Source: Candidatus Multivoraceae bacterium
Lineage (GTDB): Bacteria; Acidobacteriota; Thermoanaerobaculia; Multivoradales; Multivoraceae
Direction of reading: 5' to 3'
Assembly (NCBI GenBank): GCA_965219625.1
Contig: OZ244782.1
Coordinates: 1,764,964-1,828,963 of the forward strand
DNA: 64,000 nucleotides
This document shows, piece by piece, positions 1-64,000 of this stretch. Position 1 is the stretch's first letter. Every line of letters starts with the position of its first letter. Under the pieces are notes generated by a model, which saw only the letters and a program-made list of their open reading frames with translations, was not told where the DNA came from and searched no databases. The position numbers and the translations under genes are program-made.

Positions 1-179
1 GCGTCATCGACCTGGGAAGCGCAGGCCTCGGGAAGTTCGGCCAGCTTCCAGTCCCAGTCGATTGGCGAACGGACATCGAACCCGGCGGCGCCGCCGACCC
101 GCCGGCCCCCGATCAGGTGGCCCGTCGGCACGGAGACGCCCTCGACGTCGATGCGCGCGTTGAAGGCGCCCGCCCTCAC
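1..179 (-). CDS. Aldehyde dehydrogenase, N-terminal part (runs off left edge)
   Basis: Manual translation from GTG at 179, overlapping the FAH stop: MRAGAFNARIDVEGVSVPTGHLIGGRRVGGAAGFDVRSPIDWDWKLAELPEACASQVDD, resembling an ALDH N-terminus. Confidence 0.6.
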   Translation of the reverse strand, partial: MRAGAFNARIDVEGVSVPTGHLIGGRRVGGAAGFDVRSPIDWDWKLAELPEACASQVDD

Positions 180-967
180 AAGCCCGCCGCCTCCTTGGCC
201 GCCGCGAGCTCCGTCTCGTCTTCCGGCACGCAAAGCGCAACGTGCAGCGTGTCGCCTGTCACTCGAGGCTGCTCGCCGACCGGCTGCAAGCGGCGCTCCA
301 GCTCGACGATCGGGTTGCGCAGCGTGCCGATCGGGTCGCATTCGACCTCGACCACATCGCCGGGCTCGACCGGCCGCGAATTCGCCGGCGTACCGGTCAT
401 GATCACGTCGCCGGGTTCGAGAGCGATCAGCCGGCTCAGATCGGCGATCTGGTACGCGAACGAAAACAGGAGGTCGTCTCCGGTCTTCGCTTCCTGCACG
501 ACCTCGCCGTTGACCAGGGTGCGAAGCGTCAGGTCGTTCGGGTCGACGTCGCCGGCATCGACCAGGGCCGGACCCATCGGCCCGAAGCCGTCCTGGCCCT
601 TGACCCGAAGCATCGAGCCGCGGTCGGCGTGCCGGAAGTCGTGGACGCCGAAGTCGTTGACCAGCGTGTAACCACGCACGTACTCGAGCGCCTCGTCGAC
701 GGACACGCCGGACGCCCGCCGGCCGATGACGACCGCGATCTCGCCCTCGTAGTTCAGGAAGCGGCAGCCGCGGGGCCGCGCCACCGGCTGCTCGTGAGCG
801 CTCAGCGAGGACGTCGGCTTCATGAAATAGGAAGGCGCCTCCGGGATCCGGTCCATCCGGTACTCGACGCAGCGGGAGCGATAGCTCAGGTGAACGCCGA
901 TGATCTTCGACGGCGGGTCGATCGGAGGCAGCCAGGCGCCATCGTCGGCGCGGCGCTCGCGTCTCAT
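176..967 (-). CDS. Fumarylacetoacetate hydrolase family protein
   Basis: PSKIIGVHLSY, FMKPTSSL, YEGEIAVVIG, NDFG, KGQDGFGPMGP, GDVIMTGTP; ATG at 967 overlaps upstream stop (ATGA). Confidence 0.9.
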   Translation of the reverse strand: MRRERRADDGAWLPPIDPPSKIIGVHLSYRSRCVEYRMDRIPEAPSYFMKPTSSLSAHEQPVARPRGCRFLNYEGEIAVVIGRRASGVSVDEALEYVRGYTLVNDFGVHDFRHADRGSMLRVKGQDGFGPMGPALVDAGDVDPNDLTLRTLVNGEVVQEAKTGDDLLFSFAYQIADLSRLIALEPGDVIMTGTPANSRPVEPGDVVEVECDPIGTLRNPIVELERRLQPVGEQPRVTGDTLHVALCVPEDETELAAAKEAAGL

Positions 968-1767
968 CGCAGTTGCTCCCGGTCGTGCGGGCCGACGACC
1001 TCCACGCCGGCGACGCTGTACGCGAAGGAGAAGCGGAACCCGCGGTGGACTTCGCGCGGGGCGATCGCCCCGAGGTCCTCCAACGTGTCGCTGCCGAACG
1101 AAAGCTCCGCCGAACCTTCCCATACCTCGGTCGCTTCCCGGTCGTAGCCGCCGGCGCGGACCATCTCGAAGACCGTGGGCTCCAGGCCGGAGGCGGCCGG
1201 AAAGTGCCGCGTGTTGACCATCGGCGGAGCATTCACCGTCGGTCCCGTCTCGCTGATCCCCTCGAGCTCGACGACGGCGCGCGCGATCTGGCGGTCGTTC
1301 GCTGCACAGGTCGCTCCGAAGCGGGCGCCAGGGGCGAGCCGGCAGGCAGCCTTGCCGACCTCGAAGCTGCGGGTCATGTGAATCGAGCCGAGCTTCTTGG
1401 GAAAGCCCTGCACCCAACCGCGGAACATCGCGAAGTCCTTGTCGACCCAGATGTACACGCAGCGCGAGACCGGCTCGCCCCGAAACTCGGCGCCGACGAC
1501 GATGAAGCACTCCTTGTACTGCGACTGGATCGGGTCTTCGAGCTCGTGCAGGTCGTCCGAGCAGGACTGCCAGTCGGCGAAGATGACGCACGCCATGTCC
1601 GGCCGCTCGGCAGGTTCGAGTTCCGTCGGCAACAGGGCGGCGATCGCCTTCGGATCCGTCCTGTACTCGACGATCAGAAAGTCGCAGGAGTAGTGCCAGG
1701 GCGGCGCCGGCACGAGACCGCCGCGACCGCTGGCCGAGAGAGGGCCGCTGTAGCCCCTGAGTGGCAT
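964..1767 (-). CDS. Acetoacetate decarboxylase-like (ADC superfamily) protein
   Basis: PAPPWHY, QYKECFIVV, IWVDKDFAMFRGWVQGFPKKLG with Schiff-base Lys motif. Confidence 0.85.
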   Translation of the reverse strand: MPLRGYSGPLSASGRGGLVPAPPWHYSCDFLIVEYRTDPKAIAALLPTELEPAERPDMACVIFADWQSCSDDLHELEDPIQSQYKECFIVVGAEFRGEPVSRCVYIWVDKDFAMFRGWVQGFPKKLGSIHMTRSFEVGKAACRLAPGARFGATCAANDRQIARAVVELEGISETGPTVNAPPMVNTRHFPAASGLEPTVFEMVRAGGYDREATEVWEGSAELSFGSDTLEDLGAIAPREVHRGFRFSFAYSVAGVEVVGPHDREQLR

Positions 1768-1782
1768 ATTGGCTCCAAATCC

Positions 1783-2577
1783 TCAGGTCGTTGATCGATC
1801 GGATGAACAGAAATCGACAAGCGCGCGAAAGAGCGGCCCTCCGTCCTCCGGCGCCGTGACTTCGGGGTGCCACTGAACGCCGAGGCAGAACGGCAGCCGG
1901 GGATCCTCCAGCGCCTCGATCACGCCGTCCGGCGCGGTGGCAGCCACCCGCAGGCCGTCGCCAAGCCGACCGGCGCCCTGGTGATGATGGGAAGCGATCT
2001 GGAGGTCACCCTCTCCCAAGCCCGTCCGCACCGCCAAAGCCAGTTTCGTCCCCGCCTCGATGGTCACCCGGTGCCTCGTGAACTCGCCCAGCACGTCGCG
2101 GTGCGGCTTCATGTCGAGCCGGTCGCCCAGGTGCTGTTCCAGGTCGCCGCCGTAGAGGATGTTCAGGAGCTGGAAGCCCCGGCATATCCCCAGGATGGGC
2201 ATCCGGCGGTCGAGCGCGGCCCGGCCGAGCGCCAGCTCGACCCGGTAGCGCACCTCGTTGTGCTCGTCGTTCTCGGGGTGCGGTTCCGCCCCGTAGATTC
2301 GCGCATCGAAGTCCTTGCCGCCCATGAAGACAATGCCGTCGAGGCCGTCGAGGGCCGCACCGGGTTCCTCGTCGTAGGGCTCCACGCTCGGGATGATGAC
2401 CGGCGCGCCGCCGGCGGCGGCGATCGCCGAGACGTAGTCGTGCGGCACCATCGAGACGACCTCGTTCCACGGCCCGACGATCGCGTCCCGTACGTCGCCG
2501 ACGATGCCGATCCTCGGCCTCACGCCGCAGCCTGCTCTCCGCGGGTCCTGCGAGTTGTCCAGGGCGCCTCCGCTCAT
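1783..2577 (-). CDS. Gamma-glutamyl-gamma-aminobutyrate hydrolase family (peptidase C26, PuuD-like)
   Basis: RPRIGI, GGKD, PILGICRGFQLLN (catalytic Cys), SHHHQ, GVQWHPE; ATG at 2577 overlaps P450 stop. Confidence 0.9.
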   Translation of the reverse strand: MSGGALDNSQDPRRAGCGVRPRIGIVGDVRDAIVGPWNEVVSMVPHDYVSAIAAAGGAPVIIPSVEPYDEEPGAALDGLDGIVFMGGKDFDARIYGAEPHPENDEHNEVRYRVELALGRAALDRRMPILGICRGFQLLNILYGGDLEQHLGDRLDMKPHRDVLGEFTRHRVTIEAGTKLALAVRTGLGEGDLQIASHHHQGAGRLGDGLRVAATAPDGVIEALEDPRLPFCLGVQWHPEVTAPEDGGPLFRALVDFCSSDRSTT

Positions 2578-3824
2578 CGGTAGCGAACGCTCATGTGTTT
2601 GACGCCGTTGAAGAAGTTCGAGCGCAGGCGCTCCGGCTCGGAGACCAGCTCGAGGCGGTCGAGATGAGGCCGCAGCTCTTCCAGGGCGATCCGGATCTCG
2701 AGCCGCGCCAGGTAGGCCCCGAGGCAGAAGTGCGGGCCGATGCCGAACGCCAGATGGCGGTTCGGGTTGCGGCCAACGTCGAAGCGGTAGGGATCCTCGA
2801 ACACGTCCTCGTCCCGGTTCGCGCTCGAATACCACATCGCGACCTTGTCGCCCGCACGGATGACCTCGCCCCGCAGCTCGACATCCTCGGTCGCCGTACG
2901 CCGGAAGTAGTGAACCGCCGTCACCATCCGCAGCACCTCGTCGGCGGCGGTGGCCGCGAGTGCTTCATCGCCCGCGACGACGCGCTCCGCCTGTTCGGGG
3001 TGGCGCAGCAGCTCGAACAGGCCGCCCGCCAGCGAGTGCCGCGTCGTCTCGTTCCCCGCCGCCGCCAGCAGCAGGAAGTAGAGATCGAACTCGCGCGGGG
3101 TGAGCGGTTCGCCGTCGACCTCGGCGAACACCAGGTCCGTCACGATGTCGTCGCGCGGTTCGGCGCGGCGCGCGGACGCCAGCTTCCGCCCGTACTCGAA
3201 CATCTCAAGCGACGCCGGGCTCGAGAACGGCAGGTGCTTGAAGCGCTCCCGCTCCGTTTCGTAGTCGTCGACGTACTCCGGATCCGTCGCGCCGAGGATG
3301 CGGTTGCCGATGTCGACGATGAGCCGCCGGTCTTCCTGGGGCGCGCCGAGCATCTCGGCGAACACCCGCATCGGCAGCTCGACCGCCACATCGTCGACGA
3401 AGTCGAAGTTCCCGCGGGAGACCGCAGCCTCCAGGATGCCTCGGAACAGGCGCCGGATGTGGTCCGAGAAGGCGGTGAGAGCGCGCGGCAGGAAGCGCTT
3501 GCTGATCAGGGAGCGCAGCTTGTAGTGGCGCGGCGGATCCATGTCGATCATCGACTTGCGCGCCTCGACGTGTTCCGGCTCGAGGTCCTCGAGCGAGGTG
3601 CCGCCCACCTCGGAAGAGAAGCGCTTCGGGTCCTTCGAGACGCGGACGACGTCCTCATGCCGCGTGATCGACCAGAAGCCCGGCCCCTTCGGCTCCGACT
3701 GCCAGTACACCGGCGCCTCCTCCCGCAGCCGGGCGAACCACTCGTGCGGCACGCCGAGGGCAAACCGGTCCAGGTCGCAGAGATCGACCTCGGCCGCCAA
3801 GGAAGCTCCGGCTGTATTCGCCAA
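2574..3824 (-). CDS. Cytochrome P450
   Basis: MDPPRH, I-helix AGNETT, K-helix EVLR, heme motif HLAFGIGPHFCLG. Confidence 0.95.
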   Translation of the reverse strand: MANTAGASLAAEVDLCDLDRFALGVPHEWFARLREEAPVYWQSEPKGPGFWSITRHEDVVRVSKDPKRFSSEVGGTSLEDLEPEHVEARKSMIDMDPPRHYKLRSLISKRFLPRALTAFSDHIRRLFRGILEAAVSRGNFDFVDDVAVELPMRVFAEMLGAPQEDRRLIVDIGNRILGATDPEYVDDYETERERFKHLPFSSPASLEMFEYGRKLASARRAEPRDDIVTDLVFAEVDGEPLTPREFDLYFLLLAAAGNETTRHSLAGGLFELLRHPEQAERVVAGDEALAATAADEVLRMVTAVHYFRRTATEDVELRGEVIRAGDKVAMWYSSANRDEDVFEDPYRFDVGRNPNRHLAFGIGPHFCLGAYLARLEIRIALEELRPHLDRLELVSEPERLRSNFFNGVKHMSVRYR

Positions 3825-3837
3825 GGGTCCGAAGCCC

Positions 3838-5163
3838 CTACAGTTGAATCCGGTACTCGTTGCGCTCCCAGTCGGTCACCCAGCCGTGGTAACGCTCGAG
3901 TTCGAAGCGCTTGAGAGTCAGGAAGGCGCCGACGATCTCGCGGCCGACGCCATCGCACAACAGGTCGTCTGCCTCCAGCGCGTCGAGGGCCTGGTCGAGG
4001 CAACTCGGCAGCGGCGCCAGACCCTCGTGCCGGTAGGCGTCGCCCGCGGTCGGTTCGGGCGCCTCGAGTGCCCGGCGCACGCCGTCGAGGCCGGCCTGAA
4101 GCAGGGCGGCAATCGCCAGGTGGCAGTTCGCCGCGCCGTCGCCGACACGGATTTCCAGACGCGCGGCCTTGCCGCGTTCCGGCGGCACGCGGACGAAGGT
4201 CGTCCGGTTGTCGAGCCCCCAGGACACGTTGATCGGCGCCAGGGAATCCGGCGCGATGCGCTTGAACGCGTTGACTGTCGGATTGAGAAAGGCCATCAGC
4301 GCACCGGCATGAGCCAGAACCCCCGCGATGAAGGAACGCGCGGCCGCGCTCAGACCGTCCGGCCCGGCCGGATCCCCGATCCGGTTCGTGCCCTCGCAGT
4401 CCTGAAGGGACAGATGGAGGTGGAGCCCCGAGCCGCCCTGGTCGTTGAATGGCCGGCCCATGAAGGTGGCCCGCATCTCGTCGAGCACGGCCATCTCCTT
4501 GACGGTCGCCTTCAGGCGGAAGGCGCGGTCGGCGGCGTCGAGGGCGGGGCCGTGCCGGAGGTTGATCTCGTACTGGGAGTTCATGAACTCGTGGTTCGCA
4601 GCGTAAGCGCCAAGGCCGAGTTCGGCGCATGCGTGGAGAATGCGGCCCAGGGCGCCGCCGGGGTCGCTCTCGGCGCCCACGGTGTAGACGCGCGACAGCG
4701 TATCGACGTAGCGGACGGCGCCCTCTGGGGCTTGATCGTCCGGCTTGAACAGGAAGAACTCGAGTTCTGGACCGACGATCGGGTCGAGCCCGAGTTCGGC
4801 CAGGCCCTCCGCCGCCCGCCGTACGGCGCCCCGCGGGTCGAGCGGATGCGGCTTGCCCTCCTCATCGACCAGGTCGACCAGGCAGGCGGCCACATCCGGC
4901 GCCCAGGGCAGTGCCGCCACGGTCGAGAGATCCGGACGCGCGAAGAAGTCCGGGTAACCGATCTCGCCGCCCAGGACCGGCGTATGCGCCAGATCCGTCG
5001 TCATGATCGCCGAACAGAAGGCGACTCCGGCCTCCAGCTCGTGGCCGCAGTCGGCAAGAACGAGATCCTTGCCCCGGGCGATCCCGTGGAGATCGGGGTA
5101 GATGACCCGGAGCGTCCTGACGCCCTGCTCGCCGAGTCGCTCGGTCTGCTCCGTGACGTTCAC
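3838..5163 (-). CDS. Glutamine synthetase-like gamma-glutamyl ligase (PuuA/IpuC-like)
   Basis: PDLHGIARGK, GPELEFFL, HEFMNSQYEINL, GSGLHLHLSL, WGLDNRTTFVRVP, RLEIRVGD; GTG start at 5163. Confidence 0.9.
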   Translation of the reverse strand: MNVTEQTERLGEQGVRTLRVIYPDLHGIARGKDLVLADCGHELEAGVAFCSAIMTTDLAHTPVLGGEIGYPDFFARPDLSTVAALPWAPDVAACLVDLVDEEGKPHPLDPRGAVRRAAEGLAELGLDPIVGPELEFFLFKPDDQAPEGAVRYVDTLSRVYTVGAESDPGGALGRILHACAELGLGAYAANHEFMNSQYEINLRHGPALDAADRAFRLKATVKEMAVLDEMRATFMGRPFNDQGGSGLHLHLSLQDCEGTNRIGDPAGPDGLSAAARSFIAGVLAHAGALMAFLNPTVNAFKRIAPDSLAPINVSWGLDNRTTFVRVPPERGKAARLEIRVGDGAANCHLAIAALLQAGLDGVRRALEAPEPTAGDAYRHEGLAPLPSCLDQALDALEADDLLCDGVGREIVGAFLTLKRFELERYHGWVTDWERNEYRIQL

Positions 5164-5164
5164 G

Positions 5165-6610
5165 TCATTCCCCGTCCGCTGATTCTTCGATGAAGTGACC
5201 GAGACGCTCGTAGGCAGTCGCGTCGCGCTTGCGGATGGCGGCCGCCCAGACCATGCCGGCGGCGAAGAAGAACGGCACGGCAAGCCACAACAGACCGACG
5301 AGACCCGTGCCCGCCCCGGTCAGTGCATCCCAGTTGACGACGACGAACACGATCGCCGCCGCCAGGCCGAGCGCGCCCAGCCCTGGCGCCACCGTGGTCT
5401 GCCAGATCCGCGCATCGAGACCCGTCCGGCGGAAGAACGCGATGACGGCGAGCGAGGTCAGGCACTGGAGGCCGATGATCCCGAGCGCCGCGATGCCGCT
5501 CAGCCAAGCGAACAAGTCGGCATACGGATCGAGTCCGGCGACCACGAACACGAGGGTGATGACGAAGGCGACCTCCGCCTGCAGGAGTCCGGCGAGGTGC
5601 GGCGAACCGTAGCGCGGGTGTGTGCGGGCGATCTGCCGCGGCAGCAGTCCCTCGCGAGCCATCGCGTAGAAGTACCGCGCGGCCGCATTGTGGAACGCAA
5701 GCAGGGCGGCGAAGATGGAAGTGAGGATGAGCCACTCCATCAGGCTGGCCGACAAGGGGTGGACATAACGGGCAGTTGCGTCCAGGAACAGACCGTCGGG
5801 ATTCTCCGACGCCGCAGCGACGGCACGGTCCTCTCCGTAGGCCTGAACGATCGACCAGGAGGTCAGGGCGTAGAAGACGGTGATCATCGCCACCGCGAGG
5901 TACGTCGCCCGCGGCACGGTGCGCTTCGGATCCCGCGTCTCTTCGCCGTAGATCGCGGTCGCCTCGAAACCGACGAACGTGGCGAAGGCGAAGACGAAGG
6001 TCACTCCCGGCGCCCCCGAGAAGATCTCGGCGGGGTGGAACGAGTTGACCTGAAGACCGCTCGCGCCGCCGGCGAACAGGACGGCTACGTCCAATACGAG
6101 GAGAATGAGGACCTCGAGGATCAACAAGACGCCCAGGACCTTGGCCGAGAGCTCGATCCCGAAGTAACCGAGCGCCGCGGTGATCGCCATCAGGACGAAC
6201 GACCACCAGTACCACGCAACGTCGACGCCCAGCTTCGGATTCAGGATGTTCACCGAGAAGAAGCCGAACAGCCCCCAGAGCGCGCATTGGATCGTGTTGT
6301 AGGAGAGCACGGCAACCAGCGCCCCGCCCAGGCCCGCCGGCCGGCCGAGGCCGCGCGCGATATAGGCGTAGAACGCGCCGGCGTTCGTCACGAACCGGCT
6401 CATCGTCGCGTAGCCGACCGCGAACAGCGTGAGCACCACGCCGGTCAACACCCAGGCGCCGGGGGCTCCAATGCCGTTGCCAATCGACAGCGGCGGCGGC
6501 ACCGCGCCCATCATCGACGTGAGCGGCGCCGCCGAACCGACGACCAGGAACACGATGCCCCAGAGGCCGAGGGCGCCTGAGCGGAGAGACCGGGTTGCAT
6601 CCCCGTTCAT
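5165..6610 (-). CDS. APC family amino acid/amine permease
   Basis: Many TM segments, SAAPLT, NAGAFYAYIARGLG, FVGFEATAIYGEETRDPKRTVPRA. Confidence 0.9.
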   Translation of the reverse strand: MNGDATRSLRSGALGLWGIVFLVVGSAAPLTSMMGAVPPPLSIGNGIGAPGAWVLTGVVLTLFAVGYATMSRFVTNAGAFYAYIARGLGRPAGLGGALVAVLSYNTIQCALWGLFGFFSVNILNPKLGVDVAWYWWSFVLMAITAALGYFGIELSAKVLGVLLILEVLILLVLDVAVLFAGGASGLQVNSFHPAEIFSGAPGVTFVFAFATFVGFEATAIYGEETRDPKRTVPRATYLAVAMITVFYALTSWSIVQAYGEDRAVAAASENPDGLFLDATARYVHPLSASLMEWLILTSIFAALLAFHNAAARYFYAMAREGLLPRQIARTHPRYGSPHLAGLLQAEVAFVITLVFVVAGLDPYADLFAWLSGIAALGIIGLQCLTSLAVIAFFRRTGLDARIWQTTVAPGLGALGLAAAIVFVVVNWDALTGAGTGLVGLLWLAVPFFFAAGMVWAAAIRKRDATAYERLGHFIEESADGE

Positions 6611-8103
6611 TGCCGCCCTCCGATTCCGAGTTCCCGAAGGCGCGCCTCGTCTTCCGCATACTCGCGCTGGAGCGCCTCGAGCTCGGCGTCGATCGCCTGC
6701 TTCGACCACCACTTGTCCCGGAACATCAGGCCGTGGATCCTACGCGTGGCGCCGATGTCCTCAAGGGGACTCGCGTCCAGGAGGAGTACGTCGCCCCGCG
6801 CACCCACCGCAAGCACGCCGAACTCTCCCTCCCGGCCCATGTAGCGGGCGGCCTCCGACGTTGCGGCTTCCAGAACCTGGTACGGCGTCAGCCCAGCCTC
6901 GACGAAGAGACCCATCTCGCGGTGCACGGTGTAGCCGATCGCCGAGACGTCCGTGCCGACGAGGAGCGGCGCTCCAGCGTCGTGAAGCGCCTTGACCAGG
7001 CCCAGCCGCGCCGAACGCGTGCCGGTGATTCCGGCTCGCTCCCGCGGTCCGTAGAGCGTGTAGAGCCACTCGATTCCGCCGGGCGTCGTCGGGTGCTCGT
7101 ACTTGCCGACCTCGCCTCCGTCCCGCTCCGGACGGTCGAACTCGGTCACCGTGTTGTCCCAGAGGGCAAGCGTCGGCACGTTCCAGACGTCGTATCTCGC
7201 GGTCAGCGCCGCCAGCTCCGCCACCTTTTCGGGCGAGCACCAGGCCCAGCCCTGGTAGATATCCTGGGCGACTGGCCTCATCGAGACGCGCGGCGCCGCG
7301 CAGGCGACGTCGTAGCCGGTCAGGTGCTCGATCGAGCGCAGGCCCTTCTCGAGCGCGTGCTCGAGCGGCACGAGGACAGGTACGTGGGCCGCGACGGTCA
7401 GGCCGGTCTCCGCGGCGGCGGTCATCACGGCGTCGAACACCTCGGGGCTGAGCGCCGTGTACACCTTCGCCAGGTCATAGCCTTCCGCCGCGCTCCGGCG
7501 AATGAACTCGGCTGCTTCCTCGGGCGCCGTGAACGTCCGCGGCAACGGAAAGAGCGGCGGGTCGCCGTCCATCAACGGCGACGAGACGAAGACGCGCGGC
7601 CCGAACAGGTCGCCGCGTTCGATCGCATCGCGCATCTCCAGGACCTGCGGCCCGCCAGACGGGTCCCTCGTCGTCGCGATGCCGAACATGACGTATTGCC
7701 TCAGATTCTGGTCGCGCATGCGGATGCGCGAGGCGTCCGTGCCGTCCCAGGCGAAACCGCCGAAGTGGTTGTGCATGTCGGCGAGCGCCGGGATGACGAA
7801 CTTCCCCGCTCCGTCGATGACCCGGGCGCCTGACGGCGTACAGCCCGCACTGCTGGGGCAGATGTCGGCGATCCGTTCGTTCCGAACGACCAGGGTATGC
7901 GCTTCGAGCACGAACGGCGTTCGGGAGGTCATCGGAATGAGCGTCGCGCGCTCGATCGAGATGACCTCGGCTGGGGAAGAAGACTGAGCAAGCGCAACGC
8001 CGCCGTGAAGTGACGCGAGAATGCCGACAAGGAGTGTTGCCACCCTCCGGCAAGGATCCTGACGCGGGCCGGACGGACAGCCCGCCGCCACGCGACTCAT
8101 CAC
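6607..8103 (-). CDS. Exported amidohydrolase family protein
   Basis: Signal-like N-terminus, GKFVIPALADMHNH, SIEH, GTD, GARGDVLLLDASPLEDI; start uncertain. Confidence 0.85.
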   Translation of the reverse strand: MMSRVAAGCPSGPRQDPCRRVATLLVGILASLHGGVALAQSSSPAEVISIERATLIPMTSRTPFVLEAHTLVVRNERIADICPSSAGCTPSGARVIDGAGKFVIPALADMHNHFGGFAWDGTDASRIRMRDQNLRQYVMFGIATTRDPSGGPQVLEMRDAIERGDLFGPRVFVSSPLMDGDPPLFPLPRTFTAPEEAAEFIRRSAAEGYDLAKVYTALSPEVFDAVMTAAAETGLTVAAHVPVLVPLEHALEKGLRSIEHLTGYDVACAAPRVSMRPVAQDIYQGWAWCSPEKVAELAALTARYDVWNVPTLALWDNTVTEFDRPERDGGEVGKYEHPTTPGGIEWLYTLYGPRERAGITGTRSARLGLVKALHDAGAPLLVGTDVSAIGYTVHREMGLFVEAGLTPYQVLEAATSEAARYMGREGEFGVLAVGARGDVLLLDASPLEDIGATRRIHGLMFRDKWWSKQAIDAELEALQREYAEDEARLRELGIGGRQ

Positions 8104-8110
8104 GGCGAGC

Positions 8111-9556
8111 TCACTCCGCCGTCGTCAGGCGGACCAACGCGCCCGGGTTGTTCAAGAGAAGGTAGACCGCCCCGTCGGGGCCGGTCTTCACATCGCGGAT
8201 CCGGCCGTGGCCCTTGAACAGGAGCTCCTGGTGGGTGACCCGGCCGTCGTTGATCTCCAGACGCCGGAGTTCCTCGAAGGACAGGGACCCGACGAGCAGG
8301 TCCCCCCGCCATCGCTCGAACGCAGGACTCGTCACGAACTCGACCGGCCCCACGGCGAGCGCGGGGGTCCATTCGACAACGGGCGGCTCGATGCCCTTGG
8401 CGTGCGTCCGCTCGCTGATCGTCGAGCCGTCGTAGTTCACCCCGAAGGTGACGAGCGGCCAGCCGTAGTTCCGGCCCGCCACCAAGACGTTCAGTTCGTC
8501 GCCTCCGCGCGGGCCGTGTTCGGAGGCCCAGATCTCGCCGGTCTCCGGGTGCTGCGCCATGCCCTGGACGTTCCGGTTGCCGAGCGTGAACACCGAGCCG
8601 AGAGCCTCCTGGCTGCCGGCGAAGGGGTTGTCCTCCGGGATGCCGCCATCGGAGCGAACGCGAAACACCTTGCCGGAGGGCATGGCTGGGTCCTGCGAGT
8701 TGTTCGCCGCGCTCATGTCGCCGATCGAGAAGTAGAAGAAACCGTCGCGGTCGAAGAGCACCCGGCCGCCCCAGTGCTTGCTGTCGGGCAGGTGGTACGA
8801 GGGACCGAGCCGAAACAGGTACTCCGTATCTCGCCACCGATAGCCCTCGACCCGGCCGCGGATGATCTGCGTCAGCCCGCGGGCGTAGCGGTCGTTCGGG
8901 TCCTCCGAGTGGCTGATCGCCGCGTAGACCCAACCGTTCGCCGCATGGTCCGGGTCGAGCGCGATGTCCATCAGACCGCCCGTCGACGTCGCAAGATCGA
9001 CCGGAGGCAACCCGGTAATCCGCTCCGGGTCGACCTTCCCATTCCGAAGCCAGAGCAGGTAGCCCGCGTCCTCCGAGATCAGCGCCTCCGTACGCCCCGT
9101 GAACTCGATGCCCCATGGGTTCTCCAACTCGTCGGCGGCCAGGTACTCGACCCGCAGGGTGTAGTGCTCCGTCTCGACCGTCGGCGGCAACGGCCTGGCG
9201 ATCCACACTTCCTCCGTCTGGACGCTGTAGATCAGCTCGACCAGCGCCGCCATCTCCTCGTCCGAGAGTTCGTCCAGGTATCCCGGCATGTCCGTCCCGG
9301 GTATGCCGTGGCGGATGTTGCTCTCGACCGAGAACCCGTCCCGGCCGAACCGCCAGTCCAACTTGATCAGCGGCTCCGCGAGGCCGCCTTCGAGGGACTG
9401 CCCGTGGCAGCCGCCGCAGTGGAGACGGTAGAGGGCGCGCGCGTCCGGCTCGGCGGCCGCGACGTGGGCGTCGGCGAGCAGGACGGAAACCAGCAGGAGG
9501 CAGAAGCCAGCTGGACTTCCAACAGCCCGCAGGATCCGTTGCGGGTTCTGGACCAT
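8111..9556 (-). CDS. PQQ-dependent sugar dehydrogenase (YliI/sGDH family) with N-terminal cytochrome c domain
   Basis: Signal peptide, CGGCH heme motif with distal MPGY, GNRNVQG, EHGPRGGDELN, GRNYGWP, RIRDVKTGPDG. Confidence 0.88.
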   Translation of the reverse strand: MVQNPQRILRAVGSPAGFCLLLVSVLLADAHVAAAEPDARALYRLHCGGCHGQSLEGGLAEPLIKLDWRFGRDGFSVESNIRHGIPGTDMPGYLDELSDEEMAALVELIYSVQTEEVWIARPLPPTVETEHYTLRVEYLAADELENPWGIEFTGRTEALISEDAGYLLWLRNGKVDPERITGLPPVDLATSTGGLMDIALDPDHAANGWVYAAISHSEDPNDRYARGLTQIIRGRVEGYRWRDTEYLFRLGPSYHLPDSKHWGGRVLFDRDGFFYFSIGDMSAANNSQDPAMPSGKVFRVRSDGGIPEDNPFAGSQEALGSVFTLGNRNVQGMAQHPETGEIWASEHGPRGGDELNVLVAGRNYGWPLVTFGVNYDGSTISERTHAKGIEPPVVEWTPALAVGPVEFVTSPAFERWRGDLLVGSLSFEELRRLEINDGRVTHQELLFKGHGRIRDVKTGPDGAVYLLLNNPGALVRLTTAE

Positions 9557-9661
9557 CGTCAGAAGACAAGCGATACCGGCGAACTCTACGCTATCGGCGT
9601 CGCCCGCATCGCCGACAACCGGGACAGCCGGGCGTCGGGCGACCGGCTCCCCTGCCGACCC

Positions 9662-10651
9662 TCAGGCAGACAGGCCGCAACGACACCCAATCGCACGGGC
9701 CAGACGCTCGAAATCGCGATGGCACTCCTTGACGGCGTAGATGTGGCCTCCGAGAGCGCCGTCCGCCGCGCGGAGATGGAACATCGGTTTGCGAGCGTCG
9801 TGGGCCATGGCCACCAGGCTGCGATAGTGCTTCAGGGTGGCCAAACACTCCGGATCCTCGTCGCTTGACAGTGCAGGATCCGCGCCCCGGTCGCTCACGG
9901 CCTCGCCGTAGGCGCCCGGAATCCTGTCGGCCCATTTCTGGTAGGCCTGTACCGGGCGGTTCGCGTAGACGGCATGCTGCATGACGACATAGCCGAGGGG
10001 CCGCATTGCGCCCGCCGGCAGGTTCAGGTCCAACGCCGTCGGCGCCCGCCCCAGACGATCCTGCCAGTCTCTTCGCCATTCCTCGAGAACGGGCCCGACA
10101 TTTCGAAGCGCCTGGATGGAAAACAGATCCGGCGCCAACGGGAGCACGACATGGTCGGCCGCGATGAGCACGGCACGGTTGATCGCTCCCAGATTCGGCC
10201 CGACGTCGATCAGTACGAGGTCTGCCTCTTCTGCGCAAGCGGCGCGCCGAAGGAGACGGTGGAACGCCGACTCGATTCGAAACGCGGATTCGTCGCCCGC
10301 CATGCAGTCGGGCCATGCCGACGAGAGCTTCTTCTCGAAATTGGAGAGTCCCAGATCACCGACCAGCAAAGCCAGCCTGTCAACGATTCTCTGCGGCTCG
10401 GGATCCCGAATGTCGCCAAGGCCTTTCAGGATCGGCTCGACGGAACCGAGGACGCTCCGGTGGGTTTCCCCGTCCGGCCAGAGTTCCTCCAGCTTGGCCT
10501 CATCCAGAAAGTACGCGCTCAGATTCGCCTGCGGGTCGAGGTCGGCGGCCAACACCGAGTGGCCAAGCTCCGAGTACATCCAGGCAAGGTGATAAACGAG
10601 AGTGGTCTTGCCGACGCCGCCCTTGTTGTTGAAGAACGCAATCGTCTTCAC
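9662..10651 (-). CDS. ParA/Soj-like ATPase, no ParB partner
   Basis: Deviant Walker A NNKGGVGKTT, DLDPQANLS, IDVGPNLG; GTG start overlaps upstream stop. Confidence 0.88.
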   Translation of the reverse strand: MKTIAFFNNKGGVGKTTLVYHLAWMYSELGHSVLAADLDPQANLSAYFLDEAKLEELWPDGETHRSVLGSVEPILKGLGDIRDPEPQRIVDRLALLVGDLGLSNFEKKLSSAWPDCMAGDESAFRIESAFHRLLRRAACAEEADLVLIDVGPNLGAINRAVLIAADHVVLPLAPDLFSIQALRNVGPVLEEWRRDWQDRLGRAPTALDLNLPAGAMRPLGYVVMQHAVYANRPVQAYQKWADRIPGAYGEAVSDRGADPALSSDEDPECLATLKHYRSLVAMAHDARKPMFHLRAADGALGGHIYAVKECHRDFERLARAIGCRCGLSA

Positions 10652-11832
10652 GCTCTACCTCTCATTGTGACGAGGACGTGATGGGGCTGGAACTCGAACT
10701 CGGCTTCCGGGTTTCCGTTGCGACGGAGCGCCTCCTGGGCGCGGAGGACGCCGCGGCCGAACTGATTCACGTAGCCGAGGGTTGCAAGAGCTTCGGAAAT
10801 CACTGGATTGCGGTAGTCGGTCTGCCGAGGGAAGTTCTCAGGCGACGCTGCGCCGTACAGGCCGCCCACGCTCTGGATCTCGATGCGGTCCTCGTACCAG
10901 GAGAACCGGACCGGGGCGTTCGACTCGTAGTCGCGATGCATGATCGCGTTCAGCAGGAGCTCACGTAGAGCGACGACCGGATAATCGGTCGATGCTCGCT
11001 CTCGTAGGGCCGATTCCGGAACCGGCCGGGACTGTCTCGACCACGAGAGGAACGACTGGAGTTCGCGCAGGACCGAGAGCAGGTCGCCGCTCCATCGCTT
11101 CTCGTTGACCGGGTCGGACGCCATGGTCGTCCCCGACCACCGGACGAACTGGACCCAGGCCCCCGGCGCCCAGCGGAGCGGGTTCCTTCCGAACAGCAGG
11201 ATGGCGGCGTTCGTCGGACAGTCGGCGTCCAGGTCGTAGAACCTCAGAGAGGCCAACTGTTCCCGCACGGGCCGGTCGTTCTCCTCGAGAACCGCTCGGT
11301 CTACAGCGGCGGGCAGATAGGAAACGAGGAACAGGTCCCGCACCAGGTCTTCGAGCTTGGCGCCGTGACACGGCCTCGCATCGAATGCCCGTGCGGCGAC
11401 GGTTCGCCTCTCGATCAACAGCCTCTCTTCCTGCCGATTCGCTCGCCGCTGGGATGGACCGGTACGGATCCAGACGGTCCCCTTGTAGCGAACCGGGGGC
11501 AGGTCCGACGGCATGACCTGAACGACGGCCACGTCGCCCTCCGGCAAGGTGTGCTTCTGCACCGTGATCACCGGAAGGGGCTCGATGTTCACGTTCGAGC
11601 GCAGTTCAGCGAGCCTTCGCAGCAGTGGGTCGTCGACGGTGAGGCCGCTCAGCCGTTTCTCGTCGTCCACGCCAATCAGGAGGTAACCCGGTTGACGGTG
11701 GTTCGGAAGGTCGTTCGCGAAGGCGCAAATCGCTCGGGCGAACTTGTCCGTGTCGCTCGTAGTGCCGGTGAGTTCGACCCTGTCGGACTCATGGTCGGCG
11801 ATCAGCTCGCGGAGTTCTTCGGGAGTCAGCAT
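10648..11832 (-). CDS. Schlafen AlbA_2 domain plus HATPase_c_4-type ATP-binding protein
   Basis: ESDRVE...ICAFAND, GYLLIGVDD; YPVVALRELLLNAIMHRDY, YRNPVISEAL, GYVNQFGRGV. Confidence 0.8.
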   Translation of the reverse strand: MLTPEELRELIADHESDRVELTGTTSDTDKFARAICAFANDLPNHRQPGYLLIGVDDEKRLSGLTVDDPLLRRLAELRSNVNIEPLPVITVQKHTLPEGDVAVVQVMPSDLPPVRYKGTVWIRTGPSQRRANRQEERLLIERRTVAARAFDARPCHGAKLEDLVRDLFLVSYLPAAVDRAVLEENDRPVREQLASLRFYDLDADCPTNAAILLFGRNPLRWAPGAWVQFVRWSGTTMASDPVNEKRWSGDLLSVLRELQSFLSWSRQSRPVPESALRERASTDYPVVALRELLLNAIMHRDYESNAPVRFSWYEDRIEIQSVGGLYGAASPENFPRQTDYRNPVISEALATLGYVNQFGRGVLRAQEALRRNGNPEAEFEFQPHHVLVTMRGRA

Positions 11833-12023
11833 GGCCGCTGCCGAAGAGCGTACTCCACGCGGTCGGGCCCCTCGCTTCGCCAAGGGCCCGGGTGGGGCCC
11901 TGACCCTCGCCCAAGCGTCACGTAGCGCGATAGCCTGACCATCGGGCGCCCCGCTGGCCGAACTGCTCAGTCGAAGAGAACGGACACCAAGACTGTGACG
12001 AGGAGTTAACGGTCACGGCTCCA

Positions 12024-12332
12024 ATGCCGGAAGACGACCCTCCACCGCCACCGCCGGAAGAGCCGCCGCCACCGCCACCACCGGAGCCGCCGCGGACCAC
12101 CTGCCTTACGTGCCACCCGAACCCCCACGACGATAAGGAGAAGAGGCGGTGCTCGGATGAGCTGATGGCTCTGAACGCCGCGTCCGACTTTGAAGATCGC
12201 GAGTGCAAACTGGCATGGAGGGGGACGATCTTCGTTTCCCAAAAGTGCATGGACGCGCAAGATGCCTACGATCTAGCTCTCAAGGAGCTACGCGAGTGCC
12301 GAGGATCAACGATCGGTCCCGGCATCCGCTAG
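12024..12332 (+). CDS. Hypothetical Pro- and Cys-rich protein, possibly a 5'-truncated remnant
   Basis: PPPPPPEEPPPPPPPEPP, CLTCH and further Cys; frame is open from 11934 without a start codon. Confidence 0.45.
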   Translation: MPEDDPPPPPPEEPPPPPPPEPPRTTCLTCHPNPHDDKEKRRCSDELMALNAASDFEDRECKLAWRGTIFVSQKCMDAQDAYDLALKELRECRGSTIGPGIR

Positions 12333-12395
12333 GCTCGCGCTCGTGATGCCACGGAACTCGAACACAGGAAGAACCACGATGAGGAAAGACCTACG

Positions 12396-12866
12396 ATGAA
12401 ATCAGCACTTCTTGCCGTCCTTCTGTCAGGCGCGATCTTCGTCCCAGCGGATCTTCGCTCCGAAGAGCCTGAAGACGCCTTCGACCAGCGCATGAGAGAA
12501 ATGACCCAGGGCATGCTCGAAGCTGGGGACAAATTGACGCGGGCGGGCGACAAGCTCAGGGCTACAGAGGACCCCGACCGTTACTTTGAGGTGCTAGACG
12601 AATACAATGTCGTATTGGCTGAGTTCCGAGACACTTACGACAGCCTGATGCCTTCCAAACTTGACATGTGGGAAGCGCGCCAGCGACTCATCGAACTCAT
12701 CTACGACAGCGCCGACGAGACGGTCCTCTCGCTCTACCTGATCGCTATGGAGCGCAAGAGCCAGGACGAACGGACAGGAGAAGAGCTTGCAGCTCTTCGC
12801 GCTCAGATCGAGCGAAACCGGCAGAAGCGCGAGTCGCGCGGGGTTCCCCTGGTCCCTGAACACTGA
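12396..12866 (+). CDS. Hypothetical secreted helical protein
   Basis: Signal peptide MKSALLAVLLSGAIFVPA, charged helical mature part, GAGG upstream. Confidence 0.7.
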   Translation: MKSALLAVLLSGAIFVPADLRSEEPEDAFDQRMREMTQGMLEAGDKLTRAGDKLRATEDPDRYFEVLDEYNVVLAEFRDTYDSLMPSKLDMWEARQRLIELIYDSADETVLSLYLIAMERKSQDERTGEELAALRAQIERNRQKRESRGVPLVPEH

Positions 12867-13246
12867 ATCGCGGCTCGCTCGGAGCCGGCCGGCCCCCTTG
12901 ACCGAAGTTCGAGGGTCGCGTCATTCACGCTCTTCAGAGCGCGATCGCGCCAAGTACGCTGATCCCGGCGTCTTCGTCTCCGACAAGCGATGAAGTACGG
13001 CAAGGGTGCCTTTGCGCCGCCTGCGTTCTCCGCGCTGCGATGGACCGCTGGCCGCCCTCGGCGTGGCACGGCTGTGGTATTCGCTACCGCACGGCTTGAT
13101 TTCGCCACGGCTACCAAGCAACTCCCTACCAGCCGCGGACTCCGTCTCGCCGGCGATGTACGTCATCTCCAGGTTCGTCCAGTGGACTTCCGGGAACTTG
13201 ACGTCGAAGGCGTTCTTCGAGGCATCGGCGCCGGCGCACGACGAAT

Positions 13247-15010
13247 CTACTTCTCGTGGACGGTCTTACCCCCGTAGAGCGTCAACTCGACGGTCGTGTC
13301 GCTGATGTTCTCGACCGGCGACTCGAACAGGTTCCGGTCGAGGACGATCAGGTCGGCGGACTTCCCGGCTGTAATCGTGCCGGCGCGCGACTCGACGCCG
13401 AGCAGGCGGGCGCCGGCGAGCGTGTAGAGCTCGACCGCTTCTTCCAGGGTCACCGCCTGCTCAGGCGCCAGCTTGCCCGGATAACCGCCCCACGGGTCGG
13501 CGCGGGTGACCAGGGCCTCCATGCCGGGCCAGGGGTTCATGTCCGGGATGACGGCCGGCCAGTCCGAGCCGACGATGACGTGGGCGCCGGCGTCGAGCAG
13601 TTCCCGCACCGGCCAGGACCGGTCGGCGCGGTCGCCGACGGCGGCGCGGATGGAGTCGGAGATCAACGACGGATACCAGATGGCCGGCGACATGTCGGCG
13701 ACCGCGCCGAGTTGGGCGAAACGCGGCACGTCTTCGATCGCAACGAAGCCGGCATGAGCGAGCTGATGCATCCGCCCGGAGTCGCCGTTTCGCTCGCGAG
13801 CGAACTCGATGGCGTCGAGCCCGACGCGGACCGCCCGGTCGCCGGCGGTGTGGACGTTCACCGTGACGCCGAGCGCATCGAGTTCCTGCAGCCAGGCGTT
13901 CAGCGCCTCCGGCGGCGCCAGCAGTTCGCCGTTGTGGGTCGTGCCGGCCGGTTCCTCCGGCTCGTAGTCGTCGAGCATCGCCGCCGTCCGCGCGACGGAC
14001 GGCACGCCGTCAAGGAAGATCTTCACGTGGTCGGTGTCCAGGTTCGGGGCCCGGTTCTCCTCGCGCAGGCGCTCCAGGGCGTCGACGTCGAGGTCGAGAG
14101 TCCCTTCGACCAGCGGAATCGCAATCGACGCCGCCATGTGCACGGTGAGCGCCCCCTCGTCGGCCAGGGCCTTGTACGCGGTGACGCCGGTTCCCTCGTC
14201 GCCCGCCTCCTTGATGCCAACGATCCCGAAGCGGTTCGCGGTCCGAATCGACTCGCGAGCGGCGCGCAGCACCTGTTCCGCCGTCTTCCGGGGAATCGCC
14301 TGGAAGACCGGGTACATCGCCGCTTCCAGGAGCAGGCCGTTCGGCTCGCCGGTCGCCTCGTCCAGCACGACCTCGCCGCCCTCGACCACGGCGCCGACAT
14401 CGATGCCCGCAAGTTCGAGCGCCTTGCTGTTCACCCAGCGGTTGTGGCCGGTGTCGTCCGCCAAGCTGATCGCCACCTCGCCAGAGACTCGGTCCAGCCA
14501 CTCCCGCGGCGAGCCGATGTCGTGTTCGACGAAGAAGTTGCTCGTCCAGCGCCCGCCCTCGATCCAGGCCGCTCCGGGATCGGCGGTCACGCAGGCCGAC
14601 AGGGTCTCTTCGATCTCGGCCGGTCCGGCGGTAGGCGGGAACAGGCACTGGAGCAGCACCTCCGTGCCGCCGAGCACCGGATGAACGTGGGCGTCGTAGA
14701 TGCCCGGCATCGCCATCCGGCCGCCGAGGTCGCGAACTTCGGTGTTCGGGCCACGCCGTTCGAGAGCCTCCGCGGTCGAGCCGACGAAGGTGAACGCGCC
14801 GTCGACGATCGCAACCGCTTCCGCCCAGGGTTGGGCGGCATCGAGGGTGTAGATGCGCCCGTTCGTGAGGATCAGGTCCGCGCCGCCGCTGCCCGCAGGC
14901 GAGCAGGCGAGGGCCGGGGCGAGAGCAGCGAGAAGGAGGAGCGGTCGCCAGCCCAGGGGCCTGCGCCGTTCGCCGCTCGAGCTAGAACCTGTAGCCGACC
15001 GAAACGCCAT
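13247..15010 (-). CDS. Amidohydrolase 3 (YtcJ-like) lipoprotein
   Basis: Lipobox ALAC, ADLILTNGRIYT, PGIYDAHVH, KIFLDG, HTAGD, GSDWP; start uncertain (ATG overlaps receptor end by 29 nt). Confidence 0.88.
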   Translation of the reverse strand: MAFRSATGSSSSGERRRPLGWRPLLLLAALAPALACSPAGSGGADLILTNGRIYTLDAAQPWAEAVAIVDGAFTFVGSTAEALERRGPNTEVRDLGGRMAMPGIYDAHVHPVLGGTEVLLQCLFPPTAGPAEIEETLSACVTADPGAAWIEGGRWTSNFFVEHDIGSPREWLDRVSGEVAISLADDTGHNRWVNSKALELAGIDVGAVVEGGEVVLDEATGEPNGLLLEAAMYPVFQAIPRKTAEQVLRAARESIRTANRFGIVGIKEAGDEGTGVTAYKALADEGALTVHMAASIAIPLVEGTLDLDVDALERLREENRAPNLDTDHVKIFLDGVPSVARTAAMLDDYEPEEPAGTTHNGELLAPPEALNAWLQELDALGVTVNVHTAGDRAVRVGLDAIEFARERNGDSGRMHQLAHAGFVAIEDVPRFAQLGAVADMSPAIWYPSLISDSIRAAVGDRADRSWPVRELLDAGAHVIVGSDWPAVIPDMNPWPGMEALVTRADPWGGYPGKLAPEQAVTLEEAVELYTLAGARLLGVESRAGTITAGKSADLIVLDRNLFESPVENISDTTVELTLYGGKTVHEK

Positions 15011-17345
15011 AGGTCGCCGGCATGCCGTTCAGCCGGATCGTCGTGCTGTTGCTGGAAGACGTGGAGTGCCAGTACTCCTCGTCCGTCACGTTGCGGCCCC
15101 AGAGCTCCACGTCCCAGCGACCGAGGACGTCGCCGAAGCCGATCCTCGCGTTCACGATCGTGTAGTCCGGGATGTAGAACAGGCTGAGAGCGGTGGGCGC
15201 GGCGCCGCTGCCCTCGTTGTCGTCCTTGTAGCTCACGTCGGCGGCCAGGTTCATGAAGTGGCCGCCGCCGACGGACCAGGTGTAGCTCAGCGTGCTCGCG
15301 ATCTGCCACTCGGGCGCGTTGTCGAGACGGTTGCCCGAGGCGTCGAAGGTCAGCACGTTGCCGAAGGTGCTCGGCGCCGGGCAGCCCGCGGGCAGCGAGT
15401 CGGGAGGCGGCGGGAAGAACAGCCCCGCCGGACAGTTGCCCGTGAACTCGAGGATCTCGCTGTCGAGGTAGGCCACGCCCAGGTCCCAGCGCAGGCCCGT
15501 GGCGAGGTACCAGGCGGACTCGACCTCGATGCCGAAGACCTCGGACTCCGGCACGTTGTTGATGCCGACGACATCGCCGACGGGCGAGATGAAATTGAAC
15601 AGCTCCTGCTTGTCGGTGTAGTCGTACATGAAGGCGGCGGCGTTGAGCTGAAGCGCGCCTCCCAGCAGGGTCGACTTGAGGCCCAGTTCGTAGGAGACGA
15701 GTTCTTCCTTGTCGTAGGCCTGCAACTGCGAGTGGGTCAAGGCGCCGGCGCCGTTGAAGCCGCCGGACTTGAAGCCGGTCGAGATCGTTCCGTAGAGCAG
15801 CACGTCCGCGTTCGGACTGTAGTTCAGGGAGACCTTGCCCATCAGATCGTCCGTGCTGATCGAGTCCTCGAACACCGCGAAGTCTCCGTAGCCCGCGGTG
15901 CCCGCGAGGTCGTTGAACACGCCGCAGTCGCCCGGCGCCAGCGGAGCGGGGCTGAAGCCGAGCGGGTTGAAGAAGAACGGCGTGACGAAGAAGTTGTAGA
16001 AGCCGGCGATCAGGCCGTTGCCCGTGTCGTAGGTGCAGCCACGGAAGCTCCGCTCCTCCTCGGTCAAGCGCGCGCCCAGCGTGAGCTGGAACCGGTCGGA
16101 GAGCGGCGTCTCGAGGTGTCCGAACGCGGCCAGCGAGTCGCTCTCCTGGACGTAGCGGTTGTCGAAGTGGAGCCCCTGGAAGGCGGTGAAGTCCATCTCG
16201 TAGCTCTCGGTGATCTTGTCCTCGGAGTAGAAGACGCCCGCGGTCCAGTAGACGCCCCCGTCCGTGGTCGACTCGAACCGCAGCTCCTGGGAGAAGACGT
16301 CGATTTCCGAGTCGTTCGTAATGTCGGCGTCCGACTCGGGTACCGCGGACGTGTCGTAGAGGGCATCCCGCTCGAACCTGTCGAAGGCGGTGATGGTGGT
16401 GATGCCGACGTTGCCCGCGTTGGCCTGGAGGGTCGCCGAAACGCCCTGGATCGCCGCGTCGTTGGTCGGCCGGTGGTGGGGCGTCCAGTCCGCGTCCTCG
16501 TTGCCGTAGTTCTGAGCCACCGGCACGCCGAAGATGCTGGTCGGCGTGCCCGCGATGTTGTCCGATCTGTTCTGGTAGCTGTGGACGTTGAGCCGCAGCA
16601 CGGCGCTCTCGCTCAGGTCGAAGTCGAAGAGAGCGCGGGCGCCCAGTCCGTCGCGCTCGCCGAGCTCGTCGCCGGGCCGGGTGATGCTCTTCTGCCAGCC
16701 TTCGCCGGACTGCGTCGACCTGACCGCGACCCGGACGCGGGCCCGATCGCTCAGGGCGCCGCCGGCGAACGCCTCGAGGTCGACGGTCTCGTAGGCGCCG
16801 TAACCCAGCTTGACGCCCGCTTCGGTAGCGGCCGTTGGCTGGTTCGTGATCATGTTGATCTGACCCGCGGTCGTGTTCCGGCCGTAGAGGTCGCCTTGGG
16901 GGCCCTTCAACACTTCCACCCGGTCGATGTCGAACAGAGCGCCGCGGCTCATCACCGGATAAGGAATCGAAACGCCATCGTTGTAAATGCCGACCGTGCT
17001 CGACGAGGAGGTCGAGAAGTCGTTGAAGCCGACGCCGCGGATCGTGTAGACGGGCGCGCCCGAAGGTTGTGAATTCGTGACGGTCAGGCCCGGCACCAGC
17101 TTCTCGAGTTCCTCCGCGTTGTCGACCCCGTAATTCTCGAGCTGCTCGGACGAGAAGGCGTTCACCGTGATGCCGACGTCGTTGATGTCCTGTTCGCGCT
17201 TCTGAGCGGTAACGACGAGCTCCTCGATCACCGTACCGACCGGGGAAGCCGTTGCGGAGTCGTCGTCTTCGGTCGCCGTGTCCTGGGCGTGAAGGCCCGC
17301 GGCGGCAAGAGGCAGGAGCAGGGCCGTGTAGAGGATGCGTCTCAT
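14982..17345 (-). CDS. TonB-dependent receptor
   Basis: Signal peptide, TonB box IEELVVTAQKRE, plug motif RVEVLKGPQGDLYGRN, C-terminal YGVSVGYRF. Confidence 0.95.
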   Translation of the reverse strand: MRRILYTALLLPLAAAGLHAQDTATEDDDSATASPVGTVIEELVVTAQKREQDINDVGITVNAFSSEQLENYGVDNAEELEKLVPGLTVTNSQPSGAPVYTIRGVGFNDFSTSSSSTVGIYNDGVSIPYPVMSRGALFDIDRVEVLKGPQGDLYGRNTTAGQINMITNQPTAATEAGVKLGYGAYETVDLEAFAGGALSDRARVRVAVRSTQSGEGWQKSITRPGDELGERDGLGARALFDFDLSESAVLRLNVHSYQNRSDNIAGTPTSIFGVPVAQNYGNEDADWTPHHRPTNDAAIQGVSATLQANAGNVGITTITAFDRFERDALYDTSAVPESDADITNDSEIDVFSQELRFESTTDGGVYWTAGVFYSEDKITESYEMDFTAFQGLHFDNRYVQESDSLAAFGHLETPLSDRFQLTLGARLTEEERSFRGCTYDTGNGLIAGFYNFFVTPFFFNPLGFSPAPLAPGDCGVFNDLAGTAGYGDFAVFEDSISTDDLMGKVSLNYSPNADVLLYGTISTGFKSGGFNGAGALTHSQLQAYDKEELVSYELGLKSTLLGGALQLNAAAFMYDYTDKQELFNFISPVGDVVGINNVPESEVFGIEVESAWYLATGLRWDLGVAYLDSEILEFTGNCPAGLFFPPPPDSLPAGCPAPSTFGNVLTFDASGNRLDNAPEWQIASTLSYTWSVGGGHFMNLAADVSYKDDNEGSGAAPTALSLFYIPDYTIVNARIGFGDVLGRWDVELWGRNVTDEEYWHSTSSSNSTTIRLNGMPATYGVSVGYRF

Positions 17346-17624
17346 CGTCTCTCTCCAGTGTTGGTTCATCAAGGCTGTCGGGCCGCCAGCGCCGACCCTG
17401 GTTCCTCGCGCTGCCGCCGCCGCCGCGGGCGCTCAGGAGGCCGCCCGGACCGGCCGCGGACAACTGCAAGGCTGCCGCGGCGCTCGTCCAAGGCAACCGG
17501 GTCGCCGCGCTTCGCATCGCGGACATCACGCCGCACTCGCTTGCCGCCGAGCGCGGCGTCTCCGCGCACCCAACGGATGCGGTAAGCTCTCCCGGATCCG
17601 AGCTTCTTCTGCAGGAGGGTGGCG

Positions 17625-18920
17625 ATGACGAGTCTCCGTCTGGTCGGTTTTGCTTGCTGCTTGGCCTTTGCCGCGGCGGCTCACAGCGCTGCTGAAGCGG
17701 AAGGGCCAACATTCTATGAGGAGGTCCTGCCCATCCTGCAGGAGAACTGCCAGGAGTGCCACCGGCCTTCGGGCAGCAAGATCTATCGTGGCGGCGTGCC
17801 GATGTCGCTCACGACGTATGAGGAGACCCGGCCCTGGGCGCGCTCGATCGTCCGGATGACTGCCTCGAAGGAAATGCCGCCGTGGGATGCGTCGGAGCAC
17901 TTCGACGGCGTCTTCCGCAACGAGCGCGGCCTGACGGACGGCGAAATCGCGACGATCGGACGGTGGGTCGAGGCCGGCGCCCCCTCCGGGCGGCCCGAAG
18001 ACGGTCCGGCGCCTATCGAGTGGCCGGACGACGACGGCTGGGTCTTCTCCGATCCCGACCTGGTGCTCGAGATGCCCGAGCCCTACTTCGTCGAGGATGA
18101 CGTGAAGGACATCTACACGAAGCACCGCCTGGTGCTGACGCCGGACATCCTGCCCGAGGACAAGTGGGTGCAGGAGATCGAGTTCCGCCGCGGCAGCGAG
18201 CTCGTTCACCACTTCAACATCTTCGTCAAGGGGCCGAACGACGAGGAGACCCGCGGCGACGGCAACTACCTCGGCGGCGCCACCTCCGGTTCTCCGCCGC
18301 ACGTCTGGCCGGAGGGCTACGGCTCGCTGCTCGAGGTCGGCGCGACGCTGACCTTCGATCTCCACTACCACAAGGAACCAGGCCCTGGCAGCGGCGGGTG
18401 GGACCAGTCGTCCATCGCGCTCAAGTTCGCAACGAAGCCGGTCAAGCACCCCATCCACTTCTTCCCGATCAGCAACTTCGAGTTCGAGATCCCGGCCCGC
18501 CACGACTACTGGCACGACACGGCCGAACGCACGTTCGACCGCGATGTGACGATCCTCGGCATGCTCCCGCACATGCACATGCGCGGCCGCGAAGCAAAGT
18601 ACACGGCGTTCTATCCGGACGGCACGGAGGAGCTCATCCTTCACGTGCCGGACTGGGACTTCGACTGGCAGGAGATCTACTGGTACTCGAAGCCGAAGGT
18701 GCTTCCCGCCGGCAGCACCCTTCGGATCGACATGTGGTTCGACAACTCGCCGGAAGAAGCCGAGCGTTGGGGCTTCAATCCCGACCGCGAGGTCGTGTTC
18801 GGGCCGCAATCGACGGACGAGATGCTGATGGGCTTCATTTCCTGCGTCTACAACGACGAGGAGCCGCCCCAGGCGCGTGGGCCCGGAGTCGTCGCCGAAA
18901 CGACCGGCGGCGCCGAGTAA
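17625..18920 (+). CDS. Exported cytochrome c plus copper type II monooxygenase-like (PHM/DBH fold) protein
   Basis: Signal peptide, CQECH and MPPW, then VHH, LHY, PHMH, DEM. Confidence 0.75.
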   Translation: MTSLRLVGFACCLAFAAAAHSAAEAEGPTFYEEVLPILQENCQECHRPSGSKIYRGGVPMSLTTYEETRPWARSIVRMTASKEMPPWDASEHFDGVFRNERGLTDGEIATIGRWVEAGAPSGRPEDGPAPIEWPDDDGWVFSDPDLVLEMPEPYFVEDDVKDIYTKHRLVLTPDILPEDKWVQEIEFRRGSELVHHFNIFVKGPNDEETRGDGNYLGGATSGSPPHVWPEGYGSLLEVGATLTFDLHYHKEPGPGSGGWDQSSIALKFATKPVKHPIHFFPISNFEFEIPARHDYWHDTAERTFDRDVTILGMLPHMHMRGREAKYTAFYPDGTEELILHVPDWDFDWQEIYWYSKPKVLPAGSTLRIDMWFDNSPEEAERWGFNPDREVVFGPQSTDEMLMGFISCVYNDEEPPQARGPGVVAETTGGAE

Positions 18921-19009
18921 CCGTCCGATGCGGGTTGCCTGCCGGTGAGCGGCGACACGATCCCTCTCGTTGAGGGCCGGAAGCCAGCACCCTGGCGCAT
19001 GCACCAGCG

Positions 19010-20494
19010 ATGAACCCTCGCCCCTCGACGCGTTCTCTGACGCTGGGGGATCCAGATCTCCTCCGAGCGCAGGCCTGCATCGACGGTCAGTGGAGCGACG
19101 CGGACTCCGGCGAGACCTTCGCGGTCGAGAACCCGGCGACGGGCGAAGTCCTGGCCGACGTCGCCTGCTGCGGCGCGGCCGAGACCCGGCGAGCCATCGA
19201 GGCCGCCGCGCGGGCGTTCGAGACCTGGCGGCGCACGACGGTCAAGGAACGCGGCGCGCTGCTGCGGCGCTGGTTCGACCTGATGATGGCCAGCCAGGAA
19301 GACCTCGCGCGAATCCTGACCGCCGAGCAGGGGAAACCCCTGACCGAGTCACGCGGCGAGATCGCTTACGGCGCGAACTACGTCGAGTGGTTCGCCGAAG
19401 AGGCGAAGCGGGTCTATGGGGACACGATCCCCGGACCGTCGAACGACAAGCGCATCGTCGCGATCCGGCAGCCCGTCGGCGTTGTCGCCGGCATCACGCC
19501 CTGGAACTTCCCGAACGCCCTGCTGACCCGCAAGATCGCGCCCGCCCTCGCCGCCGGCTGCACGATCGTGTGCAAGCCGGCGAACGAGACGCCGCTCTCG
19601 AGCTTCGCATTGGCCGAGCTCGCGAACCGCGCCGGCCTCCCCGCGGGCGCCGTGAACATCCTCTGCGGCAAGACCGAGGAGATCGGCCTGGAGCTGACCT
19701 CGAACCCGACGGTCCGCAAGCTCAGCTTCACCGGTTCCACCGCGGTCGGCAAGCTGCTTCAGGCCCAGTGCGCCGCCACGATGAAGCGGACATCGATGGA
19801 GCTTGGCGGCAACGCGCCCTTCATCGTCTTCGACGACGCGGACCTCGACGCCGCAGTCGAGGGCGCGATGATCTGCAAGTTCCGGAACGCCGGACAGACC
19901 TGCGTCTGCGCGAACCGCGTTCTGGTCCAGGAAGGCGTCTACGACGAGTTCGCCGGGAAGCTCGGTCGAGCGGTAGCCGGAATGAGGATGGGCAATGGGA
20001 CCGAGGACGGAGTGACGATCGGTCCGCTCATCCACCGCGAGGCCGCCGAGAAGGTGATGAGCTTCATCGAAGACGCTGTCGACCGGGGCGCCGCCGTCGA
20101 GACAGGCGGCGGACCCTCCGACCTGGGGGAGTGCTTCCTTGAACCCACCATCCTCACCGGCGTCAAGGACGACATGCGCTGTTTCCGCGAGGAGGTCTTC
20201 GGCCCGGTCGTCCCCCTGATGAAGTTCAGCACCGAGGAAGAGGCCATCGCCCTGGCGAACGACACCGAATTCGGCCTGGCGAGCTACATCTACGCCCGCG
20301 ACGTCGGCCGCATCTGGAGGGTCAGCGAAGCCCTCGAATTCGGCATCGTCGGCATCAACGAAGGCCTCATTTCGAACGAAATGGCTCCCTTCGGCGGGAT
20401 CAAGGAGTCCGGGCAGGGCAAGGAAGGCTCGAAGTACGGCCTCGACGACTACCTCGAGATGAAGTACATGTGCATCGGCGGAATCGAGAGGTAG
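19010..20494 (+). CDS. gabD: NAD(P)-dependent succinate-semialdehyde dehydrogenase
   Basis: ITPWNFP, SFTGST, MELGGNAP, KFRNAGQTCVCANR, PFGGIKESGQGKEGSKYG. Confidence 0.92.
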   Translation: MNPRPSTRSLTLGDPDLLRAQACIDGQWSDADSGETFAVENPATGEVLADVACCGAAETRRAIEAAARAFETWRRTTVKERGALLRRWFDLMMASQEDLARILTAEQGKPLTESRGEIAYGANYVEWFAEEAKRVYGDTIPGPSNDKRIVAIRQPVGVVAGITPWNFPNALLTRKIAPALAAGCTIVCKPANETPLSSFALAELANRAGLPAGAVNILCGKTEEIGLELTSNPTVRKLSFTGSTAVGKLLQAQCAATMKRTSMELGGNAPFIVFDDADLDAAVEGAMICKFRNAGQTCVCANRVLVQEGVYDEFAGKLGRAVAGMRMGNGTEDGVTIGPLIHREAAEKVMSFIEDAVDRGAAVETGGGPSDLGECFLEPTILTGVKDDMRCFREEVFGPVVPLMKFSTEEEAIALANDTEFGLASYIYARDVGRIWRVSEALEFGIVGINEGLISNEMAPFGGIKESGQGKEGSKYGLDDYLEMKYMCIGGIER

Positions 20495-20521
20495 AGGCGC
20501 TGCGAAGAACCGGGCCTGCGT

Positions 20522-21700
20522 TCAAGGGCCTCGTCTCGACGGCTTGCCGAGCAGCGCGTCGGACACGATCTTCAGCATGATCTCCGACGTGCCCTCGAAG
20601 ATCTTCGTCAGGCGCGCGTCGCGCCAGTAGCGCTCGACGGGGTAGTCCGTCGTGTAGCCGGCGCCTGCCAGCACTTGCAGCGCGTCGGAGCAGACGCGCT
20701 CCGACATCTCGGCGGCGTAGTACTTGACCATCGCCGCCTCCTTCGCGCAGGAGACGCCGGTGTCGATCTTCGCGCACACCGAGTAGTTCAACTGACGGGC
20801 GGCCTCGATCTCGGCCGCCATGTTCGCGATCTTGAAGCGGATGGCCTGGAAGTCGGAGATCGGACGGCGGAACTGGATGCGCTCCTTCGAGTATGCGACC
20901 GCCTGCTCGAGAGCGCCCTGGGCGAGGCCGATCGAACGTGCCGCGGTGTGGGCTCGCGCCGTCTCCAGGCCACGAGCCATCCCATAGAACGCCTGGCCCT
21001 TCGCCTCCCGCTGTCGCTGCGTGATCGGTACGCGGACGTTCTCGAAGTGGAGCTCCCAGGTCGTCCAGCCGTGATAGCCGATCTTCGGAATCGGCGAGCC
21101 GGTGACGCCCTCGGGCAGCTCCCCGGGCGGCTTCTCGATCCCGATGCCCGTCAGGGCCGCGTGGCGTCTCGCCGGGTCACCCTCCGTCCGCGCGATGACC
21201 TGGATGAAGTTCGCGCCGTCGGCGAAGGTGCACCAGTACTTGTTGCCCGTGATCACCCAGTGGTCGTCCTCGACCCGAGCCCGGCAGGTGATCGAGGAGA
21301 TGTCCGAGCCGACTTCCGGCTCCGACATGGCGAGCGCGCCGAGGTACTTGCCACGCGCCATCCATTCGATCCGTTTGCGCCGTTCCTCGCCTTCGAAGGG
21401 GACCGAGCGGTAGAAGCCGTTGCCGCGAGCGATGATGCTGGCCACACTCATCCAGCCGCGAGCGAGCTCTTCCGCGACCAGGCAGTACTCGAACGCACCG
21501 AGTCCGGCGCCGCCGTACTCCTCCGGAATCACGATGCCGAAGAAGCCCAGGTCACCCATCTGGTCGATCAAGGACTGCGGCATCGTCTCCTTCTTCGGGT
21601 CGAGTTCGTTCGCCGTCGGCAAGACCTCCCGGTCGGTGAAATCCCGCGCGGCCTTCCTGAGCATCTCCCGCTCGGGCGTCATGTAGCCGCTAGCCGTCAA
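20522..21700 (-). CDS. Acyl-CoA dehydrogenase
   Basis: AMSEPEVGSD, GNKYWCT, RIQFRRPISDFQAI, RDARLTKIFEGTSEI. Confidence 0.92.
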   Translation of the reverse strand: MTASGYMTPEREMLRKAARDFTDREVLPTANELDPKKETMPQSLIDQMGDLGFFGIVIPEEYGGAGLGAFEYCLVAEELARGWMSVASIIARGNGFYRSVPFEGEERRKRIEWMARGKYLGALAMSEPEVGSDISSITCRARVEDDHWVITGNKYWCTFADGANFIQVIARTEGDPARRHAALTGIGIEKPPGELPEGVTGSPIPKIGYHGWTTWELHFENVRVPITQRQREAKGQAFYGMARGLETARAHTAARSIGLAQGALEQAVAYSKERIQFRRPISDFQAIRFKIANMAAEIEAARQLNYSVCAKIDTGVSCAKEAAMVKYYAAEMSERVCSDALQVLAGAGYTTDYPVERYWRDARLTKIFEGTSEIMLKIVSDALLGKPSRRGP

Positions 21701-22158
21701 GTCGTTGGATCCTGCATCGCGCTGGCGCCAGGTCCCAATCCGGCCAGGAAGTCGTCCACGTTGCGATGCCTGAGCTTCGAGCCGACGACCAGCCAGGCGA
21801 GCAGAATGAGAACGAAGCCGCTGCCGGCGAGGTTCGGCGAGGTGCCGGGCAGAAGCGGCCAGGCGAGCATGGCAAGAACGCCCAGCGCGCCCAGCCCGAG
21901 CAGGCCGACCGCGGCAACGTTCGTCGTGTACTCGGAGCGCTCGACATGGAAGACGACGCGAACGCCCGCCGGCGACCGCTCGACCGAAACCGTGCCATGA
22001 ACGATGCCGGCACGGACGCCGGCGGCGACGGGGAGAGTCAACTGGCCCCCCGAGCCATGCCGATTCCAGGCGCCGTTCCAGGCTTCGCTCCGTCCCGAAA
22101 GGGCCTCGAGTGCCTCGTCCGGCGTTAACGCGAGGCAGATCTCATGCTGGGCGAGCAT
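21697..22158 (-). CDS. Hypothetical membrane protein with two C-terminal TM helices
   Basis: ATG at 22158 just after dusB; stop overlaps next start; two hydrophobic segments. Confidence 0.65.
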   Translation of the reverse strand: MLAQHEICLALTPDEALEALSGRSEAWNGAWNRHGSGGQLTLPVAAGVRAGIVHGTVSVERSPAGVRVVFHVERSEYTTNVAAVGLLGLGALGVLAMLAWPLLPGTSPNLAGSGFVLILLAWLVVGSKLRHRNVDDFLAGLGPGASAMQDPTT

Positions 22159-22187
22159 GCCGTTCGGGGGCCCTGACAGCACGGCGA

Positions 22188-23219
22188 TCAGGCGGCGAGA
22201 TCGCGCTGTTGACGTTCGAAGAACTCCTCCACCGCAAGCAGGAACTTCTCCACCGAATCGAGCTGCTGAATGCGCTGGCGCAGGCGCTTGCCGCTGGGAA
22301 GGCCGTAGGTGTACCAACCGGTGAACTTGCGCAGCTTGTGGAGGGCGAATCGGCCCTCTTCCCGCGCGGCCACCATGCGGAAGTGACTCAGGATCAAGTC
22401 GCGTCGGTCGACCAGGGTCGGCGCCGGCGCCTCAGTTCCCAGCAGGTGGCTCGCAATCTGGTGGAAGATCCAGGGGTTCTTCGTCGCGCCTCGGCCGACC
22501 ATCACGCCGTTGCAACCGGTCTGCCGGAGCATCGATTCGGCGTGTTCGGGCGCTGTGACGTCGCCGTTGCCGATCACCGGAATGTCGAGGGCCTCCTTCA
22601 GGCGGGCGAGATGGCTCCAGTCCGCATCGCCCCGGAACATCTGCTTGGCGGTGCGTGCGTGCAGGGTCACCGCGTCGACGCCCTCGTCTTCACACAGGCG
22701 CCCGAGGTCGAGGTAATTCGCTCGTCCCAGGTCGAGTCCCAACCGGAACTTGACGGTCAGCGGAATACGGATGCGCCGACGGACTGTACGGACAATCCGC
22801 CCGGCCAACCTCAGGTCGCCCATCAGCGCTGCCCCGGCGCAACCCTTGAGCACCTTGTTCGCCGGACAGCCCATGTTGATGTCGCAGACATCGGCGCCGA
22901 GTCCCTCGACCACCTCGGCCGCCTCAGCCATCGTGCTCGCGTCCGAACCGTAAATCTGAATCGCCAGCGGCCGCTCTTCCTCGACGAAGTGCATCAGATC
23001 GCGCGTACGCTGGTTGCCGTCGACGATCGCGCGCGACGAGATGAACTCCATCGACACCAGGCCGACACCGCCCACCCGTCGCACGATCAGCCGAAAGTCC
23101 CGGTCGGTGACTCCCGCCATCGGAGCCAGAAACAGCGGGGGATCGATCGTGACGGCACGTTCCTCCCGACCGAGGACGAGCGGCTCGAGGGCCGGCATGG
23201 CTGCGCCGGGGCGAGTCAT
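22188..23219 (-). CDS. dusB: tRNA-dihydrouridine synthase B
   Basis: LAPMAGVTD, DINMGCP, TVKFRLG, LHART, IGNGDV, VMVGRG. Confidence 0.92.
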   Translation of the reverse strand: MTRPGAAMPALEPLVLGREERAVTIDPPLFLAPMAGVTDRDFRLIVRRVGGVGLVSMEFISSRAIVDGNQRTRDLMHFVEEERPLAIQIYGSDASTMAEAAEVVEGLGADVCDINMGCPANKVLKGCAGAALMGDLRLAGRIVRTVRRRIRIPLTVKFRLGLDLGRANYLDLGRLCEDEGVDAVTLHARTAKQMFRGDADWSHLARLKEALDIPVIGNGDVTAPEHAESMLRQTGCNGVMVGRGATKNPWIFHQIASHLLGTEAPAPTLVDRRDLILSHFRMVAAREEGRFALHKLRKFTGWYTYGLPSGKRLRQRIQQLDSVEKFLLAVEEFFERQQRDLAA

Positions 23220-23360
23220 CCCCGCAGTCTACGCTGTCGGGAGGACCCGCGAGCGCGAACCAGCGCGGAATGGCCCGCATGCGGTCACGAGTCCCTTGCT
23301 TCGGCCGCGGATCCGCCGGCTACGGACCTCGATGGAAGATGCGGGCTAGGATGAGCTGTC

Positions 23361-24983
23361 GTGTCGAGCCCTGCAAGCCCAGGCCCCGACCTCTGTGCCT
23401 GCGGGCTGTTGAGCGACCTGCCGAGACGGTTCCTGAACGGTCAAGATCTCGACCTGCTCCGCCCGCTCCGCCTGGTCCTGCCCGGCGACGAAGCGGAGCT
23501 TGCAGGAACGGGTGGCGCGGAGCTCGACCGCGGCCCCCTGGCGGAGGCGTTGGCAGACCGGAACCGGAGCTACGGTCATCCGGCAGGCTCTCGACTCGCC
23601 GCTTCTCTGGCCGAACCTTCGACTCTGGTCGTCATCACCGGTCAGCAGTGCGGCTTGGCCGGCGGGCCGCTGTTCACGCTGACGAAGGCGGCGGCAGCGG
23701 TTCTCTGGGCCGAGGAACTGACCCGTCGCGGGAGTCAGGCCGTACCGCTGTTCTGGATGGCGTCGGAAGATCACGACTACGCTGAAGTGGCGCGTGCGTG
23801 CTTCCCGCCTACGGCCGCAAAGGAACTGACTCTCGGGGACGACCCGGCGCCGCTCGCGCCCGTCGGCCACCGGAAGCTGGGCGCCGGCGCGACGGCGCTG
23901 CTCGACCGCGTGCTCGAGGCGTCGCCGAGCGACGATTACCGACGCCGGATCAGCGAATGCCGGCCGGAGCTCGCGCCGGACTGCGGTTTCACCGAGTCCT
24001 TTGCCCGCCTGATGATCCGGTTCCTTGGGGAGCGCTGCCCGCTCCTCGTCGACTCGCAACTTCCGGCACTCAAGGAGGCCTCCGCGCCGGTGATTCAGCG
24101 GGCAATCGACCGTCGACGCGAGGTCGACGACGCGCTCGGGAGAGCTGCAGACGAGCTCAGGCAACGCGCCATTCGGCTTCCCGTTCGGTCGCGGCCGGGG
24201 GAATCCCCGTTCTTCCTGGTCGGCGACGACGGCGCGCGGCGGCGCGTCATCTGGGAAGGCGACGACGGCTACCGACTCCGCGGCGGCGGTGCAGGCTCGG
24301 TATCCGAACTCGAGGAGCGACTCCTCGCGGATCCGCGGTCGCTGAGTCCCGGCGTGCTGGCGCGCCCGGCGATTCAGGATGCGGCGTTCGGCACCGCGCT
24401 GACGATCCTGGGGCCCGGCGAACTGGGCTACATGACCCAGGCGCGGGCCCTCCATGAGGAACTCGACATCCGGGCGCCGTCGGTGGCGCTGCGGCCGCAG
24501 GTGCTGCTGATGGGCGTTCGGGAGCGGCGATGGCTCGAGGCGCTGCGAGCCGACGGTCTCGACCTCGACGCCATCCTCTCCCGCCCCGAAGAGCTCGACC
24601 GGTTGCTGGCGAACCGTTGCGGCCTGGGCTTCGTCGCTTCCGCGCGCGACCGGCTCGAGACGCTCGTCGACGACCTCTCGGCCGGGCACCGTGAGATCGA
24701 CCCGCAACTCGAGAGCGCCTGGACGAAGACGGCCGCAAATCTGAGGCGAACGCTGGAGCGATTCGAGCGCCGGGCCGTTGCTGCCGCCGCGCGGCGAGAC
24801 GAGACCCTCCGCGGGCGCGCGCTCCGGCTACGCGAGCACTGCCTGCCAGGCGGCGCCCTCCAGGAGCGCCAGCTCACGTCGCTCCACTGCCTGGCGTCGT
24901 ACGGCGACGAACTCGTCCGGGCGCTCGAACGGCTCGACCGGAATCCGCGCCATCTCCAGATTCTCTGGCTGGAAGCGCGCTGA
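23361..24983 (+). CDS. bshC: Bacillithiol biosynthesis protein BshC
   Basis: VITGQQCGLAGGPLFTLTKA, FWMASEDHDYAE, SPGVLARP, GPGELGY, LQER. Confidence 0.9.
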   Translation: MSSPASPGPDLCACGLLSDLPRRFLNGQDLDLLRPLRLVLPGDEAELAGTGGAELDRGPLAEALADRNRSYGHPAGSRLAASLAEPSTLVVITGQQCGLAGGPLFTLTKAAAAVLWAEELTRRGSQAVPLFWMASEDHDYAEVARACFPPTAAKELTLGDDPAPLAPVGHRKLGAGATALLDRVLEASPSDDYRRRISECRPELAPDCGFTESFARLMIRFLGERCPLLVDSQLPALKEASAPVIQRAIDRRREVDDALGRAADELRQRAIRLPVRSRPGESPFFLVGDDGARRRVIWEGDDGYRLRGGGAGSVSELEERLLADPRSLSPGVLARPAIQDAAFGTALTILGPGELGYMTQARALHEELDIRAPSVALRPQVLLMGVRERRWLEALRADGLDLDAILSRPEELDRLLANRCGLGFVASARDRLETLVDDLSAGHREIDPQLESAWTKTAANLRRTLERFERRAVAAAARRDETLRGRALRLREHCLPGGALQERQLTSLHCLASYGDELVRALERLDRNPRHLQILWLEAR

Positions 24984-25013
24984 GGAAACCGCCGGCCCGG
25001 CGCTCGCGTAGAC

Positions 25014-26234
25014 GTGGACAGGATGCGCATCGGGATCTGCTGCCTCCCCAGCTTCGGAGGCTCCGGCGTGGTGGCTTCGGAGCTGGCTCTCGCATTGGCG
25101 GAAGGGGGCGACGTCGTCCACGTCGTCAGCCTGGCCCGACCGCCACGACTCGACGAACAGCCGGATGTCCACTTCCACGCGGTGGACGGCTCGGAGGTCG
25201 TCGGCCATGGGCTGTTCGATCGTCCCCTGCAAACGCTGGCCATCGCCGACCGCCTGGCGCAGGTCGCATCCGATGCCCGGCTCGACGTTCTCCATGTCCA
25301 CTATGCGGCGCCGCATGCCGTCTCGGCGCTGCTCGCTCAGCGGATTCTGGCGGACTCGGCCGACGATCAGCCGCCGCCGGTCGTCACGACGGTTCACGGC
25401 ACGGACGTGAGCGGCGTGGGCGCCGGTTCGAGCTACCGCGCGATCGTCGGCTGGGCGCTACGGAGCAGCGACCGCGTCACCGCTCCATCCCATGCCCTGG
25501 CGCGGGAGGCGACAGAGCGGTTCGCCCTCGACGAGCCCGTCGAGGTCATCCCGAACTTCGTGCCGGCGGCGGTCGCGCGACGGGCCGAGGGAGCGACGAC
25601 GGACGTTCGGTCAAGCTCCGACCTCAGGATCGCCCACATCTCGAACTTCCGCCCGGTCAAACGCGTGGCCGATGTGGTCGCTGCCTTCGCCCTGGTGCGA
25701 CGGAAGCTGCCTGCCCGGCTCGTCCTGGTCGGGGACGGCCCCGACCGCGCCGATGTCGAGCGGCAGTGCGAGAAACTCGAGATCGCGGACCATGTGTCCT
25801 TCGTTGGCAACGACACGCGGGTCGAACTGGTGCTCGAGGAGAGCGACCTGTTCCTGTCCGCGTCGGAGACGGAGAGCTTCGGGCTGGCATCGCTCGAAGC
25901 GCTCGCCCTCGGCGTACCGGTCGTCGCAACCCGGACGGGCGGCGTTCCGGAGGTCATCTCGGAAGGCCGGAACGGTCTCCTGTCCCCGGTGGGCGACGTG
26001 GAGGGCCTTGCCCGGAACGCTGTCGCCTTGCTGAGCGACTCGTCGCGCCGCCTCGCCTTCGCCGAGCACGGCCGCCACTCGGCTCGCTCCCGGTTCGAAC
26101 GCGGCGCGGTGGTCGCCCGCTACCGGGAACTCTACCGCGCTACACTCGCGCTCCGCGAGAACGCCCCGCAAGGCGTCCGCGGCGGCTTCGGCGGCTGCTT
26201 CAGGGGCCGTCCACACGGGAAGGTTGACGCATGA
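25014..26234 (+). CDS. bshA: N-acetyl-alpha-D-glucosaminyl L-malate synthase (GT4)
   Basis: MRIGICCLPSFGGSGVVASELA, HVHYAAPHA, TTVHGTD, HISNFRPVKR, ESFGLASLEA; adjacent to bshC. Confidence 0.92.
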   Translation: MDRMRIGICCLPSFGGSGVVASELALALAEGGDVVHVVSLARPPRLDEQPDVHFHAVDGSEVVGHGLFDRPLQTLAIADRLAQVASDARLDVLHVHYAAPHAVSALLAQRILADSADDQPPPVVTTVHGTDVSGVGAGSSYRAIVGWALRSSDRVTAPSHALAREATERFALDEPVEVIPNFVPAAVARRAEGATTDVRSSSDLRIAHISNFRPVKRVADVVAAFALVRRKLPARLVLVGDGPDRADVERQCEKLEIADHVSFVGNDTRVELVLEESDLFLSASETESFGLASLEALALGVPVVATRTGGVPEVISEGRNGLLSPVGDVEGLARNAVALLSDSSRRLAFAEHGRHSARSRFERGAVVARYRELYRATLALRENAPQGVRGGFGGCFRGRPHGKVDA

Positions 26235-26605
26235 CAGAACCGACAACGCCACCGACCCCACCCTCTTCTTCGTCGCGGTCGGAACCGGGCTCGAACCGGA
26301 ATCTGATGATCGTGCTGGCCTACCTCTGGATCCTCGTTCTGGTACCGCTTCTGATCGAGGAAAGGGACCGAGAAGTCCAGTGGCACGCCAAGCACGGCCT
26401 CGTCCTGATGGCCGTCGAGTTCGCGTTCTGGATCGTCTTCCAGGTTGGCGTCTTCGTCACCGGCGGCCTCGTTCTCCTGCTCACGCCGTTCGCGTTTCTG
26501 GCGTATCTCGGCTTCATCGTGTTGCGGATCGTCTGCATCGTCCAAGGGGTGAATGGCCGCCGCGTCCAGGTCCCCGTCCTGACCCCGATGGTCGACCGCT
26601 TCTAG
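26231..26605 (+). CDS. DUF4870-like small membrane protein
   Basis: LAYL...VQWHAKHG, three TM segments. Confidence 0.75.
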   Translation: MTEPTTPPTPPSSSSRSEPGSNRNLMIVLAYLWILVLVPLLIEERDREVQWHAKHGLVLMAVEFAFWIVFQVGVFVTGGLVLLLTPFAFLAYLGFIVLRIVCIVQGVNGRRVQVPVLTPMVDRF

Positions 26606-26618
26606 TCGGCGGACGGGA

Positions 26619-26951
26619 ATGGGCGCCTGGCCGGTCGAGGTGCGGCGCGACGAGGAGGCGCGGCTGCTTCGGGTCACTTGGCAGGACGGCCACGAGAGTC
26701 ACTTCGAGTACGACGTGCTCCGCGGCTATTGCCCTTGCGCCATGTGCCAGGGCCACAACGCCGGACCGCTCAAGTACCGGCCGCCACCGAAGCCGGTCAC
26801 CCCGCGATCGGTCTCCCAGGTCGGGAACTACGCTCTCGGCATCGCCTGGTCCGACGGCCACTGGACCGGGATCTACCGCTTCGACCTCCTCCGTTCGATG
26901 TGTCCCTGCCGAACGTGCCGGTCAGCGGCTGCCGGCGACCCGACGAAGTAG
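26619..26951 (+). CDS. DUF971 / GBBH-like N-terminal domain protein
   Basis: WQDGH, LRGYCPCAMC, VGNYALGIAWSDGHWTGIY, CPCRTC. Confidence 0.88.
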   Translation: MGAWPVEVRRDEEARLLRVTWQDGHESHFEYDVLRGYCPCAMCQGHNAGPLKYRPPPKPVTPRSVSQVGNYALGIAWSDGHWTGIYRFDLLRSMCPCRTCRSAAAGDPTK

Positions 26952-27632
26952 CTCGCGGGTGCGCTGAAGATCTCCAGGCGTATTCACGTTGAGCAGCAGC
27001 TCGTCCGGGTCGCCGCAACGGCTCGAATCGACGATCTCGACCCGTAGATCCGCGCTTCGAAGCAGCGGATAGAGCCGGAGGTCGCCGCCCTCGACGCGGC
27101 TCGCCAGCACGGCGAGCGCGGTCGGCGTCCACAGCGCGCAGGTGGGGTTCGCGCGACGCGAATCGAGGCGCTCATCCTCGGCCGCCGCAGCCAGATCGGC
27201 CGTCGATTCCGCAAGCAACGTCAAGAGCGCGCGCGACACGAGCGGCAGATCGCAGGCGAGCGCGAGAAGACGCTGACCCGGTCTCGCCTGGGCGGCGCCG
27301 AGAAGTCCCGCCGCCGGGCCGGCGCCCGGCCCGTCGTCGACCCGGAAAGGCGGCGCCATGGCGTCCAGGCCGTCGGCGGCGCCGGTCTCGATCTCCAGGG
27401 CGCGTTCGTTTCCGGCGGCGCCGGCAGCGACGATCACCTCGTCCACGGCATCGACTCCGGCGAGGCGCCGCACCGCCCAGGCGGTCAAGCTGGGCCCCGC
27501 CTCGTCCGCTTCACCCACCACGCTCCCCGGCAGCCGAAGCCCCGCCTTGCTCCCTCCGAGCCGGCGACCCCGTCCGCCCGCCAGGACGAGGCCGACGATC
27601 GACCCCTCGGTCACCGGGATGGCTCTCCGCAA
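26922..27632 (-). CDS. mobA: Molybdenum cofactor guanylyltransferase
   Basis: LVLAGGRGRRLGGSKA, GAGPAAGL, LACDLP, LNVNTPGDL. Confidence 0.82.
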   Translation of the reverse strand: MRRAIPVTEGSIVGLVLAGGRGRRLGGSKAGLRLPGSVVGEADEAGPSLTAWAVRRLAGVDAVDEVIVAAGAAGNERALEIETGAADGLDAMAPPFRVDDGPGAGPAAGLLGAAQARPGQRLLALACDLPLVSRALLTLLAESTADLAAAAEDERLDSRRANPTCALWTPTALAVLASRVEGGDLRLYPLLRSADLRVEIVDSSRCGDPDELLLNVNTPGDLQRTRELLRRVAGSR

Positions 27633-27718
27633 GGAAGCGGCACGGGCCGAGGGCTGCTACGCTCCACGCCGCCTGCGGCATAGAGCCCAGGCGCATTCAC
27701 TTCCAGGAGATCGACCAG

Positions 27719-28312
27719 ATGGAACGCTCGTCGACTGCTACATGGAGTCGCTTCTTGATCTACGCAGGCTTCGCCGCAACCACCGTTCTTCTTTCGACCC
27801 CCGGCTTCGGCCAGGACACTGCGCCGCGAGTGGCCCTCGAGACGAGCCACGGCACGATCGTGCTGGAGCTGAATCCGGAGGAGGCGCCGCTGACGGTCGC
27901 GAACTTCCTCGACTACGTGGGCCGCGGCTGGTACGACGGCACGATCTTCCATCGCGTGATCGACGGCTTCATGATCCAGGGCGGCGGCTTCGACACCCGC
28001 GGCCAGAAGAAGATCACGCGCCCCCCGATTCAGAACGAATCGAAGAACGGGCTCTCCAACCAGCGCGGGACGATCTCGATGGCGCGGACCGGCGACCCCC
28101 ACAGCGCCACCGCCCAGTTCTTCATCAACTCGGTCGACAACGAGGGCCTGGATGGGAGCCGTTCCGAGTGGGGCTACGCCGTCTTCGGCAAGGTCGTCGA
28201 GGGTCTGGACGTCGTCGACTCGATCTCGAAGACGGAGGTCAGACCGGGTCAGATGAGCACGGCCGAACCGGTCGAGACCGTCATTATCCAGAGCGCGAAG
28301 AAGGCCAACTAG
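27719..28312 (+). CDS. ppiA: Cyclophilin-type peptidyl-prolyl cis-trans isomerase, exported
   Basis: Signal peptide, FHRVIDGFMIQGGG, MARTGDPHSATAQFFIN, GYAVFGKV. Confidence 0.92.
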   Translation: MERSSTATWSRFLIYAGFAATTVLLSTPGFGQDTAPRVALETSHGTIVLELNPEEAPLTVANFLDYVGRGWYDGTIFHRVIDGFMIQGGGFDTRGQKKITRPPIQNESKNGLSNQRGTISMARTGDPHSATAQFFINSVDNEGLDGSRSEWGYAVFGKVVEGLDVVDSISKTEVRPGQMSTAEPVETVIIQSAKKAN

Positions 28313-28406
28313 CCCGAGCGGCGTCCGCAACGACGTCGCTTCGGACCCTGCCAGGCGGGCGCCGGCGTTCGAGCAGGTGGTCTCCCGCCGCCCGCGAACG
28401 TCAGCT

Positions 28407-28491
28407 TGGTGCCGAAGGCCGGACTCGAACCGGCACGGGTTGCCCCACACGGCCCTCAACCGTGCGCGTCTACCAATTCCGCCACTTCGGC
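28407..28491 (-). tRNA. tRNA-Leu (GAG)
   Basis: GCCGAAGTGGCGGAATTGGTAGACGCG...CACGG TT GAG GG CCGTG...GGTTCGAGTCC...TTCGGCACCA; long variable arm; usual position after secG. Confidence 0.97.
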
Positions 28492-28509
28492 TTGGGTCAC
28501 CTTCGTTCG

Positions 28510-28914
28510 CTAGTTCTGATCGGGGCTGCCCGCGTCGGCCGGCGGTTCAGCCGGCTCGGGCTCGGCGGCTGCCGGGTCGGCGGCCTCGGCCGGCGTCGCT
28601 TCGCCAGGCGCAGCTTCGGGCTCGGCGGGCTCGGCGGGCTGGACATCGTCCATGACCGACTCGACGCCGCTCATCACGGATGAGGTCGTCTGCTTCTGCG
28701 TGATGCCGATGGACAGCGTGGTGCCGATGAAGACGACGAAGCAGATGACCGTGAGCTTGTGGAGCAGCGTGGTCGCCCCGCGAGCGCCGAAGGCGGCCTG
28801 CGAGGCGCCGCCGCCGAAGACGGAGAGATCGGCGCCCTTGCCCTGCTGAAGCAGGACGACCAGAACCAGGAACAGCGAAACCGCCACATGGACGGCATAG
28901 AACAGGTAGATCAA
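28510..28914 (-). CDS. secG: Preprotein translocase subunit SecG
   Basis: VLLQQGKGADLSVFGGG...FGARGATTLLHKLT; acidic Pro/Ala-rich tail. Confidence 0.93.
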   Translation of the reverse strand: MIYLFYAVHVAVSLFLVLVVLLQQGKGADLSVFGGGASQAAFGARGATTLLHKLTVICFVVFIGTTLSIGITQKQTTSSVMSGVESVMDDVQPAEPAEPEAAPGEATPAEAADPAAAEPEPAEPPADAGSPDQN

Positions 28915-28947
28915 GTGCGTCTCCTCATCCGGTTCCGGGCGGAGCGG

Positions 28948-29757
28948 CTACGCCGCCGTGCCGCCTTCGGCGCCCGTCGAAAGACGAATGATACGCAGGA
29001 ACGAGGCAGGATCAAGGCTTGCGCCGCCAATCAGGAAACCGTCGATGTCCGGGCGGCCGATCAGATCGCGGCAGTTTCCCGCGTTGACGGAGCCGCCATA
29101 GAGGATCCGAGTCGCCTCGCCGAGGCCGTTCCGGTGCTGCTCGAGGCGCCCGCGGAGGAAGCGATGGACCGAAGCCGCGACCCGCGGTGAAGCGCTGAGC
29201 CCGGTGCCGATCGCCCACACCGGCTCGTAGGCGATCATCGCGCCGGACCCGGGGTTGGCGGCATCGGCCGTTTCGAGGACTCCCGCGGCTTCGGAGAGCA
29301 ACTCGAGCAGAGAGTCGAGCTGTTCGGCAAGTACATCCTCCGTCTGCTCGCGCTCACGTTCCTCGAGAGTTTCGCCCAGGCAGACCAGCGGCACGAGACC
29401 CGCGGCCAGCGCCCGCGCCGCCTTCCGAGCGACTTCCTCGTTCGATTCGCCGTGATGCTCCCTCCGTTCCGAATGCCCGGCGAGCGCCCAGACGCAACCG
29501 GCGTCCCGTGCCTGGCCGGCGGCGATGTCGCCAGTGAAGGCGCCCTCCGCCTCGGCGTGCACGTCCTGCGCTCCGACCCGCACCCAGGCGGGCATCGCGG
29601 CGGCAGCCTGCGCGAGATGCACCGACGACGGGAACAGCGCGACCTCGACCTCGGCTTCCGGCGAACCGGCCGCATCGAGGGCTGAGGCGTACCGAGCGAT
29701 GTCGGCCGAAAGCAGGTTCATCTTCCAGTTGCCGGCGATGATCGGCGTTCGCTTCAT
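28948..29757 (-). CDS. tpiA: Triosephosphate isomerase
   Basis: AGNWKMN, GHSERR, AYEPVWAIGTG, YGGSVN, IGGASL. Confidence 0.97.
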   Translation of the reverse strand: MKRTPIIAGNWKMNLLSADIARYASALDAAGSPEAEVEVALFPSSVHLAQAAAAMPAWVRVGAQDVHAEAEGAFTGDIAAGQARDAGCVWALAGHSERREHHGESNEEVARKAARALAAGLVPLVCLGETLEEREREQTEDVLAEQLDSLLELLSEAAGVLETADAANPGSGAMIAYEPVWAIGTGLSASPRVAASVHRFLRGRLEQHRNGLGEATRILYGGSVNAGNCRDLIGRPDIDGFLIGGASLDPASFLRIIRLSTGAEGGTAA

Positions 29758-31004
29758 CGTGTTCTCCCTTGCGCCGCGCGGAGCGCCTCGACCGCGGGCA
29801 GCTCCTCGCCAGCCAGAAACGCGAGCGAGGCGCCGCCGCCGGTCGAGACATGGCCCATCCGATCTTCAAGGCCGGCCTGACGAACTGCGGCGACCGTTTC
29901 GCCGCCACCGACCACGGTAAACCCGGGGCATGCCGCCACGGCTTGCGCCACGGCAGAGCTCCCGGCGTCGAACGGCGGCGTCTCGAAGACTCCCATCGGG
30001 CCGTTCCAGAACAGGGTCCTCGCGTCCCCCGCCGCCACCGCGAAGCGGCGCCTCGTCGCAACGCCGATATCGACCGCGAGCCAGCCAGCCGGCACGCCGT
30101 CGACGGTCCGCGTCGTTCGCACCTCGCGCGAGTTGCCGGACCCGTCGACAGCCTCGAGAGAGTTCGTGACGACCAGATCGTCGGGCAGGACGAGTTCGGC
30201 GCCCTGAGCCGCCGTTCGGGCGACGATCTCGCGCGCGATGTCCAGGCCGTCCTCTTCCACCAGCGACGAACCGAGCTCCGCGCCACGGGCTGCCAGCAGC
30301 GTGTTCGCCATCCCGCCGCCGACCAGCACGCGGTCGACCAGGGGCAGCAGACGCTGGAGAACCGCAATCTTCCCGCCGATCTTCGCGCCGCCGGTGACCA
30401 GAGCGAACGGACGCGGCGGATCGCTCAACAGACGGCGGAGTTGACGCAGTTCTCGGTCGAGCAGCAGGCCGCTGTACGCGCGGCCTGCGTGGCGGAGGAT
30501 GCCGACGGTCGAGGCGTGGGCGCGATGGGCGGCGCCGAACGCGTCATTCACGTAGACCTCGCCGAGCGCTCCGAGTTCCGCTGCGAACTCCGGTTCGTTC
30601 CGTTCTTCGCCAGCGTGGAAGCGCAGGTTCTCGAACAGGCAGACGCCGCCTGATCGCGTCGCGGCTGCCGCGCCCCGTGCCGCAGCGCCGATCGTGTCTG
30701 CAGCGAAGGCGACAGGGTGGCCGAGGAGCGACCCGAGCGCCGCAGCGACCGGCCGCAGGGTCAAAGCCCGGTCCACCCGGCCCCGTGGCCGGCCCCGATG
30801 CGACAGCAGGAGGACTCGAGCGCCAGCGCGGACGAGCGCTCGAATCGTCCCCGCCGCCCGCCGGAGCCGGGTGTCGTCGAGTACGCGATCGCCGGCCATC
30901 GGCACATTGAAGTCGACACGGACGACGACGCGCCGGCCGGCCAGCGGGCCATTGCCGCCTTCCGTGGCGCCCCGGATATCTTGCGGCAGGTTCGAGGTCG
31001 ACAT
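29754..31004 (-). CDS. pgk: Phosphoglycerate kinase
   Basis: RVDFNVP, ENLRF, NDAFGAAHRAHAS, WNGPMGVFE, HVSTGGGASL. Confidence 0.96.
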   Translation of the reverse strand: MSTSNLPQDIRGATEGGNGPLAGRRVVVRVDFNVPMAGDRVLDDTRLRRAAGTIRALVRAGARVLLLSHRGRPRGRVDRALTLRPVAAALGSLLGHPVAFAADTIGAAARGAAAATRSGGVCLFENLRFHAGEERNEPEFAAELGALGEVYVNDAFGAAHRAHASTVGILRHAGRAYSGLLLDRELRQLRRLLSDPPRPFALVTGGAKIGGKIAVLQRLLPLVDRVLVGGGMANTLLAARGAELGSSLVEEDGLDIAREIVARTAAQGAELVLPDDLVVTNSLEAVDGSGNSREVRTTRTVDGVPAGWLAVDIGVATRRRFAVAAGDARTLFWNGPMGVFETPPFDAGSSAVAQAVAACPGFTVVGGGETVAAVRQAGLEDRMGHVSTGGGASLAFLAGEELPAVEALRAAQGRTR

Positions 31005-31067
31005 CGCAGGCTCGGGATCCTGGCGCGTGTTCGCTGCGCCGGAACTCGGGAGGATAACGTCGCCGAC

Positions 31068-32207
31068 ATGCCCGCAACAGATGAGCCGAGGATGTCGCCG
31101 GTTCGCTTCGTTCTCGGCATCGAGACGTCCTGTGACGACACCGCCTGCGCCGTGCTCGACGGTACGGGGCGAGTGCTGTCGTCTCAGGTGTCGAGCCAGC
31201 TCGCGGTGCACCGACCGTTCGGGGGCGTCGTGCCGGAGGCGGCCTCCCGCGAACATCTGCGGAACTGGCCGCTCGTCTCGGCAGCGGCGCTCGATGAGGC
31301 CGGCATCGACTGGAGCGACCTCTCGGCGGTTGCCGCGACGCGCGGTCCGGGGCTGGTCGGCTCGCTGCTCGTCGGCCTGTCGCTGGGCAAGGCGATCAGC
31401 TACTCGCTCGACGTTCCCTTTCTCGCCGTCCATCACCTGGAGGGACACCTCTACTCTCCGCTCCTGCGGAACGACGAAGCGAGCCTGCCGCTGCCCGAGT
31501 CGATGGTCGGCCTCGTCGTGTCCGGCGGCCATACCAGCCTGCTCGAGGTCGACGGCAAGACCGGCGCGGTGACCAGCCTGGCGGAGACACGGGACGACGC
31601 AATCGGCGAGGCGTTCGACAAGGTCGGCCGGCGTCTCGGGTTGCCGTTTCCGGGCGGGGCCGAGGTCGACCGGCTGGCCGAACGGGGCGACCCTGACGCA
31701 CGGCCCTTCGGGGTCGCCCGGGTCCGGTCGAACGAGCTGGCGTTCTCCTACTCGGGCCTGAAGAGCCAGGCCCTGCGGACCCTCGGCGAGATCGAATCCT
31801 CTTCACCGGTGCCGTCCCAAGCGCTCGCCGGCGATGACGAAGCGTGGCCGCAGGCCGTGCTCGATCTGCTGGCCGGGTTCCGACGAGCCGCCGTGGCCCA
31901 GCTCATCCGGCGGCTCGACCGGCTCGTTGCCGACCGGTCAGTCGATCGGCTGTCGGTTTCCGGCGGCGTTGCGGCAAACCGGCTGCTCCGCCGCGAGGTC
32001 ACGGCCTGGGGCGAGCTCCGCGGCGTCGAGGTGATGCTCGTGCCGCTCGGCTACAGCGGCGACAACGCCGCGATGATCGCGCACGCCGGGCTGCTGCGGC
32101 TTGAGCGCGGCGACGTCGACGACCCGCGCTCGGCGGACGCGGAGAGCCGCATCCCGTTCGCGCCGGCGGCGCGGGTCATTTCCCCTGCGGGTCAGTCGAT
32201 CAATTGA
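31068..32207 (+). CDS. tsaD: tRNA N6-threonylcarbamoyltransferase TsaD
   Basis: [52 protein letters not shown]. Confidence 0.95.
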
Positions 32208-32971
32208 TCGAGCGGCGACGACGCCGTCGCGTAGAGCTTCTTCGGGATGCGGCCTGCGTGGGCCGCCAGCCATCCGGCCTCGACCGCGAGCTTCATCGCC
32301 CGGGCCATCCGCACCGGATTCTCGGCGCCGGCGACGCCGGTGTTCATCAGCACGCCGTCCGCCCCGAGTTCCATCGCCTGAGCCGCGTCGCTCGCGGTGC
32401 CGACGCCGGCATCGACGATCACCGGCACGGTCGCCTGCTCGACGATGATGCGGAGGTTCGCCGGATTCCGGATTCCCATTCCCGAGCCGATGGGCGCCGC
32501 CAGCGGCATCACCGCGGCAGCGCCCAGGTCTTCCAACTTGCGGCAGGTGATCGGATCGTCCGTCGTGTACGGCAGCACGACGAAGTCGTCGTCGACCAGC
32601 TCGCGAGTCGCCCGCAGCAGTTCCTCGTTGTCCGGGAACAGCGTCTTCTCGTCGCCGATGACTTCCAGCTTGACCCAGTTCCAGCCGCCCAGCTCGCGGG
32701 CCAGCCGGGCCGTACGCACCGCCTCATCAGCCGTGTAGCAGGCTGCGGTGTTCGGCAGCAGCAGATACCGGTTCTGGTCGATGTGGTCGATCAGCGAGCC
32801 CTTGCCAAGGTCGTCGAGGTTCACGCGGCGAAGCGCCACCGTGACCATCTCGGCGCCCGAGGCGTCGAAGGCCTCGTTCATCACCCGGTCGTCCCGGTAC
32901 TTGCCGGTGCCGAGGATCAAGCGCGAGCCGAAGGTGCGGTCAGCGATGACGAGTGGTTCGGGTTGGCTCAT
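32192..32971 (-). CDS. thiG: Thiazole synthase
   Basis: [48 protein letters not shown]. Confidence 0.96.
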
Positions 32972-33021
32972 GGCGTGGTCGTCCGGCGTCGGGTGGATTC
33001 GGCGGGCGGCGGCCGAAGGGT

Positions 33022-33693
33022 TCAGATCCCGCTCGCGGCGGGGATGAAGTACTCCGTGCCCCGAATCGGCCGCGCGATGTGATGGAGAAGCTCTTCGAAA
33101 TCGGTCGGCTTGTGCTCGAAATCCAGGTTGCGGCTATCGACGACGAGCAACGGCGATTCGTCGTAGTGGTAGTAGTGGTGGCTGTACGCCTCGATCAACT
33201 CGCCCAGGTAGTCCGCGGAGATGTCTTGCTCGATGTCGCGCCGACGTTTGCGGATGCGCGCCATGCAGGTTTCGATATCGGCGGTCAGGAAGATGAGCAG
33301 ATCAGGCCCCCGAAGCTGGGGCTCGAGGAGTTCGTACAGCTTCTCGAAGAGCATGAGGTCCTCGCCGACCAGGTTCATGCAGGCGAACAGGCGGCTCTTG
33401 GCGAACGTGTAGTCGGCCATTCGGATGGGCTCGAACAACTCGGTCTGGACCAGGTCGAGCTGCTGCTTGTACCGCGTGAGCAGAAAGTAGAGCTCGGTCT
33501 GGAATGCAGTCCCGGGCCGGTCGCGGTAGAACGCGTCGAGGAACGGATTGTCCACGTCTTCGAGGACCTTCACGCCCTCGAAGCGCTGCGCGAGCATCTC
33601 GACCAGGGTCGTCTTGCCTACGCCGATCGGTCCGTCGACGGCCAGGTACCGGTAGGGAAGCTCGTCCACGGGCACTGCGCGGGGACTATACAA
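33022..33693 (-). CDS. Deoxynucleoside kinase
   Basis: P-loop [36 protein letters not shown]. Confidence 0.9.
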
Positions 33694-33785
33694 TCTCCGA
33701 ACATCGCCCGGCAGGGTGGCGGCGCGTACGCGCGAACCCGCCCCGTGCCGGTTGCACGACGAACTCTGGTGAGGGCTCGATTACG

Positions 33786-34787
33786 GTGAATCCCTGGTGG
33801 CGCAGACCGGTCGCGGAAGAAGGACGAGACGAAACGCCGGCAAGCGGCGCTCGCCGGAGCGAAGTCGAGAAATCGACCGTCCCGGCCGGAGACGAAGGCG
33901 GCGAAGACGGTGGACCTGCATCCATCGGGGCCGTCGCGGCAGACGCGTCGACGTTGGAGGCCGAGTCGGACGTGGCGCTTGACCGGGAGTCGTCTCCCGA
34001 GGGGGACGACGTCGAGCCGAAACCTGTCGAGCAGGAATCAACGTCAGCGGCGGAGTCGGCCGCCGAACAGGCCGCCGACGAGCCGCCGGTGTCGGCCGCG
34101 CTCGAAGCGGCAACCGAGCCGGCTGCGCCCGTCCGGTCGGGTGGTTCCGGAAGCGGGGACGGAGCGCCGCCGAAGCGTCGTCGGCGGCGGCGGCGGCGGC
34201 GTGGCGGCCGCGGCGGTCAGAGCATCGCGGAGGGCAGCGGCGACCGCGCCGACGCTGTTTCAGGCCAGGACGCTCCGCCGGCCTCTCGAACTGGAAGGGC
34301 TGGGGCCGCAGCCCACCCGCGCTTCGGCCGCACGGCGGTCCTCCTCGACCTCGGCGCCCTCGAACGAAGCCTCGGCGACGGCGCTTCGCCGGTGCTCGAC
34401 GATCTGTTCGCGCGTTTGTCCGACGAGTTCGGCAAGCTCGTCCTGCGCCGCGTGTACGCGAGTGTCGGCGACGGGCGGCTCGACCGCTCGGCACTCCACA
34501 CGAGCGGCGCCGAAGTCGTCGATGTCCCCATCCCCGGCGAGGAACGCGGCTGTCCGGCTGCCGTCCGCATCGTCATCGACGCTCTCGAGATGTGCTACAC
34601 GAAGCGAAGCGTGAACACGCTGGCAGTCGCCGCGACCTCTCCGCAGCTACTCCCCCTGATCGCCAAGCTGCAGCAGAACGGCGTGACCGTCATCGGCCTC
34701 GGCGGACCCGACGGCGACCCGCAAGTCCGCGCTCAGTGCGACCGTTTCATCGACCTCCAGCCCGAGATGCAGAGCGCGGGCGGATAG
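33786..34787 (+). CDS. NYN/LabA-like domain protein with disordered N-terminus and degenerate active site
   Basis: IVIDALEMCYTK...LIAKLQQNGVTVIGLG...CDRFIDL; acidic low-complexity N-terminus and KRRRRRRRRRGGRGG. Confidence 0.72.
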   Translation: MNPWWRRPVAEEGRDETPASGARRSEVEKSTVPAGDEGGEDGGPASIGAVAADASTLEAESDVALDRESSPEGDDVEPKPVEQESTSAAESAAEQAADEPPVSAALEAATEPAAPVRSGGSGSGDGAPPKRRRRRRRRRGGRGGQSIAEGSGDRADAVSGQDAPPASRTGRAGAAAHPRFGRTAVLLDLGALERSLGDGASPVLDDLFARLSDEFGKLVLRRVYASVGDGRLDRSALHTSGAEVVDVPIPGEERGCPAAVRIVIDALEMCYTKRSVNTLAVAATSPQLLPLIAKLQQNGVTVIGLGGPDGDPQVRAQCDRFIDLQPEMQSAGG

Positions 34788-34909
34788 ACGGCGCCGGAGC
34801 GCGGCGCGGGGCCGGAAAGGCGAGCTGAGAACGGGCTGTCCAACCCATCGCCAGGACCGACAGAAGCTGCTAGTCTGCGTTCCTTCGCGCTGGGAACCGC
34901 TGCCCAAGT

Positions 34910-34986
34910 GCACCCTTAGCTCAACTGGATAGAGCGTCGGACTACGGATCCGAAGGTTGGGGGTTCGACTCCTCCAGGGTGCACCA
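34910..34986 (+). tRNA. tRNA-Arg (ACG)
   Basis: GCACCCTTAGCTCAACTGGATAGAGCG TCGGA CT ACG GA TCCGA...GGTTCGACTCC...AGGGTGCACCA. Confidence 0.97.
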
Positions 34987-35134
34987 CCTGCTCATCCCCG
35001 CCTGCCGCCGGGCCCGCAGGAAATCTGTCGCCGGCGGCGGCACACAAGCGACCGGAAGACGACGAGCGCTCGCGCGGCGAAGCGTATGATGCCGACGCGC
35101 CGGGCGGCGCCACGCACCAGGAGGAGGACACGGC

Positions 35135-36040
35135 ATGAGCGCAGACGAGAGCGGCAACGGTTCCACCGAGTACGTACCGCCGAAGGTCTGGAAGTGGGAA
35201 ACGGAGAGCGGCGGTCGGTTCGCGAAGATCAACCGGCCGATCGCCGGAGCGACCCACGAGAAGGAACTGCCGGTAGGAAAGCACCCGCTCCAGCTCTACT
35301 CGCTGGGTACGCCGAACGGCGTGAAGGTGACGATCCTGCTCGAGGAGCTCCTCGCGCTGGGTCACCGAGGCGCCGAATACGATGCGTTCCTGATCAACAT
35401 CGGCGAGGGCGACCAGTTCTCGAGCGGTTTCGTCGCGGCGAACCCGAACTCGAAGATCCCGACGCTCATGGACCACAGTGTCGATCCTCCGACGCGAGTG
35501 TTCGAGTCCGCCTCGATTCTGCTCTATCTGGCCGAGAAGTTCGGCGAGTTCCTGCCGACGGAGCACGGCCCCCGCACCGAGTGCCTGAACTGGCTGTTCT
35601 GGCAGATGGGCAGCGCGCCCTACCTGGGCGGCGGCTTCGGCCACTTCTACGCCTACGCGCCGGAGAAGATCAAGTACGCGATCGACCGCTACACGATGGA
35701 GGTCAAGCGGCAGGTCGACGTGCTCGACCGTCACCTGGCGGATGCGGAGTACATGGCCGGCGACGAGTACACGATTGCCGACATGGCGATATGGCCATGG
35801 TACGGCGGCCTGGTGGCTGGCGTGATGTACGGCGCCGCCGAGTTCATCGAGGCCCACACGTACGAGAACGTGCGCCGCTGGGGCAAGCAGATTTCCGAGC
35901 GGCCGGCGGTCAAGCGCGGCCGGATGGTGAACCGCACCTACGGCCCGCCCGAGAGCCAGCTCCGAGAGCGTCACGACGCGAGCGACTTCGAGACGAGAAC
36001 CCAGGACAAGCTGGAACCTGAGGCGCACGCGGGTTCCTGA
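35135..36040 (+). CDS. yghU: Glutathione-dependent disulfide-bond oxidoreductase (Nu-class GST)
   Basis: YVPPKVWKW, LQLYSLGTPNGVKV, NPNSKIP, LRERHDASDF. Confidence 0.93.
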   Translation: MSADESGNGSTEYVPPKVWKWETESGGRFAKINRPIAGATHEKELPVGKHPLQLYSLGTPNGVKVTILLEELLALGHRGAEYDAFLINIGEGDQFSSGFVAANPNSKIPTLMDHSVDPPTRVFESASILLYLAEKFGEFLPTEHGPRTECLNWLFWQMGSAPYLGGGFGHFYAYAPEKIKYAIDRYTMEVKRQVDVLDRHLADAEYMAGDEYTIADMAIWPWYGGLVAGVMYGAAEFIEAHTYENVRRWGKQISERPAVKRGRMVNRTYGPPESQLRERHDASDFETRTQDKLEPEAHAGS

Positions 36041-36048
36041 AACGAACG

Positions 36049-37155
36049 ATGGCCGTTCAGACGGACTTCACCCGAGAGCAGGAGCTTCTTCGCGACGTCG
36101 TGGCGCGAGCGCTCCGCGACAAGTCCTCGACGAATGCGGTCCGCGAGTTGATGGAGTCGGAGCGGGGCTACGACCCTGCGGTCTGGCAGGAGCTGTTGAG
36201 CGATGCCGGGTTTGCCGGGGTCCATGTCGCGGAGGCGTACGGCGGGGTCGGCGGCGGCGCCGTCGAGCTCGGCATCGTCGCCGAAGAGATGGGCAGGACC
36301 CTCTTCTGCGGGCCCTTCCTCGCGTCCGTCGTCATGGCCGGCAGCGCGCTTCAGGAAGCAGCGGACGAGACCGCGCGAGCCGAGCTGTTGCCGGACATCG
36401 CGTCGGCGGCGACGATCGCGACGCTGGTCCTGGACGATCTGAACTCGCCGGCCGGCGTCGGTCGTTCGATTCGGGCGACTGCCCAGGGACGGCTCTCGGG
36501 CACTGCCGCCATCGTCATCGATGGCCACATTGCCGACCTGCTGTTCGTCGTCGCCGCAACGGAGGCCGGGCTTGGCCTGCACGCGGTGGACCAGGGCGCG
36601 GCCGGTCTCTCGGTCGAGCCGCTCGAGGCCGTCGATCCGACGCGCAAGCTGTCCCGGGTGACACTGTCCGACGTTCCCGGACGGTTCATCGGTTAGGTGT
36701 CCGCCAAGACGCTTGATCGGATCTGGGATCGGATCTGCTCAGCGCTCGCGCACGAGATGATCGGCGGCGCAAGGCAGCTGTTCGAGTCGACCGTCGAATA
36801 CACGAAGGAGCGGTTCCAGTTCGGCCGGCCGATCGGTTCCTTCCAAGCGCTCAAGCACCGCTGCGCGGACTTGCTGCTCGAGATCGAGCTGGCACGGGCG
36901 GTGACCTACCACTCGGCGCGTTGCCTCGACGCGGGCGAGGGCGAGCCCTGGGCTTCGAGCATGGCAAAGGCGGCGGCCGCCGACGCGTACATGAGCGCGG
37001 CAAGAGCGGGCATCCAATTGCGGGGAGGGATCGGCTTCACCTGGGAAAACGACACCCATCTGTGGTTCAAGCGAGCGAAGAGCTCCGAGGTGCTGCTTGG
37101 CGCCCCGGCGGTCCATCGCGAGCGGATGATGACGATGCTGGAGGGCGCGGCTTGA
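36049..37155 (+). pseudogene. Acyl-CoA dehydrogenase (non-catalytic-type partner subunit) interrupted by in-frame TAG at 36694-36696
   Basis: ORFs 36049-36696 and 36697-37155 are same-frame and contiguous; joined they give one ACAD (DPTRKL..., RFQFGRPIGSFQALKH, GGIGFTWE). Confidence 0.85.
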
Positions 37156-38396
37156 ATCCGGAGCGGATTCGCCGGGAGGTCGCGCGCTGGCTGGACGCGA
37201 ACTGGCGCATCGACCGCCCCTTGATCGAGTGGCGGGAGCTCCTGCTCGAAGGCGGCTGGGCGGCGCCGCACTGGCCCGAGGAATGGTACGGACGCGGCTT
37301 CACGCTCGACCAGACGGCGATCGTCGCCGAGGTCTTCAGGGAGAAAGACGCGATCCCGGCCGCCCAGGTCGGTCCGCGGGGCCTCGCCTCGGAGACGATC
37401 CTCGCCTGCGGTTCGGACGACCAGAAGCTGCGGTTCCTCCGGCCCATCCTGACCGGTGAGCACACCTGGTGCCAGCTCTTCAGCGAGCCCGGCAGCGGTT
37501 CCGACCTGGCGGGTCTCTGCACCCGCGCCGAGTTGAAGGACGGCAAGTGGATGATCAACGGCCAGAAGGTCTGGAACACGAGCGCCCACCACGCGGACTT
37601 CGGGCTCCTCGTCGCGCGGACCGACTGGGACGTGCCGAAACACCAGGGGATCAGCTACTTCCTGTTGAACATGCGCCAGCCCGGCGTCGAGGCACGGCCG
37701 CTCAGGCAGATGAACGGACACCAGTCGTTCAACGAGGTCTTCCTGACGAACGCCGTCGTGCCGCCCGAGGACCTGATCGGCGGCGAGGGCAACGGCTGGC
37801 ACGTGGCGAAGACGACGCTCTCCTTCGAACGGCGCGGCTTCAGCCGCCGGGTTCGCGGTTCCTCGCTCGGCGGGCCGAAGCAGGGACCGATCTACGCCGA
37901 GTACGAAGAAGAGCTTCGGATCGCGACGGAGCCGTATACCTGGTATCCGCAGCGCGAGGGCCGGGTCGACCTCGTCTTGCCGCGGGCCCGCGAGACCGGC
38001 ACGATCCGGGATCCGGCGGTGCGACAGGAAATCGCGAAGCTGATCTGCCTCGAAGCCGGCGCGCGGCTCGCCTCCGACAGCGCCGAGGCGAAGCGGAGGG
38101 CCGGCACGACGGAGATCATTCCCGCCGGGTCGATCGGCAAACTCGCGGCGAGCGTCATCGCGCGCCAGGCTTCCCACGTCCACACGATGATCGGCGGCGC
38201 GGACGCCATGCTGAGCGGACCGACATCGGCAGCGGAGGGGATCATCGCGGAGGTCCTCGTCTCGGTGCCCGCGATCTCGATCGCCGGCGGCACGGACGAG
38301 ATCCAGCGGAACATCATCTCCGAGCGGGTGCTCGGGATGCCAAAGGGCTATCGCGCCGACCAGGGCCCGTTTCGCGACATCAAGCGCAACGCGTGA
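37152..38396 (+). CDS. Acyl-CoA dehydrogenase
   Basis: WCQLFSEPGSGSDLA, NGQKVWNT, FNEVFL, IAGGTDEIQRNIISERVLGMPK; TTG start overlaps upstream stop. Confidence 0.92.
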   Translation: MNPERIRREVARWLDANWRIDRPLIEWRELLLEGGWAAPHWPEEWYGRGFTLDQTAIVAEVFREKDAIPAAQVGPRGLASETILACGSDDQKLRFLRPILTGEHTWCQLFSEPGSGSDLAGLCTRAELKDGKWMINGQKVWNTSAHHADFGLLVARTDWDVPKHQGISYFLLNMRQPGVEARPLRQMNGHQSFNEVFLTNAVVPPEDLIGGEGNGWHVAKTTLSFERRGFSRRVRGSSLGGPKQGPIYAEYEEELRIATEPYTWYPQREGRVDLVLPRARETGTIRDPAVRQEIAKLICLEAGARLASDSAEAKRRAGTTEIIPAGSIGKLAASVIARQASHVHTMIGGADAMLSGPTSAAEGIIAEVLVSVPAISIAGGTDEIQRNIISERVLGMPKGYRADQGPFRDIKRNA

Positions 38397-38442
38397 CCCG
38401 CGGAGGAGCCGTGGCAGCTGGCGTTGGCGACCGGTCTCCTGG

Positions 38443-38725
38443 CCGGCGACGCTGAATCCGCTCTTCCCGTCCGACGCGGCGTCCGCCTGGACGATGTTCG
38501 GGATGCTCTTCGCGTGGCTGCTCGTCCGTCATGGCAACCCGGCGGACTACGACTGGAACTCGAACGTCGTCCTCGATGTGCAGCGATCAGCGGATGGCGA
38601 CACAAGGAGATCGACGGCGACCGGGTCCGGTTCAGCTTCGAGCTTTCGTACACCGCCGGCCTTACCGACGTGCGGCCGGTGCTGGACATCCTTCGCGAGG
38701 ACTTACGTCGCCTCGGCGTCGAGAG
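38443..38725 (+). pseudogene. Possible internally deleted peptide ABC substrate-binding protein (family 5) remnant
   Basis: One frame gives PATLNPLFPSD...LF..LL...SADG; another gives GWRHKEIDGDRVRFSFEL...ILREDLRRLGVE, resembling distant parts of OppA/DppA. Confidence 0.4.
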
Positions 38726-38759
38726 TCCATATCCCTTGCTTCTCGTACGGCGTCGCACG

Positions 38760-38893
38760 TTCGAGGGCTGGCACAACACCCATCGGAGACACTCCGCGAT
38801 CGGACACCTGTCGCCCGCCAATTTCGAAAGACGATACCGAGAGGCTGCTTGATTACCTAAACACAAACTGTCCACTAAACCGGGGCAACTCCA
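38760..38893 (+). mobile_element. IS3-family right-end remnant
   Basis: FEGWHNTHRRHSAIGHLSPANFE transposase tail followed by terminal TGTCCACTAAACCGGGGCAACTCCA. Confidence 0.85.
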
Positions 38894-38954
38894 CTCGTCG
38901 CACCGTCGGCGGGCGTGCAGCTCGTGCGCTCGTCATTGAGTAGGCCCCCGCCTC

Positions 38955-39911
38955 TCAACGCTGAACTCTCTTTGTGACGGGACAGGAGATGCTCGTGGGC
39001 GTCCATCCTTGGCCGGGCCTCTCGGCAACTTCGAGGACCCGGCAACCAGACGATTCATACTCTCCCAACCTCTCGACGAACTCAACTCGCTCCCGGGAAC
39101 CATGTTCCTGGAGTACAAGGCTAGAGGTTACGTCGATCAACCCCCCAGAGACCGCACCGTTCACTCGCTCGTAGAGCTCCGAGAGGCTCAAGGGAGGGTT
39201 GGTGAAGTTCGGGAAGAAGTTCCAACGGAGAGTGTCTCGTTCTTCGACCAAGGCTAGATGGCCAATACGGTCCCACCAATGCCCTACCCGGACCACGCCA
39301 TGATCGCCCCATTCACCCAGGAGCACCACCCGGTCCCCGCTGATTGGACTGACACCCACCGACTCTGAAGGAGTGACCGCGCAGAAGACGCGGCCGTGGA
39401 CTACTAGTCGGTTTGCTGGAGCCAAGGCATAGGCGGGCGTCGCCGATCTTCCATGCAGAGGCACAACTTCGGTCAAAGCGAACAGGGTCCCCGGGTTGCC
39501 GTTCTCAAAAAAGCCGGGCGTAGCCTCTGCCAACGTGGCGGTCACTGCCACCTCCGCCAGCAGCAGCGCCGAGATGAAGCGGCCGTCTTGCTCAGTCTGC
39601 ACGTAGGAGCCCCTAGGGGCTTTCGACAAAGCACACCACTCGTCAGTATCGGCAACTTCACCGTCCCGCAGCCCATGATCAACGCGGCTGCTTTGAATCT
39701 GCCAATCAAGACCTCTGCGCAGCCGGTCATGGACCCCCGCAGCCTTCACCAAACCGGCAGGTGTCAGCACCTGCGAGGCAGCGACCCATTCGTAGCCCCT
39801 TTCGGGATCGTAGGTTCCCCAAGTCTCGAGGTTGGCGCCTGATCGAGCTGGCAGTGCAGGCAGCAACACGGCCAATGCGATCACTACAGGATGTAGGGGA
39901 TTACGCTTCAT
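38955..39911 (-). CDS. Hypothetical secreted protein
   Basis: Signal peptide MKRNPLHPVVIALAVLLPALPA, AAGGAGG upstream, atypical codon usage. Confidence 0.7.
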   Translation of the reverse strand: MKRNPLHPVVIALAVLLPALPARSGANLETWGTYDPERGYEWVAASQVLTPAGLVKAAGVHDRLRRGLDWQIQSSRVDHGLRDGEVADTDEWCALSKAPRGSYVQTEQDGRFISALLLAEVAVTATLAEATPGFFENGNPGTLFALTEVVPLHGRSATPAYALAPANRLVVHGRVFCAVTPSESVGVSPISGDRVVLLGEWGDHGVVRVGHWWDRIGHLALVEERDTLRWNFFPNFTNPPLSLSELYERVNGAVSGGLIDVTSSLVLQEHGSRERVEFVERLGEYESSGCRVLEVAERPGQGWTPTSISCPVTKRVQR

Positions 39912-39938
39912 TGAACTCGGCCCTCCTTCGTCGGTTCC

Positions 39939-40376
39939 GCGGAACCTGTCAACGACTTTGGCACAGCGGGTTTCTGGATTTAGCGAGTCGTTTCTGCTGT
40001 CTCGGGGGCGGGTTTGTTGATCCAGACGGTTCGGGGGAGTGGGTTCGTGTTGGGGCGGTCCGCCGACGAACCGCTCCGGGTGGCGTCTCCAGGCGGCGGT
40101 CAGGGTGGACTGGCGCTGTTCGATGACGGCATCGGCCTTTCCGTAGTGCACGGTCTCAGGCGTGAGCATGGCGATTCCTGCATGGCGATGCTCGTGGTTG
40201 TACCAGGGGAAGAAGGACCTGCAGAAGTCGGTCGCCGCGGCTTGCTCGGGAAAGCGGTCGGGGAAGCCAGGGTGGTACTTCAGCGTCTTGAACCGAGCTT
40301 CGGAGTAGGGGTTGTCGTCACTGACTTGCGGGCGACCGAGCGAGCGGACGACGCCGAGTCGAGCGAGCAGCTGTGA
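39939..40376 (-). mobile_element. Second IS3-family transposase remnant with right end
   Basis: GRPQVSDDNPYSEARFKTLKY...WYNHEHRHAGI...TPETVHYG...HPERF; end sequence TGTGCCAAAGTCGTTGACAGGTTCCGC. Confidence 0.85.
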
Positions 40377-40399
40377 GTTCCCGCCGAGGTCCATAGCGA

Positions 40400-40490
40400 G
40401 CAGGGGCTTCCGGCGAAGCAACCCTTCGTCGGTCTCGGCCGTCCCGCAGCCCATGATCAGCGCGGCTGTTTGGATCTGCCACTCAACACC
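40400..40490 (-). repeat. Degenerate copy of part of the 38955-39911 gene
   Basis: 40439-40490 matches 39661-39713 at 48 of 53 positions with a 1-nt gap (manual alignment). Confidence 0.85.
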
Positions 40491-40570
40491 GCAGAACAAC
40501 ACCAGGCGCAAGCCTCCTCAAGGAACCCGCATATCACGGGTTGTCCCATCCCGTAGCCGTGGCGTTCGCG

Positions 40571-41449
40571 CTAACCCGCCCGTTCCGCCCGGAGTCGGGC
40601 GATGACCTTGGCCACGTCGTAGCGATCATCTCCCTCATACCGCGGCGCCTGCTCGGCGAATGCGGCTTCGACATCCTCCCACCGGGTGCGCGCGAAATCG
40701 ATGACGTGCGGGTGCGTCAGCAGATAGAAGCGGTCCTCCCGGATCTGCTGGAGCACGATAGCGGCCGCTTCGTCCGCCGCCATTGCGTGTTCCTCGCTGA
40801 GCTTGCCGCCCGCCGGATTCGCGTCCCGAGGTCCCCCAAGATGGTCCGGTCGCCGTTCGGACGAGCGCCAGATACTCGTCGCCACCCAGCCGGGGCAGAA
40901 CACGCTGACGCCGACATGGTCCGGCAGTTCCGCGCGGAGCACGTCGGAGATCGCGAGAACCGCATGCTTGGAGGCGGTGTAGACGGCGGAGCCGGCAAAC
41001 GGAGTGCCGAGACTGTGCTCCGAGCCCGTGTTGATGATCCGGCTCTCGCGCTCACCCTCGATGAACCGCGGCGCGAAGACGCGGATGCCGTTGAGCACCC
41101 CCTCGACGTTCACGCCGAGCACCCAGCGCACGTCGTCCGCGGTGAACCCGAACGCCGGAGCACGCCCAGCCCCGACGCCGGCGTTGTTGAACAGCAACTC
41201 GACGGTCCCGAAGGCGCCCCAGGCCTCGTCTGCCAGCCGTTCGATGTCCTCCTCCCGCGCCACGTCGACCTGTGCCGCGAGCGCTCGGACCCCGAACGAC
41301 TCCGCTTCGCGCGCGACACGCGATGCCGCCTCCTCTTCCAGGTCGGCGATGGCGACATTCGCACCTTCGCGAGCCAATGCCAGGGCGATGGCCCGGCCGA
41401 TTCCGTTGCCGCCACCGGTGACGACCGCCGAACAGCCGTTGACTTCCAT
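40571..41449 (-). CDS. Short-chain dehydrogenase/reductase
   Basis: TGGGNGIG, NNAG, NTGS, YTASK. Confidence 0.93.
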   Translation of the reverse strand: MEVNGCSAVVTGGGNGIGRAIALALAREGANVAIADLEEEAASRVAREAESFGVRALAAQVDVAREEDIERLADEAWGAFGTVELLFNNAGVGAGRAPAFGFTADDVRWVLGVNVEGVLNGIRVFAPRFIEGERESRIINTGSEHSLGTPFAGSAVYTASKHAVLAISDVLRAELPDHVGVSVFCPGWVATSIWRSSERRPDHLGGPRDANPAGGKLSEEHAMAADEAAAIVLQQIREDRFYLLTHPHVIDFARTRWEDVEAAFAEQAPRYEGDDRYDVAKVIARLRAERAG

Positions 41450-41589
41450 CGTCGCGTGATTCTCCGTTGACCTCGTGGCGGGCGATCCCAGGGGCCTCCC
41501 GGATGCAGCGTGCGAGTATAGTCCTGCGCTGTCACCCAGCACGCCGCACGACGTTACACGGGAGATCGAGAGCCCGGGGGAGAGGGAGA

Positions 41590-42834
41590 GTGATCAGCGG
41601 ACGAAGACCTGCCGCATGGTTCCTTGGAATGACGCTTGGGCCCGTGACTGCAGTGCAGGCGAACGACTGGCTGCAATGGCGGGGACCCGACCGGGCCGGA
41701 ATCTCGACGGAGACAGGCCTGCTCGACGAGTGGCCGCCCGAGGGCCCGCCGGTCAATTGGCAGATCGAGACGCTAGGCCACGGCTACGGAACGGTTGCCG
41801 TCGAAGGCGATGCAATCTACGTGCAGGGCACAAGGGATGGTCAGAGCGCGGTCTTTCGCCTGCGCGCGAGCGATGGAGGCGAGGTCTGGGTCCGGAAGCT
41901 GGGGCCGCTCTACGACCACCCGAACAGAGGGGACGGGCCACGCTCCGTGCCGACCGTTCACGGCGACTCGCTCTACGTCCTCAACGCGATGGGCGAAGCG
42001 GCGAGGCTCGAGAAAAGCTCGGGAGACGTCGTCTGGCAGTTCAACATGCTGAACCGCTTCGGCAGCCCGAACACCCGCTGGGGCATCAGCGAGTCTCCGC
42101 TTGTCGTTCGCGATCGCGTATTCGTCATGCCGGGCGGAAGAGGCGGCGCGATTGCGGCACTCTCGGCAGCCGACGGCAGCACGATCTGGCGTTCCAGCGA
42201 ACTGGGCGACGTCGCCTCCTACTCGTCACTCATCCTGCGCGAGATCGCGGGTACCGAGGTGCTGCTCGGGTTTACGGGCGAGGCCGGAGTCGGCGTTCGG
42301 GCAGACGACGGAGCTCTTCTCTGGCGCTACGAGAGACCGTCGACCGTGAACGCGATCAACATCACGACCCCGGTGCTTGAAGGCAACCTCGCGTTCTACT
42401 CGGCGTCATACGGCATCGGCGGGGGGGCGCTCACGATCACCGCCGATGGCGAGGGCGGCGACTTTCAGAGCGAGGAGGCGTACTTCGGAACGCGTCTTCA
42501 GAATCACCACGGCGGCGTGATCGCGCACGAGGGGACTCTCTACAGTTTCTTCGGCCCGGCACTCACTGCGGTCGACGCGAAGACGGGGGAGGTCCACTGG
42601 CGAGCCCGAAGCGTCGGCAAGGGGTCACTCGTGATGGCCGACGGCAAGCTGTTCCTGCTGAGCGAGCGGAACCAGGTCGGTCTCGCCGTCGCCACGCCGA
42701 ACGGCTACGAGGAGCGCGGCCGGTTCGAAATCGAGGACCGCGGAGGCCCCACCTGGGCCCATCCAGTGGTCGCCCATGGAGCGTTCTACATCCGCGACCA
42801 GGCGTCGCTGACCTCGTATGACGTCTCGAAGTAA
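41590..42834 (+). CDS. PQQ-binding-like beta-propeller repeat protein
   Basis: DWLQWRGPDRAG, repeated G..VW blades, TWAHPVV; start uncertain. Confidence 0.85.
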   Translation: MISGRRPAAWFLGMTLGPVTAVQANDWLQWRGPDRAGISTETGLLDEWPPEGPPVNWQIETLGHGYGTVAVEGDAIYVQGTRDGQSAVFRLRASDGGEVWVRKLGPLYDHPNRGDGPRSVPTVHGDSLYVLNAMGEAARLEKSSGDVVWQFNMLNRFGSPNTRWGISESPLVVRDRVFVMPGGRGGAIAALSAADGSTIWRSSELGDVASYSSLILREIAGTEVLLGFTGEAGVGVRADDGALLWRYERPSTVNAINITTPVLEGNLAFYSASYGIGGGALTITADGEGGDFQSEEAYFGTRLQNHHGGVIAHEGTLYSFFGPALTAVDAKTGEVHWRARSVGKGSLVMADGKLFLLSERNQVGLAVATPNGYEERGRFEIEDRGGPTWAHPVVAHGAFYIRDQASLTSYDVSK

Positions 42835-42856
42835 CCAAGCAGGAGGAATCCGACGG

Positions 42857-44464
42857 ATGAGCGCTCGCTTTCGCCGCCGCCTCGGGCTGGCGCTCGTCTC
42901 CACGAGCCTGCTTGCCGCCGTTGCGGTAGCCGCCCAGCAGATCCCACGACTCGTCAAGCTGACGACGAGCGGCTACGTCATCGGCTACATCTCGGAAGAC
43001 GACGCCTCCGTCCGAGTCTTCCTCGGCATCCCCTATGCCGAACCGCCGGTCGGGGACTTGCGTTTTCGGCCGCCGCGGCCCGCGACGCCGCCGGAGGTAC
43101 CCATCGACGCGCTCGTCGAGCCTCCGTCCTGCATGCAGGCGCCCTACCCGGAGGGTTCCTTCTACGCTTCGCCTCTTGTCGAAGTCGGCGAGGACTGCCT
43201 CTACCTGAACATCTGGACCGCCGCCGAGGCGGAGAACGACCTGCGGCCGGTCATGGTCTGGATCCACGGCGGCGCGCTGACTCGCGGCTCGGGGTCACTG
43301 CCGCTCTACGACGGGACGGCGTTGGCGAAGAAGGGCGTCGTCGTCGTGACGATGAACTACCGGCTCGGAGCGTTCGGCTATCTCGCCCATCCGGCGCTGT
43401 CGGCAGAGTCCGAGCGGGGCGCGTCAGGGAACTACGGCGTGCTCGACCAGATCCTCGCCCTCGAGTGGGTGCGGGACAACATCGCAAACTTCGGCGGCGA
43501 CCCCGAGCGGGTGACGATCTTCGGGGAATCGGCCGGATCCTGGAGCGTCAACGCGCTCCAGGCGTCGCCGCTGGCGAAGGGCCTCTTTCACCGCGTGATC
43601 GGCCAGAGCGGCGGCTTGTTCGACGGCCTGCCGGAGCTCGGGCCGGCTGAGGAACAGGGGACGGCGGAGAGCGCCGGCGTCGCATTCGTCAAGCGGCTCG
43701 GGATCGAAGGGGAAGGTGCGGCGGCCCGGCTTCGGGAACTCGACGCCGAGACGATCCTCGCCGAGGCCTCGAAGCAGGGGGCCTTCGCCACCAGGCCGAA
43801 CATCGACGGCTGGGTGTTGCCAAAGCAGATCGCTGCCGTCTATCGGGCCGGCGAGCAGGCCGACGTGCCCGTGCTCGTCGGCTCGAACCGCGACGAAGCA
43901 ACCAGCCTGATGGGCCGGATGCTGCCGTCCACGAAGGCGGCCGTCGAGTTCCTCGTGAAGAGCCAGTTCCCGGACGTCGCCGACGAGTTCTTCGAGGTTT
44001 ATCCGGTGGCGACGGACGCCGACGCGAGGAGGGCCTTCATCGACGCTTTCTCCGATCGCATCTTCGCCTGGCACATGAAGACCTGGGCGACACTCTCGGA
44101 GACGGTAGACGCACCCGCCTATCTCTACTTCTTCACCCATGCTCCGCCTCACCCCGAGAAGGACTTCTTCGGCGCCTACCATGCGGCCGAGATCGCCTAC
44201 GCGTTCGACAACCTGGACCAGCTGGACTACGAGTACGCAGAGGAGGACCGTCGGCTGGCGGAAGCGATGTCGAGCTACTGGGTCGCCTTCGCGGCGACCG
44301 GCGACCCGAACTCGTCTGGAAGACCGGACCTCGCGGCGTGGCCAGAGTTCGAGAGAGGCTCGGCGCACCACCTCGAACTCGGCCCGGCGATCGAGGCCGG
44401 AAGCAGGCTCCACGAGGAGCGCATGAAGCTATGGGATCGCTTTTTCGAGGTGACCCAGCCATGA
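42857..44464 (+). CDS. Carboxylesterase type B, exported
   Basis: FLGIPYAEPPVGDLRF, EDCLYLNIW, WIHGG, FGESAG, YHAAEI. Confidence 0.93.
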   Translation: MSARFRRRLGLALVSTSLLAAVAVAAQQIPRLVKLTTSGYVIGYISEDDASVRVFLGIPYAEPPVGDLRFRPPRPATPPEVPIDALVEPPSCMQAPYPEGSFYASPLVEVGEDCLYLNIWTAAEAENDLRPVMVWIHGGALTRGSGSLPLYDGTALAKKGVVVVTMNYRLGAFGYLAHPALSAESERGASGNYGVLDQILALEWVRDNIANFGGDPERVTIFGESAGSWSVNALQASPLAKGLFHRVIGQSGGLFDGLPELGPAEEQGTAESAGVAFVKRLGIEGEGAAARLRELDAETILAEASKQGAFATRPNIDGWVLPKQIAAVYRAGEQADVPVLVGSNRDEATSLMGRMLPSTKAAVEFLVKSQFPDVADEFFEVYPVATDADARRAFIDAFSDRIFAWHMKTWATLSETVDAPAYLYFFTHAPPHPEKDFFGAYHAAEIAYAFDNLDQLDYEYAEEDRRLAEAMSSYWVAFAATGDPNSSGRPDLAAWPEFERGSAHHLELGPAIEAGSRLHEERMKLWDRFFEVTQP

Positions 44465-44838
44465 AGCGGCGCGGACTCGTCCTCGTTCTCGGCATCCTGC
44501 TGCCACTCGGCGCGGCGGCGCAGCAGCAGGCCGACCCTCCGCCGCCGCTCCACATCGTCGGCCTGACAGGCCTGTCCTTTGGCGCCTGGATCGAGCCCGA
44601 GACGAAAATGGAGGACTGGGTCCAGATGGCCAGGTTCGTCTGCCAGGGCGAGGAGTTCTGCAAGATGAACGTGTTCGACGATCCAGAGCTCGCAACTCAC
44701 GTCGATCCGGTGCCCGAAGAGAACCGCGAGGCTCTGAAGTACGTCTTCACCTACCAGCAGGGAGAAACTCCGCCGATCGTCGTCCGCGAGGCGCATCCCG
44801 ACGAGGGGCAAGAACGCCGCGAGTGGACCTTCGACTAG
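44461..44838 (+). CDS. Hypothetical secreted protein
   Basis: Signal peptide MKRRGLVLVLGILLPLGAAA; ATGA overlap with esterase stop. Confidence 0.7.
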   Translation: MKRRGLVLVLGILLPLGAAAQQQADPPPPLHIVGLTGLSFGAWIEPETKMEDWVQMARFVCQGEEFCKMNVFDDPELATHVDPVPEENREALKYVFTYQQGETPPIVVREAHPDEGQERREWTFD

Positions 44839-44847
44839 CGACAGCTG

Positions 44848-46335
<1,488 letters not shown>

Positions 46336-46432
46336 GTTCGTGTCTCCCGCCGTCGAGCGTACTAGTAGAGCCGCCAACCGCTCGCAGCCTCGCTGTTTGG
46401 CCCCAGCCCTCGGAGTCGCCAGAGGTCGATCC

Positions 46433-47059
46433 TCAATCGGGCGGTCGCTCCTCCGCCACGACGTCGCGCTCGCAGTCGTCGTAACGCCAGTGCCAGGGTT
46501 CCCAGTCGAAGCCGCCAGCATTGCCGAGCGGGTAGCTCTCGGTGAAACAGAAGTCGGCGGCGTGGCGCTTCAGCCACTGGTACGCCGCCGTGTCCTTGAA
46601 GTCTGCGTCGCTGGGCACGAAGTCGAGGGCGCGCCCGGTGATGTGCTCGGAGTAGCCGGGTGGCGCGGTCCAGCGAACGGCGTTGAGGAACGGCCGGCCA
46701 TCCGCGAGGAGGCCTTCCAGCAACTGCTTCTGAAAGCCGTAGCTGCGGAAACCGGAGTCCACCCGTAGCGCGACCCCGGCGTTCCGTGCGGCCGCAGCCA
46801 TCGCGACGACCGCGTCGCGCGTTCCCGGAGTGACATAGATGCCGAGTTCTCCGGCCAGCTCGCTGGGCGCCTTGGCGAGTTTCGCCGGGTTCGCGGCCTC
46901 TTCGATGCGTTTGCCCCGCCACGGCGGCGGCACGTCGTAGTCGACACCGTTCAGTTCGACTCGCTCGTTCGCCCCGTGTTCCGGCTGAGCCGCGGCAGGA
47001 ACTACCGCGAGGAGGACGGAGACGCCGACAGGTGCTAGGATGTCGGACCGTTCAAGCAT
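46433..47059 (-). CDS. D-alanyl-D-alanine carboxypeptidase (M15B, VanY-like)
   Basis: SGFRS, APPGYSEHITGRALD, EPWHWRY; start uncertain. Confidence 0.9.
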   Translation of the reverse strand: MLERSDILAPVGVSVLLAVVPAAAQPEHGANERVELNGVDYDVPPPWRGKRIEEAANPAKLAKAPSELAGELGIYVTPGTRDAVVAMAAAARNAGVALRVDSGFRSYGFQKQLLEGLLADGRPFLNAVRWTAPPGYSEHITGRALDFVPSDADFKDTAAYQWLKRHAADFCFTESYPLGNAGGFDWEPWHWRYDDCERDVVAEERPPD

Positions 47060-47092
47060 CCAGTCCATCTTCTCCGAACAAGGACTCACGCC

Positions 47093-48166
47093 ATGCGCAA
47101 CGCCACTCTCGCCTCGCTCGCCCTGTTTCTCGTCGCTCTTCCGGCACTCTCAGCGGAAGGAGACGGTATCAAGCGGATGCCGAACGGCAAGCCCGATCTA
47201 TCGGGCGTCTACGACGCCGGCACGGTCACTCCGGTCGATCGTCCGCCGCAGTACGGCGACAACCTCTACCTGACGACCGAGGAAGCGCAGGCCCTCGAAG
47301 AGGAGAGAGACGAGTTCTGGCGGTCCGTCGAGGAGGCGAGGAAGGGCGGCGGCGCCGACCGGACCGCGCCCGTCAAGGGCGGTGACGGTGACAACCGTTT
47401 CGGCGGCGGCGGAGTCGGCGGCTACAACGCCTTCTGGATCGACCCGGGCTCCGAGGCGGTTGCGGTGGACGGCAAGTTCCGCACGTCGATCATCTACGAG
47501 CCGAAGAACGGCCGCCGGCCCCAGATGACGCCGGCAGCGATGCGGCGCCTGATGACGAACTTCGCCTCGTTCGCCCACGACAACGATGGCACGGCGTCAT
47601 GGCTCGATCAGGACGGCCCTGGACCTTTCGATGGACCGGAGACCCTCGCCCTGGCGGAGCGTTGCCTCCTCGGCTTCGTCGGTGGACCTCCGCTGCTTCC
47701 CAGCCTTTACAACAACTACGCGCGTATCGTGCAGACCGAAGATCACTTCGTCATCCTGGCCGAGATGGTGCACGACGCCAGGATCGTCCGCATGAACGAC
47801 GAGCACTCGCCCGAGGAGATCGACTGGTGGCTTGGCGACGGCGTCGGCCACTGGGAAGGCGACACCCTGGTCGTCAACACCCGGAACTTCCGGAACGAGA
47901 CCGGGCTCCCCGGTGGCAGCGAGACGATGCATGTCGAGGAGCGGTTCACGCGAACCGAAGACGGCAATCTCCTGTACCACTTCCGGGTCGACGATCCGAA
48001 CTCGTGGGCCGCGCCCTGGGCGGGTGAGTACACCTGGCAGGCGAAGGACAGCCTGGTCTACGAGTACGCCTGCCACGAAGGCAACTACGCGATGGGCAAC
48101 GTCCTGCGCGGCGCTCGTCTGCTCGAATCGGAGTACGACCAGCCGCAGAGTTCCGGCGGGGAGTAA
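47093..48166 (+). CDS. Conserved hypothetical exported protein
   Basis: Signal peptide, GKPDLSGVY, GHWEGDTLVV, YEYACHEGNY. Confidence 0.85.
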   Translation: MRNATLASLALFLVALPALSAEGDGIKRMPNGKPDLSGVYDAGTVTPVDRPPQYGDNLYLTTEEAQALEEERDEFWRSVEEARKGGGADRTAPVKGGDGDNRFGGGGVGGYNAFWIDPGSEAVAVDGKFRTSIIYEPKNGRRPQMTPAAMRRLMTNFASFAHDNDGTASWLDQDGPGPFDGPETLALAERCLLGFVGGPPLLPSLYNNYARIVQTEDHFVILAEMVHDARIVRMNDEHSPEEIDWWLGDGVGHWEGDTLVVNTRNFRNETGLPGGSETMHVEERFTRTEDGNLLYHFRVDDPNSWAAPWAGEYTWQAKDSLVYEYACHEGNYAMGNVLRGARLLESEYDQPQSSGGE

Positions 48167-48225
48167 CGAGCGGATCGAAGCCCTCGGCCCGAAGAGGGTC
48201 GGCTTGGCGGGCTGGCTGTCCGGTC

Positions 48226-49188
48226 TCAGTCGTCCAGGCTGGCCCAGACGTAGCCGATCCAGACCGGTTCGGGGGAGAGCGGTCCGTTGCCGTAGGGCGC
48301 GAACTTCTCCGGCAAACCGTCCCTCTGTACCTCCTCGAGCGACCTCCCGGAGCCCTTCTGTCGGTCGATGTAGTCGATCGTCTCCGCAACGTAGTCGACG
48401 TAGCGCTGCAGGTCCGCCTTCGTCGCCAGCGGCCCGTGGCCCGGGATGATCTTCGTGTCCTCGTCGACGATCTCGAGCAGTCGGGCCATGTTGTCGCGAA
48501 GCCCCAGCGCACTCCCCCCGACATCCCGATCAATGTAGGGGTAGCCGCCAAGGTTGGGAAACTGGTCGCCGGCGTGGACCACATTCGAGTCGCGGAAGAA
48601 GATCGCCGCGTCGCCGTCCGTGTGGGCCGGGTTCCCGAAGTGGATCACGTCGATCGCCTCGCCGTTCCAGTGCAGCGTGACGCTCTCGTTGAACGTGACG
48701 ATCGGCAGCGCCTCGGCTGGGAACGGCGTCGCCGAGAAGTTCGCGCCGGCATGTCGGTTCTCGAGCAGCCGCCTGCGCACATTCGCGTGGGCGACGATCG
48801 CGGAGTCCGCACCGAACGCCGCGTTGCCGCCCGCGTGATCGAAGTGATAATGCGAGTTGACGACGAAGTCGATCCTGCCTTCCTTGATTTCGGCCACCGC
48901 AGCCTTGATCTTCGGGGCCACCGGCATCATCGCGTCGTCTACGATCAGGATGCCGTCTTCGCCGGCGGATACGGCGAGGTTGCCAGCGAGCCCCGGCTCG
49001 GGCAGCAGGAGGTAGACGGTGTCGCTCAACTGAGTCCGCTGCCAGACGATCTGCTCGCCGGCCCGCTTGGCCCAGTCGTCGATGTCGAGTTGAGCGGCAG
49101 ACGGGACCGCCACGCCGATGCTCAGGGCGGCGACCGCGAGGGAGCGGCAGGCGAAAGGGAGGAGCTGCTTCGACGTGTTCCGGGTCAT
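48226..49188 (-). CDS. MBL-fold metallo-hydrolase, exported
   Basis: NSHYHFDHAGGN, AHTDGD, HAGD, IPGHG. Confidence 0.9.
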   Translation of the reverse strand: MTRNTSKQLLPFACRSLAVAALSIGVAVPSAAQLDIDDWAKRAGEQIVWQRTQLSDTVYLLLPEPGLAGNLAVSAGEDGILIVDDAMMPVAPKIKAAVAEIKEGRIDFVVNSHYHFDHAGGNAAFGADSAIVAHANVRRRLLENRHAGANFSATPFPAEALPIVTFNESVTLHWNGEAIDVIHFGNPAHTDGDAAIFFRDSNVVHAGDQFPNLGGYPYIDRDVGGSALGLRDNMARLLEIVDEDTKIIPGHGPLATKADLQRYVDYVAETIDYIDRQKGSGRSLEEVQRDGLPEKFAPYGNGPLSPEPVWIGYVWASLDD

Positions 49189-49287
49189 CGTTCTGTACCT
49201 CGTCGCCCCGCGATGGTTGATTTTTCGCTTGCGGGGCAAGCTGCAAACTACAGGATTCGCCGATGGCCGCAGGCGCCTCGAGGACCT

Positions 49288-49935
49288 TCAGCGCCGCGAG
49301 GCTGGCTGCAGGCCCCGCGACTCCTCCGTCGAGACGAGGGTTACCGGACCCTTCGCGCCTTGGATGACGACCGTAAGCGCGGGCTCTTCCTCGGTCACGT
49401 CCACACGCAGTCCGAGACCGCCGAGCAGTGGACCCAATTCCGCTGCATCCGGCGTTGAAATGCCGAACGAAAGGAGTTCCCCGCCGACCGGTGTCGTCGC
49501 GGCCGGGTGAGGCGAGTCTCTCCAGTCGATGAAGAACGGCATCCCGTAGCCGCCCTCCTGCGGAAACAGCAGATCCCAGACGAGCAGGCCGCCGTCGGCG
49601 GTCCGCCGCCGGGTCTCCACCGGGCCGATCGATGAGATCCCGGCATCCTCGAGCAGGGCCTTCGTCGCCGTGAGATCGCCGCGAGCCGCCCAGGTCACCA
49701 GCCCCCCCGCGCTCATCGCCGCCATGCCGGCGACCATCCGGCTCTCGACCGGCTGGGCCGGGTCCGGTGCGATGATCTCAAGGTAGGTATCGCCGAGGCT
49801 GAGCAGCGCATTCCGGGTTCCGAGCCCCTCGTGCGAACCGCCGAACGCCGGCGCCGCGCCGAAGGCCTCCTCAGCCCACGCGGCGCCGGCGTCGAGAGCC
49901 GCGACCGCGTACATGAAGTGGTCGATCTGCATCAC
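49288..49935 (-). CDS. VOC / glyoxalase-like protein
   Basis: IDH, GGSHEGLGTRNALL, YLEIIAPDP, PFFIDW. Confidence 0.88.
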   Translation of the reverse strand: MMQIDHFMYAVAALDAGAAWAEEAFGAAPAFGGSHEGLGTRNALLSLGDTYLEIIAPDPAQPVESRMVAGMAAMSAGGLVTWAARGDLTATKALLEDAGISSIGPVETRRRTADGGLLVWDLLFPQEGGYGMPFFIDWRDSPHPAATTPVGGELLSFGISTPDAAELGPLLGGLGLRVDVTEEEPALTVVIQGAKGPVTLVSTEESRGLQPASRR

Positions 49936-49987
49936 GAATTCCGGCCGCTAACATATACGGGCCCCGCAGCAGATTGAGGAGTCTGTC

Positions 49988-50359
49988 ATGAGACATTCCA
50001 TCCCGATCATCGCCGCGTTCGTCCTGGCGCTCGCTCCCGCCGCACTGGCCGCTGACAACACCCCGGTTCTCGGCAAGTGGACATCGAAGAGCCAGACACC
50101 CCAAGGCGCGTTCGAGGTCGTATTCGAGTTCACCGAGGTCGACGGCAAGCTGAGCGGCACATGGAGCGGCCCTCGCAGGAGCGGAGAACTGAGCGACGTG
50201 TCCTGGGACAGCGAGACGTTGACCTTCGGCCGGCAGGCCGGGAGGGGCGGCCGGACGTTTCAAATGAAGTACGAGGTGGCGGTCGACGGAGACACGATGA
50301 CCGGCAAGATGACCACCCCCCGAGGCGAGCGCGACTTCACGGCGAACCGCAGCGAGTAG
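49988..50359 (+). CDS. Hypothetical secreted beta-rich protein
   Basis: Signal peptide, GAGGAG upstream, GKW...DGKLSG...DGDTMTG. Confidence 0.8.
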   Translation: MRHSIPIIAAFVLALAPAALAADNTPVLGKWTSKSQTPQGAFEVVFEFTEVDGKLSGTWSGPRRSGELSDVSWDSETLTFGRQAGRGGRTFQMKYEVAVDGDTMTGKMTTPRGERDFTANRSE

Positions 50360-50362
50360 CAA

Positions 50363-51439
50363 CTACTCCAGGTGCTTCTTGAAGAATGCGCTGACCTCCG
50401 CGAACACGTCCTCCGACTCCGGCGACCCCACCAGGATCAGATAGTCGGCGTGCGCGACGCCCTCGTAGACGTGCAGATCTGCGACGACTCCGGCCGCGCG
50501 CAACTTGCGGTGCGTACGCGCCGTGTCGCTCAGGAACATGTCGCGGGTACCGGTGATGAGGTACGTCGGCGGAAACCCCTCGAAGTCGCCGTAGACGGGC
50601 GAGATCAGCGGGTCCTTCATGTCGTGGCCGTCGGCGTAGAGCTGCGCCGCCGCGCCCAGCAAGCCGTCATAGGTCACCAGGATCCGATCCAGGCCCTCGT
50701 TCGTGAACAGGCTGTCGCTCGTCTTCGTCAGGTCCGCCCAAGGCGTTCCGGCGTAGATGGCGCCCGGCACATCAAGCCCCAGAGCGATGAAGCGGTGGAC
50801 GGCGGCCAAGGACAGCCCGCCGCCCGCGGACGTGCCGCCGATGGCGACCGACTTCGCGGAACGGTCTTCCAGCAGATGCCGGTATACCGAGACGACGTCC
50901 TCGACCGCGGCCGGGAAGGGATGCTCCGGCGGCATGCGGTAGTCGATCGAGAGCGCCGGGATTCCGGCGCTGGCCGCGACGATGGCCGCCTCGGTGACGG
51001 ATGCATCGCCGCCGTTCAGCACGTAGGCGCCGCCGTGTACGTGGAGAAAGAGGTGCTCCGCGTGTCTGGGGTGGACCTCCTCCGGCGTCACGGTGTACAC
51101 CGTCACGCCCTCGATGTCCGTCTTCTCGATCGATACGCCGAAGCCACTTGCGATCTGGTCGAGGTTCGTGGTCGCGGTCGCCCTCTGCATCGCGAGCCAC
51201 TGCTCGTCGCTCTGCGGCGCCTGTTCCTTCGACGCGGCCACGCTCGGGGCGGGGGTCGCGGCAAGGGCCGAGCGGAGCTGCTCGCTAGCACCGAATGGCG
51301 GCGGCACGACGCGCTCGCCGATCGTCCAGGAGCCGGACTCCTGAGCTGCCGCCGGCTCCAGGCCGGTAACGGCGAAGCCAAGTGCCAGGGTCAACGCGAG
51401 CGGAGCGGCCGGCAGGGTTCGAGGTTGCTGGATCTTCAC
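50363..51439 (-). CDS. Alpha/beta hydrolase (HSL-like esterase), exported
   Basis: HGGAY, DYRMPPEHPFPAA, GTSAGG, GVAH. Confidence 0.9.
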   Translation of the reverse strand: MKIQQPRTLPAAPLALTLALGFAVTGLEPAAAQESGSWTIGERVVPPPFGASEQLRSALAATPAPSVAASKEQAPQSDEQWLAMQRATATTNLDQIASGFGVSIEKTDIEGVTVYTVTPEEVHPRHAEHLFLHVHGGAYVLNGGDASVTEAAIVAASAGIPALSIDYRMPPEHPFPAAVEDVVSVYRHLLEDRSAKSVAIGGTSAGGGLSLAAVHRFIALGLDVPGAIYAGTPWADLTKTSDSLFTNEGLDRILVTYDGLLGAAAQLYADGHDMKDPLISPVYGDFEGFPPTYLITGTRDMFLSDTARTHRKLRAAGVVADLHVYEGVAHADYLILVGSPESEDVFAEVSAFFKKHLE

Positions 51440-51524
51440 GGAAGTCCTCCTTGGGTGGAACAAAGCTGCGGTGCCCCGTGACGATACCCTCCGCGATCGG
51501 ACCGACCTGCAAGAGAGGACGACG

Positions 51525-52064
51525 ATGGCCCGACTCCCGTACCTGAACGCGAACGATCTCGCCCCCGAAGATCGGAGGCTCCTCGATCCGCCGCTCAACC
51601 TCTTCAGAGTACTCGCCTACTGCCCTTCTGGCGCCCGTGCGTTCGGGCGCCTCGGCCTCTGGATTCGCTTGAAGACCCGGCTCGACCCGCGCCTTCGCCA
51701 GATGGCGATTCTGCGCGTCGGCGCCGTTACCCGCACCGAGTACGAGTACAGCCACCACGTCGAGCTCGGCCGTCAGTTCGGACTCTCCGACGACGACATC
51801 CGCGCCGTCGTGGCCGGGCCGGAAGCGGACTCGCTGACGGAAGTCGAACGCCTCGTCCTCGCCGCGGCCGACGAGATGACGAACGGCCTCGGGATTCGCG
51901 GCAAGACGTTCAGGGCGTTACGGAGTCATCTCGACAAGGGAATGATGGTCGAGTTGACGATGACCCTCTCCTACTACAACGGCGTCGTCCGGATGCTGAA
52001 CTCGTTGGACATCGACGTCGAGCCCGACTATCAGCGCTACCTGGAGGAGTTCCCGCTGCCGTAG
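51525..52064 (+). CDS. Carboxymuconolactone decarboxylase / AhpD-like protein
   Basis: MARLPY, LDPRLRQMAILRV, YEYSHH, YYNGVVRMLNSL. Confidence 0.85.
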   Translation: MARLPYLNANDLAPEDRRLLDPPLNLFRVLAYCPSGARAFGRLGLWIRLKTRLDPRLRQMAILRVGAVTRTEYEYSHHVELGRQFGLSDDDIRAVVAGPEADSLTEVERLVLAAADEMTNGLGIRGKTFRALRSHLDKGMMVELTMTLSYYNGVVRMLNSLDIDVEPDYQRYLEEFPLP

Positions 52065-52396
52065 CGACGGGCCCTCGACTCGGTGACGCGCAGCGAAGCC
52101 GCGACGGCAATCGTCGGCTTCGGGTGCCTACTGACGGCGCGGCCAGCAGAAACGTCCTTACGGCCAAGACCGGGCCCAGAAGCGGTGCGGTCGGTCGACG
52201 CTGCTCGACTCGGGTGCCCTCGTTTCTGAAGCCGGGTCACTGAGTAGCGTGCTTTCACTCCGCCAGCTGGCTGCCACGAGCCACCTTCCCAGGCTAGACT
52301 GAGAGCTGGGAGGACTGCGGTCGGTTCCCAAACGGCCAGCTCCGACGAAGCCCTCCTTTGGCGCAGACGAGGCTGTTGGAGGAGTAGACAGAGAAG

Positions 52397-54814
52397 ATGT
52401 CCGCAGCGCTTCAACCCGGTCAGCTGGGGAGGGAGGTCGCCGAGATCCCGGTCCCCATCAGCTACGACATCATCCGCCTCTTCTCCGAAGGCCTCTACAA
52501 GAGTCCCCACAAGGCTGTCGAGGAACTCGTAACCAACGGGTACGACGCCGATGCCCGGGAGGTTCGTGTGCTGCTACCCGATCAAGATCCCGCCGAGGCG
52601 CCCGCTCCGACAACGCGGCTGTGGGTGATCGACGATGGCCGCGGGATGAACCAGGAGGGCTTCCAGAAACTCTGGCGTATAGCCCGTTCCGATAAGGCGG
52701 ACGCTCCTGGAAGCGAGGCTAGGCCGCCAATTGGTCAGTTCGGGATCGGCAAGCTCGCCGCCTATGTTATTGCCCGGAACCTACTTCACCTCAGCCGTGT
52801 CGACAACCAGCTACTCCTGACCGAAATGGACTTCCGCAGGGTCGAGAAGGTCGAGCTAGACGACGAACCCGTGACGGTCTCACTCCGGAGAATTAGCGAG
52901 ACCGAGGCGAAGCGTCTGCTCGCTGACATTCGCGCTCGCGAGCCCGATGCGTGGGGCCTCATGTTCGGTGACCACCGTGCGTCGCACTGGACCGCGGCAG
53001 GCTTGTCGGACTTCAGGGAACTGTACCAACGACTGGTATCCGGAGTGCTTCGGTGGGTCCTGAGGACGGGCTTGCCTCTTCACTCTAACTTCCGTGTGTA
53101 CTTGGATAGGGAGCGACTCACGTCCAGCAAAGCCGAAGGGACACCGATCCTCGAGGTGCCGATCTGCGAGCAACTTCCTACGCTCGGACCGGTTAAGGGT
53201 CAGGCTCAGATCTTCGGCGAGAAGCTCACCGGCGGAAAGTCGGAGCAGTACGGTAGAAGCAACGGCTTCTTCATTCGAGTCCGCGGGCGCGTCGTCAATT
53301 TGGAGGACGAACTCTTCGGACTGAAAGCGCAGAACCACGCTGCTTGGTCACGCTTCGCTCTTGACGTCGAGGCGAATGGGCTACGCGACCATCTGCTGTC
53401 CTCGCGAGAAGGCTTCAGGGATTCAGAGCACGTCAGGGAGTTCCGGGAGCTCTTGCTCAAGATCTTCAACCAATGCCGAGCTGCCTATGACAAGCGCAAG
53501 GCGGAAGAGAACACGGAACTCGACGTCGCGCAGCTCCTTTCCTACGCTCCCCGGGCGGAGATCGCCGAACCGATTCTTCAAGCCGTGCGTGGTGCCGTCG
53601 AGACGTCTCACGGTTCTTTCTACGTGGCACAGCCAGAGCGAGCGCAAGAGAGTGGCGGACATTGGACCGAGGAGTCCGAGGACCACATCTGCGACAAACC
53701 GATCGCGAGTTTCGAGTTCGTTGAGGACGGACCGAACGCTGCTGCGCTTCGATATGAACCCGATTCGCGCGTTCTTCGCGTGAACTCGCAACACCCGTTC
53801 GTGGATAAGCTCATCGGGACTAGTGGAAGACCTGCCGCTGAGATGTTTGCCGGCTCGGAGGTGGTCCTGGAGGGGCAGCTTTCTTTGCAAGGAATCAACT
53901 TGGCAACTGTTGCCGAACTACTTGCAACTCGCGACCGCGTTCTGCGCCTTATGGCCGGCAAGGCGCCGGCTACAGCGGCGGAGGTCTTGAGGAGGTTACG
54001 CGCCGCCAGCAATAGCGAGGAGGCGTTTGAGGTCGCTGTCGGCGCGGTATTCCTAGCACTTGGATTCCAATACGAGCGGAAGGGAGGGAATCAACCTGGC
54101 CCCGATGGTCTTCTCCACGCGCGACTGGGTCGGCACGCCGAGTCAAGCGCCGACTACTCTCTCGTCTATGACGCAAAGACGACGACTGGGCCTAAGGCCG
54201 TTCCTGCCGCGAAAGTCGACTTCGCCAGCTTGGAGCGCTTCCGAACAGAGGCCGGTGCGACGTTCGGGTTCTTCATAGCCGACCGTTACGCAGGGGAGTG
54301 CGACCCGTGCAGCGCCTTGAGCCGGGAGCTAAGACAATCCGGCTTCTCTGCCTTGTCGCTGCTCAAGATCGAGCATCTTGAGCGGCTGGTGCGACTGCAT
54401 TACCTTCACGGCGTGCCTCTCACAGAGCTCAGGCGTCTGTTCGAGAGTTCGCGATCAGTACTTGACGCGAATTGCTGGGTGGAGAACCTGAAGCACCAGC
54501 GCAGCGAGCGACATGTGCCTTTGAAGGTCTTGCTCGACGGACTCGAGGGCCTCAAGACGGACGCGAGGGCCAAGCCGAGCATTGCGGCGGTCCGAGAGCG
54601 AGTAGCTGAGTTGAAAGAGTTCAGCCCCGAGGAGCTTCGAGCTCGCCTTAGGGCAGTAGAGGCGATTCTGGGCTCTCGCTGGTTGGAAGTAGAGGATGAC
54701 TACACGGTGAGGATGCACAGCGACTCGACCCAGATCCTTCAGCAACTGAATACAGAGATTCAGGGCATTCCAGAGCTGGCCTCGACAGATAAGGCGGCGG
54801 AGGAAAGGTACTGA
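52397..54814 (+). CDS. MORC-type GHKL ATPase fused to C-terminal PD-(D/E)XK nuclease
   Basis: LYKSPHKAVEELVTNGYDADA, IDDGRGM, IGQFGIGK; AFEVAVGAVFLALGF...GPDG...YDAK. Confidence 0.82.
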   Translation: MSAALQPGQLGREVAEIPVPISYDIIRLFSEGLYKSPHKAVEELVTNGYDADAREVRVLLPDQDPAEAPAPTTRLWVIDDGRGMNQEGFQKLWRIARSDKADAPGSEARPPIGQFGIGKLAAYVIARNLLHLSRVDNQLLLTEMDFRRVEKVELDDEPVTVSLRRISETEAKRLLADIRAREPDAWGLMFGDHRASHWTAAGLSDFRELYQRLVSGVLRWVLRTGLPLHSNFRVYLDRERLTSSKAEGTPILEVPICEQLPTLGPVKGQAQIFGEKLTGGKSEQYGRSNGFFIRVRGRVVNLEDELFGLKAQNHAAWSRFALDVEANGLRDHLLSSREGFRDSEHVREFRELLLKIFNQCRAAYDKRKAEENTELDVAQLLSYAPRAEIAEPILQAVRGAVETSHGSFYVAQPERAQESGGHWTEESEDHICDKPIASFEFVEDGPNAAALRYEPDSRVLRVNSQHPFVDKLIGTSGRPAAEMFAGSEVVLEGQLSLQGINLATVAELLATRDRVLRLMAGKAPATAAEVLRRLRAASNSEEAFEVAVGAVFLALGFQYERKGGNQPGPDGLLHARLGRHAESSADYSLVYDAKTTTGPKAVPAAKVDFASLERFRTEAGATFGFFIADRYAGECDPCSALSRELRQSGFSALSLLKIEHLERLVRLHYLHGVPLTELRRLFESSRSVLDANCWVENLKHQRSERHVPLKVLLDGLEGLKTDARAKPSIAAVRERVAELKEFSPEELRARLRAVEAILGSRWLEVEDDYTVRMHSDSTQILQQLNTEIQGIPELASTDKAAEERY

Positions 54815-54820
54815 CACACC

Positions 54821-55990
54821 ATGTTGTCGGCTATTCACCCATTCCCGGCGCGGATGGCGCCGGACCTTGCCCAGGACGCGCTCAAGGCCGCGAGCGCGGG
54901 AAGCGTGGTTCTCGATCCGATGTGCGGGTCGGGTACGGTTCTTCGAGCCGCGTCAGAGGCCGGTTTCGATTGCTTGGGTTTCGACCTGGATCCTCTCTCC
55001 GTTCTGATGGCCCGAGTCTGGACAACATCGGTCGATGTCTCGAAGGTTCTGGACGGCGCGGAGGACCTCGTGTGTTCCGCCCAGAATCTCGCAGAGGCGA
55101 ATGTCACGCGACCGGCGGACGCGGAAACCCGGGAGTTCATCACCTACTGGTTCGCCGAACAGCAGAAGGAGGATCTCGCTAGGCTGGCCACCGTTCTTCG
55201 GCCGCGCCGAGGCGCGGTCGCAGATGCTCTCCGGCTTGCCTTCAGCAGGATCATCGTGTCGAAGGAGATGATGGCCTCGCTTGCAAGGGATACCTCTCAC
55301 AGCAGGCCTCATAAAGTAGCGGAATCGAATGACTTCGATGTTTATGCGGGGTTCCTCCGGTCCGCCCGGTTCCTTATTCGGCGCCTCAGAGTCGACCGAC
55401 TCGCCGGCCAAGCGCGGGTTCTGCAGGGCGACGCGCGTCTTCTGGCGGGCGTGGCAGCCAACAGTGTGGACTTGGCTGTCACTTCTCCCCCGTACCTCAA
55501 CGCGATCGACTATCTACGAGGGCATCGCTTGGCGTTGGTATGGCTTGGGTATTCGCTGGGCGGGTTGCGGGAAACGAGAGCAACCAGCGTTGGCGCAGAG
55601 AGAGCATTGAAGAAAGACGAACCGCCCGTACTCGATGTGTCTGAGTTTGTGGCGAAGAAAGACGGCTCGTCCTTTGCGCGGCGGCACTGGGGCTGGATTC
55701 GCAGGTATGCGAGAGACATGGAGCAAGTTCTCCGGCGGCTCAGCGAAGTCGTGGCATCGGGCGGGCGGATCGTGGTCGTCATCGGAAACTCGTTCGTTCG
55801 TGGCGCTGAAGTCGACAACGCTGCGTTGCTACAGTCTCTGGCGCTTGGGGCCGAACTTGCCCTCGTGGATCGACGGAGCCGCACCATTCCCGCGAGACAC
55901 CGCTACCTTCCACCCCCAAGGGCCGGGAAGGGCGGAGCGCTCGACAGGAGAATGCGCACAGAGACCGTGCTCAGCTTCGGTGTGCCGTAG
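54821..55990 (+). CDS. Amino-DNA methyltransferase (probably N4-cytosine)
   Basis: IHPFPARM, LDPMCGSGT (motif I), VTSPPY (motif IV), VIGNS. Confidence 0.88.
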   Translation: MLSAIHPFPARMAPDLAQDALKAASAGSVVLDPMCGSGTVLRAASEAGFDCLGFDLDPLSVLMARVWTTSVDVSKVLDGAEDLVCSAQNLAEANVTRPADAETREFITYWFAEQQKEDLARLATVLRPRRGAVADALRLAFSRIIVSKEMMASLARDTSHSRPHKVAESNDFDVYAGFLRSARFLIRRLRVDRLAGQARVLQGDARLLAGVAANSVDLAVTSPPYLNAIDYLRGHRLALVWLGYSLGGLRETRATSVGAERALKKDEPPVLDVSEFVAKKDGSSFARRHWGWIRRYARDMEQVLRRLSEVVASGGRIVVVIGNSFVRGAEVDNAALLQSLALGAELALVDRRSRTIPARHRYLPPPRAGKGGALDRRMRTETVLSFGVP

Positions 55991-56171
55991 GACTCCTCTC
56001 CTCGTCCCGATTGCGGGGCTGTCAGAGGTAAGTGCTGACGGATGAGGGGTGGAGCATTTTCGGGACTTCAGGAGGGCCTCAAGGCTGCAGGGACTGCCAA
56101 GGGCGACGCTTCGGGCTCCGGCTGAGTGGCACGACCGGCGGAGATTGCACGTCCTTTGAGCACCGTCTCGA

Positions 56172-56576
56172 TTACGGGCGTTTGACGCCAATCTGCAGCA
56201 GCTTGGACAGGCCGGTGATGACAGCCCAGCCGGCTAGGCCGACGGGGACCGTGGTGGCGAATCTGATGGCCGTTTCCCTCTGGACGTCGTTCCCTAGGAA
56301 CGCCATGTAGAAGAGGAGACCGACAGCCAAGACGAGCACGCCTAGAAGAGCCCAAACGACCGACCGAGCGAAGTTCAGCCTTTCTCGCTCGCCCGTCGCT
56401 CCGACTTCCAGGGCCTTGGAATGGTACTGGAACTGGCGTTCGTCCTGAGCGTTCGCTAGTTCCAGTGCACGCCTGTCAAGGTCGGTCCGGCGATTGTCCC
56501 GGTCAATTCGGCCCTGCTCGAGTTCGATGAGTTCCCTGATCGCGCCGCGCCTGGTCAGGCTCTTATCCTCGTTCAC
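56172..56576 (-). CDS. Hypothetical coiled-coil plus 2-TM membrane protein
   Basis: Charged helical N-terminus then two hydrophobic segments; start overlaps upstream stop. Confidence 0.7.
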   Translation of the reverse strand: MNEDKSLTRRGAIRELIELEQGRIDRDNRRTDLDRRALELANAQDERQFQYHSKALEVGATGERERLNFARSVVWALLGVLVLAVGLLFYMAFLGNDVQRETAIRFATTVPVGLAGWAVITGLSKLLQIGVKRP

Positions 56577-56818
56577 CGGCCGTAGTTTCGCGCGAGCGGC
56601 CGGAGAAGCGACCGAAGTCGCGGACTGCTGATAAACCCGAGCGGAACCGTGCGGACGACGAATCCCTCGCCGTATGGCGATTTCTCAACGCGAATCACCA
56701 TGCTGGATTCCCTGGCGGCGTTCCTTCGCAGGCGAGCCGCTTCCTCCGCAGCTTCAAGGGACTCGAAGAAGACCTGTTTCTCCTTGCCGGATGGAGAATC
56801 TGGAAGCGCTTGACTCAC
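56573..56818 (-). CDS. Small hypothetical protein
   Basis: 81 aa, GAGGAG upstream, coupled to the downstream gene. Confidence 0.6.
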   Translation of the reverse strand: MSQALPDSPSGKEKQVFFESLEAAEEAARLRRNAARESSMVIRVEKSPYGEGFVVRTVPLGFISSPRLRSLLRPLARNYGR

Positions 56819-56901
56819 TGGGTCGGGCTCCTCGGTAGTTCAGGAAGGGCACCGACGACCTTAGCATCGACGACGTTGAACAGAGGCGCCTGGCGGGAGA
56901 T

Positions 56902-59037
56902 CTAGTAGTCGCCCGGAGCTCTAAGCCCCGTCTGCGACAGCAGGAAGGTGGCCTCCGCCGCCACGAACTCGACCCTCTCCGACATCGGCAGGCCGCGGCT
57001 CGCCGCGTGGCCGGCGTACGGGTGGTAACGCATGATGACCGGCAGCCCGGATGACGTCGCCGCCTGGAGACGGGCAGCGACCTTGCGGGCCTGGAGCGGC
57101 GGTACGCGGGTGTCGCGGTCGCCCTGGGTGAGCATGACGGCGGGATAGGCGACGCCGTCGCGGATTGCCTGGTAGGGCGAGAAGGCGCGCAGCGACTCGA
57201 ACTGCTCTGGAATCTCGCCGTCGCCGTACTCGAGCAGGGCGGGCATGTTGTTCGTCTCGGTGAAGGTGTAGAAGCGGATCAGGTCGAGCTCGGGGAAGCC
57301 GCACAGAACGGCGCGGTAGAGATCGGGGCGCTGGGTCAGGGAGGCGCCGACCAGCAGCCCGCCGTTGCTCGCGCCGTGGATCGCCAGACGTTCCGGATCG
57401 CTGTAGCCCTCGGCGATCAGCCACTCGCCGGCCGAGATGAAGTCGTCGAAGACGTTCTGCTTGTTCTGGAGCATCCCGGCTTGGTGCCACTCCTCGCCGT
57501 ACTCGCTGCCGCCACGAAGCGTCGCGACGGCGTAGACGCCGCCGGCCTCGAGCCACAACGCAGCCAGCGGGTTGAACCGGGGCGTCAGGGAGACGTTGAA
57601 GCCACCGTAGCCGTTCAGCAGGGCCGGAGCCGTGCCGTCAGGCTCGAAGCCTCGCCGGTGGGCGATGTACATCGGTGCGGCGGCGCCGTCCTTCGAGGTG
57701 TAGCGCACCTGCTTGAGGACGTAGTCGGCGCCGTCGAAGGGCGCTCGAGCCTCACGAAAGACCTCCCGCGTGCCCGCCTCGAGGTCGAGCAACCACGTCA
57801 CCGGCGGCTGCAGGTAGGAGACAAGCGACAGCAGCGCCTTGCCCTCGCCGGCACCCCGGATGCTCGCACTGTGATGCTCGGGTACCTCGACTTCGCCGGC
57901 CGGCGTACCGTCGACTTCGAAGACTCGGATTCGGCTCGCTACATGGTGCAGGTAGGTCAGGTAGAGCTTGCCGTCGACGAACGACACGCCCTGGAGCACA
58001 TCTTCGGCTTCCGGCACGACCTCGCGCCAGTTCTCGGGCTGCGGTCGGTCGAGATCGACCTCCATCAAGCGGTTGAGCGGCGCATCCAGGTTCGTGCGAA
58101 CGAAGAGCCGGCCATCGCTGTAGCGGGCATTGAAGCGGGCATCCATGCCCTGGACGATCGGCGTCACCCGCCAGGAGCCAATCTCCACGAGGTACACGTC
58201 ACTTCTGGCCCATCCGTGCTGGACGCCGACGAGCAGCTTCGTGTCGTCGAGTTGCTCGGCCCGAACGAAGGCCCGCGGCCCGATCCCCTCTCCGAACACG
58301 AGGTTGTCCTCGGCGTGGTCGGCCCCGAACCGGTGGAATCGGACGCGCGATCCCTCGATGCGGTCGCGGACCGTGGAGTAGATGCCGCTGCCGTCCTTCG
58401 CGAAGAAGGCCTGGTCGTTCAGCGCCCGGGGCATTTCGAAGTCGAGGTCGACGTTCTGTTCGAGATCCCGCAAACGGACCGTCGTTTCGTCCTCGCCGCC
58501 GATGCGGATGCTGTAGAGCAACTGCTTTCCGTCCGGCGATACGGAGACGATCCCGAGGTGGGCGTACTCGCTGCCCATTTCCGCTGGGTCGATGACGACC
58601 TCGTACTCGCCGGCCGGGTCGATCTTCGTCGGCCCGGGCTCGTCGTCTTCCGGGGCCTCCCGCCGCACGATGGACGCGACTTCCTCGCCCGGCCGGCGAA
58701 GCGTGAAGAGCTCGTACTCGCCGGCCTTGTTCGGCGAGCCGACCGACGGCGTGTCCATCAGCTCGCGGAGTCGCCGTCTCGCCCACTCGCGCTCGGGAGG
58801 CTCGCCGACGATCAGCTCTGCATACTCGTTCTGCCGGTCGATGAACGCGCGGGTCTCCGGGCTGTCCTGGTCTTCCAGCCATCGGTAGGGATCCTCGAAC
58901 TCGACGCCGTGGAGCGTCTCGGTGAAGGAGATCCGCTCCGTATCGGGCGGCGGCGGATAGTCCACGCCGCAGGCGGCCAAGCCGAAGAGCAGCAGGGCGG
59001 CCAAACCGAGGGGGTGCGGCTTTGGCTGAGCAGGCAA
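56902..59037 (-). CDS. Prolyl oligopeptidase family (S9A) lipoprotein
   Basis: Lipobox [31 protein letters not shown]; start uncertain. Confidence 0.92.
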
Positions 59038-59113
59038 GCGGCAAGTGTATCTCGTCGGACGCCTGCCGCCCGTCGCGTTGACCAGACTCCGCCCGTCTGG
59101 AACACTCACCGCC

Positions 59114-59491
59114 GTGGACGTTCCACTCAAGCGCTACGTCGCGGTAGCCGTCTTGCTGGGATGCCAGACGCCGAGTGGCTTCGCGGTTGTTGCCGGGTTG
59201 GAGTTGGCAGCTCATGTCTTCGCGTTCGAGCACGAGCACGACACCGCAGACTTGGCGAGATCTGCAACGCACGGGCACCACCACGACGACGAAGTGGTGC
59301 CCGACCACGACCACGACGCCAGGTTGGACGCGCCGGCCATGTGGCTGTGGTCCGAAACGTCGTCGTCGGCAGTGCTGGCCACTCCGCTTCCGTCGTCGGT
59401 GAAGTTCGCCGGGTCATCGCTTTTCGGAGCGGCCTCGCGACGCGGACCGCCACCGCACCTGTTCCGGCCCTATTCCGCTCTGCTGCTCTGA
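59114..59491 (+). CDS. His-rich leader protein with C-terminal RGPP motif
   Basis: Hydrophobic N-terminus, HEHD...HGHHHDD...DHDHD, SRRGPPPHLFRPYSALLL; directly upstream of RND operon. Confidence 0.7.
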   Translation: MDVPLKRYVAVAVLLGCQTPSGFAVVAGLELAAHVFAFEHEHDTADLARSATHGHHHDDEVVPDHDHDARLDAPAMWLWSETSSSAVLATPLPSSVKFAGSSLFGAASRRGPPPHLFRPYSALLL

Positions 59492-59548
59492 TCCGCGGCC
59501 CTGGCCCGGGTGCGATTTCGTGCCCGGAACCTGGAACGCGGAAAGGAG
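59492..59548 (+). promoter_or_regulatory. Stem-loop abutting the Shine-Dalgarno of the TolC-family gene
   Basis: CCGGGTGCG (59506-59514) pairs with CGTGCCCGG (59519-59527) with two G-U pairs; TCCGCG (59492-59497) pairs with CGCGGA (59537-59542); SD AAGGAG follows. Confidence 0.5.
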
Positions 59549-59553
59549 TCAGC

Positions 59554-60753
59554 ATGCATCGTTTCAGCTTGATCGGCCTCCTTGGAGGTTTCTTCGTCGT
59601 CGCCGGAACGGCACAGGACCGGCCTGTCGTCACCGAGGCCGAATTCCTCGCGGTTCTTGAACGGGCCCACCCCGCGGTTCGCGAGAGCGCGGAGGGCGTG
59701 GCGCTCGCCGAGGCCCGTCTGCTCGAGTCCCGGACCCTTGACAACCCAGTCGTCGAGGCCGTGCGTGAGGATCCCGCCGGCCCGAGCGGCCAGACCGACC
59801 TCCGTATCTCCTGGCAGTTTCCCGACACCGCGCGCCGCGCGGAGATCGACGCACGGGAGGGCGAGCTCTGGGCCGCCCGTCGCCGGCTGGCGTATGACCG
59901 GCTCGCTTATCGCTTGGCGATGAGGGAGGCCTATGCCGACTGGGCGGTGGCGAGTGAGAGGCGACAACGATTGTCGACCCGGACGCAGCGGGTCGAACTG
60001 CTGGCCGAACGAGAGGCCCTCCGGGCGCAGAGGGGGGAGGCTTCGGGGCTTATGGCCCGACGGCTCCAAATGGCGGCCACCACTCTACGCTCCCGTGTTG
60101 CCCTCGCCGCCACGGAAACGGAACGAGCCCGGGCCCAAGCAGCTTTCTGGCGCCCGGACTTGGCATCTGAGGCGCAGCCGGTCCTGCCCGAGCTGCCGGA
60201 TTCGTCTTCAGTGGACGGAGCTGGTGCGGGGGTACGCGCCGCCGAAGCGAATCTGGCAGCTGCCGAACTGGCCGAGCGGGCAAGCCGCGCGAGCTTCGCC
60301 TCGCCCGAGATCACTGTGGGCTGGCAGGAGCAGAAGATCGGGTTGGACTCGGTCGAAGGGCCAAGCTTCGGAGTCGCCTGGTCCGTACCGCTCTTCGACC
60401 GGCGTCAGGCGGTTCGGAAGAACGCGGGCGCGGCCCTGGCGGCGGCCGGGGCGCGGCTTGAACTCGCGGAGCGCGAGTCCGCAGCCTCGCGGACCGCTGC
60501 GAGTAGGAACTTCGCGCGACTCGCGGAGGCTCTCACCGAGGCCCGTGAGGAGCTCGGCGCGGCCGGGAAGATACTGGACGGCGCGGAGGCCGCGTTCCGC
60601 CAGGGCGAAAGCGACTTGACGGACCTGCTTGAGACACATCGTGCGGTGACCGAGGCGGAGTTGGCGGCCCTCGATCTGCACGCGGCCGCGCTGGCGGCGC
60701 ACCGAGACCTCGAACGGCTGGCGCCGAACCGGGAAGAAGGGCCGGGGTCATGA
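59554..60753 (+). CDS. TolC/CzcC-family outer membrane efflux protein
   Basis: Signal peptide, WSVPLFDR, AFRQGESDLTDLLE; AAGGAG RBS. Confidence 0.85.
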   Translation: MHRFSLIGLLGGFFVVAGTAQDRPVVTEAEFLAVLERAHPAVRESAEGVALAEARLLESRTLDNPVVEAVREDPAGPSGQTDLRISWQFPDTARRAEIDAREGELWAARRRLAYDRLAYRLAMREAYADWAVASERRQRLSTRTQRVELLAEREALRAQRGEASGLMARRLQMAATTLRSRVALAATETERARAQAAFWRPDLASEAQPVLPELPDSSSVDGAGAGVRAAEANLAAAELAERASRASFASPEITVGWQEQKIGLDSVEGPSFGVAWSVPLFDRRQAVRKNAGAALAAAGARLELAERESAASRTAASRNFARLAEALTEAREELGAAGKILDGAEAAFRQGESDLTDLLETHRAVTEAELAALDLHAAALAAHRDLERLAPNREEGPGS

Positions 60754-62360
60754 GGGAACGTCTCAATGCGAACCGGTCGCCAAGGAGCCAGCGCGCCCAC
60801 TTCGCGCCGGCCTCAATGTCCGTGGCGACGCTGTTCGTGGCAGCCTGCGTCGGCTCGCCGGCAGCCCAGGAGGGCGATCACACTCATGAGAGTTGGTCTG
60901 CCACGGTTGTCGGCGAGCGGTTCGAGATCTTCCCCGAGGTCGATCCGTTGGCCGAAGGGCGGACAAGCATCGCCCACACGCACGTCACCCGCCTGACGGA
61001 CTTCTCACCCGTAAGCGATGCACGAGTGGAAGCCGTTCTCGTCGACGATGCCGGCGGGCACGTGTTCCGCGCCGCCGGCGCCGTCCGTCCAGGAGTCTTC
61101 GACATCGAGCTCACCCCGAGGCGGCCAGGCGAGGCAGCTTTGCTCTTCCGGATCGAAGACGCAGGCGGGGTCGAGGAGATTCCGGCCGGTCGAGTCCTGA
61201 TCGGGGCCTCGGACCACGCGGAGGGCGGCCCGCTGCAAGCTCCGCCGCCGCTTCCGGCTGGGTCCGACGGCGGCGAACCGGTCCGTTTCCTCAAGGAACA
61301 GCAATGGCAGGGAGGCTTCGCTACCGCTTGGGTGACGGAGGGCCGTCTGGCCCGGAGTGTCGCCGGGGTCGCCACCCTCCGGCCGCCGGCAGGTGGGCAG
61401 AGCACGATCACCGCCCAGGTCGACGGGGTCGTAAAGCCTCCGGCGGGCGCAGCTTCCTGGCCGTTCGTCGGCCGCCGAGTCGAGCGCAACGATCCTCTCT
61501 TCCGCGTCGTGCCGCTCGTCGCGTCCGAGCGGAGTCTGGCGAATCTCGAAGGAGAGCTCGAGGCACTGGCGACCGAGTTGGAGAGCGCGCGGGTGCGGAG
61601 CGCGCGACTCAGGGAGCTTCTGCTCCTCGAAGCGGTCAGCGAGCGGGAGGTCGAGGAGGCAGGGGTCCGCGCCCGGACGCTCGAGTCGTGGCATCGGGCG
61701 GCTCAACGCGACCTCGAGTCCGCCCGCGCTTCGCGGGAAGGCGGAGAGGACGGCGCCGGCATCTCGCCTCGGGCGCCGTTCTCGGGCCGGATCGCCGCCG
61801 TTACTACAACTCCAGGGGCAACGGTCGACGCCGGGGACGCCCTCGCCCGACTCGTCCGGACCGATGTGGTGTGGATCGAGATCGCGCTGCCCCCGCGGGA
61901 GGCGCGGCGGCTCATCGACGCGGGTTTGCGCGGTCTGGTCCTCGACGACCCGGAAAGCGGGCCAGTGCGGGTCGAAGGCGACCTGTCGCTCGTCTCGGTC
62001 TCGCCGGAGCTCTCACCGCGCACCGGTACTGTCACCGTCCTGGTCGAGGCACCGGGCATCGCCGGCGCTGGATTCCCCCTTGGCTCGACCGTCGCGGCGC
62101 AGCTACTCATGGCCGACGAGGAGAGCGGCATCGTCGTTCCTTCCTCGGCCCTGGTCGACGACGGCGGCGTTTCGGTCGTGTTTCTGCAGCTGTCCGGGGA
62201 GGAGTTCCAGCGGCAGACCGTCACTGTACTCGGCCGGCAGGGAGATCGGGTGCTGGTGACCGGCCTGACCCCTGGCCAGCGCCTGGTGACCCGCGGCGGC
62301 GACGCGATTCGCCGTTCCTCCCTGATGGCGGGCGGCGAAGCCCATGGCCACGTCCACTGA
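60750..62360 (+). CDS. RND efflux periplasmic adaptor (CzcB/CusB-like)
   Basis: RAPFSGRI, VPSSALVDDGG, GLTPGQRLVTRG, His-rich ends DHTHE and HGHVH. Confidence 0.9.
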   Translation: MRERLNANRSPRSQRAHFAPASMSVATLFVAACVGSPAAQEGDHTHESWSATVVGERFEIFPEVDPLAEGRTSIAHTHVTRLTDFSPVSDARVEAVLVDDAGGHVFRAAGAVRPGVFDIELTPRRPGEAALLFRIEDAGGVEEIPAGRVLIGASDHAEGGPLQAPPPLPAGSDGGEPVRFLKEQQWQGGFATAWVTEGRLARSVAGVATLRPPAGGQSTITAQVDGVVKPPAGAASWPFVGRRVERNDPLFRVVPLVASERSLANLEGELEALATELESARVRSARLRELLLLEAVSEREVEEAGVRARTLESWHRAAQRDLESARASREGGEDGAGISPRAPFSGRIAAVTTTPGATVDAGDALARLVRTDVVWIEIALPPREARRLIDAGLRGLVLDDPESGPVRVEGDLSLVSVSPELSPRTGTVTVLVEAPGIAGAGFPLGSTVAAQLLMADEESGIVVPSSALVDDGGVSVVFLQLSGEEFQRQTVTVLGRQGDRVLVTGLTPGQRLVTRGGDAIRRSSLMAGGEAHGHVH

Positions 62361-62370
62361 GGCCGGCGGG

Positions 62371-64000
62371 GTGCCTCTGCTGGAGCGACTGCTTCGATTC
62401 TCCCTGCGCCACCGCCTGCTGGTGGTCGCCGGGGCAGCGTTCCTTACGTTGACCGGCGCGGCGTGGATTCTGAACCTGCCTGTCGACATCTTCCCCGATC
62501 TTTCCGCCCCCACCGTGACCGTGATCACGGACGCCCCGGGGATGGCCGCGGAGGAGGTCGAGCTCCTCGTGACCTACCCGGTGGAGTCGGCCATCAACGG
62601 ATCGCCAGGCATTCGGCGGCTGCGTTCCATCTCCGCCGACGGGATCTCGTTGGCCTGGGTCGAGTTCGAGTGGGGCGCCGACATCTACCGCGCCCGCCAG
62701 GTCGTCAGCGAGCGGCTGCAGCGGGTCGAGCTGCCGGCCGCGGCCGAGTCGCCGGAGCTCGGACCGATCTCGTCGATCATGGGCGAGATCACGTTCATCG
62801 CGATGACCTCCGCGCCCGTGGAAGAAGGCGGCGTCAGCGCGATGGAACTCCGCCGGGTCGCCGAGACGGCCGTTCGCCGCACGCTCCTGTCGATCCCCGG
62901 GGTCTCGCGGGCGGTTCCCATCGGTGGCGAGCGGCAACAGCTGCAGGTCACGGTGCGGCCAACCGCCCTGGCCCAGCACGGCCTCTCCCTTGCCGCCGTC
63001 GTAGACGCCGTGGCCGAGTCGAGCCGCGTACTTTCCGCCGGTTTTCACGTGATGGCGGGGGAGGAGCACATCGTGCGCGTGCGCAGCCGGGCCCGCACGC
63101 CGGAGGAAGTGGCCGCGTCCAGCGTGCGGGTCGATCGCGGGATTCCACTCAGGGTCGGCGACGTGGCGAACGTCGAATGGGGGCCGGCGCCGCTTCGTGG
63201 CTCCGGCTCCTACCGCAACCGTCCGGCGGTCATCCTGTCCGTGCAGAAGCAGCCGGGCGTGAATACCCTGGACCTGACTCGCGCCATCGATGAGGCTCTG
63301 GCCCGATTGCAGCCGGCGCTGCCGCAAGGCGTAATCCTCGAGAGCGAGAACTTCCGCCAAGCGGACTTCATCGAAATCGCGATCGGCAACGTCGCCGAAG
63401 CGCTCCGCGACGGAGCGATTCTGGTCATCCTCATCCTGGCGCTCTTTTTGGGCAGCGCCCGGACGACGTTCATTGCTGCGTTCGCCATCCCGCTTTCCCT
63501 GGTCGCCGGGATCCTGGCGATCGCGGCTCTCGGGCTTCAGATCGACACGATGACGCTTGGCGGCCTGTCGATCGCCATCGGGCTGCTCGTGGACGATGGG
63601 ATCATCGCGATCGAGAACATTTTCCGGCGGCTGCGGGACGAGCGACGACAGCCGAAAGGTGAGCGCAGGCCGGCCGAGGAGGTCGTCGCGGCCGCGACCC
63701 GGGAGGTGCTGAGCCCGATTCTCCTTGCCACGTTGATCGTCGTCTTTGTCTTCGCGCCGATCTTCTTCCTGCCGGGTCTGGAGGGTCGGTTGCTGCGACC
63801 GCTTGGCCTCGCCTTCGTCGCAGCGCTCGCCGCGTCACTGTTCGTGGCACTCACCTTGACGCCGGTACTTGCCGTGCTGTTGCTGCGCCGGGCGAAGGCG
63901 CTCAGGTCGCGAAGGCCATGGCTGCTGCGAGCCTGCCGGAGGGTCTACACGCCGACCCTCGATTGGTGCCTTTCGCATCGCCGGTTCGTGCTGTCTTCAT
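62371..64000 (+). CDS. CusA/CzcA-family RND permease (partial, runs off right edge)
   Basis: Manual translation: MPLLERLLRFSLRHRLLV...LPVDIFPDLSAPTVTV...TMTLGGLSIAIGLLVDDGIIAIENI...LPGLEGRLLRPL. Confidence 0.92.
   Translation, partial: MPLLERLLRFSLRHRLLVVAGAAFLTLTGAAWILNLPVDIFPDLSAPTVTVITDAPGMAAEEVELLVTYPVESAINGSPGIRRLRSISADGISLAWVEFEWGADIYRARQVVSERLQRVELPAAAESPELGPISSIMGEITFIAMTSAPVEEGGVSAMELRRVAETAVRRTLLSIPGVSRAVPIGGERQQLQVTVRPTALAQHGLSLAAVVDAVAESSRVLSAGFHVMAGEEHIVRVRSRARTPEEVAASSVRVDRGIPLRVGDVANVEWGPAPLRGSGSYRNRPAVILSVQKQPGVNTLDLTRAIDEALARLQPALPQGVILESENFRQADFIEIAIGNVAEALRDGAILVILILALFLGSARTTFIAAFAIPLSLVAGILAIAALGLQIDTMTLGGLSIAIGLLVDDGIIAIENIFRRLRDERRQPKGERRPAEEVVAAATREVLSPILLATLIVVFVFAPIFFLPGLEGRLLRPLGLAFVAALAASLFVALTLTPVLAVLLLRRAKALRSRRPWLLRACRRVYTPTLDWCLSHRRFVLSS

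Follow-up and report, generated by a model that had tools for sequence, protein, structure and literature searches.

Toward the end of the window, by which is meant the whole 64,000-nucleotide stretch of DNA that was analysed, a small open reading frame (ORF) lies in front of three genes for a heavy-metal efflux system. The genes and the element that precedes them are as follows.

59078-59106, plus strand: promoter-like element, TTGACC (59078-59083), a 17-nt spacer and AACACT (59101-59106)
59114-59491, plus strand: leader ORF, 125 aa, with a GTG start at 59114 and TGA at 59489-59491
59554-60753, plus strand: outer-membrane efflux protein (TolC/CzcC-like), 399 aa (PF02321, E 2.5e-17)
60750-62360, plus strand: periplasmic adaptor with His-bearing termini, 536 aa (HlyD_3, E 6.7e-15)
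62344-64000, plus strand: heavy-metal RND pump, 1043 aa (ACR_tran, E 7.5e-132)

The pump gene continues beyond the end of the window, to about 65475 in window coordinates, and its full-length product scores 732.6 bits against the CusA/CzcA model TIGR00914 (cut-off 701.45). The original prediction had placed a TolC/adaptor/CzcA-type operon 62 nt behind the small ORF, and this proved accurate: 62 nt of intergenic DNA separate the leader stop from the next ATG (59554), on the same strand. The adaptor is above the cut-off of TIGR01730 (97.7 bits) and below that of the CzcB/NccB model TIGR00999 (81.4 bits). The best solved relatives of the pump are CusA (447.9 bits) and ZneA (439.3 bits), nearly equal scores that do not discriminate between candidate metals.

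Heavy-metal RND pumps are usually described under the control of two-component or MerR/ArsR-type regulators. No regulator or two-component system occurs within about 7 kb on either side of this operon, in agreement with an earlier reading of the sequence. Upstream of the leader are a divergent S9 peptidase, two ORFs without a family and a DNA methylase with a HATPase_c_3 protein; downstream of the operon are threonine synthase and DUF885. At this locus the sole conserved control element is the 125-aa leader with its mRNA helix. Of 81 genomes sampled from the class, 16 have an orthologue of the outer-membrane protein, each with a leader upstream.

Is the leader translated at all? Spurious ORFs are common in high-G+C genomes and the GTG has no Shine-Dalgarno (SD) sequence in front of it, which would suit an untranslated RNA leader whose ORF is a by-product of base composition. 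Against this stand purifying selection that follows the codon pattern, with dN/dS between 0.05 and 0.35 in four of five segments (0.33 for the whole leader, dS up to 0.56; 26 sequences, 4 of the original 30 having dropped out at a start-motif pattern that they did not match), amino-acid conservation that reaches down to 30% identity (41 sequences, 30-74% identity) and a GC3 of 0.80 vs a GC2 of 0.55. The absent SD could itself be accounted for by a leaderless start, the promoter-like element lying only 7 nt before the GTG. The untranslated reading is already disfavoured and hardly credible. Because purifying selection follows the codon pattern, these comparisons show the leader ORF to be a real, translated and conserved gene.

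When 12 upstream regions are aligned, TTGAC and most of TCTGGCACAGTGAC do not vary and the flanking DNA has diverged. The second hexamer is AACACT in the window and CACAGT in most relatives. Since the element stops 7 nt ahead of the GTG, the mRNA may be leaderless or nearly so. A consensus scan of the region returned no sigma-70 promoter and no intrinsic terminator. A sigma-54 reading of an upstream TGGCAC-N5 was dropped because its -12 GC is not conserved.

The leader belongs to an unannotated family. Its nearest homologue cluster has an NCBI member, also of 125 aa, called 'hypothetical protein'. A close search found 37 homologous proteins, a distant search 38 cluster representatives and a profile search 83 matches. 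There are about 110 homologous clusters at 50-90% identity, none with Pfam annotation, and the family could be given a model of its own. The window protein matches no Pfam family at E<=1 and no NCBIfam family, and precomputed Pfam domains are absent from all 83 profile matches. A tblastn search of 72,556 plasmids gave no match, and a metagenome search with the family alignment only four short loci. The ESM Atlas returned unnamed clusters save one, automatically named DUF2946 (Pfam PF20558; rank 29, score 0.95), which is a lead only.

Conserved parts of the leader protein

The original prediction described an ORF of about 125 aa with a hydrophobic, export-like N-terminus and a His/Asp cluster, followed by RGPP, 12 more residues and the stop. 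All of these are present, His and Asp clusters running from H34 to D68 and the motif and its distance to the stop being exactly as described. The parts of the protein can be listed thus.

59114-59185, plus strand: predicted Sec signal peptide, residues 1-24 (by eye, and AlphaFold2 helix)
59213-59317, plus strand: His/acidic putative metal-binding region, with H34, HEHD (40-43), HGHHHDDE (53-60) and DHDHD (64-68)
59318-59434, plus strand: spacer, residues 69-107, of variable sequence and fixed length, predicted disordered
59441-59452, plus strand: RGPP, R110-P113, candidate arrest core (codons 110-113, cgc gga ccg cca)
59459-59488, plus strand: C-terminal tail, L116-L125, LFRPYSALLL, which always ends at the stop

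The N-terminus looks like a Sec signal peptide, with an n-region LKR, an h-region YVAVAVLLGC and a c-region QTPSGFA that has small residues at -3 and -1. AlphaFold2 predicts a helix over residues 3-39 (pLDDT 86-93). P20 is at least 90% conserved among 41 sequences, and small residues occupy -3 and -1 in 60 of 72 scorable homologues. LLGC was not taken as the mark of a lipoprotein, because C17 is W in distant relatives.

The three His clusters are invariant among close homologues. In the wider set of 41 sequences (30-74% identity), H55, H57 and H67 never vary, and conservation is at least 90% for H53, G54 and H65. Codon comparison shows strong purifying selection on the clusters, with a dN/dS of 0.05 and a dS of 0.56 for residues 53-68 (26 sequences). 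The leader has no Cys pair; H65-x-H67 and HGHHH stand at the equivalent position.

The spacer is constrained in another way. Its dN/dS is 0.59 (26 sequences), but the stretch between the last His of the second cluster and the LF of the tail measures 46-49 aa in 66 of the 67 proteins that could be scored, 45 of them having exactly 48. In the window, 42 residues lie between H67 and R110. A nearly free sequence whose length is kept within ±1-2 residues is, by comparison of sequences, the mark of a ruler and not of a binding domain. The AlphaFold2 model has no secondary structure over residues 53-116 (pLDDT 54-65), so that about 64 residues are predicted to be disordered.

What of the RGPP itself? 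It is depleted from the likely genes of the source genome (7 observed vs 23.2 expected, ratio 0.30), with ratios of 0.92 and 0.77 for the control motifs RGPA and RGAP in the same genome. This parallels the general depletion of RGPP-type motifs from the rest of the proteome described in the main text of Fujiwara et al. (EMBO J 2025, PMC12992588). The whole 3.7-Mb genome was scanned for small ORFs of coding character that have a hydrophobic run and, within their final 20 residues, R[AG]PP; a single ORF, the leader, was retrieved. Because the motif is depleted genome-wide and this is the only such small ORF, the occurrence of RGPP in the leader exceeds chance.

The earlier reading had proposed conservation of the His cluster, RGPP and spacing as the comparative check. 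Within the clade all three hold. RGPP is found in 36 of 36 close homologues, its CGC and CCG codons are invariant in 26 of 26, and 53 of 59 scorable proteins have 12 residues (PHLFRPYSALLL in the window) after the motif. Among distant relatives the check holds only in part. R[GA]PP is kept in 22 of 38 representatives (17 RGPP, 5 RAPP) and absent from 16, of which 11 have another xxPP and 5 have no PP. Reading divergent loci by eye revealed the same trend, the canonical motif being absent from 8 of 9; the variants seen are RSRSP, SSPPG, ERPP, RADPP (two), RRAPT, GRGPV and LGPP, and the PP-to-stop distance ranges from 10 to 16.

The tail is better conserved than RGPP. Its family consensus is LF(T/R)xHC(S/A)LLL, within a C-terminal module RRGPPxPLFxxHCxLLL-stop that has a dN/dS of 0.22 and a lowered dS (26 sequences). 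In all 67 proteins that could be scored, LF is placed exactly 10 residues from the C-terminus; of 74 proteins, 67 end in LLL and 72 in LLL or LLI. The tail residues survive synonymous codon changes in distant loci. The window sequence has a third Pro after RGPP (59453-59455), and its tail has Y-S where 35 of 36 close homologues have H-C. Since the tail and the helix described below persist in sequences without canonical R[GA]PP, the family may not depend on the motif as its essential element. The protein-level conservation of the 10-residue tail is left unaccounted for by a model of RGPP arrest alone.

A helix over the Shine-Dalgarno region

The end of the leader and the intergenic region are predicted to fold into the following structure.

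59477-59557, plus strand: SD-masking hairpin (RNA folding, conservation, covariation)
59481-59489 with 59545-59554, plus strand: helix 1, the L123-L125 codons and the U of UGA against GGAG, spacer and the A of AUG
59492-59497 with 59537-59542, plus strand: helix 2
59506-59514 with 59519-59527, plus strand: apical helix
59540-59548, plus strand: SD region GGAAAGGAG of the outer-membrane factor gene

The predicted minimum free energy is -51.1 kcal/mol (z -4.63), and none of 200 shuffled sequences is as stable. The same architecture appears in 11 of 11 loci, each folded alone, and the SD region is invariant or nearly so in 29 aligned sequences. Across 25 sequences, 93.5% of cells pair, vs 24-41% when the partners are slid. 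Nine pairs have changes on both sides, which none of 500 shuffles matches. Folding and covariation together show that the last three leader codons, the stop and the intergenic region make up a conserved predicted helix on the SD and AUG of the pump operon. An Rfam search with the hairpin gave no match at E<=1.

Other ways of reading the hairpin were set aside. It was not retained as a terminator or attenuator because it has no U-tract, and the scan found no terminator-like site. An erm-type three-stem attenuator, in which a stall at RGPP frees an anti-anti-SD, was also dropped; upstream of the main helix RNAalifold showed no pairing that is conserved, and the helix stays intact when the RGPP region is masked.

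Where would a ribosome have to be to open this helix? The folds that address the question are equilibrium models of the RNA 3' of the ribosome only, with an assumed footprint of +14 nt counted from the P site. If the ribosome stalled at RGPP, its P-site codon would be at 59447, and helix 1 would begin 34 nt further on, at 59481. Placing the ribosome at P112 leaves the pairing of the SD core at its free-RNA level in all 11 loci (unpaired probability 0.00-0.25). With the ribosome at the stop codon, SD accessibility rises in all 11 (0.24-0.97). Of the two positions modelled, only the stop codon exposes the SD. According to these models RGPP is too distant from the helix for direct melting of the SecM or CutF type, and the wiring therefore probably differs from both. 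The earlier proposal that the leader gates translation of the pump gains a physical basis in the SD-masking helix, which that proposal did not include.

How the leader might act

The reading we favour is that the ORF encodes a cis-acting, metal-sensing leader peptide that governs translation initiation of the efflux operon. Both stalling and the metal response are predicted, and we put the whole forward tentatively, at a little below an even chance. In outline, the leader chain would be exported co-translationally and the ribosome would arrest once RGP occupies the P site and Pro113 the A site. It would then be about 34 nt upstream of the helix and, because the stalled ribosome lies short of that helix, the SD would still be masked and the pump off. 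At this arrest H67 and H53 would be 45 and 59 residues, respectively, from the peptidyl-transferase centre. Zn, Ni, Co or Cu would bind the His clusters, already outside the ribosome or translocon, and binding would fold or pull the chain and release the arrest, as proposed for CruR. The released ribosome would read the last 12 codons and unzip the helix at the stop codon, and a 30S subunit could load on the pump mRNA. The direction of the switch, with release meaning on, is the least certain step.

Perhaps the tail has a part of its own to play. This leads to a two-checkpoint nascent-chain switch, inverted with respect to SecM and CutF, which we regard as a doubtful elaboration. An export-coupled arrest at RGPP, deliberately beyond reach of the helix, would keep the pump off, and metal binding by the His clusters beyond the translocon would lift it. 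LFxxHCxLLL-stop would be a second module in the tunnel, slowing termination on the anti-SD arm and so setting the on-time. The leader would then be a His-based Zn/Ni/Co/Cu(II) sensor in place of a two-component system for an HME-RND pump, and a protein family of its own, either convergent with DUF2946 or very distantly related to it.

What if the productive pause is not at RGPP at all? The leader might still sense metal but stall at or beside the stop codon, with the stall meaning on, as in SecM and CutF. The 17-residue module RRGPPxPLFxxHCxLLL would be inside the exit tunnel, a slowly terminating ribosome on the anti-SD arm would open the SD, and metal on the exported His clusters, 58-72 residues from the peptidyl-transferase centre, would strengthen the pause. 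Such a scheme makes sense of a tail that is more conserved than RGPP, is maintained through synonymous changes and is anchored to the stop even where the PP-to-stop distance varies. It also agrees with the modelled exposure of the SD only when the ribosome is at the stop in all 11 loci, and with CutF, where stalling beside the stop switches the downstream gene on. However, we know of no arrest or termination-stall motif that resembles LFxxHCxLLL, and the window tail itself departs from the H-C of its close homologues. The main text of PMC12992588 describes RGPP as a strong, context-tolerant arrest core, indeed the most robust and EF-P-refractory one, stalling with its third codon in the P site and its fourth in the A site. 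Because RGPP is such a strong core, the ribosome would be expected to stop there first. A pause at the stop codon is on balance unlikely.

A different kind of explanation is that the leader is a periplasmic, His-rich, metal-binding accessory protein of the pump (a buffer, chaperone or inhibitor; cf. CzcI and CusF). The helix would be ordinary translational coupling only and RGPP would have no role in sensing. Protein-level conservation does extend to the His clusters and tail, 16 of 38 distant representatives do without R[GA]PP, and CzcI, encoded upstream of czcCBA and reported to have no proline motif at its C-terminus, has been suggested to be a metal-sensing regulator (PMC9973294). Co-inheritance of the leader with the pump genes in 16 of 16 genomes fits any operon component. 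An accessory protein is harder to reconcile with the lack of a predicted folded domain (about 64 residues disordered), with a spacer that is nearly free in sequence (dN/dS 0.59) yet fixed in length within ±1-2 residues, and with a motif that is avoided elsewhere in the genome and invariant in the clade. A helix of -51 kcal/mol over the SD also exceeds the needs of ordinary coupling. As a complete account this seems improbable, although the accessory role and the leader-switch role are compatible and not mutually exclusive.

If the metal-sensing leader model holds, the principle of CutF and CruR, in which the nascent exported peptide is the metal sensor, would extend to histidine chemistry, and with it probably to sensing of Zn, Ni, Co or Cu(II). 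It would also extend to HME-RND efflux and, in taxonomic range, to Acidobacteriota and relatives. The same logic, metal relieving arrest, would give induction instead of repression through the position of the arrest site relative to the SD-masking helix. Sharp predictions follow from the fixed length of the spacer and from the tail.

Comparison with known systems

The class to which the leader would belong is already in print as a bioinformatic prediction (PMC9973294, PMC12992588). As far as the main texts go, CutF-like proteins occur upstream of OEP/RND genes, which are their commonest downstream neighbours (PMC9973294), and RGPP/RAPP uORFs precede metal genes (PMC12992588). The claim of novelty made for the leader is narrowed to that extent. 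The narrower claim, that no His-based leader in front of an RND operon has been characterised, stands for the published main texts on CutF-like and RGPP/RAPP leaders. His-only CutF-like clusters (SSN 14 and 17) neighbour HupE/UreJ, not RND pumps (PMC9973294), and the main text of PMC12992588 places no RND pump next to an arrest peptide (the word 'efflux' occurs 0 times).

CutF of Rhodobacter capsulatus combines an SD-masking stem-loop with a metal motif and a Pro motif (Ozturk et al., mBio 2023, PMC9973294; bioRxiv 10.1101/2025.02.05.636593). The window leader agrees with the operational definition of CutF-like proteins in the main text of PMC9973294, being of 125 aa with P112-P113 13-14 residues from the end, a 62-nt same-strand gap and a predicted signal peptide. 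Like CutF, it is followed by a short intergenic region in which a stem-loop covers the SD of the gene behind it (PMC9973294). The differences are in the sensor and the stall site. CutF senses Cu via CxxxC, whereas the candidate ligands in the window leader are His only. The PPP of CutF is 2 residues from the stop (P109EPEGPPPRL118), and for this reason its stalled ribosome reaches the stem-loop. RGPP in the window leader is 12 residues from the stop with a conserved tail, and the stalled ribosome would be about 34 nt short of the helix. The leader thus has the SD-masking stem-loop of a CutF-type switch, but a stall site outside melting reach.

CruR (Bp2923) of Bordetella pertussis is the DUF2946 prototype (Roy et al., mBio 2022, PMC9426467), and its arrest in vitro is shown in PMC12992588. 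CruR and the window leader (whose export is predicted) are both exported, small first genes of metal operons, each with an R-(A/G)-P-P core and, upstream of it at a conserved distance, a metal motif (putative in the window leader). The gap is 45 residues between CXXC and RAPP in CruR, conserved within 1-2 residues (PMC9426467, main text), vs 42 from H67 in the window leader. The proposed logic, in which metal binding relieves arrest, is also shared. In contrast, CruR has CXXC and a RAPP 3 residues from the C-terminus, so that its Pro motif, like that of CutF, is 2-3 residues from the stop; the window leader has no Cys pair and its RGPP is 12 residues away. The intergenic region is 162 nt in CruR and 62 nt, fully structured, in the window. 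The CruR output is Rho-dependent termination that represses an uptake receptor, and the window leader probably acts through an SD-masking helix to induce an efflux pump. Are the two proteins related? The window leader does not match the DUF2946 (PF11162) HMM and neither does anything in the source genome. Among 41 relatives there are 6 sub-threshold matches (best E 0.085). An hhalign comparison of 41 leader sequences with 9 acidobacterial DUF2946 proteins, a small and very divergent set, gave a probability of 1.85% (E 0.027) over the signal peptide only. By these measures the leader is outside Pfam DUF2946 and homology to it is not demonstrable.

The RAPP/RGPP arrest peptides (ApdA, ApdP, ApcA and the RAGP of SecM) resemble the leader in being small secretory proteins, encoded upstream of another gene, with such a motif near the C-terminus. 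Most of them monitor Sec/YidC, and those from Streptomyces that relate to metals contain Cys, with or without His (PMC12992588, main text). CzcI of Cupriavidus metallidurans is similar in position, its small gene lying immediately upstream of an RND operon of the czcCBA type. Taken together, sequence comparisons make it most likely that the leader is a variant of the published CutF/CruR-like class. What is new is the combination of His-only ligands, an RND operon and an SD helix, with stalling and metal response predicted.

The leader gene and its neighbours

The original prediction placed a His-rich, RGPP-bearing leader peptide in front of the pump operon. Its factual statements, namely the ORF, the His/Asp cluster, the RGPP position, the 12-residue tail and the 62-nt gap before the next gene, were all correct on re-reading. 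The features are as follows.

59078-59113: promoter-like element (TTGACC, 17-nt spacer, weak -10 AACACT), conserved in 12/12 aligned relatives
59114-59491, + strand: leader ORF, GTG start, 125 codons, TGA at 59489-59491
59441-59452, + strand: R-G-P-P, leader codons 110-113, with a third Pro next
Leader residues 34, 40-43, 53-60 and 64-68: His/Asp clusters (H34, HEHD, HGHHHDDE and DHDHD)
ATG at 59554: outer-membrane factor (PF02321), next gene after the leader
60750-62360: periplasmic adaptor (HlyD_3; TIGR01730)

The RND pump, encoded after the adaptor and scored at its full length, exceeds the NCBIfam threshold set for heavy-metal pumps of the CusA/CzcA type (732.6 versus 701.45 bits). Its closest solved relatives are CusA and ZneA, with nearly equal scores. 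The adaptor is long (536 aa, with an N-terminal extension of about 200 residues) and has His at both ends, GDHTHESW near the N-terminus and GGEAHGHVH at the C-terminus, which would fit a pump that itself handles metal.

Upstream of the leader lie a divergent S9 prolyl oligopeptidase, two family-less ORFs, and a HATPase_c_3 protein paired with a DNA methylase; downstream of the operon are threonine synthase and DUF885. No regulator was found among the annotated neighbours on either side, in agreement with the claim that no metal regulator or two-component system is adjacent. The 805-aa HATPase_c_3 protein is followed 7 nt on by the 389-aa methylase (N6_N4_Mtase; 52397-55990), and together they resemble a restriction-modification or defence module rather than a sensor kinase. 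The S9 peptidase (56902-59130, - strand) has a lipoprotein-like signal, LLFGLAAC. Its listed TTG start (59130) would overlap the leader start and the promoter-like element, so its true start is probably further in.

The -10 of the promoter-like element is AACACT in the window and CACAGT elsewhere. The element stops 7 nt short of the leader GTG, with no SD ahead of the start, and the leader mRNA may be leaderless at translation. An alternative upstream TTG (59078) is conserved at the nucleotide level, but the promoter-like element accounts for this and translation from there is not needed.

Selection on the leader protein

A word-indexed search returned 37 proteins including the window's own, 35 of them 62-74% identical along their entire length. 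Searching 1.84 billion cluster representatives exhaustively added 38 that are more distant (33-57% identity), and a profile search for the family found 83 proteins. None of these homologues has a Pfam annotation or any name except 'hypothetical protein'. Is the ORF translated at all? A codon alignment of the window and 25 related loci (4/30 sequences were left out, their start motif being unmatched) gives a dN/dS of 0.33 for the whole ORF, 0.05 for His cluster residues 53-68 (dS 0.56), 0.59 for spacer residues 69-107 and 0.22 for the C-terminal module. This pattern indicates that the ORF is translated, that the His cluster matters as protein and that the spacer is nearly free in sequence. Codon-level selection thus disfavours the reading of the leader as an untranslated RNA. 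In the C-terminal module dS is lowered to 0.25, which points to an extra nucleotide-level constraint on the last codons.

The proposed metal-binding cluster is well conserved. Across 41 sequences, the most distant at 30% identity, H55, H57, H67 and L124 never vary, and P20, H53, G54, H65, P112, P113, L116, F117 and L123 are at least 90% conserved. The proposed arrest motif is less uniform. RGPP (RGPPP in the window's own leader) is present in 36/36 close homologues, but only 17 of the 38 distant representatives have RGPP and five RAPP; 11 have another xxPP and five lack PP. In nine further divergent loci the same position, judged by eye, reads SSPPG (L041), RSRSP (L042), ERPP (L043), RRAPT (L055), RGGPP (L056), RADPP (L057 and L058), GRGPV (L074) and LGPP (L075). 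RGPP is avoided elsewhere in the source genome. A crude set of likely genes (1,679 frames, 819,716 residues) holds 7 copies where composition predicts 23.2; the ratio is thus 0.30, compared with 0.44 for RAPP, 0.92 for RGPA and 0.77 for RGAP. This agrees with the depletion reported across bacteria (PMC12992588). A whole-genome scan for short ORFs that look coding, contain a hydrophobic stretch and carry R[AG]PP within the last 20 residues matched only the leader.

Between RGPP and the stop lie 12 residues (PHLFRPYSALLL), and the tail is no less conserved than RGPP. Its LF stands exactly 10 residues before the C-terminus in 67/67 scorable proteins, LLL ends 67 of 74, and in distant loci the tail residues are retained despite synonymous codon changes. 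The window's Y120-S121 (59471-59476) is H-C in 35/36 other close homologues and N-C in the remaining one (P0028), so the H-C pair is dispensable in at least the window's lineage. Perhaps the tail slows termination, or perhaps it serves a tail-specific periplasmic protease as a non-polar C-terminal degron; both are speculation. CutF is reported to undergo rapid degradation once exported (PMC9973294).

The distance between the two conserved parts is nearly fixed. The second cluster's last His and LF are 46-49 residues apart in 66/67 proteins and exactly 48 in 45, with 42 residues between H67 and R110. The CXXC-RAPP spacing in DUF2946 is 45, varying by one or two residues (PMC9426467). AlphaFold2, run on the 41-sequence alignment (mean pLDDT 70), predicts helices at 3-39, 41-52 and 117-124 and leaves 53-116 unstructured; as modelled, this region is a ruler-like spacer, not a domain. 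By eye, the N-terminus reads as a putative Sec signal peptide, in which LKR would be the n-region, YVAVAVLLGC the h-region and QTPSGFA the c-region; the predicted 3-39 helix supports this.

The family profile matched 15/401 genomes sampled from the phylum, including 9/9 other genomes of the window's genus. Among 81 genomes sampled from the class, 16 have such an outer-membrane factor and all 16 have a leader directly upstream (13 by profile, three read by eye). A copy in a complete genome from another family of the phylum (L040, G258:C1:376310-379639, ORF 1423-1950) is fused in frame to the outer-membrane factor signal peptide (...FDGSSR|LISLLAWLIAAAGG...). RGPP, tail, stop, intergenic helix and first pump-gene codons are deleted and the pump gene is then out of frame, so that from its sequence this looks like a decaying copy. 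More divergent leaders precede outer-membrane factor genes of 36-37% identity in L074 (1012-1419) and L075 (982-1383). Both have His clusters and TAG stops, and they end GRGPV...PLPLLLCTLLT and RDLGPPAYLMLCVLLT, respectively. The superfamily is wider than the reach of the profile search.

A predicted SD-masking helix and models of its control

One element that the original prediction did not include emerged in the follow-up. The leader's last codons, its stop and the entire intergenic region are predicted to form one long hairpin (-51.1 kcal/mol, z -4.63; 0/200 shuffles fold as stably), without a U-tract or an Rfam match.

59481-59489 with 59545-59554: helix 1, codons L123-L125 and the U of UGA paired with GGAG, spacer and the A of AUG
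59492-59497 with 59537-59542: helix 2
Between the arms of helix 2: G+C-rich apical helix capping the hairpin

The same pump gene begins 60-63 nt past the leader stop in 28/29 loci from named MAGs (labelled Acidobacteriota, Thermoanaerobaculia or 'Candidatus Multivorans'); the contig of the 29th stops too soon to show it. All 11 loci folded singly share the architecture, including distant ones with different arm sequences. In a 25-sequence alignment 93.5% of cells are paired, and shifting the 3' partners by 1-3 columns lowers this to 24-41%; nine pairs show two-sided changes (3.4 +/- 1.1 in shuffles; 0/500 reach nine). Helix 1 is nearly invariant within this alignment and draws its support mainly from the divergent loci folded separately.

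Where would a ribosome stand? In published toeprints, the P site of the arrested ribosome holds codon three of RAPP/RGPP (PMC12992588). The corresponding position here, 59447, lies 34 nt before helix 1 begins. A ribosome was modelled with an assumed footprint of -12 to +14 nt, counted from the first base of the P-site codon, and only RNA 3' of it was folded. At PP the SD core stays as paired as in free RNA in 11/11 loci (unpaired probability 0.00-0.25), whereas at the stop codon SD accessibility rises in 11/11 (0.24-0.97).

The idea that the leader senses metal and gates pump translation is partly supported, by the conserved His clusters and the SD-masking helix, and is sharpened; that some distant relatives lack R[GA]PP counts against it. 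We tentatively favour, at slightly less than even chances, a cis-acting nascent-chain metal sensor in which release switches the pump on. It builds on translation of the ORF, selection on the His clusters, a spacer whose length is fixed, a C-terminal module that is conserved and the SD-masking helix. The leader would be exported co-translationally, and with the ribosome arrested at RGP|P the helix would stay shut and the pump unexpressed. Once metal bound the His clusters that had already emerged, the arrest would lift, which follows the proposal made for CruR; moving on to the stop, the ribosome would open the helix and permit initiation on the pump mRNA. Such wiring would give induction by metal, which matches the need of an efflux pump. 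The direction of the switch is the weakest step.

What if the pause is at the stop instead? With the whole 17-residue module in the tunnel, the same sensor would work as stall = on, as in CutF. This would account for the tail and its anchoring to the stop, but we consider it improbable. It is similarly unlikely that the leader is an accessory periplasmic metal-binding protein whose translational coupling is ordinary. The partial loss of R[GA]PP would suit such a protein; the disorder, the ruler-like spacer and a motif otherwise avoided in the genome would not.

Relation to known leader peptides

CruR, the DUF2946 prototype, combines CXXC with RAPP; copper relieves the arrest and Rho then terminates transcription (PMC9426467). 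CutF has CxxxC, PPP and a stem-loop masking the SD (PMC9973294). Among arrest cores RGPP and RAPP are the most robust and do not yield to EF-P; they are over-represented close to the C-terminal ends of small secretory proteins encoded upstream of diverse genes, metal genes included (PMC12992588). The leader (P0001) does not qualify as a Pfam DUF2946 member, having no HMM match to that family and no CXXC. Sub-threshold DUF2946 matches occur in 6/41 relatives (best E 0.085), and hhalign against a profile of nine acidobacterial DUF2946 proteins, a small profile and hence a weak test, gave a probability of 1.85%. One acidobacterial protein above the Pfam cut-off (L045:1474-1836, - strand) has CPVC and, after RGPP, a short tail with PLF (C-terminal end RGPPAGHSNPLFV); judging from its sequence, it may be intermediate between canonical DUF2946 and the leader family.

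The leader does pass the operational filters for CutF-like proteins. A bioinformatic survey listed 5,334 of these, with the OEP of RND systems as the commonest downstream neighbour, and its His-only clusters (SSN 14 and 17) neighbour HupE/UreJ (PMC9973294). Apart from this survey, full-text searches found no paper with a His-only leader before an RND pump, although the supplements of the survey and of the EMBO J paper may list cases. The Pro motif adjoins the stop in CutF (PPP, 2 residues; 10.1101/2025.02.05.636593) and CruR (RAPP, 3 residues; PMC9426467), whereas RGPP here is 12 residues away, so the family is built differently. The class itself (CruR, CutF-like proteins and RGPP/RAPP arrest peptides) is already published. 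What is new is a family without a Pfam model that combines His-only ligands, an RND context, a candidate arrest motif some way ahead of the stop, a tail that is conserved and an SD-masking helix shared by all loci folded.
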